DNA of 64,000 nucleotides from positions 51,150,001 through 51,214,000 of the forward strand of contig OX597817.1 in assembly GCA_951406725.2 (NCBI GenBank), written 5' to 3'. The position numbers were made by a program, and so were the translations under genes. Every line of letters starts with the position of its first letter. Positions within the stretch are counted from its first letter, which is position 1. Positions 1 through 64,000 of this stretch are shown here, piece by piece. This DNA is from Octopus vulgaris (lineage: Eukaryota). The notes beneath the pieces were generated by a model that searched no databases, had not been told where the DNA came from, and was given only the letters and a program-made list of their open reading frames with translations.

Positions 1-59
<59 letters not shown>

Positions 60-805
60 AAGTAGGGCAAGCAACAGGTTGCTTAGCCACATACCGCCGA
101 AAAATTAGAAATAGCAGTCAAAGACCGCTTCTTTCTATTTTCTACACATATAACTCCACATATAACATATACATGTAACTCACATATGTAAAACAGGATG
201 AAAAATAACGGAAACAAACAAAGTCTTCAGTTAGTTGCGGGTGAGTTTCTGTGTCAGAATTATAAACAAATTCATTCCCTTCTTCAGCGTAACATTCCTT
301 TAGATAGATTTACAAATGTTAACTTACATAACTCTCGCTTTCCGACCCCGCACCATCGGAAATAGCATGAGACAATTAACATAGGCTAAATCCATATAGA
401 CGAATGAATTCGTATCTTCCCTCCAAAATGTATGTATGTACGTATGTATGTATGTGCGTATGTATATATATATGTATGTGCGTATGTATGTTTGTATGTA
501 TGTATGTATGTACGTATTTATGTATGTACGTATGTATGTATGTTTCTATGTATGTATGTATGTATGTATATGCGTATGAATGTATGCATATCTCGCGGAG
601 GCCTCAAAAGACACTTTAAGATCCATAAAGATCAGAGCTTAGCTGCAGCTCTTGGTTGTACAAAGCAGATATTGCAATCTAAGTAGGGGTCTTTTCAAAA
701 CAAAGTCTACTTTAAAAGGCCATATCAGACGCCATGATAGATCTAAAGTGTAAGTACAAAGAATAGACAATCGCCATATATGTATGTATGTATACATGTA
801 TCTAT

Positions 806-879
<74 letters not shown>

Positions 880-2063
880 GTCTAACTATCTATCTATATA
901 TCTATCTATCTATCTATTACAAACTGCATATATTGGCAATACTTGAAAATATAATGTTAGATTTAAATATTGACCATTTACATTTCGTGTAACTCAAAAA
1001 AACTATACGACACTAAGATGAACCATAGTATTTAGGCTTGTGTGTGTTTGTATACAGGCTGGTGTGCTTGTTTAAAGAACGATAAAGATATGTTCTCTGT
1101 ACGTCCTGCAGAGTTTATATTTATCAGGAAACCTTTGAGAATTTATTATGCTGCCCCTCAGAGAGACTCCATCACATGCACGATGCGCATGCGTGAAACT
1201 ATGACGCAGTAGGATGAGTTATTGAAGTGTGAATCATCGATACACACACAAACACACACACCTACACGCACACACGTAGTCGGTGTCACCCATACTCATA
1301 AAAGGCATACACACACGCACAAACACGCACACAAAACACACATATACGCATTCACACATACACAAACGCAGACACAAACGCACATACAAGCAGAAATAAC
1401 GAGAGATAGTAGACCAGTAAATAATTACATAGATATTTTCCAAAGCTATTTTATCCTAGTTATTTAAAATGGAAAAAATCAATAGAGGAATGATTAATTT
1501 TTGTATTAAATTTATGTTTAATTATTTATTAATTACTTATAATTACGTTGTTATTTTCTTGTTGAGAATTTTACATTCCCCTGGAGTAATAAAAATATCG
1601 TAGTCATAAAAGTCAACAAGATAATTTAGTTTTAGTGTTTCAACCTCCCGATTGACTACAAAATTTTGACAGAACTGAACAATATTGAAAGTCATTAAGC
1701 GTTCTTAAGGCAATTCTCTCATTCTTATTCGGTTTATTAAACTCTACTTCTCTAATTCTTTCCGCTTCTCTCGGCTATTTCTTTCCAATTTATTACACTT
1801 AATATATAAAATGACATGCTTCTCGGAGAAGCACATTAAACTCCGAAAAATTGGCAGAATTCTTATGATCATGTTTTAGGCGTGGCTAAGTGATAAGAAT
1901 CTTGCTTTCCAAACATATATTGTTTCGGGTTCAGTTCCAGTGTGTGGCACCTTGGCGAAGCGTTTCCTATTCCTGCCACGTGTAGACAAAAAGCCTTGTG
2001 AGTGAAACACAAAGAAGCCTGTTGGAAACACAAAGACGAACACTAAAAGAAGCCTGTCATATG

Positions 2064-2132
<69 letters not shown>

Positions 2133-2134
2133 TG

Positions 2135-2349
2135 AGTCACCATGATAGATCGTTAGCCACTACATACATTTTTTCTCTTCTTTTTTCTCTCCTTTTTTCT
2201 CTCCTTGTTTTTTTCTGTGTCCCCTTCTGTAGAAGAGCGTAGGCTCGAAACGTAAAAGACCTTTTCTATTACTGAGCGTTATACTAATACATCTGTTTGT
2301 TTTGTACACCACCTGTCTTCGTCTTTTATTTTTTTCGTAAACTCTCCCT
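2135..2349 (+). mobile_element. Solo Penelope pseudo-LTR fragment with HHR-like motif (2221-2260)
   Basis: Aligns with 44817-45025; CTT-CTGTAGA-A-GAGCGTAGGCTC-GAAAC-GTA-AAAGAC; flanked by TA/TG/CA microsatellites. Confidence 0.85.
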
Positions 2350-2351
2350 AA

Positions 2352-2407
<56 letters not shown>

Positions 2408-2669
2408 TGCTGTATTTGCGTAAGTTGTCTAAAAAACATAAGTCGTCTAAAATGTCTTCAAGGCGGAGCTCTAGCATGGCCACAGTCAAACGACTGACAC
2501 GGGTAAATGAATAAAAGAGTAAAAGAATTAAGGTATACATTTAATACGAAAATGAATCATTTTACCATTGATTTTCATTTAAAAACATGCTGGATAAATT
2601 GTTTTGAAAACTTCCTATCTATCTATTTATATGTCTACGTGCACTGACTCTTTACTTTCCCTTTAATAT

Positions 2670-2901
2670 ATGTGTGTGTGTTTATATGTCTGTGTTTGTC
2701 CCCCCCAACATCACTTGACCACTGATGCTGGTGTGTTTACGTCCCCGTAACTTAGCGGTTCGGCAAAAAGAGAACGATAGAATAAGTACTAGGCTTACAA
2801 AGAATAAGTCCTAGGGTCGATTTGCTCGACTAAAAGACAGTGCTCCAGCATGGCCGCAGCTAAACGACTGAAACAAGTAAAAGAGTAAAGAGAGTAAAGA
2901 G
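2670..2901 (+). mobile_element. SINE family A 3' half (a diverged head lies at 1878-2060)
   Basis: Matches the family A 3' region. Confidence 0.85.
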
Positions 2902-3519
2902 TAAGATAACCTTCTGGTCGAATTGAACATTATATGCTGGTAAAAACTTTATACAGTCTATCAATTTCGGCGTATCTTCCGTTTACGAATAGCCTTCGAG
3001 AAAGAAACTTACGATATCACGATATATATTTCAATTTATTGCTCACATAACACTGACATGAATTATGGCTTTAATATTCTAATCTGAAGTGTGGAGGTCT
3101 AAAGGAAAAAATTATAATAAAAGTCACAATCGTTTGACTTCTATTTTCACTTATCAAATCTCATTGGTCAATTCTGTTTGTTTTTACAGGGAAGATATAC
3201 GAAAGAAAAGCCTTTTGAGGCAATATTTCATATCCCCCCGCCTCACTGATTTTTGTCTGTAATATTAAGTCTAACAACAAATAGTTATTTGATATTTATG
3301 ATATATAGTCCACAGCTGCATCATAATCTCTCGAGTATTCATATTTCTAATTAGAAAAAAAATCGATAGAGTGGTTTTATTTTTTATTTCGCGATTCCTT
3401 AACCCTATCCGAGAGGGTGCGTATCACGGCGATTAGGACATCTCTATATATACTACGTCGAGTTGCTACTTCTTCAAAATGAGAGGTGACTGTTCCGGTG
3501 AACAAACACATGGACGCGG

Positions 3520-3705
3520 TTATAATGCAGCTGGAAAAAATTGTGTCGGAATCTTTACGCCAGGAAATATCGCAGGAGAACCCGGGGTAAACGAAACAGG
3601 AGATAGTTGGGTAAATGGCGATGCCGTGCAATTCAGCGAGAAAGGGTAATGCACGTTGCTTCTGATAGGAGCCTGTGGAGGAGGAGTTTCTTGAGCTCTC
3701 TTCTC
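3520..3705 (-). CDS. Candidate terminal coding exon of an unidentified host gene
   Basis: A frame opens directly after TAG (possible acceptor): EKRAQETPPPQAPIRSNVHYPFSLNCTASPFTQLSPVSFTPGSPAIFPGVKIPTQFFPAAL*; non-repetitive within the window and GC-richer; AATAAA near 3380 on the minus strand. Confidence 0.35.
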   Translation of the reverse strand, partial: EKRAQETPPPQAPIRSNVHYPFSLNCTASPFTQLSPVSFTPGSPAIFPGVKIPTQFFPAAL

Positions 3706-4682
3706 CTACGATCCTCCCACGAAAAGTGAGCGGGGGAAATGGATGCGTAGTTTGATGGATTGATGGATGGGTAGAGGGGTGGGTGGATGGATTGATACAT
3801 GGAAGGAAGTAAGGAACAACAATCAGCAAATGAGAATGATCTATGCCAATAGCTAACTAGAATGCATGGTTTTCAGAAGTAGATTTGTTTCTCACTTGAA
3901 TCGAACACAATCTCGTAAACCAAGGAAATGAACTTGATATTTGTATGCATTTACAGCTAACGACTTTGAATTTTACTTCCAGTACCATTTCTGAAGATAT
4001 AAGGTAAATCATGTAGACGAGTGACAGGATCCATTCATGTGACTCTATCATATTTGGCCTGTGTTTCTTACTAGTGTCGCGGTCCAATTTACTAATAATT
4101 CTGTACTCCATAAACGAGCCCATTCGAGGGCATGATTCGCTTGCCGTAGCAAATCCTGTTCTTCTCCGTGGAAACGCTACCACGGAGAGACAACTCACTG
4201 ATTTACACTGAGAAGAAAAAAGCATATACAATAACTACCTGTTTGGATCCTTATTTTTCGGAATGATTTTAGTTCTCCGCTTCAAACAATAATGGTTTCA
4301 AATTTTGGCACCAAGCTGACAATTTGTGGGGGGAAAGATTAAATCGGTTAGCACCAAATGCATTGCCCATTTGGTAATGCACAACTTCATGAAATGTAAA
4401 GTCGAATTTGGAGGAATTTTAGCTCAGAAGGTGAAGATGGACGAAATACATCAAAGTGTTGCCCGACGTACCACCGACCCTGCGAACTCGCCGCCTTGCT
4501 TCTTGGAATATTACTGATCTATGATAGAATAAAAACATGTGGATATTCAGAAGTGTCTCAGAATCGTGGGTTTCTGATAATTTTTAGGATTAATATACGA
4601 TAATAAATAGTGATATGTTGGTGTCTACGAACGTTATTGGCTCAGAAAATCGGTGAACGATAGAAAAGCCATCGCAAGCATG

Positions 4683-6302
4683 TATTGGGTTGGCAACTAA
4701 GTTACTCTTTACTCTTTTACTCTTTTACTTGTTTCAGTCATTTGACTGCGGCCATGCTGAAGCACCACCTTTAGTCGAGTAAATCGACCCCGGGACTTAT
4801 TCTTTGTAAGCCCAGTACTTATTCTATCGGTCTCTTTTTGCCGAACCGCTAAGTTACGGGGACGTAAACACACCAGCATCGGTTGTCAAGCAATGCTAGG
4901 GGGACAAACACACACACACACACACACATATATACATATATATACATATATACGACAGGCTTCTTTCAGTTTCTGTCTACCAAATCCACTCACAAGGCAT
5001 TGGTCGGCCCGGGGCTATAGCAGAAGACACTTGCCCAAGATGCCACGCAATGGGACTGAACCCAGAACCATGTGGTTGGTTAACAAGCTATTTACCACAC
5101 AGCAATGCAGTTCCCGTATTTTTTTTTTAATTTTGGAATTTATTGCGTTTTTAAATTCTGGAAACCTTTTTCTTTTCGAGAGTTCTATTTTGGAATCAAT
5201 TTTGTTTTTGTTTTGTTTTTTTCTAGTTAATTTTAGTTAAGTTTTGTTTAGTTTCAGCTCATTGAAATGGAATGTCAAGTTAAGAGAAACGAGCATTTTC
5301 GACACCTCCTTTTTTGCTTTTAATCAAGGTTCTTAGGCCGCAAAAGCTGCTCGCGACATTTGTGCTGTGTATGGAGAGGGTGCCATAGGTGAAAGAACCG
5401 CTCGTGATTGGTATGCCAAGTTCAAAAATGGAAAGATGCACCTCGTTCTGGCCCGCCAGTTGAGTTCGATAAAGACCGATTAAACAAACTTTTGCAAACG
5501 ACAGGGGAACTGGCAGAGAAAATAAAATGGGTTCTGCATGCTTTAAGTGACAACAACAAAAGTCATCGATCCACAATCTCCTCTCGTTTGCTTGCTCGTC
5601 ACCCCTCAACTCATGGATATAAGCAACGATTTCTTTACTGAATCGTTACTGGCGACGTAAAATGGTGCCTGTACATCATTATGAAGCAACGCAAGGAATG
5701 GTTTAGTCCCGGTAAACAAGTGACACGTGCGTGAAACAAGATCTTCATCTGCGTAAAACGATGTTGTGCGTATGGTGGGACTGGGGAGGGATTACCCATT
5801 ACGAATTGCTTGAACGAAACCAAACGAACAACGCCGAACTCTACGTTCAACAGATGGAACGACTCAACACGGCTATTCAAGAGAAAAGACCTAATCGGCA
5901 GCATGGAGGTCTTCTGCTGCACAACAACGCCCGCCCTCATATCGCCAATATGACCAAGGAAGCCATTCAAACGCATGGCTGTGAAATGCTGCCACACCTG
6001 CCGTGCTCTCTTGATTTGGCACTAACGGATTTCCACCTCTTTCGATCTCTTTCAAATGCTATGCGCGGAGTTTCGTTCAATACTGATGCAGAATTGAGAG
6101 CTTGGTTGGATCAATTTTCAATTTTTCGGGTCGAAATTGGGTGATTTCTACCGACGAGGTATTGAATATTTTGTTGAACGTTGGGAAGAAGTTGTACACA
6201 AGGGTGAATACATTATTTTTTAATTAGTTGTTATTTTTTATTAAACCTTTAAAAAATTTTTATTTAAAATACAACGGCAGGAAGTTATTTGCAAACCCAA
6301 TA
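4683..6302 (+). mobile_element. Mariner transposon, decayed, left TIR interrupted by a SINE
   Basis: TIRs TATTGGGTTGGCAACTAAGTT / AAGTTATTTGCAAACCCAATA; transposase motifs IVTGDVKW, MLCVWWD, LLHNNARPH, LPHLPCSLDLALTDFHLFRSL; frameshifts. Confidence 0.93.
4704..5103 (-). mobile_element. tRNA-derived SINE family A (CORE-like, octopus OR2-type), near full length
   Basis: B-box GGTTCAGTCCC, CORE-like TTGGGCAAGTG, internal TA/TG microsatellite, 3' stem-loop and (AAAAGAGT)n tail. The family name is recalled, not searched. Confidence 0.85.
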
Positions 6303-7534
6303 TATATTCTTTCTTTTCTACTCAAATCACAAGGCCCGAAAGTTTTGGGGAGGTGAGCCAATCGATTAGATCGACCCAAGTACACAACTGGTACTTAATT
6401 TATCGACCCCGAAATGAAAAGCAAAGTCGACCTCGGCGGAATTTGAACTCAGAACATAAAGACAGACGAAATACCGCTGTACTCTTTCACCATAACTTTC
6501 TCTCACTTTTTCTTTTTACTTCTGCCACAAAGCAGAGGAACCCTGATATAACTCACTAAGGTGTGGCAAAATTTCAGTCCCTAGTCTAGATTGCGAATCC
6601 TCCACCCATTAATATCCACCGTTTACGGAATGAGAATGACAACGTAGCTTTCGTGCCTGTGCAATCGCCAGTCTATCGCGTGTGGTGGATGGATCTTCAA
6701 GTTGCCACACGCATTCTTAGTAGCTTAGAATAGGCTCGAATTAGAGATTATTCTTTGTGGCTTAATGGCGTGAGTCCTGATTGGAAGAAGAACAACAACA
6801 ACAACAACAACAAGACAGCAGCAGCAGCGGCAACAGCAGTAGTAGTAGTTGATTTCGTGATAACACTTAATATCGGTAAAAAATAAAAAACAACGACGTT
6901 ATTGCCGATCGTTAATGAAATATAAGCCGACGTTTTTTTTTTTCAGTAACCAATAAGAGATAAAAAAAAAATGGTATGTATATAATTAATTATCGGTTAC
7001 AGAATGGATAATTACGATGAAGTAGTGTTTTTTCATAAAAAGTCATGGACTTACAAAAATATTAAAACGAATAACGTATGACACAGTTAATACATGACAT
7101 CATATAAGTGACATTTAACACGACGCAAAGCAATGTTAATTTTTTATCTGTAATAAAATATCAAAGAATATTTAGTTTAAAATGCTGCATCTCAAGTAAT
7201 CGTTTGATAATAAAATTTATATATTGATTAAATACTAAAATACATGCTCCTTAAACGCTAAGCAGGATATAATATTTTAGAAGCAAACGTGTTTCTGATA
7301 TGGACGTATGATCTGTAGTAAGATCAATATTTTACTTATTGTGACAGTATTTTTATATAGTAAGATGGATTACCTGAAATTCATTGTTATGGAACTTAAC
7401 GTTATTTTGCAGGCTAACTTTTAAATAATTACAGGTTATATAGAGATGAAAATATTATTTGATATCATAAAAAAAGGCGAAATTAAAAGGCTTGCAATAT
7501 TAACAAACACGCTGCTGGTAGTAAAATATCAACA

Positions 7535-7835
7535 AAGGCGGCGAGCTGGCAGAAACGTTAGCACGCCGGGAGAAATGCGTAGCCGTATTTCGTCTGCCGT
7601 TACGTTCTGATTTCAAATTCCGCCGAGGTCGACTTTGCCTTTCATCCTTTCGGGGTCGATAAATTAAGTACCAGTTACGCACTCTAATCGACTTAATACC
7701 TATGTCTGTCCTTGTTTGTCCCCTCTATGTTTAGCCCCTTGTGGGTAATAAAGAAATAGGTATTTCTCTGCCGTTACGTTCTGAGTTCAAATTCCGCCGA
7801 GGTCAACTTTGGCTTTCATCCTTTCGGGGCAATAA
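7535..7835 (+). mobile_element. SINE family B, 1.5-mer with TSD AATATCAACAA
   Basis: Family match; short direct repeat on both sides. Confidence 0.85.
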
Positions 7836-7973
7836 AGAATTAAAAATATAATATCAACAAAACCCTCAAAGCATTAATCAAGCATAATATTTTAGAAGGT
7901 CAATTAGTTGCGTTCCATAAGGTGCATGACCACCAGCACCGAAATTGGCATCTGAAATCTTTCATTCGTTAAT

Positions 7974-8172
7974 TCTTTTACTTGTTTCAGTCATATGACT
8001 GCCGCCATGCTAAAACACCACCTTTAGTCGAAGAAATCGACCACAGGAGTTACTCTTTGTAAGGCTGGTACTTACTCTATCAGTCCTTATGCTGAACCGC
8101 TAAGATACGGGTACGTAAATACACCAACATCGGTTGTCAAGCGATGGGGGTAGGGACAAACACAGACACAAA

Positions 8173-8210
<38 letters not shown>

Positions 8211-8229
8211 GATATATATATATATATAT

Positions 8230-8268
<39 letters not shown>

Positions 8269-8348
8269 TGACGGGCTTCTTTCAGTTTCCGTCTACCAAA
8301 TCTGCTCACAAGGTTTTGGTCGGCCCGAAGCTATAGTAGAAGACGCTT
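7974..8348 (-). mobile_element. SINE family A, head truncated
   Basis: Matches 4704-5035. Confidence 0.85.
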
Positions 8349-8393
8349 GTTTTAAATAATTTTCTTAAAACAGCCGTAATTATAGTGAGAGTG

Positions 8394-8680
8394 AAGGCGA
8401 GTGGCTTGGTAGCTAGGAGTATTCGGCTCTCAATCGTAAGATTGTGAGTTCAATTCCCAGCCGTACATTGTCTCCTTGAGCAAAACACTTTATCTCACGT
8501 TGCTGCAGTCCACTCCGCTGGCAAAAATGAGTTGCACCTGTATTTCAAAGGGCCAGCCTTGTCACACTCTGTATCTCCTGGTAGACTACATTAAGGGTAC
8601 GTGTTTGTAGAGTACTCAGTCACTTACACTTTAATTTCAGAAACAGGTTCTTTTGATCGAAGCCTCTCATCATACCCAAC
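8394..8680 (+). mobile_element. tRNA-derived SINE family C (diverged relatives near 38720-38960, 39120-39230 and 63600-63790)
   Basis: A/B boxes GTGGCTTGGTAG and GAGTTCAATTCC, then TCCTTGAGCAAAACACTTTAT. Confidence 0.6.
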
Positions 8681-9409
8681 GGAACGCAAGTTCATATAGT
8701 GAGAATGGATTGGTACTCCTCCACCATCTAATGATGAGGATTCAGATCTCCGATTCCAAATCTCTTTTCGTTGGATTAGCACATACGTGGCTGAATATTC
8801 TGCAGAAACGTGTACCCTATAACCATTTCTCAATAAATATCTGTGTAACACAGTGTGTCACAAAGCTATAGCGTTCATTCAGTGAAACAGATCTTACGAT
8901 GGGTTTCTTTACGGATTCAAGCTGCCCAATTTCCCTTACAAGCTATGGGCTGACTGAACCTATAAGAAATGACATTATGACATTTGCACAAGGTGCCACG
9001 GAGGAATCGAAATTTCGAACTCGTGCTCGGGAAGGAAACTTGTTAATCATACAGCTATTCTGCGCCAACTTTTAAGAATGCATAACGCATTCAGCAAGCA
9101 TCGTTTCTCAAAACGCAATAAACTAACGAATGCCTTTGAACATTTTTGATAAACTTCTGACATTTTGTATTTGCGTCTAATTCCTGTATTTGCGTTTAAG
9201 TGTCCACTCTGATTGCATTTAATGATCTACTACATTTGTATCTAATATACGAATTGGTCCATTGATGTATTTTCTTTCAGCAATATTAAGGAAAATTATA
9301 TTCAGTACCACTATATTCCTTGTAGCTAGCTCTCTTTCAGGTAGGTCTTTCTCTCTCACTCTCTCTCTTTTTTCTCATTCCCCCTATCTTTCTTTCTCTC
9401 TCTTTCTTA

Positions 9410-9502
<93 letters not shown>

Positions 9503-9531
9503 TAGATAGATAGATAGATAGATATATAGAC

Positions 9532-9577
<46 letters not shown>

Positions 9578-10040
9578 AGATAGATAAGAGATAGCTAGAT
9601 AGATTATCGATAAAGATAGATAGAGAGAGGGAAAATAGACAGACAGGGAGGTACGCACGCAGACAGATACTTATCCCTCTCTGCCTTTACAACAGAGTAG
9701 CATATCCGTGCATGTGTGTGTTTGCGTGTGTACACACATAAGCGCGCGCGCACACATACACGTACACATCACACATAGCTTACACCACCGCACACTATTT
9801 TCATCGACTATCGACTTGAAATTGTAACAAGCAACTGGTGGTAGCAGCATTTACGTTTCCAGAGAAAATCTAGATTTTATTAAAAACATTGGTGCTTGCG
9901 TCTTTCAAAGAAGCAGCAAATATTTTCATTGACTTCTCCCAGAAATTTATGTTTTTGCCTTGTGGTTTTCTCTTCCTTTGGAAATTCAGGTTCAATTTCC
10001 TGCCCCAACTCACAAGACGATGGGATTTCACTACTGGTTA

Positions 10041-10823
10041 AAGGTGGCGAACTAGAAGAAACGTTAGTGCGCCGGGCGAAATGCTTAGCGGTATTTCGTC
10101 TGCCGATACGTTCTGAATTCAAATTCCGCCGAGGTCGACTTTGCCTTTCATCGTTTCGGGGTCGGTAAATTAAGTACTAGTTACGCACTGGGGTCCATGT
10201 AATCGACTTAATACCTTTGTCTGTCTTTGTTTGTCTCCTCTGTGTTTAGCCCCTTGTGGGTAATAAAGAAATAGGTATTTCGTCTGCCGTACGTTCTGAG
10301 TTCAAATTCCGCCGAGGTCGACTTTGCCTTTCATCCCTTCGGGGTCGGTAAATTAAGTACTAGTTACGCACTGGGGTCCATGTAATCGACTTAATACCTT
10401 TGTCTGTCCTTGTTTGTCCACTCTGTGTTTAGCTGCTTGTGGGTAGTAAAGAAATAGGTATTTCGTCTGCCGCCACGTTCTGAGTTCAAATTCCGCCGAG
10501 GTCGACTTTGGCTTTCATCCTTTCGGGGTCGTTTAAATAAGTAGCAGTTACGCACTGGGCTCGATACAATAGACTTAATCCGTTTCCCTGTCCTTGTTTG
10601 TCCTCTCTGTTTAGCTCCTTGTGGGTAGTAAAGAAATAGGTATTTCGTCTGATTTTACGTTCCGAGTTCAAATTCCGCCGAGGTCGACTTTGCCTTTCAT
10701 CCTTTCGGGGTCGTTTAAATAAGTACCAGTTACGCACTGGGGTCGATATAATCGACTTAATCCGTTTGTCTGTCCTTGTTTGTCCTCTCTGTGTTTAGCC
10801 CCTTGTGGGTAGTAAAGAAATAG
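10041..10823 (+). mobile_element. SINE family B (Meta-domain-like), one head plus four tandem ~183-bp bodies
   Basis: Head GGTGGCGAACTAGAAGAAACGTTAG; units start with TATTTCGTCT at 10092, 10276, 10459 and 10641; core GAGGTCGACTTTGCCTTTCATCCTTTCGGGGTCG. Confidence 0.88.
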
Positions 10824-12509
10824 GTTATAATAGCGTGCCTGAGCATCTGATCGCTCACTTGCAAAAGAGTCGACAGAGGGCAAGAGAGAGAGAGAAAGAG
10901 AAAGGGGAAGAGAGAGCAGAAATTAAGGTCCTACATCATCTCCAGAGTTGTGACACCTGGTTTTCGAGAGAGCGTGATCTTCTGCTCAAGTTCCTGTTTC
11001 TCCTGCTTTTCTCCACAATATTGTTTTCCTTTTGATATCATGTTCTCCCAAACCTCTCAGCAAAAGCCCTACACATGCCCATTGTATCCAGGATACAGCA
11101 GATACGTCTTTTACCCTACGTCAAACCAGTCATTATGGTAGAAGCTCCGCGAATGATTTATTAGTTTCGATTTGTGTTTTCCACTTTCTCGATCGATGCC
11201 ATCTTCGTTTAAAACGCAAGAAGCAAGTCCTCTATTTTCTACCCCGCTTTTAAGAGAGATTACTTTGGCCCACTTATATTACAGTGCGTTTTCAATGGCG
11301 TTTGCAAACCACATCTGTTTTCTGAGAAGAAAGCAACATAACATTTCGTGTTTGCATTTGGTTTACAAGAGTTTCGATCCGAAATCATGTGCTGAAATAT
11401 ATTTAGAGGACCTTCAGAACAATAATAAAAGAAATGCATTGGTTTTATTTCACCTTATTTTTATTTAACAATTGGTTAGCCATTTAGCAAATCAGTCGTT
11501 GAGGAATTTTTCAGTAAATCAATCAACTCAATTGAGTGAACGTGTGATCGATAGGAAAATTGATTTAGTAAACGGTTAGCCTATTCACAAATAAATGTAT
11601 AGAAGTGAAAAAAGTCAGTTCGTGTGTTGTATATTGGTATAGTATAATGACCGTCCCGAGGTACACCAAGTTGCATTTTTTTTTAGTTGCTCTTTCGAAT
11701 AAATGTCGAACAGCGGGACACTGTTCTTTTTATAACTGTCTCCCTCACATTGGTCCTTTCACCGAGAAATGATTCATGTTATAATATTCTATAATATTTA
11801 TTGTTCGGGCAAAGGTGCGTTGCCATGCAGAAATATTGGAAATGTTTGCGTATTGCAAAGAAATTGTGTACGTATCAGTGTTGATGTTGTCGTTGTTGTT
11901 GTTGTCTTTGACAGATTTCTGCTCGATGTATTCACACAAACACTTTTTGGCTGTTAAAATATTGTTTTCTTTTTGTTGCTGCTCAACATTAACTATTTCA
12001 CTCAGCAATAAAATTTCTTTTCGGTTTTATTTTTGTGTGTGTGGACTGTGAGAATTTATTCATAGCCGTTTTTCTTTATCGGGCGTCACTTGGAATTTTC
12101 TAAGCCATTTGTCTGTGGGTAGACAATATGGTGAAGTAATAAAATTTGTCTAAAAAATAACAAATATATTTTTTTTTCGATGTTCAAATTCTGTAAGGGT
12201 AGGCTCCAAACAATCTGTTGGCGAAATAGTTCAAAAAATTTATATTTCTTCCCTTCAAGGTGTGATATTTAAAAGTTATCCGACTACTACTAATACTACT
12301 ACTACTACTGTTACTGCTGCTGGTGGTAATACTGCTACCACCATCACCACAACCATTATGAATCTTATCACTACTGATGCTTCTCATAGTAGTAATAATG
12401 ATTTAAATTTTTTGCCACAAGGGCAGCTTGGGGGAGAGTATTAAGTCGATTACATCGACCCCAGTGCGTAACTGGTACTTATTTAATCGACCCCGAAAGG
12501 ATGATTTTT

Positions 12510-12860
12510 TTCAGCTATGCACAGCAACCTTATTCCCCTGTGATTATCACACACACTTTTGGTCCCCTTAATATTCATGACAGTATCAAATCCTCTTGTA
12601 AAGGAGCTCTAGGGTTCGTCAAACGCTTACACCAAGATTGGTTTGATGAGAATGATTTTCTAATTAAATCTCTCCTAGAAACTACGCACAAGAGACACAG
12701 GGCATGTATCTCAGACAAAAACTCATCACCACTCAGATCCCTATACACATCTCGAAAACTACACAGAAAAAAACTGCATGAGATGAAACATTTTTGGTGG
12801 GCAAACGAAGCCCAAGAATTGGAAGAGTCTGCTAATAATAATGAAAATTCTTTCCTATAG
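12510..12860 (+). mobile_element. RTE-clade LINE ORF2 fragment (EN-RT linker)
   Basis: LGFVKRLHQDWFDEND..IKSLL...MKHFWWANEAQELE resembles the RTE/BovB linker. Confidence 0.7.
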
Positions 12861-13384
12861 GGGCACGATGCCTCACATTTTGAGGGAGTGGACAAGCCGA
12901 CTACATCGACCAGAGTGTTACACTGATACTAAATTTATCGACCCCGAAAATATAAAAGGTAAAGTTGACCTCGGTGGAATTTGAACTCAGAAGGTAAAGA
13001 CGGAAGAAATGCCGCCCAGTATTCCACCCGGCGTGCTAACGATCCTGCCAGCTCGCCAACTTGAAAATAGTAATAATGATTTCATTTATCTGCCACAAGG
13101 GCGAAGGATGAGGGGAACAATACAGAGACTGAAATAAAATGTGTAGGTTTACATATAATACTGAAAGGATAAATAAAGTATACACGGTATATGCATAGCA
13201 TAAAAAGGTAAAAAGAAAAGATAATTCTAACTGGGCCTACCTTCTAGGTTATGTGCTGTTTATCTGAATATGAGGTCAGATATGATTTTGACGAGTAGTT
13301 ATGACGGGTGTATTGTGTTTCATATATTTCATATATTTGTACCCAAGCTTCACTCTGGTGGTGTGTGCTACTCACTAAAAAATG

Positions 13385-13419
<35 letters not shown>

Positions 13420-14510
13420 CCTTTCTACTGGAGGCATAAGGCCTGAAATTTGGGGGTAGGTAGGTACTTATTTTATCGACCCCGAAAGGATGCAAGGCAA
13501 AGTCAACCTCAACGGAATTTGTACTCAGAACGTTAAGAGGGATGATAGCTGCTAAGCGTTTTGGCGGGTGTGCTGACGAATAAGGATTCTGCTGGAAATG
13601 ATGATGATGATCATGATCATGATCATGGTGATAATAGAATTGATCTTATATTTTAACAGAATGCCTGCAAATTTTTCGGGGGGGAGGGGGATGAGTAGGT
13701 CGATTATATCGTCCCCAGTAGCCAAATTGTTCTTATTTTATCGACCCCGAAAGGAGGAAAAGCAAAGTGGATCTCGGCAGAATTTGCACTCAGAACGTAA
13801 AAATGAACGAAATATAAGCAAGCATTCTGCCCGTCGTTCTTACGATTCTGCTAGCTCGACCGCCATCAATATTCTTTTCTACTCTAGCCACAAGACCCGA
13901 AATTTCGGAAGAGGGTGCTTGTCGATTAAATGGCCCCCCAGTACGCAACTGGTATTTAATTTATAGACACTGAAAGGAAGAAATGCAAAGCCGACCTCGG
14001 CAGAATTTGAGCTCAGAACGTAAGGACAGACGCAATACCTATTTTTACTACCCAGAAGGGGCTAAACACAGAGAGGACAAACAAGGACAGACAAACGGAT
14101 TAAGTCGATTATATCGACACCAGTGCGTAACTGGTACTTATTTAATCGACCCCGAAAGGATGAAAGGCAAAGTCGACCTCAGCGGAATTTGAACTCAGAA
14201 CGTAGTGGCAGACGAATTACGGCTAAGCATTTCGCTCGGCGTGCTAACTATTCTGCCAGCTCGCCGCCTTAAAAGAAAAAATATATAAATATTCTTTTCT
14301 ACTCTAGGCACAAGGCCAAGAATTTTTGGTGGTGGAGGCTTGTCGATTACATTGACCCAGTACGCAACTGGTACTTAATTTATCGACACCGAAATGATAA
14401 AATGTAAAGTCGACCTCGGTGGAATTTGAACTCAACGTAAAGGCAGACGAAATATAACCAAGCATTCTGCTCGGCGTTCGTACGATTCTGCTAGCCCGAC
14501 GCCTTTACGA
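13420..14510 (-). mobile_element. Cluster of SINE family B copies
   Basis: Repeated ATCGACCCCGAAAGGATGAAAGGCAAAGTCGACCTC-like units. Confidence 0.82.
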
Positions 14511-15039
14511 CCGCCATTAATATTAATAATGTAAAATAGTATGTATTATCACAATCTTTAATTCGTCGCCCACAATGCTTTGTATTATATCTGTCCCTGC
14601 TCTTTACGTTCTCAGTTCAAATAGCATCGGCGCCATCTTTGCTTTTATCTCTCCCCGAACCAAAAATTAAGTACTAACCAAGAGCTGGATTGCTGATATA
14701 ATGAATTGTTTCTATCACCAAATATTTCAGCTCGTGCCTATATTACAAATAATTGCTTATATTGTTTTGGTTTTATATTGTTGGCAGTGTTTGTATTGTT
14801 ATAGGTCTTATTTTCTTAAAATATATTTTAATTTTCATGTCAAATTTTTGGTATTCATTTAATGCGAAAAGCGATCCAAATTCTGTTGTTTTAAATAATT
14901 TTTACGGTTAGTTAAATTTCAATAAATTGTTGCAACATCATTGCGTGATTTTCGCCTGTGTTTTCGTATGTATGTGAGTGCATGAGTGTAATGTATATGT
15001 GTCTGTGTGTCTGGGCTTGTATGTGAAAGTCTTTGTGTG

Positions 15040-15098
<59 letters not shown>

Positions 15099-15627
15099 GC
15101 ATTGAAAAATGTATGTTTGCGGGGAACATGCGTCCGTATAAATGCCAGGCTTAATTAGATTAAAGATTTATTAATAATGATAGTTAACCAGGGGATTCGA
15201 TTATTCTAAATTAAATTCACATTAAGATAATAAATAAATAAATAACGAACAATTAAAACCACGCTCATTTTATTCAGGAAATTATCGGCAAACGTGTAAT
15301 GAGACTGATACGTGACATCTGACGCCGATAAGATCAGCGGAGTATTTTACTAGCTTTTAACGCCGTGCTTAATAGAAAGATTCAAAGGAAGTGCTGACGC
15401 CTTCCCTATCACAATGTTTCCTATCGCATTCCACTATCACAAGTCTATGGAGCTGTACAGCGTACGCTCCGATTCTGTTCTATCATATTTAAAGAGACGC
15501 TATTTAGAACTCTCGCTAGTTCGCCCCCTGGACTGTTGTAGCTAACTTTTCCATCATGTGGAATTGAACCTGGGACGCGAAGCTAACAAACTGTACTACT
15601 ACTACATCTACGTATAGTGTTTAAATC

Positions 15628-15829
15628 CACCGGGCGAAATGCGTAGCCGTATTTCGTCTGCCGTTACGTTGTGAGTTCAAATTCCGCCGAGGTCGACTTT
15701 GCCTTTTATCCTTTCGGGGTCAATAAATTAAGTACCAGTTACGCACTGGTGTCGATATAATCGACTTAATCCGTTTGTCTGTCCTTGTATGTCCTGTCTA
15801 TGTTTAGCCCCTTGTGGGTAGTAAAGAAA
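15628..15829 (+). mobile_element. SINE family B with 15-bp TSD TATAGTGTTTAAATC
   Basis: Family match; direct repeat at 15613 and 15832. Confidence 0.88.
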
Positions 15830-16513
15830 CATATAGTGTTTAAATCATTATAATACCTGCAGGATGCGAACTAGAGCAAATGTGCCATTAAATTTAGGAC
15901 ATAGAGCAATGCAGTGACAATACAAATGAGTCAACGAAATACTCTCTCAACATATTAGACAAAGGACCCCAAATTTTGGGGGGGCACCTCCACCCTTATG
16001 GCCGCATAATACCTTGAGCACCGCCACCCCTATTTTTATGCATAAATATAAATTTTATATTTTACTTATGTATACTATGAATCATTTGATATTTAATATA
16101 ATATTATATAATTTGTATACAATACTATACTAATATAATAAATTCATAACGTCCCCCAATCCACTGCCTTCTTCCCAACGCCTCCTTTTTTCTAATGACG
16201 CCAACATTAGGCACCAGCACCCACCTGGACCGTCTCAACTCCCACCGGAGTGTGTATGTTGATATATGATATATCTATATATCTATTTATGTATATATGT
16301 GTATAAATACTTGCATTTATGTAAATATAAGTGCAGGTGTATTGTATATGTATGCTTACATTTGTATATGTATGTGTATATGTGTGTGTGTAATTTTTAT
16401 GTATGTATAGGTGTATGTATATGTGTCTATGTTTATATGCGTACGTATGTGTATTTATATATGTATATGTATATATATGCGTATATATATATATATGCGT
16501 ATATGTATGTATG

Positions 16514-16554
<41 letters not shown>

Positions 16555-17299
16555 GTGTGTATATATATATCATCGCTATTACATATTGGATAAACAAAAT
16601 AAAGAATATATCAATAAATCTCCCTAAATGTATAATGTGAGAGCATTGTTCAACGTAATTGCCAAATTATTTGTTTTTATAATAAATAAGTTATAAGGTT
16701 TTTTTTTATTCAAACTGAATTTTTATTGCTTGAGGCAAACAATATTTTGTTTTTACACTGAATCGTTTGTAAATTTCTTTTATTGTGTCTAAAAGTTTGT
16801 AATTTTAAAGTAGTATATTAATGTGGATATCTGAAAAACAATTTTGAGTGCTATTAATTTATAGTATTTCGTATTAAGTACCAATGAAATTATTTGTCTT
16901 GAGTGCAAAATATATTACTATATTCGTAGTTAAATTTAAATTATAAGTGTTGTGTAAGTTTTATCTGCATTATATTAAATGATTATACACTTCTGAATAT
17001 ATAAATTGACTTAATTAATTACTTAATAATAATAATAATAATAATGATGATAATAATAATAATAATAATAATAATAAAGGAACAATTTTATATAATGTCA
17101 TATCATGATCAAAAACTTTTCAAGTGCTTGTATGAATTTCCAGCTATTTTTCTGTAATTCATCAATTTATAAATATATTAATTTATTAATATATAAACTT
17201 TGATTTACAGTGATATTTTCTTCCCTGATAAAATAAGTAATTTATTATTTTGTACTATGAATAATGTTTATATAAGTACCAGTAGATAAATTAGAAAAA

Positions 17300-18670
17300 T
17301 TATTATATATGCCCTTTAGGCTTAGAAAACGAAGATACTCCAAAGTGGGGGGAGCAAAGAGTTGAATGTTCTGTTGCGAGCATGGGCGATTGCTAGCGGT
17401 GATCCCCCAAACAACATCAACACTGCTGCACTGAAGAACAATGCTTCTGTAGAACAAGTGAGAAGATAGAGTGGGAGGAAAATGAATTCATCCGATACTA
17501 TTAGACCACACATTGACATTCTTGATGCCATCATGGAAAACTACTCTGGCACGGCTGATAAGAATAGGGAAAACAAATCAAACACCAGAAGTCCCTCCGT
17601 GCCAGGGGTCCTACAAATGGACGGAGTCCTCACCCGACTGGACAACCAGAGGAATGCAAGTGGTACAACCAGAAAAGGAAGCAAAGAACATGAGCACAAA
17701 TATAAAGAAGGAAATGGAGAAAAAGCGAAAGGAAAGAATGAAATAACTAAAACTGAAATCCTAACCCACCAAGCAAAAAACAAAAAAATCAAATATGGAA
17801 GCTCCAGTCGAATCTGAAACCCTAGAGGAGAGAAGAAATTTGGAGAGATCTCAAGGACCTGCAAATTTTACCTGCAAAGCAAATGTTGGCATTGGGAATA
17901 TGGTACAAACTGCCAGTTTCTTCACCCGAGATCCTGCCAAAACTACAAGGGCCTTAAAGAGAAATACTTCCCTGAAGAAAGACATCAACTGCCTCCAAAG
18001 ATAAAGCATTCAAATTCAGTGTGCTCTTCAGATGTTATACTCAAGGCAACAGCTGAGAAAGGAGGAAGCCCAATTGTAGGTCTATTTCTCTGACTTCACA
18101 CATCAGCTACGTCAGGGAACGGATAGTCAGAAGGAAACTAATCGCATTCATTGAAGCAAACAACTTGTTGAGTGATACATAGCATGGATTTCGACCAGGT
18201 AGGAGCTGCCTGACCCAGCTCATACAGCACTATAACTGGGTATTGAGGCAGATGCTCAACAACTCAAATGTAGACGTAATATACCTTGACTTTTCAATAG
18301 CGTTTGATAAAGTGGATCGTGATATGATATGTCAGAAACTGCGTGATCTTGGCATAGCTGGAAAACTAGGAGAATAGTTACATGACTTTCTGAAAGATAG
18401 GCAATTGTGGCCAATGGAGCCACCTCAAAGAAAACACAAGTAGTGAGCGGTGTTCCTCAGGGCACTGTCTTGGGACCACTGTTTTTCATAGTGGACCTCT
18501 CAGATAAACCCTCAGCTGCCTGGGTAGCCACCTTTGCTAGTTACGCACACGATCCGAAAGTCTCGCAGAAAATACAGAACCCCAGCGACATATCTGAGAA
18601 GGCTCTCAATAATAATAATGTGGCAAAACGGCGGTGCCCCAGCATGGTCGCAGCTCTGAGCTGAAACTAC
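17300..18670 (+). mobile_element. CR1-clade LINE, internally deleted (ORF1-like part, RT part, 3' tail)
   Basis: RT motifs HGFRPGRSCLTQL, VDVIYLDFSIAFDKV, SGVPQGTVLGPLFF, YAHD at 18075-18590; 3' tail 18600-18670 matches the tail at 47063-47135; the 5' boundary is approximate. Confidence 0.85.
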
Positions 18671-19470
18671 AAAATATATATATACATATGATTATATATT
18701 TTTAAATAATTATACGTATATATATTTATTTCATAAAATCACCCTCATCATGTGATATATACTTTCGAGCTTGTATAGATAAAATAATTCATAGCATGAT
18801 ATAACTATGGCCTTGCTCTAATTTGGTTCCTTCTGAAAAACCTAGTCAAATAATTTTTTTTCTTTATACTATATTTTCTCTTTATCTAAGAAATTATATA
18901 GTTTATAGTTATAGTAGCTCTATGTTTTTGTTTATTTCCTTTACAGAGATTTTTCCTCTGATAAACTAAGTAAACTCGTATTTATACTTATTACTTACTT
19001 AGAATAATGATTATATCAGTAAGAATAAATGAGAATAGTTATTATATATTATCATTACATATATAAATATATATCTTTTGAATAATTATACATATTTGAA
19101 TATTATTGTAATACCTATGAATATTTAAGAGATATACTAACATTATATTATTTCAAACGTGAATACGCTTATAAATTTATAGAATAAAAAGTTTGGATTA
19201 ACATAATTCATTTCCTTCTGTAAAACTAAGTAAAACTGTGATACTTCATGTATATATGTATTCTATAAAAATTGGATAATGTTTTATAATCATTTTACCT
19301 TTATCCATCGATGTATTTGGTAGTAAAATACAGAATGAATGAATTATCGATTAAAACATTTTTTTAATTGTATTTAGTGTAAGAATTAAAGATATCCTTA
19401 ATTATTTATCTTTTTTCATCATAATATATAGTAATTTTAAATAAAAATCTATTTCTTAATGCACCATAAA

Positions 19471-20069
19471 TATTGCGTTGGCAACTATGTTTCCGCTGTT
19501 CTTTAAAATTTTGGAATTTATTGCGTTTTTAAATTTTGGAATCTATTTTTTTTAATCATTTTGAATATATTTTGTTATTTTTCTAGTTAATTTTAGTTAA
19601 TTTCTGCTTATTTTCAGATCATTAAAATGGAATGTCAAGTAAGAAAAACGAGAATTTTCGACACCTCCTTCTTTTTGCTTTTAATCAAGGTTCTAAGGCC
19701 GCAATATTTGTGCTGTGTATGGAGTGGGTGCCATAGCTGAAAGCACCGCTTGTGATTGGTATGGCGAGTTCAAAAATGGAGATTTTGACTTCAAAGACGC
19801 ACCTCGTTCTGGCCGTCCAGTTGCAAACGACAAGGGAACTGGTAGAGAAAATGGAATGCTCCCACACTGCTAGAGAGAATAATCTTCACTCGATTGGAAA
19901 GTTTTAGAAGTACGGGGCATGGTTTCCGCATGCTTTAAGTGTCAACAACAAAACTCACTGAGCCACAATCTCCGCTGGTTTGCTTGCTCGTCACCGTTCA
20001 ACTCATGGACACAAGCAACGATTTCTTTACCGAATCGTTACTGGCGACGAAAAATGATGCCTGTACATC
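19471..20069 (+). mobile_element. Mariner 5' fragment of the same family as 4683-6302
   Basis: Left TIR TATTGCGTTGGCAACTATGTT and near identity to 5130-5677. Confidence 0.9.
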
Positions 20070-21026
20070 TAGAATATTTTACAGATTTTTACAGTTCTGT
20101 AGCCTTCGAATTAGTTTTCTCCTAATTTCTCAAAGTTGGTATTTAGGCAATGTGTTATACAATGTATGTATATATGTTATATATATGTATGTATGTATGT
20201 ATGTTATACAATGTATGTATGCATGTATGTCTGTATGTTCGAATATATATTTGAATGTATGTAAATTTATGTGTGCGTATATATACCTAAGTACGTGTAT
20301 GAGTGTCTGTATTAAATACCAAGATAGATAAGCTACTTCTCAGTGCTGTCGTACGTCTTCATATAAATATATTAAATATAAAACTCTGAGACAACAAATA
20401 ACCTACTGAGTTTTAAATCTCCTAAAAGATATCATCTCAATGTTACATATTTAATAATGGCATTTAACATTTCGGCTTCCGTTATCAATAACCGATTAAT
20501 TATATTAATTCATTCGCATTTGTAATGTCTACAAATCATTACATAACGATGCCCTCATGCATTATACATACCAACGCACCTACATTGTGAAACACATGTA
20601 CCTTCAGGTTATTGCTTTTTTATCCTCTTACTCTTGTCCTAGTGTTTATGTACATGCACACATACGCAAATATATACATACTTTTGTATTATATGTTCGA
20701 CTAAATGTGGTACTCCAGCATGGCCACAGTCAAATGACTGAACCAAGTAAATGAAGAAAAGAGTATATATATTCTTTTATTTTATTTGTTTCAGTCACTG
20801 GACTGCGGTCATACTGGAGCATAGAGTTTAGTCGATCAAATCGACCCCGGGACTTATTCTTTGTAAGCCTAGTACTTATTCTATCGGTAACTTTTGCTGA
20901 ACCGCTAATTTACGGAGACATAAACATACTAACATCGTAACATTGCATCGAAAACCAGCAGGTGGAGAATCCACCTGGCGTTAAATAAGTAGTAACATTC
21001 ATCTGCCATTTTGATACCGCTACTTG

Positions 21027-21104
<78 letters not shown>

Positions 21105-21311
21105 CAATTAATAAGAGGAATGACCGCTAAAGTGGATCCCTATACGCAAGGGATAGACGACAAATCGCCTTACTACAAAGAGTATGTTCCCAAGAAAAAA
21201 ACACCCTTATTAATCGTAATATAATTTTTAAATCTTGGGATTTTTTTAACATGGTAGACCACTGGTTTAAATTAATGTTAATTGATTGACATTAATTTCT
21301 ACCTTCTTGTT

Positions 21312-21367
<56 letters not shown>

Positions 21368-22263
21368 GTTTTCATTCGAAACATACTGTAGAATATAAGA
21401 ATATATATATATATATTTATATATGAATGCATGCATTTATGTATGTATGTATGTATGTATGTATGTATGTATGTATGTATGTATGAATGTATGTATGTAT
21501 GTATAAATCATGTTTCCTTCAATCATATGACTGCGGCTACGCTGGAGCACCGCACACTAGGGTTTTTATTCAGCATCATTACTTTTCTTTTTAAATCTTA
21601 ATACTATTTTACGTGGGCGTTAATAAAGCAAAAGTGTCTTTTATCTGGTATGAAGGACACACTCAAAGGCATAAACATACTCTTTCTCTCTCTTTGTCTC
21701 TCTCACGTTGTCTCTCTCTTTCTCTCTCTTACACACACATACACTCATACAAACGGCATTCTTTTAAATTTTGTCTACCAAATCTCACAAGGCGCTGGGC
21801 TAATACAAAGCACATTTACCTGTGATGTTACACGTTGACTCCCGAACCGTGTGGTTTGAGAAGCAAACTTCTTACCACGCAGCTACATGTGTGCCTCTAT
21901 TTAAAGGTGTGAATTGACATCTTTAACTCATGTACTTATAGAATCAGTTTTTCGATAAGTGCTTTATCATACAACTTTAGGAATACTCTTGAATAAATTC
22001 GAAATGTATCGACCAAATCGCTTTTATTTTCTATATTTCAAATTTATTCTTTAAGGCTCAAAAAAGTATTGAAATGTTTAGAAAAAAATAGTATTTTTCC
22101 TTGTAAAATAGGCAAAACAAATGCAGAATCATAAAACCAAGAAATCTTAGCTTCGATGCAAAAAAAAAATAAAATAAAATACTTGCATCAATTTCGAAGG
22201 TGTTTACAACCTTACTAAAACATACGCAAACACATTATGTGCAATACAGATCTATATTCTTAC

Positions 22264-22296
22264 CTGTAGTTAAACCTGTAATGAGTGAGTGAACAG
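22264..22296 (-). CDS. Candidate 33-nt symmetric microexon
   Basis: TTCAACCTCTATCGCAG | 33 nt | GTAAGA; phase 1-1 reading (A)VHSLITGLTT. Confidence 0.3.
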
Positions 22297-22569
22297 CTGC
22301 GATAGAGGTTGAATACATAGACATACTGAAGTAATACTATGTCTTTCATTGAAAGGTGAGTGTTCGATTCTAAAGTGATCGATTATCATTCTACATATTA
22401 TAGGTAACGCAGACATGCAGTGGGAAGCCTGGAAATTACGATATTCCTCTTGAGAAATCATCTTATATGGACGTATTACGGTATACGTATATAACCGTAT
22501 TTTTCTTAAAGTACATCTGTAGAAGAAGCTTTCTCGAGAAGATATCTGCGTTTTCTATAATTTCTACAG

Positions 22570-22722
22570 ATGGCTGTGTGATAAGTAGCTTGCTTAACAA
22601 CCACATTGTTCTAGGTTCATTCCTGCAGCATGGCACCTTGGGCAAATGTCTTCTACTATAGCCTCGGGTCGTCCAAAGCCGTGTGAGTGGATTTGGTAGA
22701 CAGAAACTGAAAGAGGCCCGTC

Positions 22723-22759
<37 letters not shown>

Positions 22760-22968
22760 GTGTGTGTGTGTTTGTGTGCCTGTGTTTATCCCCCAACATC
22801 GCTTGACAACCGATGGTGGTGTGTTTACGTCCCCATAACTTAGCGGTTCCGCAAAAAGAGACCGATAGCATAAGTACTAGGCTTCCAAAGAATAAGTCCT
22901 GTGGTCGATTTGCTCGACTAAAGACGGTGCTCCAGCATGGCCGCAGTCAAATGACTGAAACAAATAAA
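22570..22968 (+). mobile_element. SINE family A, full length
   Basis: A-box TGGCTGTGTG, B-box, CORE-like segment, internal microsatellite, 3' stem-loop. Confidence 0.88.
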
Positions 22969-24353
22969 GGGTATATCTGCATTTTGTATGGTATACGGAA
23001 TGCTAGTTTTAACTAATACTCCTACCGTACCCAATAATAAATTTTGACTTGTTTTGTATTTCAATAACTAAATGACGATGATTGATTTTCTTGACTTTTC
23101 GACGATGAACATGTAGATGTTCTCTCATGTAAATTATCGATGCCTTATATTCAGTAAGTGTCTGACTGAGTATTCCGTGTTCAGTTTTATAACGAGGCTC
23201 ATTCTTCAGCTGCACCATTTGACAATGTGACAGGACTAGACTGGACCAGAGACGAACTTTGAATTACAGAGAGTTTCCCTTTTATACGCACCCTTTTTCA
23301 CTCATATACGATAAAAAAAAAGGGTGAAGGATTAAACATGAATTGACTATTATTCCAAATAATTGCAACAAATCTTGGCTCTAATGATTGTCAAGTGACC
23401 TTGTTAGCCAATGACCAATGATACCTGTCTACGTGAACTCTGCAAATAATAAAAACAAAAACAGTTATTTAACCACATTCTTTAAATGAATCTGATTTGG
23501 ATAACTATGCAAATAGAACTCTACTATTTCTTTAAAAATTGAAATTATAGAAACACGTGTATGAGATGGAAAAACGGAAGCGAATGGAATATTATTAAAT
23601 AAATGTAAAATAGATTTACAATATCAATGGTTGTAGTTCACATTTAATATATTTTCAAATTTTTTTCAAAACAAATAAATAAACAGCAGACATTTTCTCC
23701 ATTCAGAAACAGCATAATTGAATAACGAACTGCGAAATATGAAACAATGGGCTTTGCTTAGGTCTTCGCAGCCATATTAGATCATAAGCAACCGTTTGTA
23801 TATAAAATGAAAATACATTTCTCCTTCAGGTTAAATTTTAAAACAATACGGTGGTTATAATATAAACGTAATATACAGAAAAAGGAATACACACACATGT
23901 ACATACATGTAAGTGTGTGTTTGTGTATTTGTGTGTGTTTACTTGCGTGTAAGTGTATGTATGTTTCTCCATTTTTTTTTCTTTCCTTATTAAAATTCTT
24001 CCTCAAAGAAAGCTGGTGATAATGATATTTTCAATAAGTACCAGCCCCAAGCATATTCTCCAGAAAGTATAAAGCGAGGTAGTTCACCATCACAACACTT
24101 TAATATTATGTTTACCAAATTTCGCAAAGCCCTGGGGTAATAAAAGACCTTCTCCAACGGCCAACTGAAAGTTAGTTAAAATGATATAGATAAGCACAGG
24201 GAGTCTTACATGGAAAGAAGTTTCCTTTCCAGTCACGTAGTTTTGGGTTCGGTCCCTTGACTGTCTTCCATTATAGCTTCTGCCGGTCACAGCTTTGACA
24301 TTAGATCTGCTAGCCGAAAATTGAAAGAAGCTCATTGTACAGATATATGTCTG

Positions 24354-24385
<32 letters not shown>

Positions 24386-24417
24386 AACAGCGAGCATGGT
24401 TCCGTTTCCGTACATAT

Positions 24418-24485
<68 letters not shown>

Positions 24486-24819
24486 GCATACATACACATA
24501 TATATATACATACATACACATATATATATACATACAAACATACACACACACATATATATATATATATATATGTATATGTATGCATGTATGTATGCATATG
24601 TATATGTATATATCGTCCAACTCGTGATGCGTTGCTATTTCTTTTATCGTTTACATATTTCCGCCATTGCATTGTGGCCATGCTGCAGCACCAGCTTCAA
24701 GCGGTTTAGTCGAATAAATCGACCCTAGTACTTATATTTTTAAGCCTAGTGCGTAATCCATCGGTTTCTTTTTTCCGAAGCGCTAAGTTACACGAAATTA
24801 CCGTTGCCAGACTGCGTGT

Positions 24820-24843
24820 ATGTATACATATATATATATATAT

Positions 24844-24881
<38 letters not shown>

Positions 24882-24917
24882 TATATATATATTATATATA
24901 TGTACTATATATATATA

Positions 24918-25005
<88 letters not shown>

Positions 25006-25006
25006 G

Positions 25007-25061
<55 letters not shown>

Positions 25062-25150
25062 TATATATATATACATATATATATGTCATATATATACATA
25101 TATATACATATATATATATACATATATATATGTACTATATATATATACAT
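24820..25150. repeat. Interrupted (TA)n with a recurrent TGTACTA motif, continuing at 25600-25850
   Basis: Read directly; representative of many TA, GATA, TATG and CA tracts in the window. Confidence 0.9.
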
Positions 25151-25253
25151 ATTTATGAAATTTTATCCCTAATGTAATCGGTAAAACTAAGCACGTGTCT
25201 GTCTTGGCACAGAAAGCTGGGGTTAGTTTTACGGACTGCATTTACGCTGAACG

Positions 25254-25330
25254 AATGCACTGATGAAGCCACGGACATTTGAATTATGTAAGTAATTCTT
25301 TTGTTAAAGGCCGAAACCGAGGTATGCATT
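25254..25330 (+). ncRNA. Type I hammerhead ribozyme with canonical core
   Basis: AATGCA-CTGATGA-AGCC...GGCC-GAAACC-GA-GGTA-TGCATT: 6-bp stem I, stem III ACC/GGT, GUA cleavage triplet; within a ~450-bp insert (about 25150-25600) flanked by (TA)n. Confidence 0.82.
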
Positions 25331-25611
25331 TAATTCTGTTTTTTATATAAATTTTTCATCTGTCCTGCCCGCCAAATTTGGTTCTGGTGTTCGCTGAATT
25401 TTTCCTCTAGAGAATTCCCTTTGTAGTTTGATCGTTGATGATCTATTTCTAGCATTTGGCCCACTACCTAGCAGTGTGGCCCTGCCAATATACACATATA
25501 TTAGAATTTTCTCTGACTTCTCAGATTTTTTGTATGCTGGACTACTGGTTTTAAATTGATATTAAAATGAATATTAATTTATCTCCCTAATTATTAAAAT
25601 ATATGTACTAT

Positions 25612-25645
<34 letters not shown>

Positions 25646-25723
25646 ATGTACTATATATATATATATATGTATATATATATACATATATATATGTACTATA
25701 TATATATATATATACATATATAT

Positions 25724-25766
<43 letters not shown>

Positions 25767-25770
25767 GTAC

Positions 25771-25850
<80 letters not shown>

Positions 25851-25855
25851 GTGTG

Positions 25856-26079
25856 TACTAGGGGGTGCTGAGACGTTTCTGGCTTTAATGCTATTGCGAA
25901 AGGCCTGCTTGGAGAGGTCCAACCGTCCGAGCTCTTTTACAGGGCTCAGAAAAAACTGAAGGACTGCTCTAATAAGTGTGTGAATCTGAGAGGGGAATAT
26001 ATGAAATAAAATCATAATTGACTGATACTCTTGTATTTCCTTTCACCCAAAGCCAGCAACCTTTGAGCAACCCCCATTA
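25856..26079 (+). mobile_element. Mariner-derived MITE
   Basis: TIRs GGGGGTGCTGAGACGTTTCTGGCTTT / AAAGCCAGCAACCTTTGAGCAACCCCC; residual transposase end NKCVNLRGEYMK*. Confidence 0.75.
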
Positions 26080-27239
26080 TATGGAGGAATTTACACGCAT
26101 AAATGGGGTTACCTGCTTAGGGAAAAATGATATGTGTTCTTCTGTTTAATGGTTACGTTAATACCAAAACATTCCTGGAATACTGTTCTCTTCATACCGG
26201 AATAATTGAAATAATTATCCGTGCATAACACAGTTTTTTTTCTTGCTGTATAAATATTTATAGATAACATTTTAATATTCCCTACTTTAAAGATGTGGAT
26301 ATTAAATTTATCATAATTTCAAAATTGTACAAATATTAGTCGCCAACACGGCATTTGGTATTTACTTATATGCCAAAATGCTACTGTCTTAGAAAAACTA
26401 CTGGAATTATTTCGATGCATATTTTGGAGATTTCGAAGTGTCTGGCACAGAATTGTTGCACTTCTGTTTTAAATATGAAGTAAGAATGTAAGGTGCCGAC
26501 GTGACAGAATTGTCCCCATGCCGGACGAAATGCTTAGTGGTATTTCTTCTGTCTTAACACTTTGAATTCAAATTCCTCCAATGACGTATTTCAGGTGAAA
26601 TACTGAATATTGATTTCAAAGTTTTGGCACAAGGCCAACAAATTCCGGGCAGAGGGTAGGTCGAATGTATTTGCAAGTCTTTGCAGAGTTTTCTCCTTTT
26701 CTTAAAAAAGAAAACCATTACTACTCGAATATGAAATTTTTGGTTATTCATTTCAAATATCAATAAAATTTATCCGGAATGAAAGATTCATCTGTTTTTA
26801 GTCAGGAACAAAGAAGAGATGCTCTACCGCTTCAAGCAACGCCAAAGTTTTAAATGTGTTACGATTCAGGTGTCTTCAAAGAAGCGTTAAAACATTTAGC
26901 TTAAACGCGCTGATAATTTAGGGGACTATCTAACATATACACACTATCCATAGAGCAGCTGCGGCAGTAAATGTCTAGCTGTGTTAAAAATGCAACAAAT
27001 ATCAACTGGCGATAAAAATTCGTCCCGAAATCGATCAGCGAGAATGGCAGTTATTTCGGGCTTTTAGGTCTCGTTTCAAAGGCGCTCAATTGCGACCATC
27101 CACATGATCGTCCCTAATAACGAAATCTATGAATAAATCATATAATGATGTTGGGAATAGTCGCCTGGGTCATCACAAATCCGGTATGCGCAATTGAGAC
27201 AGTGTTTTATCAAAATAGCCAGTGTGAATACATTAAGTA

Positions 27240-27824
27240 TGATACATAAATTGTGGCATGATGATTTTATGCAGATTATTGTACTTATATGTACGCATGT
27301 ACGTATAACGTAGTTGTGTATTGAGTACTTTTTCTCTCATTTTTACAGCTTCAAAGTTTAATATGTATTACTACAATTTTAGTGTGGATTCATCATGTTT
27401 AGCGAGTTACAATACTTCCAGTGTCAAAACACTACTTGAAGTATGACATTGATACTTCTCTAAGTGTCTACCAGCACTGTGACCCGGCAACGCCGGATCA
27501 TAGTGCTAGTGCAGCTGCGTGCGTGCACACATACACGCAAGTACTGTCCAAATCTCCGACCAATCACATACAGCTAGCTGGCATTCAATTGGCGTATCAA
27601 ATTTCGAGCATTTTGATTGGGTTTTGGATAAAAAATTCACAAAAAAGTCACTTCTATCGATTTTTTAATAGCTTTGCGGGGTGACTGGGGAAATGTAAAG
27701 ATGTGCACGATCACCCTTGGACGGCTTTGAATTACCATAGAAAGTGCGAGCCTCTAACTGAAAAATTGTGGATTTGTATAAAGGACACACACACACATTT
27801 TGCCGTTTATATATATATAGAGAT
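27240..27824. mobile_element. Helitron-like pieces: a plus-strand 3' end (27481-27510) and a minus-strand 5' part (27511-27824)
   Basis: GACCCGGCAACGCCGGATCA...GCTAGT; minus strand ATCTCTATATATATAAACGGCAAA resembles the start of the 52571-52960 element. Confidence 0.6.
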
Positions 27825-28562
27825 ATTAATCTTTCGTTGCTTCTAAGAGGAATACATATTTCCCATCCAATAATCATTATTCAATCACATTGTTTTCATT
27901 CTAGTATAGTGATCTCTTCAGTAAATACTCTCTTATGCATTTAATAAAATAATATTATGCAATAAAGCGGTAAGGGCGTAGAATTCTTTGAAACCTGGGC
28001 AAAATGCTCTGCTCTATTTCGTCTGTCTTAATGATATGTGTTTAAATTCCGCCGAGCTGAACTTTCCATTTCATACTTAAAGGGTTGATTAAATAAGTAC
28101 CAGCTGCGCACTGATCTCAATGTAATTCACTCAACCCTTCACTGGAAATTTCTACCCTTGTGCTAAAATTTGAACCCAATAATACAATGCCATCATGCAA
28201 ATTAATAAGGCAAAGCAAACGATCCTATAAGCATGAAACAATCATCGCCCTCTCATTTTAATATTTTTTTTATTATAGACAAAATGTGTTTATGTCTTAT
28301 ACAGCAAGCAAACATCACGAAGAGAGTAATGAGAAAATTATGATACATACACAAAGTATTCTTCGCATTTCTCTGGCAAAATCAAATAAACAGCTCTAAT
28401 GTGTTTTTCACGTGAGGAGCTAACACAAACTTTGCTGGAATATTTCAACTCCAACAATATTTTATGAGGATTATTGTCCTTGTAAGTATGTTAGTGTGTA
28501 TGTGACCGTTCGTATTCATATATATACACATACAGATAGATAGATAGATGGATAGATAGATG

Positions 28563-28629
<67 letters not shown>

Positions 28630-28649
28630 GTTTTGGCAAATAACATTTA

Positions 28650-28684
<35 letters not shown>

Positions 28685-28813
28685 AAAGGGTGTATGTGTG
28701 TCTGTGTGTGTGTGCCTGTTTTTGTTCCCGCCCAACATCGCTTGACATGCGATGCTAGCGTGCTTACCTGTAATTATTAAAATATATAACGTAGATCACA
28801 AAAGATAGGATAA

Positions 28814-28937
28814 TATCTTACAGCTGTTTCAGCCAAGAGGCCAAAGTGCCCCGATCTACTTATATCCCTTCAGTGAACTGAGGTATTTGGTAGATAAGAT
28901 TTAGGTACTTGGGTGTGTCTTTGGACTTCGTCAGACA
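28814..28937 (-). ncRNA. Hammerhead-like motif, partly degenerate
   Basis: Minus strand TGT-CTGACGA-AGTCCAAAGA...TCTTGGCT-GAAAC-AGCT-GTA-AGATA; palindromic stem III; stem I register imperfect. Confidence 0.6.
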
Positions 28938-29576
28938 GTTTAGAAAGTGCATAAGGGTAAGCTATAAATACAAATACATGCACATATACACACTTATACA
29001 TATACACACAATATAAACATACATAAACACATGCATATATATTTCTATATTTTTATATTCATTTGTGTATGTATATGCATACCAAGGAATCAATTATTAT
29101 TATTTTTAGGAGTATTATATTATTAGATAAAGTATAAACAGAGGAAGGAGAAAGTTATCAAAAGAGAATAATAGTGGAATATAAAAACAATATATCCTAA
29201 GATTATTGTAGCTATGTTGTTTTTAGTATTCTCGGTTGTGAGAGCAGTCGAGTTTATTTCAGATATTCTTATTTAAATAAATCATCTCTGGCTAATCGTT
29301 GAGAGAACGTTGGTGTTGCCTTGGTGAAGATTTGCGCTTTCTCAGTATACAAACATTTTGTCGTCAAAATTAACAGCTTTTTATACATACAATAATGTTT
29401 ACATGTACATTGACCATTTTCTTGATCGCTAAAAATGTAGTTAAAATGAATATACTATGTTTATCGGTCATTTGTTCCATCACAGCAATGTGACTCTGCT
29501 GGGGATCTATTTGAAGGATTTTTAGTCGATCAGGTCCCCCTCCGTACATATTTCTTTTTTTTTTATCTGGAACCTA

Positions 29577-29754
29577 TACGCGTAGGAGTGGCTGTGTGGT
29601 AAATAGCTTGCTTACCAATAACATAGTTCCGGGATCAGTCCCACTGCGTGGCATCTTGCGCAAAAGTCTTCTCCTATTGCCTCGGGCCGACCAAAGTCTT
29701 GTGAGTGGATTTGGTAGACGGAAACTGAAAGAAGCCCGTCGTGGTATATGTATG

Positions 29755-29832
<78 letters not shown>

Positions 29833-30037
29833 TCTATTTGTCCCCCAACATCGCTTGACAACCGATGTTGGTGTGTTTACGTCCCCGTAACTTAGCGGTT
29901 CGGCAAAAGGGACCGATAGAATGAGTACTAGGCTTACAAAGAATAAGTCCTGGGGTCGATGTGCTCGACTAAAGGCGGCATCTTGCGCAAAAGTCTTCCC
30001 CTACAATTAAATGACTAAAACAAGTAAAAAAGAGAGT
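29577..30037 (+). mobile_element. SINE family A, full length
   Basis: Same head, core and tail as the other copies. Confidence 0.88.
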
Positions 30038-31802
30038 AACTTATTCATTTTTAAAAATCTAGAACGAGGGATTAAAACAAACCAACACCGGTTGTCAAGC
30101 CGTCGAGAGGAGAAACACACGGAAACATATTTATGCACGTAAACTATACGACAGTCTTCCATACAGGCTTATTATTACAAGGCTTTGGTCCGGCCTAGGA
30201 CTATTGTAGAAGACACTTGTACAAGTTAAAGCGCAGTTGTTAAGTTTCTGTGCCACACAGCAAAAACAAATATTACAATATTGTTTGCTAAATATTACAA
30301 GACCTGCATTACAGGTAGAAGATAAACGATATACATTCCCTTTCGCTAATAATCAATGAATTCTAAAGTGAAGGAAGAAAATTAGTCTTAACGGAATCGC
30401 CATTTTAATAACTAACTACATCCACTCATTTCGTATTCAGCAACTGTTAAAAATTGCCTATTCACTCGTTTCCTAATCAAAAACATAGAATTTTATGTTC
30501 CTTTTCTTTGATAACAACAATAACATGATAACCAAAGACGATCTCAATGCATTTCTGCAAAATATATCGATTACAAGAACGCTCAATACCTCATTCACAT
30601 AAAAGTTATCACATTCAAAAGAAACATTATATTTGCATCCTATATATATTATTTAGTATGTGTGTATATATATTTTAAATGTGTTGTATAAACATTGAAA
30701 AGTATTTGGCTGCCTGGCAAAGCAGAGCATCAATATGAGCTTAAGGTGTAAAAGATAATCATGATCGGATATCCACACTTACTGAAGCCAGAGCTCTGTC
30801 TCCTACAAATATGAAGCTCATGCTGGGAATACTGAAAGAGTAAATGAAAAATAAAAGACATTATAATTTGCATAGAATTGAGGTTATTTTGTTCATCTTA
30901 TGGTGGATTGGCTTTAAGTACTCGATCTTGTCATTATAGCAAGTTTCCCTCAACTGTCTCGCGGAAGCTACTTTCCTCTAATTCTTAGGTCACATTTCAG
31001 ATGTCAGTTATATTTATCTGTTTATATCCAAAGTTTTGTTTAAAAAGTCAACTATTTTTTTTGTTTTTTTTTGTCTTTCAGTTTCCGTCTACCAAATCCA
31101 CTCAGAAGGCTTTGGTCGGCCCGAGACTATAATAGAAGACACTTGCCCAAGGTGCCAGGTAGTGGGACTGACCTGGGAACCATGTGGTTCGTAAGCAAGC
31201 TACTTTCCACACAGCCACTCCTACGCCAATATTTCTCTATCTATCTATTTATGTATGTATGTACATGTAAATTTACATAGTGTTGTATTCATATTTAGCG
31301 TACGAATATTCAGGTATGTGGGCGCATATTTTCGCCTGAATAAACCTAAAACTATCTACATACCTACATGCACGCACACAACAACATTTATATGCACTTG
31401 AGTTTATGAAAACTTACGCCAACATGCATTCACACAAGGCACGAATACAAACTCACATGCACTCACAAATCGCTAGAATACATACATAACTATGCAAGCC
31501 ATAGAATTATCTGGAATGTGTGATGAGGTGAATAAGTAGAAAAATGAAAGAAAATGAATGAAAGTATATTTTGATAATATCGTTCAAGAGTGTACATCAG
31601 TATAAAGTAATATATTGGTTAAATGAAGTACATGATGATAAAGGGGAGCAGGCATGGTTGGAGGGGATGTTAGCATGAATGACAGGTTGTTATGGTGTTT
31701 AGCGCAAAGTTGCACTATGCAAGCAATAAAATTAATCAACTATCAATTATTCGCTATATCAGAATAAGAACAACAACAACAACAACAATAATAATAATGA
31801 TG

Positions 31803-31868
<66 letters not shown>

Positions 31869-31944
31869 TTAATACATACATAGATACACACAAACATACA
31901 TACATATATATTTTCATATATTCATGCAGGCTTCCATACAAACT

Positions 31945-32370
31945 AGAAACTGTGTATAGTTCTAAAATTAGCTGCCTACTGGATGTTAACATAAAGCTGA
32001 AGATCAGTGAAAAAGAGAACACCTATTCTGAACTGCAGTTACTCTATCTGGATTACATGTTCAGGTTTATACCTGTAATTATTGGGGCCCTGGGATATGT
32101 AACACAGTTCCTAAATACCAATCTTGAGAAATTAGACTTCTCAAAACCACAAAGGAGGAAGCTAATTCGAAGCCTACAGATCCAATCCATCACTGGAACA
32201 ATGAAAATCTGTAAATCTTTCCAGAAGTTTATCCTTTAAATATATATGAGCATGTCTAGATATATAACTATATGCATGAGAGTACATATATAAGACATAC
32301 ATACATACATGCATATATAAGTATGATATATTTATTATATGAGCATGTCTAGATATGCAAGTATATGCAT
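31945..32370 (+). mobile_element. RLE-type non-LTR retrotransposon (R4/Dong-like) 3' fragment
   Basis: ISCLLDVNIKLKISEKENTYSEL...FIPVIIGALGYV resembles the end of a restriction-like endonuclease domain; near an (AAT)n tract; duplicated 3' UTR motif GAGCATGTCTAGATAT. Confidence 0.7.
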
Positions 32371-32474
32371 GAGAATTTTTTTCTCTCTAGTTTCAGCTCA
32401 GAGCTGCGGCCATGCTGATGCACATACATATAAATAGATAGATAGATAAATAGATAGATAGATAGATAGATAGT

Positions 32475-32607
<133 letters not shown>

Positions 32608-33794
32608 CATAAATATTTTCTGCCAGTATCAACCAGAACTAACTGTTGAAATAAGAATTTAATAGCTAAGATGATAATGATTGAGTTTCTCCACTGATAT
32701 TCATTATGTTTCGACAGTATTTAATAGTTTATTTAACGCGACCAGTTTTCGGGATTCTACTCACAATTTGAATTGAGCTTTTAGATAACTGCCCATGTTT
32801 AAGGAAACATTTATCTGCCTTTGGTACGTCGTTCGCAAGGACATTCTTGGAAGTATTCCTGATTTCAAGTAAAAATTCGAACTTAATTATTTACGCCGTT
32901 AATTGTAGCTGATCATTTCGAAAATCTGAAACACTGAATAATCCGGCTTTACTTGCATTCGTCAATTTTTAGTGAGGTATGTTGTACTGGCTTCATATCG
33001 AACCGGCTCCATGCTTGAATAAAATGCTTTTTTATTTCTCTCAGCACTCTGTGTTGTTTAACAAATCTTCTGCATCATGAATTCGAGGTTAGCTTATCAA
33101 CATTACACGTACACAATTCGATAATCCATTTGCAGTAAACGTATCTACCAGTATAGTCCCACAATAGCCTAATAGAAATAATGTTAAGAAGCTGAGGTTT
33201 ATTGTATGATTCAAATTTAATCTGAATCAATTAAGCTTACGACTATCGACGTGTGACGCTTCAATGTGCCAAGATTTCTGGATTTATAAATTACAACTGA
33301 ACACTTCTAAAGCAAAATTTCCATTCTGAAGACATCTCTGAAGTAATTTTAATTCATGTTCAACCCAGTGTTAGTCACGCTGGGTGATATATCATTGTGA
33401 TTTGGAAGGAATCGTGGCGTTGTAATTGATTCGCATTTCGCTCTATTCTGATAATTTTTTATTTTTTGCACCAGTGATGTAACTAAGATCCGACAATTCA
33501 TTAAGATGATACGGCAGGTTGCCAAACCAGTTTTGGATTCGTTTTCAATTTCTGGCTTTGAGAACGGAGCTGATTGTGTTTTGTACTTTTTCTACATTCA
33601 TTTGTTGTCAGTTACTGACTCCCTATGTGTATGTGTGGCATCGACACCTTTTGAAGTAGCACAAATATATTTAAAACAAACCTCTACATTATAAACTGCA
33701 TGCAATTAAAGAATATTGGAACTGTTGTCGAGTTTTGTAGACGTTAATTTCATGTCAATTAGTTTGTCCTACAACATTCTGATATCATTATATA

Positions 33795-34027
33795 TATTTC
33801 TCTACTACCCACAAGGGGCTAAACACAGAGGGGACAAACAAGGAAAGACAAGCGGATTAAGTCGATTACATCGACACCAGTGCGTAACTGGTACTTAATT
33901 TATCAACCCCGAAAGGATGAAAGGCAAAGTCGACCTCGGCGGAATTTGAACTCAGAACGTAACGGCAGACGAAATACGGCTACGCATTTCGCCCGACGTG
34001 CTAACGTTTCTGCCTCCTCGCCGCCTT
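33795..34027 (-). mobile_element. SINE family B with TSD TCTGATATCATTATA
   Basis: Family match; direct repeat on both sides. Confidence 0.88.
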
Positions 34028-34412
34028 ATCTGATATCATTATAGTTTATTAGTCATCCATATCTTGGACTGAAGGCAACAAGACGACAGAAATGGTATTA
34101 CACCAAATATTGTCAGCTGTTTATTTTTGGCTCATTCCGTCTTAAGTTCAAAACCTGCTGGTGTCAGTTTTGCCTTTCGTACCTTCGTACCGATAATATA
34201 TAGTACCTACCAAGAACTGGGGTTGGTGTTATTGACAGCTCCCTTCTCAAAAATGTTTGTTATGAGCCCTGGAAAGGACGGGTGTTCCGTTCAGGCAAAA
34301 GTTGCTATCACGGCTACTTATATGCTACGGAATCCTGATAACATGTTTAATAATTCTTAGAGATCATGAAAAAATTAAAAAGGATTTTGGAATTACCATT
34401 GTCACTGTTTTA

Positions 34413-34571
34413 GACAGGCGTTTTGAAGAAAAGAATATTTCAGCAAAGAGTTTAGAGACTGATACACTCGGTGAATTACGCTGTTTAGTAAAGTATTAAA
34501 CGGTGTAATTCACCAAGTGTATCAGACTCTAAACTTTTTGCTAAAACATTTTTTTCTTCAAAAAACCGGTC
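34413..34571. repeat. Long fold-back inverted repeat (about 78-bp arms, 3-nt loop)
   Basis: TTTAGAGACTGATACACTCGGTGAATTACGCTGTTTAGTA-AAG-TATTAAACGGTGTAATTCACCAAGTGTATCAGACTCTAAA. Confidence 0.85.
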
Positions 34572-35171
34572 GTGACACTTTTGCTCGCTACAACTGCAGC
34601 TCTAATAGATTCCAGTTTTGTTCTTAAATTATTCCTTGAAATTAAACTGAATTATTTCAATTTAAACATGGTTTGCATTTAACTTATCAAAGAAATTGGT
34701 GCTGCCTCTCCGAAATCTGTTAAACAATATTAATATCACAAGCAAGAAAATTTTCAAAAGTTTTACGAATTGTCTGTAGGTAATTTATAAGAGTTTTAGT
34801 TGCAGGCGCTGATTGCGCATGATGGGAGCCTTAGGTTAGGTGCAATTCTTATCATTTACTATTAATCTTTTGCTTGTGTTAATCAGTGGACTTCGGCCAT
34901 GATGGCGCCTAGCCTTGAATGGTTTCAGAGGAACGAATTTAACCTAGTATTCATTTCATACTTTTAAATCTAGTACCTATCTTATCGGTGCCAAGTCCCG
35001 AACCGCTAAACCATGAGGATGTAAACAAACTAAAACCGGTTGTCAAGCGGTTGAAGTATAATAAACACAGATGGTGTATGTATGCATGTGTGTGTACACA
35101 CACACACACATATATATATTTATGTATTTATTTATTTATTTATGTATTTATTTATTTATATATATATATCC

Positions 35172-35528
35172 TTTTATTCTTTTATTTGTTTCAGTCATTT
35201 GACTGCGGCCAAGCTTCAGCACCTCCTTTAGTCAAATAAATCAACCCCAGGACTTAGCCGAACACCGGGGGACGTAAACACACCAGCATCGGTTGTCAAG
35301 CGATGTTGGGGGAACAAACACACAGAGACATACACTCATATATATATATATATATATATATATACGACGGGCTTCTTTCAGTTTCCGTCTACCAAATCCA
35401 CTCACATAACTTTGGTCGGCTCGAGGCTATAGTAGAAGACACTTGCCCAAGGTGCCATGCAGTGGAACTGATCCCGGAACTATGTGATTGGTAAGCAAGC
35501 TACTTACCACACAGCCACTCCTACGCCT
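35172..35528 (-). mobile_element. SINE family A
   Basis: Family match with an internal deletion. Confidence 0.85.
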
Positions 35529-36355
35529 GGAGTTGTGAAATATTGTGGAATATTCAGCCAAATGGAATCAAAGTAAATCGGTAGTTTAGCTAAAAGAACG
35601 CTCTAAACAAAGATCGTCGAGAGTGACGCAGGCCCCATGAATGAAAATAAAGACATGTGTTTGTTTGTGTGTGTGTGCTTGTGAATGTGTGCGTATACGT
35701 GCGTTGACATATATTCCTATGTTCGTAGGGATATAATGTACTATTAAGAATATTCTGTTGAATACGTTGAAATTCTTGCAATCACCGTTGCACAAATTTA
35801 AAAACACTTTAATGTTTATCGTAGAAAATGTGTACTTTTTCGTGCATATTATTTTCTCTTACGTTTTATCTTTCATTTTTTTTTCTTGTGTCTATATCAT
35901 AAAAGACATCTCTTCGCACATTTTCTCATTTTGGTTTTATGCATTTCAATTTTACTCACAGTTTTCCAACACTTTTCTTATCGTAACTTCAAAGACCTTT
36001 CGTCAGCGACAAATCTTATCTGGTACTTCCTTTAGGCCTTCAAAGTATTTTTTTTAACAAATGTTATTTATTTTGCTTAAAATCTGAAGATACTGGACAT
36101 TAGAAGTGTCTTCCTACACCGTGGTGAAAGCCACTTCATACGGACAATTTGTGAAAATATCAGTGAAGTGAGATAACGAAAAATTGAAAGCAAGAAAAGT
36201 GTATTTGTCAGGTAGTATGACTTGAAACAGTAGGAAATCATTTTCTAGAACAAGTGCGCCCTCGCAATTTACTATGGCCTACTCTTCGCAAATGGCCATC
36301 AATAAAGAGAGTTTTCACACTTTCTCTCGCTGTGTGTGTGTATGTATATATATAT

Positions 36356-36423
<68 letters not shown>

Positions 36424-36535
36424 GTAGGTAGGTAGGTAGGTAGGTAGGTAGATAGGCAGTCAGGCAGGCAGGCAGGCAGGTAGGTAGGTAGATAGCAGTC
36501 AGGCAGGCAGGCAGGCAGGTAGGTAGGTAGGTAGG

Positions 36536-36618
<83 letters not shown>

Positions 36619-37262
36619 ACAGCAACGAATATGGGTCCGATTCAATCAAGCGAACACCTTTGTATGGTCTGAATTAATTTGGCCAAAGAAATCCTAACTG
36701 AATTGTCAAACAATATTTCTTTTCTTTTCGATGAAGCAGAGAAAACAATCCATATCACATATTCCCTACGAAGTGAAGTAACTTCCACCAAGAATTAAGG
36801 TATCTTTGCGCATGTCGATATTACAAGAGATTGCATAACGCTCTGCAGAAGTAACCAATTCTTGAAAACAATATTGGATCTACTTCAGCTTGAAGAAGTT
36901 GTCAAATCTATATCGATTACCTATTTTTTTCTATAATCTTTCCCGAAGTTTATTGAGAATTATCGAAATGGCAATAGGAGAGTTTGATATTTTTCTTTTG
37001 CGATTGAACACCGACCAACTTTTTAATCCACCCAAAATATATAATATTTCTTTATTATGCTTCGAAGTAATGTGATTGTTCGTTTCTCTTCCAATATCAG
37101 GTGTTTCTTTGTAGAGACGAACTGACACAGGCAAAGTCCTCTCTCCGCATATGTCTCTCTCTAACTTTCTCTCTCCACTATCCCTATCTATTCGATGTGT
37201 GTATGTGTGTGTGTGTGTGTGTGTAGAATGTTGAAAAGGAGCATACGAGTTGATATATATAT

Positions 37263-37672
37263 GGGAAAAAGTCAAGATAGAAAATGCTAAAATGTCATTG
37301 AGACTTTTTCAACTGTAAGTATGGAAAACAATTACATTTTGAAAAAATTAAATGAAAACATTTTTAAAAGAATATTTCTTCTTCTTCTTCATCCTCTACT
37401 TCTTCTCCTCCTTCTTCTTCTTCTCTGCCAGGAATTCACAACGACCTCGAACCCACAAGATTAAACAAGAGAGACAGAGACAGGCAGAAACGAGGAAAAT
37501 GTCCCTTGTATTTGAATACTATGCAAATATTCTTTTAAAAAAAATTTTCTTTTAATTTTTCCATAATTTAATTGTTTTCCATACTTACAGTTGAAAAAGG
37601 TTCAATGACCGAAACAGGTACTGAAATGCTTTTTATAAAACTATTTTAGCATTTTCTAAGTTGACCTTTTTC

Positions 37673-37673
<1 letters not shown>
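37263..37673 (+). mobile_element. Short inverted-repeat element with degenerate HHR (about 37586-37623)
   Basis: 37263-37376 is the reverse complement of about 37526-37673 with one deletion; right arm has CAG-TTGAAAA-AGGTTCAATGACC-GAAAC-AG-GTA-CTG; microsatellite flanks. Confidence 0.6.
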
Positions 37674-37732
<59 letters not shown>

Positions 37733-37736
<4 letters not shown>

Positions 37737-37970
37737 TGGCTTGGCCAAAAGTCACTTAACAGTAAATGAAAACCATTTCATTCCAAGATTAAAAAAAAAA
37801 AAAATTATATGAGACTTCGATAATAAATATCAATTGTTGAAATCGAAACGGTGATTTTTACTCGCAACGTTTAATTTTCTAACATTCATAATTGGAATGA
37901 ATAAATAGAATTGAATATTATGTATTCATGGAATTTTGATTTACTGTCGGCTGACTTTTGGCCAACCTTA
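37733..37970. mobile_element. Tc1/mariner-type MITE
   Basis: TTGGCCAAAAGTCA..ACAGTAAAT / ATTTACTGT..TGACTTTTGGCCAA terminal inverted repeats with TA flanks. Confidence 0.7.
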
Positions 37971-37992
37971 TATGTATATATACTTGCTTTAG

Positions 37993-38384
37993 TCTTTTAC
38001 GTGTTTCAATCTTTTGACTGCGGCCATAATGGAGCACCGCCTTTAGTCGAGCAAATAGACTCCAGTACTTATTCTTTGTGAGCTTAGTACATATTCTATC
38101 GGTGTCTTTTGCCGAACCGCTGAGTTACGGGGACGTAAACACATTAGCATCGGTTGTCAAGCGATGTTCGCGGGACAAACACACACACACAAACGCACAC
38201 ACACTCATATATATGCATATACATATATACGACGGGATTCTTTCAGTTTCCGTCTACCAAATCCACACACAAGGTTTTGGTCAGCCCGAGGCTATAGTAG
38301 AGGACCCTTGCCCGAGGTGCCACGCAGTGGGACCGACTCCAGTACCATGTGGTTGCTAGGCAAGCTACTTACCACACAGCCACT
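37993..38384 (-). mobile_element. SINE family A
   Basis: Family match. Confidence 0.85.
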
Positions 38385-39259
38385 CTGTGTGCGTGTGTGT
38401 GCGTGTGCGTGTATATATATATATATAGGTGAGTGTGCATGTGTGTGTGTGAACGTGTATGTGTGTATGTATATACGTACATATCAACCAATCAATTAAT
38501 CTATATCTATATGTCTGTATGTATGCATGCATGTATGTATGTATGTATGTATGTATGTATTTATGTATGTATGTATGTATGTATGTATGTATGTATGTAT
38601 TTACGTACGTAGATATGTATGTATGAATCTGATGCGTAATGACAACCGTGACGAGAGGACATCATAAAATATAGGTAATATGTATATCCATGATATTTCA
38701 CAAGCGACAAATAATCACGTATTCTTCAAGAGCCATAAGCCTACATTGCCTGTTTCCCCGCGGATTCTGTTGTGTACATAGCCTACAAAGCCAGCCACAC
38801 GGGACACCTGTCCGTTACAGGATCACTCGTCTTTGCTAACCTAGCGAACTAGAGTAACGTGAAATGAAGTGTTTTCTTCAAGACCACAGAACACATCAAG
38901 CGGTCCAGGAATCGATAACACAGTTTTACGATCATAAGTGAAACGTATTAACCACTACTCAGACTATCAGATGCTGTTGTACACCACTGGTTACAATGCA
39001 CTTCCTCACATTGTCTTAACTCTCGAATGATGCTACCTCGTTGCCTAGGACGGCGGGCGAGCATGTCAACACTCTCCGTCATCATCGCAGGGCTTTCCTT
39101 TTACAATAGAGTTTAAGTGTAGGAGCGTAAAATGAAATATTTTGCTTAAGACCACAACTCTCAGGCGGTCTGGATTTGGAAACCGTGATCTTGCGATCGT
39201 AAATGCAACACTCCTAACCACTACGCCATGTGTATCACATTATATTTACTCAATTGGGA

Positions 39260-39770
39260 TCCAAGTTAATGAGAAAGACTAGGCCTTAGAAGAAGTAGAC
39301 TAATGAAAAATAGAAAGCAGACTTTTGTAAAACGCTATATTATATCTCATTCATAAATCCTTGCAATAGGATTTCAGTGAAGAACAATTACAAGTAGATG
39401 AAAATCACAACCAAGAAGACTGTTTTGTTTCATTAAAGAAATGAACAAACGAAAAGGAAAATAAAAACAGCTGCAAATATAACAGTGAGTTGTAAGAAGC
39501 ATGTTGAGACAATAGAAATTGCGAAACAAATAAATACAATGATATGAAAAGATTGTACACAGCGAATAACATTAAAAATAAAAACTAGATATACATCAAT
39601 GACTGAGAAATACAGAAGACAGAGCTGGAATTGGAATTGAAAGTTTTGATTGCAGTAAAAGAGCAGAAAGTTTTATACCAGAGACCAACAGAAATATGCA
39701 ATCAAGCAGAAAGCGTTAAGTATGTGCAGAATATGAGAAGGTTCATCCATTTGGTTATTTCCTCTGGCAA
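39260..39770 (+). pseudogene. Very decayed R4/Dong-like LINE fragment
   Basis: Weak resemblance to the WL..ETEG..IAAQ.Q...TR region in broken frames. Confidence 0.3.
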
Positions 39771-40674
39771 GTCAAATGACCGGCGTGTGTTTAAATATTA
39801 ATACACTAATACAAAAAGTGTATATATTTTGTGTGTGTGTTTGTGTGAATGCGTGCGTGTATTAGCAGTCTGTCCAGTCAGGTTTTGGGTAGGAATTCTT
39901 CCCCGTAATGGAATTCGATTTTTCCAGTTTATTACCTCCTCCATCAAAGCGATGTTACCCTTTCGAACAACTGTAAAGACGGTGACCAGGAGACGGCTGT
40001 AACTCTAGGATAATTAATTTGATGTTGCTGTTGAGCTTGTTCATGCATTTATTACTGTTATTGTTTTCTCTACACAGGAGTCAATTACCTCGGAACCAAC
40101 GAATACTACTACACACCTAAGATCGAATTCAAGTGCCATATCTGACACATTTACAATCATAATTTTTTTGACAGTGGACGGCGAAATGATACTGCCGTCA
40201 CACGTACATGAGGAGGCACAACACCTCTATACAAGTGCTTCTGAGCTAAATCTTATTGGCCAATGCCATGTTGCTTGGCTTCCACGATTAAGTCGATATC
40301 ATATTATATCCTTCTCAAGCACATTTCCACACGAGAAGTTGTGGAATTTTCTTTTCTTTAGCTCTTATCGAAACTAAACAACCCTTGTTGTATACTTATC
40401 TAGTTGCGCTTCTTCGTTAGGGGATACATGGTGCTACCAATGCAGTTCTTCTCCAAATTAAGTAGACGATTCTGCCACTTATCTCAAGCATGTAGGGTTC
40501 CCATCATTATATAATTCAATTAATTTTGACCCATTATTCAAGTAAAGACTAATTTACTTCTTTCAGCGACGATGGTGGAAGGAAGCAATTCCAAATTTGC
40601 TGCTCCAAAATGTACAATAAATATTCAACTACTCAGAGAACCGGTGATTTCGGAGACCAAATCATAGTCTCTCA

Positions 40675-41609
<935 letters not shown>

Positions 41610-41641
41610 ATAACAATAACAACGACAACAACAACAACAAC

Positions 41642-41705
<64 letters not shown>

Positions 41706-41842
41706 GCAAATACAACGAAAAATATACGAAGAAAGATAGAAGCAAAATAGTAGCATGCAACGTTGTCAAGGGAAGCAAACCAAGAAAAAATAAATAATGA
41801 TCATATTTTCAAATGTTTATATGAGTAGGTATATATATGTAT

Positions 41843-41934
41843 ACTTTTTCTATTCCTGAGCGCTATACTAATACATATGTTTGTTTGTACACCACCTGCC
41901 TTCGTCTTTTGTTTATGTTCGTAAACTTTCCCTT
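41843..41934 (+). mobile_element. Partial Penelope pseudo-LTR copy upstream of the ORF
   Basis: TTCCTGAGCGCTATACTAATACA...CCACCTGCCTTCGTCTTTTGTTTAT matches 44944-45025 and 2259-2349. Confidence 0.85.
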
Positions 41935-41960
41935 TGTATGTATATATATATATATATATC

Positions 41961-44065
41961 ACTCCATCCTGTAAGGAATTCCAGACGCGAGTTGATGTCC
42001 ACAGCTTTGTGCGCCGTGTCCGGTTGGGTGCGCATTACCACGACTCGCCACCCACACCCAACGAAGAGGACGACTGCTTCACTGGCCTGGGCCGCCGACC
42101 ATCCCCGTGGACGCCTGCTCCTGGCCAGATCCTAGCAGTGGATCTTTTCGCGGGCGCTTGTCAGCGTGCATTGGAGCGGTTCAACTTCTCCAGGCGCCAA
42201 CGCCGCCTCAACATCTCCCCGGCTGAGCTCTTGGCTCTTCGTTCCCTCCAACGGCGCGCTGACATTATCATCAAACCGGCTGACAAGGGTGGAGCTGTAG
42301 TGGTGTGGCGCGCGGACCTCTATAGGGCCGAGGCTTTCCGCCAACTCAATGACACCTCCTTCTATTCCCCTCTGCCCTCTAACCCCACACGTAGCTACCA
42401 ACAGACGGTATCCTCTACTGTCCAAGACCTCATCTCGTCCTCCCGTCTCCCCCGCACCGCATCCAACCTAATTGTGCGAACCCCACGTACCCCCACCATT
42501 TACTTCCTCCCCAAAATCCACAAACCCAACAACCCTGGCCGCCCCATCGTCTCCGCCTGTAACTGCCCCACGGAGCTCATCTCTAAATACCTCGACCGTG
42601 TCCTTGCCCCCCTAGTGGCATCTCTTCCCTCCCACATCCACGATACCAACCATGCTCTCCGGCTTTTCAACTCTTTCTCCTTTCCTCCCGGCTCCTCCAA
42701 AATCCTTTTTACTATGGACATCCAAAGCCTCTATACTGTTATCCCTCACCACGAAGGACTGCAGGCCCTTCGACACTTTCTTGACCTCCGCTCTAACCCT
42801 GTACCTGACACCTCCACACTCATTCGTCTGGCCGAACTTGTCCTTACTCTGAACTGCTTCTCGTTCGCGGGCGAGTTCTACCATCAGGTCTCGGGAGTGG
42901 CCATGGGAACGCGAATGGGCCCCAACTATGCGAACCTGTTCGTTGGCTATGTTGAGGCCCAAATATTCTCTAATTTCACTGGTCCCACTCCTGAACTATA
43001 TGGTCGTTATATTGACGACATTATCGGTGCCACCTCACTCTCCCGCGAACATCTAGATTCCTTCCTCTCTTTCGTCCAATCTTTCCATCCAGCCCTCCAC
43101 TTCACTTCCACTATCTCCAACACCTCTGTCTCCTTCCTCGACATTTCGGTTAGCATTCTTCACTCCACTCTTACCACCTCCATTCACTACAAACACACAG
43201 ACTCACACTCATACCTCAACTTCTCTTCCTCCCACCCAGAACACACCAAGCTTTCCATCCCCTATTCCCAATTCCTCCGTCTACGTAGGCTCTGTAGTGA
43301 CGACCATGACTTTGAGACTCAGTCTCAACGTATGGCTCACCACTTCACCCTACGTGGATACCCCCTCACCACTATCCACACCGCCCTTGCCAGAGCACGG
43401 TCCGTGGACCGTGTATCTGCTCTCTCTCCCCGAACCCGCCCTGTAGTATCCCGCCTCCCTTTTCCCCTCACTTACCACCCCACGACCCTACGTCTCCAAC
43501 GCACCATTCTTCGAGCTTTCCGTCATCTCCAGTCCGACCCGTCCACTTCACACCTCTTCCCTAACCGACCCCTCCCCTCTTTCAAACGAGCCCACAACCT
43601 TCGAGACCTTTTGGTCCATAGCTCCTTCCCTGACCCTACCTCCCAACCCGGCTCGTTCCCCTGCTCCCGCCCACGTTGCCGCACTTGCCCTTACCTCTCC
43701 AACACCACCCGCCTCACTAGCACCCACCATCGACCCTATCCCATCATCCACTCCTTCACCTGCACCTCCAGCAATATTATCTATTGCATCTCTTGCTCTC
43801 TCTGCAATTCCTTGTATATCGGACAAACGGGACGCCGCTTGGCTGACCGGTTCGCGGAACACCTTCGTGACATCCACCTTGCGAACGACACACCGGTCTC
43901 ACGCCATTTCCGCTCCACCGGTCACTCCTTGCAACACCTATCTGTGTTCGGTTTGTCCTTACACAGAGGCCATCCGGATTCCCGTTTGCGCCGTGAACAG
44001 GAATTAATCTTCTCTCTTCGCTCTTATACGCCATTTGGTCTCAACTCTCCCCCCTCCTCATCTAA
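41961..44065 (+). CDS. Penelope-like reverse transcriptase / GIY-YIG endonuclease polyprotein (N-terminus missing)
   Basis: Motifs IKPADKGG, YFLPKIHKPNNPGRPIVS, TMDIQSLYT, GVAMGTRMGPNYANLF, RYIDDI, FLDI; Cys linker CSRPRCRTC; GIY-YIG region IIYCISCSLCNSLYIGQTGRRLADRFAEH...RREQELI...GLN. No internal stops. The listed start (MYVYIYI) is microsatellite and the low-complexity tail after GLN is probably UTR read-through, so the end coordinate is approximate. Confidence 0.92.
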
Positions 44066-44379
44066 CCCCCCTCTCCCCCTCCTCACCTATCCTTTCTCCC
44101 CCGACCCCTACTTCTACAGTCCTTCATCCTTTCACCCCTACTCCCCTTCCCTTCTTCCCTCTTTCTCCCTCCCTCTTCCCCTTCCCTCTGCTCCCTCACT
44201 CCCCCTCTCCCTCTTTCCTCCTTCATCCCCCTCATCCCCTTCCTTCTCCCCCATCCTCTCCTCTTCCCCCTTCTCCTCCCCCTCTTCTTCCCCTCGCCTT
44301 CTCTCCCCCTCTTCTCCCCTCCCCCTCTTCTCCTCACTACACCACATGACTTTACACATCACATCACATATGATGTGCC

Positions 44380-44720
44380 ATACTAATACACACACCAACT
44401 AATACATACTAATACGTACTAATACATACCAGTACATACTAATACTTACACCAACACTATACATACACACGTCCAGACCCCGCATACGCACTTATACTCT
44501 CTCACACACACACACACACACCTATACATACCAATACGTACTAATACATACTAATACATACTAATACATACACCAACCCCATACATACGCACGTCCAGAC
44601 CAATCTTACGCACTAATACTCTCTCATACACACACACACACACACACACACACCCTTATACATACTAATACATACACCAACCCTATACATACACACATCC
44701 AGACCCCTCCCACGCACTTT
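44380..44720 (+). repeat. Three ~110-120-bp tandem units built on an 11-bp TACTAATACAT subunit in the Penelope 3' UTR
   Basis: TCCAGACC...ACGCACT recurs near 44470, 44592 and 44697. Confidence 0.8.
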
Positions 44721-44889
44721 TAGCTGGTCCCTCAACCCTTTTATCAACCCTATTATCTCCCCTTATTTCGCTCTCGCGTCTCATGTTTGATCTTTGACCT
44801 CTGGCCGAAATCAGATCGCCATGTTGATTCGTTAGCTACTGCACGCATTTTTTTCTCTCCTTCTTTCTGTGTTTTTCTCTCTCTGTGTA

Positions 44890-44927
44890 TCTTTCTGTTG
44901 AAGAGCGTAGGCTCGAAACGTTAAAGA
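44890..44927 (+). ncRNA. Minimal type I hammerhead ribozyme-like motif in the Penelope 3' pLTR (variant core)
   Basis: TCTTT-CTGTTGA-A-GAGC(GTAG)GCTC-GAAAC-GTT-AAAGA: stem I TCTTT/AAAGA, stem II GAGC/GCTC, palindromic ACGT stem III. Confidence 0.7.
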
Positions 44928-45031
44928 CTTGTTTTATTTATATTTCCTGAGCGCCATACTAATACAATTGTTCGTTTGTTTTCCACCTGCCTTCGTCTTT
45001 TGTTTATTTTCATAAAGCTTCCCGTTATATA

Positions 45032-45062
<31 letters not shown>

Positions 45063-45063
45063 G

Positions 45064-45158
<95 letters not shown>

Positions 45159-45484
45159 CATATATTTGTTCGTGTGTGTGCACAAACACGCGCGAGCATA
45201 TCTATACACACATGCTCGCGTACACGCACACATACAAACACACGTATGTACAGACATGTATACAAAATATACAAATATAATTATACATAGACATACAAAC
45301 ACAAATACACACACATACAGCGAAAGAAATGAAATTAATGTTTTTATTATTGCGATATTAAATATAATTGTAATTTTTATAACCAAACAATTTAAACAGA
45401 AAATGAAATTGTAATATATAAAAAAAGGAAGAACACATATAAATATATATATACATATAGCATGCACGGACATATACACATGCT

Positions 45485-45519
<35 letters not shown>

Positions 45520-45978
45520 GCGCATATATGTGTGCACACGCGTAAATTCATACACACACACATACATACATACATACATACATACATACATACATACGCA
45601 CACGCACGTATATACTGGTTCATACACATATAATTATAGTTACATATTTTTTCAAAAATTACCATATATGTATGTATATATATACGAGAAGAAAGGAACG
45701 GAGAGAGTAATTGAATACACGCATACAAGTTATAATTCGCTGCTAACATATTCGTTTAGTTATAAATATTTGGCAATACAATCGTGATTATCTTCAGGTG
45801 CATATACTTATTTAAATATATATATATATACATATATATGTTCACATATAGTCACACAATTAGATATACATACATACATTTATAAATACAGATCTCCATA
45901 TATAACTGCATATATACACATATATACCTACATATGTACATGTAGACACATATATAAAGAAAGTATATGCATATGAAC

Positions 45979-46018
<40 letters not shown>

Positions 46019-46037
46019 TACATATACACACACACAT

Positions 46038-46088
<51 letters not shown>

Positions 46089-46429
46089 CACATAGTTAAA
46101 TATAAACATAGACATACATGCCCTCATAAAAATATATATATCGTAGTATATATACACATATACACACTTGCTTTCAAGCCATACGTACATAATCCTGTAA
46201 AGATAATGTAAGTGTTAATAATTTAACATTGAAAATGAATTCATCGCTATTATTAGTTGATCCGGTATTTTCTACTTATATTAATAATTTTATTGGAAAG
46301 TTTTAAAGTACTGAAAAGCGCCAAGTGAATCTTTATGCTAGTTCATATAATGTTTATATTTTGATATTTCTTTAATATGGTCTTTACAAATTGATATTTT
46401 CTTCTAATATTTAACATTTAATATGTAGT

Positions 46430-46485
<56 letters not shown>

Positions 46486-46548
46486 TATATACATACATTA
46501 TATAAATGAAAGAATGGAGTTGAACGACGATTTAACAAGATTCCTTTA

Positions 46549-46632
46549 TTCTCGACATATGTTTCGAAGGCTGCATATTCCTAATTTCGAAGGAATAAGG
46601 GGTGCATTATGCCGCCTTCTCATCAGGAAAAA
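46549..46632 (-). ncRNA. Type I hammerhead ribozyme (inverted copy)
   Basis: Reverse complement of 46694-46777. Confidence 0.8.
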
Positions 46633-46693
46633 CAAGGAACATCAAGATGAACAAAAGCTCTTATATGACTGCCCACATGGAGCCCATAGCGAT

Positions 46694-46777
46694 TTTTTCC
46701 TGATGAGAAGGCGGCATAATGCACCCCTTATTCCTTCGAAATTAGGAATATGCAGCCTTCGAAACATATGTCGAGAA
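46694..46777 (+). ncRNA. Type I hammerhead ribozyme
   Basis: TTTTC-CTGATGA-GAAGGC...GCCTTC-GAAAC-ATAT-GTC-GAGAA; palindromic stem III ACATATGT, GUC triplet. Confidence 0.85.
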
Positions 46778-46955
46778 TAAAGGAAATTTGTTAAATCGTC
46801 GTTCAACTCCATTCTTTCATTTATTTGTATTTAAAAAAACACACAAATTTCCACCATTGGCATGTAGCTTCAACCGTGTTTTTCTGACGTGAATTTGCTA
46901 CCCAGGTATCGGTTAACCGAATTATCCATACTAATATAATTCATTCAACTACTTA

Positions 46956-47024
<69 letters not shown>

Positions 47025-47062
47025 TATATATGCATATATATAAACATATATATTTTTTTATA

Positions 47063-47448
47063 CTCTAATTTCAGCTCAAAGCTGCGGCCATGCTGATGCA
47101 CCGTCGTTTTGCTACACTGTTATTATTAAGAGCCTCCTCTAATATGTGGCACTTGGTGAAGAATGGAGTTTGATATAGCTACCCTCATTTGCACCTCTTG
47201 CCGTGAGGTAGGTTCATCTGGGACTCTTGACAGGAAGAGGTCCAGCTTTGATTTTAAAACCCCTACATCTACTTTATGCAAGTTCCTCAGACTCTTTAGG
47301 AGAATATTAAAAAGCTGTGGGCCCTTGAAACCCAGGCTGTTGCAGTAACTGGTCCTGAAGCGTGATGATATTGCTGGGATTTTTAGCACTATGCAGTAAT
47401 CCAGGCGGCTGAGGGCGAATGTCCGCCAGAGGACCATCATGGTTTCCT
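47063..47448 (-). mobile_element. CR1-clade LINE 3' end
   Basis: LSRLDYC...GPQLFNIL.KSLRNL...KSKLDLFLSRVPDEP, then a 3' UTR stem-loop CAGCT-TTG-AGCTG. Confidence 0.85.
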
Positions 47449-47899
47449 TATACATATATATACATATATATCATTAATAAAATATAATATGTGTGTGTGT
47501 ATACATGCATATATAGGAACAGGACGTCACCAACTGTATAAATAACATGAAATACGTAAACAAGCGAGGGAAAAACGGGTGACATACGTTAACAAGAAGA
47601 AAAAAAAAAAGGAAAACAGGACAAGTTAACACAGAGAAACGGCCCTTGGTCAGTTGTCGGCTGATTATCTACTCCTCAATTCGAGCTTTCACCATTATGA
47701 GTCTTTAAAGTCAGTTGCTCCCATAAATTCTAAAATAAAATTTAGGATTTATGGTGTGTCAAAGTTGGGAACAAAAAACTGACAGGGAAAACGAAGAAAA
47801 ACAAACATGGCGGGTTGTTAAACCAGAAAGAGAGGAAAATATTGAACACTGGGGAAACATTTCTTATACTTTCAATTTGGAGGGATTAGAAAGGTAACG

Positions 47900-48320
47900 T
47901 AATTTACAAAATTGTCCCGAAGGAGTGAACCTCCACCTCGGATGTGCATTTTAATCATCTAGGGAAATTTATCTCAGCGATTGTACAGAGTCATCCATCA
48001 TTGCTAATCGTAAGATCTTGCGTTTCATCATCACAATGTCAGGCCGCACACTTTTTTGAAGACGCGTAAGAACTTGCTAGGGCTTCACTGAAATTTATTT
48101 CCATGACGCCTTTGCGTCTCTTCAAAATCCGATGGCTATATCGATCTTTACAAAATTCTCTGGATGTACAGATCTAATACACTGAAGAGAAGGCAAAAAA
48201 TTGACCTGCAGAGATTTTAGCTGGAAAAGATTTTTAAAAAAACTCTTTGAGCAGGGTAAACGGATCTGCCCACAAGATGGCAGAAGATACTGGAACGGAG
48301 CGACAATTTTAAAGTTGTTT
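47900..48320 (+). pseudogene. Highly decayed mariner transposase fragment
   Basis: Broken frames give FHHHNVRPH (HDNARPH-like), RSLQNSLD and LPTRWQKILE. Confidence 0.65.
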
Positions 48321-49030
48321 TAGTTTCGCTTAAAAACCAAACCAATCTATCTATTTGTCTCTCTCTCTATCTATCAATCTATCAGTTTCTCTCTGTCTCT
48401 TTCTCTCTCTCTCCGTCTATCTATCTATCTATCTATCTATCTATATATCTATATGTCTGTCTATCTATCTATCCATCTATCTATCTATGTACCTACCTAT
48501 CTGTCTACTTTTTTCTCTATATATATGTATATACATACATATGTGTGTGTTTGTGTGCGTGTGTGTGTTTGTGTGTGACTGTTTGTGTATGTATACATGT
48601 ACATCCACGCAGACACACACACACACACACACAGACGCACACATTTATATACTGCTGTGTATGTTTATGCTTTGTGAATTTATATGTATACTCCGTAATC
48701 ATAATAGATTTGACTTTAGCAATATAAATCTGGTATAAAAACTGCGATATTAGATTCTCAAAGACGATTCTGAAACAGCAGGTGGTGGCATAAGCCAATG
48801 AAACATCATATTATTCACTCCATCATATAAACACATGTAGTCAACAGTGGTAGCAAAAAGTGATATCTACTTTATTAAAGCATTAACAATACGATATAAG
48901 TTTTCGTTTAATATTTGATATATTCCATTATATAGTTTTCAATATGCAACCGCATTTCATCGACGTGTGTTTGAATGAGATTCTCCTGTTCAGTATTTAT
49001 CGTGTACTAATTAATTAGAATTAAATCATA

Positions 49031-49285
49031 CTCTTTACTCTTTACGCTTTTACGCTTTTACTTGTTTCAGTCATTTGACTGCGTCCATGATGGGGCACCG
49101 CCTTTTAGTCGTGCGAATCGACCACAGGACTTATTCTTTGTAAGCCTAGTACTTATTCTATCGGTCTCTTTTGCCGAACCACTAAGTTACGGCTAGGTAA
49201 ACACACCAGCATCGGTTGTCAAGCGATGTTGGAGGGACAAACATATACACACATATCTATATCTATATATCTGTATCTATCTATT

Positions 49286-49350
<65 letters not shown>

Positions 49351-49529
49351 TATATATATATAAATAAATAAATAAATAAATATATATATAAATAAATAAA
49401 TAAATATATATATATATATATAAATAAATAAATATATATATATATAAATAAATAAATATATATATAAATAAATAAATATATATATATATAAATAAATAAT
49501 ATATATATAAATAAATAATATATATATAT

Positions 49530-49605
<76 letters not shown>

Positions 49606-49763
49606 TACGACGGGCTTCTTTCAGTTTCTATCTACCAAATCCACTCAATAAGGCTTTGATCGGCCCGAGGCTATAGCAGAGGACACTTGCCCAAGGTGCC
49701 ACGCAGTGGGACTGAACCCGGAACCATGTGGTTGGTAAGCAAGCTACTTACCACGCAACCACT
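49031..49763 (-). mobile_element. SINE family A with expanded internal (TA)/(TAAA) microsatellite
   Basis: Head and tail separated by about 360 bp of microsatellite. Further partial copies at about 20780-20940, 31073-31227, 55866-56070, 59030-59165 and 63951-64000. Confidence 0.88.
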
Positions 49764-50269
49764 CAAATTTCTCCTTACGCACTTCTTGCTTTGGGGCATA
49801 ATCGCAGCTCAGCATTTTCTTTAAAAAAAATATGGAGCGAATTAAACACGAGCAAGTAAGCTATTTCACGCACACCAATGTTGTTCCTTTTCCAACTTGT
49901 AAAGACTTTGAGTTAAGCCATCTTCCCTCCCTGTTTCAGATATTTGAGGTAACGCATACAATAACCGATTACCGATAATTCACTCGATATTTAACAGACT
50001 ACGTAATGTTTAACGTGTAACTCCATTCTCTTGTTTGGGTGTTTTGCTTTTTAGCCATCGGAAATCAAGCCAGAATTCATTAGTAAATGAAAACCCTCAT
50101 TAGCCTTTGAGAACCATGTCTGATTTGATAATTAAACGAAATATCACTAGAAGTTTACGAGCCCAATTCAACAAATCCACTACATTAACCATTTAAAAGT
50201 ATTTGAAATTATTCATAATAGAAAAACATAAATAATAGAGAATTGTCTGAAATAATTAAATAATCTTTT

Positions 50270-50638
50270 CTACAATAGGCAAAGGGTGAGTCGTTCACAT
50301 CGAGTTCAGTACAGAACTGGTACTTAATTTATCGACCCCGAGAGGATGAAAGGCAAAGTCGACCTAGGCGGAATTTTAACTCAGAAGTAAAGACAGACGA
50401 AATACCTATTTCTTTACTACCCACAAGGAGCTACACACAGAGGGGACAAACAAGGTCAGACAAACGGATTAAGTCGATTATATCGATCCCAGGACGTAAC
50501 TGGTACTTGATTTATCGACCCCGAAAGAATGCAAGGCAAAGTCGACCTCGGCGGAATTGAACTCAGAACGTAACGACAGACGAAATACCGCTAAGCTTTT
50601 TTCCCGCCGTAGTAACGCTTCTGCCAGCTCGCCGCCTT
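50270..50638 (-). mobile_element. SINE family B dimer
   Basis: Two bodies, one head. Confidence 0.85.
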
Positions 50639-52404
50639 GTGTGGAAACAAATGTTTTTGTATCTGAAGCTGACCCAGAGAATTGAGGTATCACTGAAGAG
50701 TTCATGAATAGCGACGAAATATTTTGACAAACATAACTGATAGATCGATTACCCGAATGGTTTATCAAAAATAATTAGTTAATTGGTTAACCAACTGACA
50801 TATAATAAAGAAGTGAAATAGAAACAGTGCATGTGTTCACTATTTGTATAAAGACCCTTCCGTGGTTCAGGTAAAACATAAAACTTTTATAAGTCTGAAC
50901 AGGTATTTATAATTATTTAAACAAGGACACACATTACTGAGACAGAATTACAATAATTTTGAAACGCCATAGCACCTAACATCTCTCGATTTCCCAGGAG
51001 ACACAGAAAACACATGTTCTCACATTTATTAACACAACAGAAGAAGGCAAATGTATCAAAATTGAGAAAAACTGTAAAAATAAATGAATTTGTGCCCCAG
51101 GAGTGAAGATGGATGGAAACATCTAGCAGTGAAAATCCTGGAAAAATCTATAATTTACTTTTTATGACGTGAGAAATTGTTCGATTCTCTTTAGTGTGTT
51201 TCTAAATTTATCTTAGAAACGCGGTCGCATTATTGTGATTCTTATTTAGAATATAATAAAACTCGCTTCAAAAGATATCAATACATGCATACATATATTT
51301 ATGTCTGCATACGTACGTCTCTACAGGAAAAGATGCGTATGTAAATGTATATATCTGTGCGTGCTTAAGTGTAGGTACGCACGTACTAATATATATATAT
51401 ATATATGTCTGTATATATACATATACATGTATGTACGTATGCACTTATATATATATATATATATGAAGAAACGGTGTATATGAAATTTACTATAGATAAG
51501 TAGTAATTCCATCAGTTAATGTTGGCATACATGAGTGTATGAATATATGCACACATACACACATACATACCATACGTACATACATACATACATATATACA
51601 TACATACATACACACACTTATATATATATATATATATGTATGTATATAAACAGATATACATGCATACATGCATGAATACATACATGTACATACACAACAT
51701 GAATATATACGCAAGTATATGCAAGAAAAATGTCTATGATGGTATGTATATGATTGTACGAATCTATGTAAATGTGTGCGCCTGTGCGTATCAGTGAGAG
51801 GATACCTTTTATATGTTATATATAATTGACGGAGACAATTAAAGTAAATGAAATACATCAAAACATAAAAGTTTATGATAAATATATACACACAGGCCTA
51901 AATTCAAAGTGGAATCACTTTATTAGGTTTCTTTGCGTCTTGGACTTTTTTATTGATGGTCTCAAAGGCCCAGGAGTCACTGTGAGATAAGAAGCTTGCT
52001 GCGAACTGGCAGAAGCGTTAGCTTCGACCAGCAACTGGCGTGGCACCGAGGTCAACCATACAAGTTTGCAAATAGAGCAGATTTCAGATTTAAAATAGGT
52101 TTCCTCTCGCCTGCCCCAGAACCCTATAAACAACTAACTGAATTCAGTTTGCTCGGAGGCAAACTGAGTGAAAGGACCTGAACGAACCTGCACAGAAAAT
52201 TATGTCCGGTTACATATGCACCTGCCAATATTCTGTGGAAACACATGTAGGGCATCGTAACCATAAAAATAAGCTCTATGGCATTGTAAAATAAAAGGAA
52301 ATAAATATTGTAGATGTACCAGTCACGATATTCTTTATCGTTATATTTACTGCAAATATACATTCCAGCCAATATAACCATGCAGGGGAGCGAACACGGA
52401 ATTA

Positions 52405-52475
52405 CCCATCTGAGGATATGACTGTGTAAGTGGCAACTCCTAGTATTGACAGTCGTGAAATACTAATCGATGCGG
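52405..52475 (+). ncRNA. Hammerhead-like motif
   Basis: CAT-CTGAGGA-T-ATGACTGT...ACAGTCGT-GAAAT-ACTA-ATC-GATG; 8-bp stem II; stem I CATC/GATG overlaps core C3. Confidence 0.55.
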
Positions 52476-52570
52476 TTAACTCTACCTGGAGCATAAGTGA
52501 AAGCTACCATGGTATCCGCGCGGATAACATTTCCCTCTAAACTGGCATTAGTGTATATATATATATATAT

Positions 52571-52960
52571 ACTAGCAGTATCGCCCGGCGTTGCTCAGGT
52601 TTGTAAGGGAAATAACTATAAAGCATATTTAGAGAGTTTTAGCCAAAATATAGCAAAAAGATGGGAAAAAATGATGGTAAATTTTTTTTTTAGTTAAAAA
52701 AGGTGGAGTTGCGTCCCCTAGACAGTTTGCGGTTTGTGTTTCTAATTCTTGACCCCATGTCGAATTTATTGATTTTTTTCAGAACTGGGGGAACTTTTCA
52801 AAATTTTCGCTGTGTTAGTTTTATATAATGACATTGGGCTATGTGTGTGTCAAGTTTCATCAGAATCGGTTGAAAGCCGTGGTCAGGGTGAGGGTACGAG
52901 AAAACAGACACACAGAAACACGCACAGACAAACTGCCGTTTATATATAGAGAGAAGAGAT
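52571..52960 (-). mobile_element. Non-autonomous Helitron-like element
   Basis: Minus strand begins A|TCTC...TATATATAAACGGCA and ends with a subterminal hairpin (CCTGAGCAACGCCGGGCG) and CTAG|T. Confidence 0.75.
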
Positions 52961-53139
52961 TTATATAAGTTCAGTAAAATTTAGATTCAGTTGAATATGG
53001 TACTTAAGTTAAAGGCACCATAATTTGGTATGGTATTATCCATAAAATTCAAAATGGGGTGGTTACAATAAGCAACAAGGATAAGCAACAAGGATATCCA
53101 TAGGTAATGCAGTACGATCATTTCATGCGACTCCATTTA

Positions 53140-53203
<64 letters not shown>

Positions 53204-54141
53204 TATATATACACACATATCAAGGCGGTGCTCCAACATGTCCACAGTCAAGTGATTGAAACAAGTAAAAAGTAAATGATTTGTATATACAAACATATGT
53301 TGTTGACAGCATGACAATTTATATACATTCGAGAGAAGATGGGTTAATTATTTTCATAATTCGCTTCCGATACTTATAATAATAGCGTATTAATATGTAA
53401 ATAGATCAAAATGAAACACTTGTTCGCTTCACTTGGCTTTCCTCCAGGCAATCGCATCGTCGTTTTCGTAAATACCGTTCTAATTTTGTTGAAATTCTTC
53501 ATTATTTGAGGTTATCTCTTCTCCCCATTTAGAATTGTTAACAATTGTCGAAGCTCTTCTGTCCTCGGTGATGATTTCAATAAAACTAGAATCTGCATTG
53601 TCTATCATTTAATGCACACGCGTTTGACAAATACGTGCTACGAGCTAGCTACTTTCATTTGTCTTCTCATTTTCACTTCCTATGTATGTGTAAGTGTATA
53701 CATGTACGTATGTGTGTGTGTGCATATATATATATATACGATCATATATAATGCACAAAATGAAGTCAAGAAACCTGAGTAGTTATACCGTTCACTCTAT
53801 TTCTCCATTTATTAATACGGATTGTATCTCTCATTAACGTCCTGCTATCCTACTTTCTAACAGCCCTCTTCGACGACGTGTGCAATGTAATGATACATTA
53901 CAAATTTTTATCATCTGTATTTCTTTTTATCTTATCTGCGTTTATTCTTTTCTTTCTGTTTCATAAGGAGTATTACTCGACTCATTTGATACGCTTCTGT
54001 TCCTATTGTTAACTTACATATTTTCATTGCACATACCCCATGAATTTTATGGCTTTAAGTCCAGTTATATCATTACGGCTACTCAGAACGAGTTGGCACA
54101 AACCTCTGGAGTGAGTATAGCAACAGGAATTGTGTGCATGC

Positions 54142-54222
<81 letters not shown>

Positions 54223-54369
54223 TACATTACTGCCATGCTTTACTTCGGATGTGTATTCACACATACAGATGAATGTATACATGAACACACCACCAATTCA
54301 TCCACTTGTTAATTAATTCGCATTCGCATCACTGGTTGATATGTTTATATGTTGCAATATTAAATTTCT

Positions 54370-55235
54370 TAAGGGCAGTGATCTAGCAGAATCATTAGCA
54401 CGCCGGACGAAATGCTTAGCGGTATTTCGTCTGCCGTTACGTTCTGAGTTCAAATTCCTCCGAGGTCGACTTTGCCTTTCATCCTTTCGGGGTCGATAAA
54501 CTAAGTACCAGTCACGCACCGGGGTCTATGTAATCGACTTAATCCGTCTGTCTGTCCTTGTATGTCTCCTCTGTGTTTAGCCCCTTGTGGGTAGAAAAGA
54601 AATAGATATTTTGTCTACCGTTACATTCTGAGTTCAAATTCCGCTGAGGTCGACTTTGCCCTTTATACTTTTGGAGTCGATAAATTAAGTACCAGTTGTG
54701 TACTGGGGTCGATCTAATCGACTGGCTCCCCCTCCCTAAAAATTTCGGGCCTTGTGCCCCGAGCAAAAAATCATTGAATTTCTTAAGCGTGGTGAGCTGG
54801 CAGAAGCGTCAGCACGCCGGGCGAACTGCTTAGCGGTATTCCGTCTGCCATTAGTTTCTGAGTTCAAATTCCGCCGAGGTCCTTTTAGAGTCGATTGATT
54901 AAGTACTAGTTGTGTACTGGCGTCGATCTAATCGACTGGCACCCTCCCCCACATTTTCGGGCCTTGTGCGTAGAGTAGAAAAGAATATTGAACGTCCTAA
55001 GTGCTGTGAGCTGGCAGAAACGTTTGTACGCCGGGCGAAATGCTCAGCTACATTTCGTCTACCGTTACGTTCTGAGTTCACATTCGGCCGAGGTCGAGTT
55101 TGCCTTTCATCCTTTCGGGATCAATTAAATAAGTACCAGTTACGCACTGGGGTGGATGGGATTGACTTGATCCTGTTGTCTGCCGTTGTCTGTTCCTTCT
55201 ATGTTTAGCCCCCTGTGGGCAATAAATAAAGAAAT
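54370..55235 (+). mobile_element. SINE family B array (three heads, four bodies)
   Basis: Repeated heads GAGCTGGCAGAA-like and two alternative 3' tails. Confidence 0.85.
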
Positions 55236-56231
55236 ATTGTATTCCTTAACAAAGTCTGTACTCAGAAACCGCTATAATATCTACATCAGCTACCACCATC
55301 ACCACCACCACCAACACCACCTCAACTACTACTACTACTACTACTACTACTACTGTTGCTAGAATAGGTCATCATTCTAACAGGATTATCGACATATATG
55401 TCAATAAGCTACTTAATAAATTTAATTACCAGCAAAAAATGGAGGGAAAAGCGGAAGAAAGTTTGCAGAAAAGAGGTTTGTTAGGAGATGACAGATAATG
55501 ATAACAATGTGAATACAACAATGGATCCAAACGCCACTGTGCAGATATAGGTTAAAATAAATTAATTATATTTGGTGAAACCTAGATGTGGGGGAAAGTG
55601 GTAAATGAAAACACATATCTTCGTATGATCAGGAAATGCACAATAAAAGTATTGGAAGGGAATATTTAAGAGTGAGCAAAATTGCTTAGAACGTGATATC
55701 TGCTACGAGAGTCGATGGTTCATGAGCGACAATGAATGTATATATTTATCTGTATATCTGAATGATATTTTCTGAAAGACACACGCCTAAGCTCAAACAC
55801 TTGCACTCGTGCAAACACCAAGTCTCTCGCATTTTTCTAACATCTCTTTCTTTTCTGCTTTCATATTCTTTTACTTGGTTCAGTCATTTGACTGCGGCCA
55901 TGCTGGAGCACCGCCTTTAGTCGAGAAAAAGCGAACCCAGGACTTATTCTTTGTAAGCTTAGTATTTATTCTATCGTGATTTTTTGCCGAACCACTAAAT
56001 TACGGGGACGTAAACACATTCGCATCAATTGTCAAGCGATGTTCGGGGGACAAATATCGACACACAAACACACATAGACACACATCCACCCAAATAGACA
56101 CACCCACACACCCTCATATATATATATATATATACACACACGCACACTCACACGCCTCCATACATATATATATATATATATATATAAGGCAAATGAAAGA
56201 CAGAAGATCGAATATATGAGAAGTGATTATT

Positions 56232-56340
56232 AATCACGACAATTGTTTCGACACATCTCGCATGCATCCGTCGAGGGAGGGACACTCAACAACTGGTTCA
56301 GGAGCATCCGGTGGTGAAGATGTATCTTGTTGGGGGATAA
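56232..56340 (-). ncRNA. Decayed hammerhead-like relic
   Basis: Minus strand GATACATC...GATGTGTC-GAAAC-AATT-GTC-GTGAT; the CUGANGA box has decayed to CCAACAA. Confidence 0.35.
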
Positions 56341-56791
56341 ATAAATACAACTCGTTAAAATAACAGTTAAATAATGTGACTTCTCGTTTTGTAGAGAGAA
56401 AAGCAGCCAGACGGAGGAAATATCTTCATTTATATAGAAGATCAAAAATAAAATCACAGATGGCAAAAAGAGAAACGAACACGCAATCCAGCGAGAAAAG
56501 TATTAAATATATATATATATCAATTACGGGGATTAACTCACAAGTGATCTAAACGATTAGGTACGCTAGGTAAGTGCTGCAACGGGTTACTAGGGTCCCA
56601 AGTTTGTGGCCGTGACGGTAGTTATGGAGCCATTGTAGATTTCTGCTACGACTTGAGATGTTTGTCTTGCCTTAACGTTCGTTGTCCTCTTTAAAAGTTA
56701 TATATATGTGTGTGTGTGTCTGTGTGTGTATGTGTGTGTCTGTGTGTGTATGTGTGTGTATGTGTGTGTGTGTGTCTGTGTGTGTATGTGT

Positions 56792-56844
<53 letters not shown>

Positions 56845-57454
56845 TGTGTGTGTGTTTGTATGTATGAATATATTTATATATATCACGTCTTGTATTATCC
56901 AACGTTATGAATCTTAATTTTTTCCAACCCTTCGTTTCTATATTACTACTTCTTTTCTTCTTTTCTTTTCTTTATTTTTTTTCCTTTTAGCGAAGAGAAT
57001 GATCTTGTAAACTTAAATTAACACACTTTTCCAACCCTATTGAATTTTTTTTATTCATTTATATTAAACATATCTATTTTTGTATTTAAATTTAAGACTT
57101 CACTTTTTTTTTTGCAAAAAATAAATCTATTTTACGAAACAATATTTCAAAATTTAGATACAATAAACATCTTTTAGTAAAGTTTAAACTGACATTTCGA
57201 CTTCGAGCCAAATAAAACAATTTTAGACCACCCATACCGAAATAGATTTCTTCGATAGAAATACATTCAATTACAAAGTTGTAGTTGAATATAAAATACA
57301 CATTTAAAATTATTACTAAGTTCTTTACAAAGATACACCCTATGAACGGAAAGTGTCGCGAGCTGTCTAATTGGCTATGATCATATGCTAAATGGTCTAA
57401 GAACCATCTGGCGGGATATCTCACTATGTCATGCTACGGAAAAATTCAAATATG

Positions 57455-57888
57455 TTAGTTAGTTAGTTAGTTAGTTAATTTGGCTCAAAAGCAAATAGCA
57501 AGGCCATGTAGGGGGACATGGAGTCAAGTACAGGGTGGTGTTCATGTAAAGAGTTCAGGCCACTTGAGGTCCAGGGTGGCTTTGAACAAAGCGGTCGTTG
57601 GCATCTTCACCATCTCGTCTGGCAGCTTGTTCTACGGATCCGCAACCCGGACGGAGAAAGCTCCTCTCCTTCGCTTGAGATGAAATCGTCGCAGGTAGAG
57701 CTTTTCGGAATGACCCCGCAGCCGACGCTCTGGAGCAGGGTGAAGAACAGGTCTTTCGAGAGGTTACACTTTCCGCTTATGATGTTGTGGGCGAGAATGA
57801 GATCACCACGGCGGCGGCGTTTTTCAAGAGAATAAAGGTCGAGCGTCCTCAGCCTTTCTTCGTAGGACAAATTTTTGAGACCATGAAC
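57455..57888 (-). mobile_element. CR1-clade LINE 3' end with (CTAA)n tail
   Basis: LSYEERLRTLDLYSLEKRRRRGDLI, AFSVRVADP*NKLP, FKATLD; (TTAG)n on + at 57455-57476. Confidence 0.9.
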
Positions 57889-58101
57889 ATAAATATGAAT
57901 GAGAAGCAGCTCGTAGTATAGAAACGAAGTCGAACACACATATATGTGGGGTATGTATTGTTAGTTCGTCGGGCGGCTGCGTTCTTTAGACGCAAGAGAA
58001 TATATTCTCAATGCCATTGGTGTAAAAACACTCGAAAGCAAGTTATAACCAAGAGTAACAACTCATGTCAAATCCCTTTTTTTTTCGGAGCGACACACAT
58101 C

Positions 58102-58137
<36 letters not shown>

Positions 58138-58139
58138 CA

Positions 58140-58221
<82 letters not shown>

Positions 58222-58849
58222 TCTATGTATGTATATACGCACATATGTATGTACGTATCTATGTATAAATATATGTATATTGTACACTGTTATTGCACAT
58301 TGTGACTAAGACCTCAACATAAATCCAATCTTCATTATAATGTCTCGACTAAATACAACATAAATATTAAATAAAAAGTCTTAAAATTTTGTCTTTGTTA
58401 GAAGCTGGATGGAATTATCAAGTACTGATTAGGCTTTTAGTATTAGAAGAATGTATTGATTTGCACTGGTATCGATCACATTGTTGAAATATCACTATAA
58501 TCTGAACTCTCTAGAGGAATCCCAGATTGATTTATAAAGTTTCTCTTCCGGAATGATGAGCATGAATCTGATCATTGAATGAAGGGAACGGTAATAACAA
58601 TAACAATAATAATAATACATACATACATACATACATACATACATACATACATACATACATACATACATAAATAAATAATAAATGCGCTGATGCAGTACAG
58701 GGCGGTGGCTCTCATGGCTTCTGATTTTAACAGATTGTTTTGTTTTGTTTTGTCTTTGTATAAAAGATGGGCTACAGCAAATATTCTGCTTAATACCACA
58801 GATTTGCTTGTCAGTTGTTTGACCGTAACAAGTTGGACATGTCCCTTAG

Positions 58850-59031
58850 AACGGACGAGGCTTGGCTGACCGTTTCATGGAGTACTTCCGCGACATTAGA
58901 CTCGGCAATGACAACCCGGTCTCTCACCATTTTCGCTCTACCAGTCATTCATTACAACAGCTGTCTTTGTTCGGATAGTCTTAGCACAGAGGCCATACGG
59001 ACTCCCGGCTTCGCCGTGAACAGGGATTAAT
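58850..59031 (+). mobile_element. Penelope GIY-YIG fragment related to the 42-45 kb element
   Basis: GGCTTGGCTGACCGTTTC...CACAGAGGCCATACGGACTCCCGG...CGCCGTGAACAGGGATTAAT aligns with 43826-44009. Confidence 0.85.
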
Positions 59032-59487
59032 ACGACGAGTTTCATTCAATTTTCGTCTACCAAATCCACTCACAAGGCTTTGGTCGACCGGAGGCTATAG
59101 GAGATCACGATTGTGCCAGGTGCCACGCAGTGAGACTGAACCCGGAACCATGTGGCTAGGAAGCACTTTGATAACTTCATCTGCTTTACATTCTATAGAC
59201 GAGTTACTGAAAATTATATTCGACATCAAACGGCAACATGTATGAAATCGTCCAACACTCAGTGCATATAGTGGGTGTATTTCTTATGACGAAAATGTTG
59301 TAAAAATTGCCGGGGGCGAGACGGCACGGTATTATATGAAACGCTGACTGAACTTTGTTCTATTAACTTGTTCGAGGCAGCATCTACAAAGCTGTGTACA
59401 AATCTGATCATTCTTTTTCTTGTTATATGGTAATTGTTATTCATCTCGTTGTTGTTGTTAAACTAACCAGTAAAAACTGTACTCACC

Positions 59488-59572
<85 letters not shown>

Positions 59573-59962
59573 GAGCTTCTTTTCTGGTAGTGTTTGTTGT
59601 AGATGTGACTGTTAACCTCTCATCAGTAATTTTGTCTTAAGTGCAAGCAAAACGATACGGAAACATTCCACCCACCAAAAAAATTTCAATTTTCTTGGTA
59701 GTGTTTATAATTTCTACTAAAATCACAAGCAAAGGACATATATAATTTTTGAATATAATCAACAAAGTAAAATCCAAACTCAGGAGCTACGTGTAAAACG
59801 CCTTGTCAGAAGATGAAGCAGTATCAAGGACAGTGATCACAACTAGAAACAAAAGGACAATAACAAATACACAAACAACAATAACAACAACAGCAGCAAT
59901 AATAATTGTTTTCGAAATTCTTTTAGCACGGGGCCAGAAAATTTAGAGCGAGATATCTATTC

Positions 59963-60188
59963 ATATTTCTTTATTGCCCACAAGGGGCAAAACATAGAGG
60001 GGACAAACAAGGACAAAGGGATTAAGTCGATTACATAGACCCCAGTGCGTAAGTGGTACTTAATTTATCGACCCCGAAAGGATGAAAGGCAAAGTCGACC
60101 TCGGCGGAATTTGAACTCAGAACGTAACGGCAGACGAAATACCGCTAAGTATTTCGCCCAGCGTGCTAACAATTCTGCCAGCTCGCCC
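59963..60188 (-). mobile_element. SINE family B
   Basis: Family match. Confidence 0.85.
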
Positions 60189-60199
60189 CCTATCTATTT

Positions 60200-60460
60200 T
60201 ATTGCATCGAGATATCTGTTCAATCACTGAGTAATAGCTATTCGCTGTTTCTTGTGCCCCCGTCATGTTTATTTCTGGAGACGTCTCAAAGAAACCTTCA
60301 TCCCGAGCTGTTTGGTCGAGGTCGTGGAGTATAGAGGAGACTTTGTAATATCTTGGTTCAGGCATTCCATGTTCTTTTATTTGTTCTACATGACAGTTAA
60401 CGCCAAGCATTATCTGAGTATTTCGGCTGAGCATGATCATCCTATGATACATATAGTATT
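60200..60460 (-). pseudogene. Highly decayed mariner transposase C-terminal fragment
   Basis: Broken frames give DNAWR, SPLYS-DLD (HPPYSPDL-like) and EGFFETSPE...SVIEQ. Confidence 0.45.
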
Positions 60461-61091
60461 TTTTGTCGCCCTTTTCAAGCCTAGCCAAGCTCACGGGACC
60501 GGTTTCCCGGTTTCTGTGGCGTAGGTGTTCCCCACCCCACCCCAGCTGGACGGGACGCTAGTCCATCGCAGCTTTACTCAAGAAACAGGGAAAGAGAGTG
60601 AGAGAAAGTTGTGGCGAAAGTGGACAACAGGGGTTGCCACCACCCCCTTCTTGAACCTCATGGAGCTTTTTTAGGTGTTTTCGCTCAATAAACACACAAC
60701 GCCCGGTCTGGTAATCGAAACCGCGACCCGTCGATTACCAGTTTTCAGTTTTGTATTATAAAATTCTCTTACTTGTCTTCTCTATCTGGCCTAAACTGCT
60801 AATGAATTGTGACCTTGTTTTGAATGTGGATTAATGAACGTTAACAAGCATTTTCTAAGATACATATGCGATTTAAGATCAAATTTTGTATGCCATAATA
60901 TATTATATATTAGATTACTTATTTCTGTATGTAGTTTTTGATATATATATAAATATATATGTATGAGAAGAAACTGGATGTAATAACATTGAGAATCCTG
61001 TAGTTTTCGCGAGTTTGTCTTTAATTAATAATTAATTAGATAACAAAGGAAGAAGTAGGCGCAGGTGTATAGACATGTACACACACACACA

Positions 61092-61199
<108 letters not shown>

Positions 61200-62100
61200 T
61201 GTGCTTATATACATACGTAGACTTTTGCAGATAAACATTTGTATATCTACATACCCACGTTCACGAGTACACACACACACATACACACATATATACACAT
61301 ATATATATATATTATAATGTGCGTGTGTGTGTGTGTATGTGTGTGTGTGTGACGTTACCATGTAGGTCGCTGCATAAATAGATAAATAAACTTTACATTA
61401 TGCTGTCTAACAAATAATTGACTTTTCTCAGTTCGCATAAAAATATCACATTGCTTTTGTTTTACTGTCTCTCTCCGTTTCTTTTTCTCTATACATCTTC
61501 CTCTCTCTCCCTCTCTCATTCTTTCTCCCTGTTGTTCTTACTCTGTCTCAGTTCTCTCTCCTCCTCTGTATAAATATCTCTCTTTACCTTTCTGTCTTTC
61601 TCCGTTAAACATATCTTCTCTCCCCCGTGTCCTTTCTCTCAACCTGTCATCTTCACCATCTTACGGCTTTCTGATAACCTCTCTCACTCCTTCTCCTTCT
61701 CACCTCTTCTCTCTGACTTTCTTTCACTTAATTCAATATTTCTCTTTTAACATAGTTTATTGTATATATTTCCCATCCCAACCACATTTAATATACATCA
61801 ATACGTGCCTTCTCTAAACTTATTCCTAACCCTTCGACGCCAGTATTACCCGAAGCATGCGAGACACTGCTCCGGTTTTTTATCTAATAAGGCCACACAA
61901 ACATACAAGTGCCAACGAGCTCACCTCTATTTACGTTCACCGTTACAATAACATAGCGTCGTACATTTACGTCGACCCGTTTATGAAAACGAAGTATGTG
62001 AAGCTATCTATCATAATATGATATGCATGAGTTATTCTGCTCAAGTTCAAAAAATAGCTTGCGTGTGGTACAACTCAAAACACGGTATTATGCATGTAAA

Positions 62101-62333
62101 GAAGGTGGCAAGCTGGCAGAAACGTTAGCACGCCGGGCGAAATGCTTAGCAGTATTTTGTCTGCCGTTACGTTCTGAGTTCAAATTCCGCCGAGGTCGAC
62201 TTTGCCTTTCATCCTTTCGGGGTCGATTAATTAAGAACCAGTTACGCACTGGGGTCGATATAATCGACTTAATCCGTTTATCTGTCCTTGTTTGTCATCT
62301 CTGTGTTTCGCCCCTTGTGGGTAGTAAAGAAAT
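62101..62333 (+). mobile_element. SINE family B flanked by a ~97-bp direct duplication
   Basis: Family match; flanks 62003-62100 and 62335-62429 are near-identical. Confidence 0.88.
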
Positions 62334-62964
62334 GGCTATTTATCATTTGATATGCACGAGTTATTCTGCTCAAGTTAAAAAAATAGCTTGCGTGTGATAC
62401 AACTCAAAACACAGTATTATGCATGAAAATATCCGCTTGTCATTGCTCTCCTGCTAGTCTCATAACTTGAACGCAACCTAAAATAGCTAAGATAATGCAC
62501 GGGACGGCGAGTGCGCGCATCTCAAGAGATAAAGTACACGATTGCGAACGTAAACATATGTCAGCCGCTAAAAAGTCCGTGATAGATGTAGGGCAGCTCT
62601 ACATCGTATATTTACGCTAACCGCGGGTTGTCAAGCAAAAGTGTGATCGCATATTTGCGTCAACCGTTGTCAAAGGATTAATATGGAACACTATATACCC
62701 TCCAAATATTTCTTATGCATAATCGACGGCGTCATTTCACCATATCGCCTCAAGGCACGTTGTACTTTACACATAAACTTCCATTTTAGAAGTTTAAAAC
62801 TGAATACATGTTACTGATGCAAAACACTAGGGTACCTAAACGATGTATCTTGCCTTTCTAAAATAGTAACCAAACTTACCACAAACCACAACTAATCGTG
62901 TTGAATATATAAAAGGACATAGGTTTATGTTGTGCTAGAAAATTCAAAAAGTAGCCCTGCAACG

Positions 62965-63530
62965 TATTGGTTTGTCCGGAAAGTTCGTGCCGATTTATAG
63001 TAGCTTACCTTTCAGTTTATTTTAGAATATGCCTGAGTCCAGAAAATAGGATTTGACTACACCTCCATTTAGAGCACAGTTTAAGCTATCTTTTTGTGGA
63101 AGAAGGTTTATGTTCCTATAACCTGTGTTAATTCTGTAGCCTTTTAAAATAGAAGACAAGAAAGTTCATTTTCGGCACTTGATGCTTTGGGAACCAGACA
63201 AAAATTGCTGCAGCTCGGCTGGGATGTGTTACCCCACCCTCTATATTCATCAGATATTGCTCCTTCGGATTCCCACTTATTCAGGTCTCTGCAGAATAGT
63301 CTTAATGGTAAAACTTTCATTTCATTGTATGACGTAAAAAGACACCTTGAATTCTTTGCCATGAAACCACCTCAATTCTCGGAAAAGGGTATTTTCAAGT
63401 TAAAGGAAAGATGGAGACGCATTGTGCAACAAAATGGTTTATATTTGGTTGATTAAAAATGTAATGGCAAGTATTTATTGACCTTGTTCTTCCCTTAAAA
63501 ATCGGCACAAGCTTTCCGGACAACCCAATA
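62965..63530 (+). mobile_element. Internally deleted mariner with both TIRs
   Basis: TATTGGTTTGTCCGGAAAGTTCGTGCCGATTT / AAATCGGCACAAGCTTTCCGGACAACCCAATA; EDKKVHFRHLMLW joined to LGWDVLPHPLYSSDIAPSDSHLFRSL...ERWRRIVQQNG. Confidence 0.93.
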
Positions 63531-63873
63531 CTATAGAACATTTTTATAGACTTCATCCCCAACACTTTGTGTTACGGTCATGTCTATACAAATGTGAAAC
63601 CATGTGGCCTAGTTGTCAGAATATTGTGGTAGCGATCGTAAGATCATCGCTTCGATTCCTGGTCCGGGTATGCGTTGTGTTCTTGAGCAAAATACGTCAT
63701 TGCAGGCTGCTCCATTCCACCTTGTTGTAAAGAAGTTAGCCTACGATGAACCGGTTCGCTTTTCGGAATAATGCCGTAATCTGTGTCACGTCTATGCTAC
63801 GAAAACTGATTAACCAGCCTTAGCAGTCCTAAAACTCCAGACAGCAAAGTCCTGAGTTACACACACACATATA

Positions 63874-63953
<80 letters not shown>

Positions 63954-64000
63954 CGCAGGAGTGTGGTAAGTAGTTTACTTACAAACACATGGTTCCGGGT

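What the first reader, a model, noticed from the sequence alone, without database searches (positions are those of the whole stretch)
46502..46824. Twin hammerheads on opposite strands in a 131-bp inverted duplication
Seen: two arms of 131 bp with 2 mismatches and a 61-bp spacer. Each arm holds a canonical CUGAUGA...GAAAC-AUAU-GUC ribozyme, so a transcript from either strand contains an HHR and its full antisense. Known: Penelope insertions often carry an inverted partial pLTR at the 5' side. Inference: this is a young non-autonomous PLE insertion. In a transcript, ribozyme folding competes with a long dsRNA hairpin that would silence cleavage and could be an ADAR or Dicer substrate.
Basis: partly seen in the sequence, partly recalled or inferred. 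Interest (0 to 1): 0.75.

Follow-up and report, generated by a model that had tools for sequence, protein, structure and literature searches.

The report
Head-to-head truncated Penelope retrotransposon insertion
The two mirror-image hammerhead motifs are real but ordinary: they are the end piece of a Penelope-like jumping gene pasted twice, head to head, into a TA repeat, and because such pairs nearly always join one short and one long end, they likely record the enzyme copying one RNA from both sides of the cut.

Summary
In detail: arms match 129/131 and each carries a type I hammerhead core. The insertion is 46502-~46959, in (TA)n. It is two 5'-truncated pieces of one Penelope-like element (PLE) joined head to head; the 61-bp 'spacer' is just more of the inverted piece. 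The parent is an RT + C-terminal GIY-YIG family (3456-bp unit, 2070 exact ribozyme-motif hits) that follows the Hydra clade motif by motif but lacks its CxCX5C linker. Junctions differ between copies, so this is a truncated copy of an autonomous family, not a MITE or a non-autonomous family. Opposite-strand twin hammerheads in PLEs are published; 13 of 80 sampled loci have them. The useful detail: 48 of 49 typed pairs join one short and one long (~155-nt tail) end, none two long ends, and the arms share rare variants. This fits priming from both target nicks on one RNA (inferred, ~60%). If transcribed, the hairpin would beat the ribozyme by ~120 kcal/mol; expression, editing and cleavage are untested. 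The scan noted the same architecture and pairing rule before, in other genomes.

The parts
46430..46501 (.). (TA)n target repeat, left flank
   Evidence: sequence; family copies sit in (TA)n at both ends
46502..46693 (-). Inverted 5'-truncated piece with the SHORT 3' end (+52 relative to C17); reaches -149 in parent coordinates; 10-nt deletion after 46640
   Evidence: loose ends at 46640
46541..46639 (-). Type I hammerhead, minus strand: stem I 5 bp + 2x2 loop + 6 bp, long stem II, 2-bp stem III with palindromic ACAUAUGU; C17 = 46554
46633..46693 (-). The 61-bp 'spacer': unpaired inner part of the inverted piece (parent 3' UTR upstream of the ribozyme)
46693..46694 (.). Head-to-head junction of the two truncated pieces; blunt, no microhomology seen
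   Evidence: sequence against family copies
46694..46959 (+). Forward 5'-truncated piece with the LONG 3' end (-78 to about +203..+208)
46695..46777 (+). Type I hammerhead, plus strand; stem I cut to 5 bp by the junction; C17 = 46772
46825..46959 (+). Tail between the short and the long end (about 155 nt in the family; 21-nt deletion near 46854 here); in full-length copies it is the 5' leader of the next tandem unit, the ORF start following ~60 nt after the long end
46961..47020 (.). (TA)n target repeat, right flank
   Evidence: sequence

Best explanation
This is one insertion of a Hydra-like, endonuclease-bearing Penelope-like retroelement: two 5'-truncated copies of its ribozyme-containing 3' end joined head to head in a (TA)n repeat, likely made when the element's enzyme nicked both strands of the target and primed reverse transcription from each nick on the same RNA, once at the short and once at the long start site. 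Shown: the anatomy, the parent ORF, the variable junctions, the one-short-one-long rule, the shared variants between arms. Inferred: (1) the two ends are the two internal RT start sites, by analogy with Poseidon_Ac; (2) both nicks are used; (3) one template serves both; (4) the two abortive cDNAs are joined by end joining, often over a few shared bases. Twin hammerheads appear whenever both cDNAs run about 130 nt past the short end, so they are a by-product. In a read-through transcript of either strand the antisense arm comes first and would pair the ribozyme away, so this copy is predicted not to cleave. Odds: identity as a truncated inverted PLE insertion about 0.95; the dual-priming-on-one-RNA mechanism about 0.6.
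For: [quoted passage not shown] Tandem unit 3456 bp. Junction differs copy by copy, outer ends fixed. Genome-order sample, 82 loci: 48 short+long, 1 short+short (ambiguous, L136), 0 long+long, 29 solo, 4 other. Sample taken by the long end, 30 loci: 22 short partners, 0 long, 8 none (10 of the 22 were already). Among 100 consecutive long-end hits no head-to-head pair; among 100 ribozyme hits 18 pairs, all head-to-head, all 18 with the same allele at the degenerate base. Arm-to-arm difference 2.3% against 7.1% between loci; at shared polymorphisms both arms carry the minor allele 210 times, one arm 33 times; rare variants are shared by both arms in several loci. Inner ends within 16 nt of each other in 11 of 32 overlapping pairs, permutation mean 3.6, p=0.0002. 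31 of 47 junctions overlap by 1 or more bases in the BLAST coordinates. In vitro, Poseidon_Ac nicks and extends both strands and starts at two internal sites that bound the tail (PMC11167929). Folding: whole insertion -251/-243 kcal/mol free against -132/-123 with the ribozyme forced.
Against: No direct mechanistic test; the in vitro work is on another clade with a 30-40-nt tail. Concordance of arms is also expected from fold-back synthesis, from gene conversion between arms, and partly from subfamilies being active at different times; the partner arm was strictly the nearest sequence in only 12 of 63 pairs (12 ties). 33 single-arm cases at shared polymorphisms, including a 5-nt duplication in one arm of L012, could mean two templates in some events. 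The excess of symmetric junctions is what fold-back predicts too, and three of them sit on the stem II hairpin (L110, L122, L132). Junction coordinates come from BLAST ends and are rough. Pfam does not recognise the parent RT or EN. The Hydra CxCX5C linker is absent. Samples are from the first part of one chromosome and need an exact motif match.
Confidence: 0.75

Rival explanations
1. Fold-back (self-priming): one cDNA is primed at the long site, folds back at its 3' end and is copied back as far as the short site; non-overlapping pairs come from later deletion. Close to the self-priming model of Arkhipova et al. 2013.
For: Explains one-long-one-short and shared variants. Excess of symmetric junctions, palindromic junctions (L057, L004, L010) and a recurrent -28/-43 junction on the stem II hairpin in three subfamilies. 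Model in PMC3846280 (passages).
Against: In 16 of 48 pairs (one a duplicate, one a partial-tandem case) and 9 of 22 the long piece stops inside the tail and holds none of the short piece, which then cannot be its copy. Solo short-end copies are common (19 of 82), so the short site primes on its own.
Confidence: 0.2
2. Two independent RNAs, one per subunit of an asymmetric dimer, one read from each start site; arms are later homogenised by gene conversion.
For: Poseidon_Ac ORF is predicted to be a dimer (PMC11167929). 33 discordant cases at shared polymorphisms.
Against: 210 concordant cases; 18 of 18 pairs share the allele at one polymorphic base; correlated inner ends.
Confidence: 0.13
3. A functional unit: the hairpin is kept as an ADAR or Dicer substrate or as an on/off switch for the ribozyme at this locus.
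For: A near-perfect 131-bp stem would form on either strand. PLEs give antisense small RNAs in a rotifer (PMC3846280 passages). A PLE ORF on the + strand ends 1.5 kb upstream and could read through (untested).
Against: 13 of 80 sampled loci have twin intact cores with spacings from 59 to 3596 nt, as expected of a by-product; no host exon was recognised in the window (ORF list only); the copy has two deletions and substitutions of its own.
Confidence: 0.05
4. A MITE or a self-propagating non-autonomous palindrome family, or an assembly fold-back.
For: Fixed outer ends, TA flanks, 2485 first-look candidates.
Against: Inner junction and arm length vary from copy to copy; ends are asymmetric; they continue into an RT ORF; the ribozyme covaries; arms differ from each other by private changes; four public runs hold family contigs with many different joints.
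Confidence: 0.02

Closest known systems
Hydra clade of C-terminal EN+ PLEs (Craig et al. 2021, PMC8557442), e.g. Hydra-1_Obim, Penelope-13_HM
   Same: RT-EN order, DKT, RW, no CCHH, CxxC and CxH around E and N, canonical HHR in the 3' end, (TA)n target; Penelope-13_HM is listed with a 5'-truncated inverted copy and an HHR on each strand.
   Different: No CxCX5C linker (an Asn-rich stretch instead, 21% Asn over residues 305-590 of P0002); RWL for RWK; unit 3456 bp against mostly <3 kb; tail about 155 nt against 30-40; HHR sequence and long stem II unlike Hydra-1_Obim's.
PLE hammerheads (Cervera and de la Pena 2014, PMC4209133)
   Same: Type I HHR in the pLTR, long helix II, tiny palindromic helix III; the paper reports dual HHRs 100-700 bp apart on opposite strands in Schistosoma.
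   Different: Helix I here extends past an internal loop; activity not tested here.
Poseidon_Ac two-site internal RT initiation (Frangieh et al. 2024, PMC11167929)
   Same: Two fixed 3' ends bounding a tail downstream of the HHR; AT-rich target; insertions copy through an uncleaved HHR.
   Different: There the HHR overlaps the start codon and the tail is short and inside the ORF; here HHR, tail and both ends lie upstream of the ORF start. In the parts read (1-2 of 4) the paper does not count end pairing in inverted insertions.
Inverted pLTR with one-sided tail in Adineta vaga Penelopes (Arkhipova et al. 2013, PMC3846280)
   Same: Head-to-head inverted pieces, tail on one end, palindromic junctions, Asn-rich inserts in the ORF.
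   Different: They propose self-priming on an antisense template; the non-overlapping pairs here do not fit that without an extra step.
L1 twin priming (recalled, no call)
   Same: Both target strands prime cDNA on one RNA, giving an inversion.
   Different: L1 gives an inversion without duplication and uses a poly(A) end plus a variable internal site; here both sites are fixed and the copied regions often overlap.

Membership tests
EN+ Penelope-like elements | Single ORF with RT and GIY-YIG endonuclease | tested here: met
   L124: 173-aa N-terminal piece and an open 704-aa RT-EN piece in different frames; BLASTP to a PLE RT E=1e-4; no Pfam hit
EN+ Penelope-like elements | Partial tandems forming pLTRs | tested here: met
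   L117 and L124 carry an upstream partial unit; period 3456 bp
EN+ Penelope-like elements | Inverted 5'-truncated copy at the 5' side, tail on one end | tested here: met
   48 of 49 typed pairs short+long; tail is longer than the published 30-40 bp
EN+ Penelope-like elements | Hammerhead in the pLTR | tested here: met
Hydra clade | DKG motif changed to DKT | tested here: met
   QSDKTRN in L063, L117, L124
Hydra clade | N-terminal RWK motif | tested here: inconclusive
   RIRWLAF against RMRWKAF in Hydra-1_Obim
Hydra clade | No CCHH motif; CxxC and CxH flanking E and N in the EN | tested here: met
   CGICNSE...N...RCLH/RCMH
Hydra clade | CxCX5C linker before the EN | tested here: not met
   No Cys between residues 178 and 589 of P0002; absent in every copy whose upstream frame was readable and in the sister family L190; present in the 6 Hydra rows seen in Fig. 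S7. Hence filed as Hydra-like, not as a strict member.
Hydra clade | Insertion into (TA)n | tested here: met
Hydra clade | Placement in the Hydra clade on an RT tree | not tested
   Only compared by eye with the supplement's alignment
Type I hammerhead ribozyme | Core CUGANGA, GAAA, NUH with three stems | tested here: met
   Core invariant except position 7 in 8 of 8 representatives; stems covary
Type I hammerhead ribozyme | Self-cleavage | not testable with these tools
   No bench data; truncation points do not pile up at the cleavage site
MITE | Fixed internal structure, symmetric TIR ends, no link to an RT | tested here: not met
Non-LTR retrozyme | Head-to-tail tandem of short HHR monomers | tested here: not met
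   All 18 close pairs are head-to-head; the unit is 3.5 kb and codes for RT

The most novel reading that the evidence does not exclude
Inverted PLE insertions are made by two reverse transcriptases primed from the two target nicks at two fixed internal start sites of one RNA; this family, with its 155-nt tail and some 1,700 loci, reads that mechanism out almost without exception (48 of 49). It also targets (TA)n without the cysteine linker that has been proposed to do the targeting.
Probability: 0.5. Interest if true: 0.55.

Novelty: new member of a known kind. Interest (0 to 1): 0.3.

Why it matters
The locus itself is ordinary. The family is a dense record of how PLE tandem/inverted insertions and tails form, which Craig et al. 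2021 name as an open task. The one-short-one-long rule, the non-overlapping pairs and the shared variants give sharp predictions for the existing in vitro system. Loss of the CxCX5C linker with (TA)n targeting kept speaks against that linker being needed for microsatellite targeting. By extrapolation (13 of 80 loci, about 1,700 loci) some 270 twin-ribozyme hairpins exist in this genome, so any dsRNA effect would be a family matter, not a property of this copy.

Tried and rejected
Rfam, gathering and E-value modes: no hammerhead family hit, only miRNA-like chance hairpins. The repeat finder on the whole window was swamped by microsatellites. No second copy of the element in the window. Pfam and PDB did not recognise the parent RT/EN; the protein atlas gave no answer. 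A classification by nearest TA run was fooled by TA inside the tail and dropped in favour. In four DNA-like contig sets no listed piece spanned this locus's own junction and 46644-46691 had no cover in two of them: no evidence either way on presence in other individuals. Cleavage run-off: only L165 and perhaps L126 end near +1; no pile-up. A shared signal before both ends (lead from e1-8673755): TTCAACT precedes both ends in this family but not the long end of the sister family; inconclusive. Rows dropped before counts: L072, L080, L085, L092 (second views of one locus); also L113, L148 (same junction and flanks as L112, L147); L099 (false partner). Literature searches that found no count of end pairing or dual-priming model for PLEs; octopus/hammerhead and editing searches. 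Subscription papers are not covered.

Full report
1. Observation. The arms 46502-46632 and 46694-46824 match at 129 of 131 bases with a 61-bp middle. Each has CUGAUGA, a long stem II, GAAAC-AUAU-GUC and a stem I; C17 is at 46772 (+) and 46554 (-). Rfam does not detect the motif, but it is real: across 8 representatives of subfamilies and two sister families the core is invariant but for position 7, 87.9% of cells pair, 6 pairs change on both sides, and slid controls give 39-48% (the structure was drawn from the window copy, which favours it over slid versions). The minus copy has the longer stem I; the junction cuts the plus copy to 5 bp.

2. What it is. A search of the own genome with 46502-46959 gave 2485 first-look candidates, 40 scored. 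In the 30 best loci the outer ends are fixed and lie in (TA)n, but the inner junction differs in each. The 'spacer' is the antisense of the sequence that precedes the ribozyme in other copies. So the insertion is an inverted piece (46502-46693) joined bluntly to a forward piece (46694-~46959). [quoted passage not shown] The order is ribozyme, short end, tail, long end, about 60 nt, ORF start. The protein follows the published Hydra alignment motif by motif, by eye, and aligns to a Pfam-positive PLE RT at E=1e-4; Pfam itself gives no hit. The CxCX5C linker of Hydra is missing here and in a sister family, so I file it as an EN+ PLE, Hydra-like.

3. The family record. An exact 26-nt ribozyme pattern has 2070 hits, control 0. 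The first 100 hits in genome order are 82 loci. Two 3' ends recur, at about +48..+57 and +199..+213 from C17. Automated typing: 48 short+long, 1 short+short (L136, a TA run inside what looks like a long arm), 0 long+long, 29 solo, 4 other; L117, L119 and L134 are also short+long on inspection. With free choice of ends, 48 of 49 mixed has a chance near 1e-13 (my arithmetic). Sampling by the long end (1669 hits) gave no head-to-head pair among 100 consecutive hits and 22 short, 0 long, 8 no partner in 30 loci, 12 of the pairs new. In a sister family 5 of 12 loci picked by the long arm have a partner, all short. Arms of one insertion differ by 2.3%, arms of different ones by 7.1%; minor alleles are in both arms 210 times and in one arm 33 times (63 pairs, which include loci chosen by likeness to the window copy). 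Inner ends are correlated (11 of 32 within 16 nt, p=0.0002). In 16 of 48 and 9 of 22 pairs the long piece stops inside the tail, so the arms do not overlap. Twin intact cores are in 13 of 80 loci.

4. How it likely works. Poseidon_Ac nicks and extends both target strands and starts RT at two internal sites that bound the tail, on uncleaved RNA (PMC11167929, parts 1-2 of 4 read). Carried over to this family (inference): each nick in the symmetric (TA)n target primes one cDNA, one at each site, on one RNA; both abort and are joined. This explains the pairing rule, the shared variants, the correlated ends, the non-overlapping pairs and the solo copies of both types. Fold-back (PMC3846280, passages) explains the first three but not the last two without extra steps; it may account for some junctions, such as the recurrent one on stem II. 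Two templates explain the discordant minority. Every arm that passes C17 was copied through an intact cleavage site, and truncations do not pile up there, which fits an uncleaved or religated template.

5. The transcript. On either strand the antisense arm precedes the ribozyme; in prefix folding of the plus strand every nascent ribozyme base pairs to it (13/13 up to 92/92), and forcing the ribozyme costs about 120 kcal/mol. The isolated motif is not the lowest-energy fold either (2 to 7 kcal/mol above), as expected of a 2-bp palindromic stem III that works as a dimer (PMC4209133, parts 1-2 of 4); head-to-head copies cannot give that dimer within one transcript. Whether the locus is transcribed, edited or diced was not determined.

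6. Known or new. Dual HHRs 100-700 bp apart on opposite strands are reported for Schistosoma PLEs. Craig et al. [quoted passage not shown] The bioRxiv retrozyme paper (part 1 of 5) and PMC5625713 (listing only) add nothing specific. I found no printed count of end pairing or dual-priming model, but earlier notes of this scan report both in other genomes; my reading was noted before that look-up (notes). L1 twin priming is recalled, not looked up.

7. Verdict. Real, explained, ordinary as a locus: a truncated inverted insertion of a new Hydra-like PLE family. Modest interest for the pairing rule, the long tail and the missing linker. Interest 0.3.

Noticed in passing
window 41958-45028 (+): A second PLE 1.5 kb upstream: 825-aa open frame with RVT_1 (E=9.7e-08), cysteine linker and C-terminal GIY-YIG (Neptune-like by motifs), 5' end in a TA run, hammerhead-like motif near 44890-44928 with an irregular 5' core; a look-alike of its 3' end lies at about 41850-41935, just before it.
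   Followed up: partly
L020:2960-3240; L181-L192: Sister family (EN about 55-60% identical, 3385 first-look candidates) with CUGAAGA core, compensatory stem I/II changes, the same two end positions and short+long pairs.
   Followed up: partly
P0002 residues 305-590 (L124): Asn-rich stretches between RT thumb and EN keep the frame open and stand where Hydra has CxCX5C; like the N-rich inserts of Adineta Penelopes.
   Followed up: partly
L110, L122, L132: The same -28/-43 junction with 7-nt overlap formed in three subfamilies, on the apical hairpin of ribozyme stem II.
   Followed up: partly
L124-type subfamily (L091, L098, L107, L108, L124): Stem II base reads GAAAUCUGCAU/AUGCAGCCUUC, with an internal loop after 3 bp, yet the subfamily spread.
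   Followed up: no
L147/L148 (C1:157.84 and 158.12 Mb); L112/L113 (C1:76.8 and 77.0 Mb): Same junction and flanks: local duplications or assembly haplotype duplicates.
   Followed up: no
L138:2718-2945; L090:171-416: Fragments of other, more distant Hydra-type endonucleases beside family copies.
   Followed up: no
window 5716-6144 (+): Mariner-like transposase fragment, recognised from motifs by recall.
   Followed up: no
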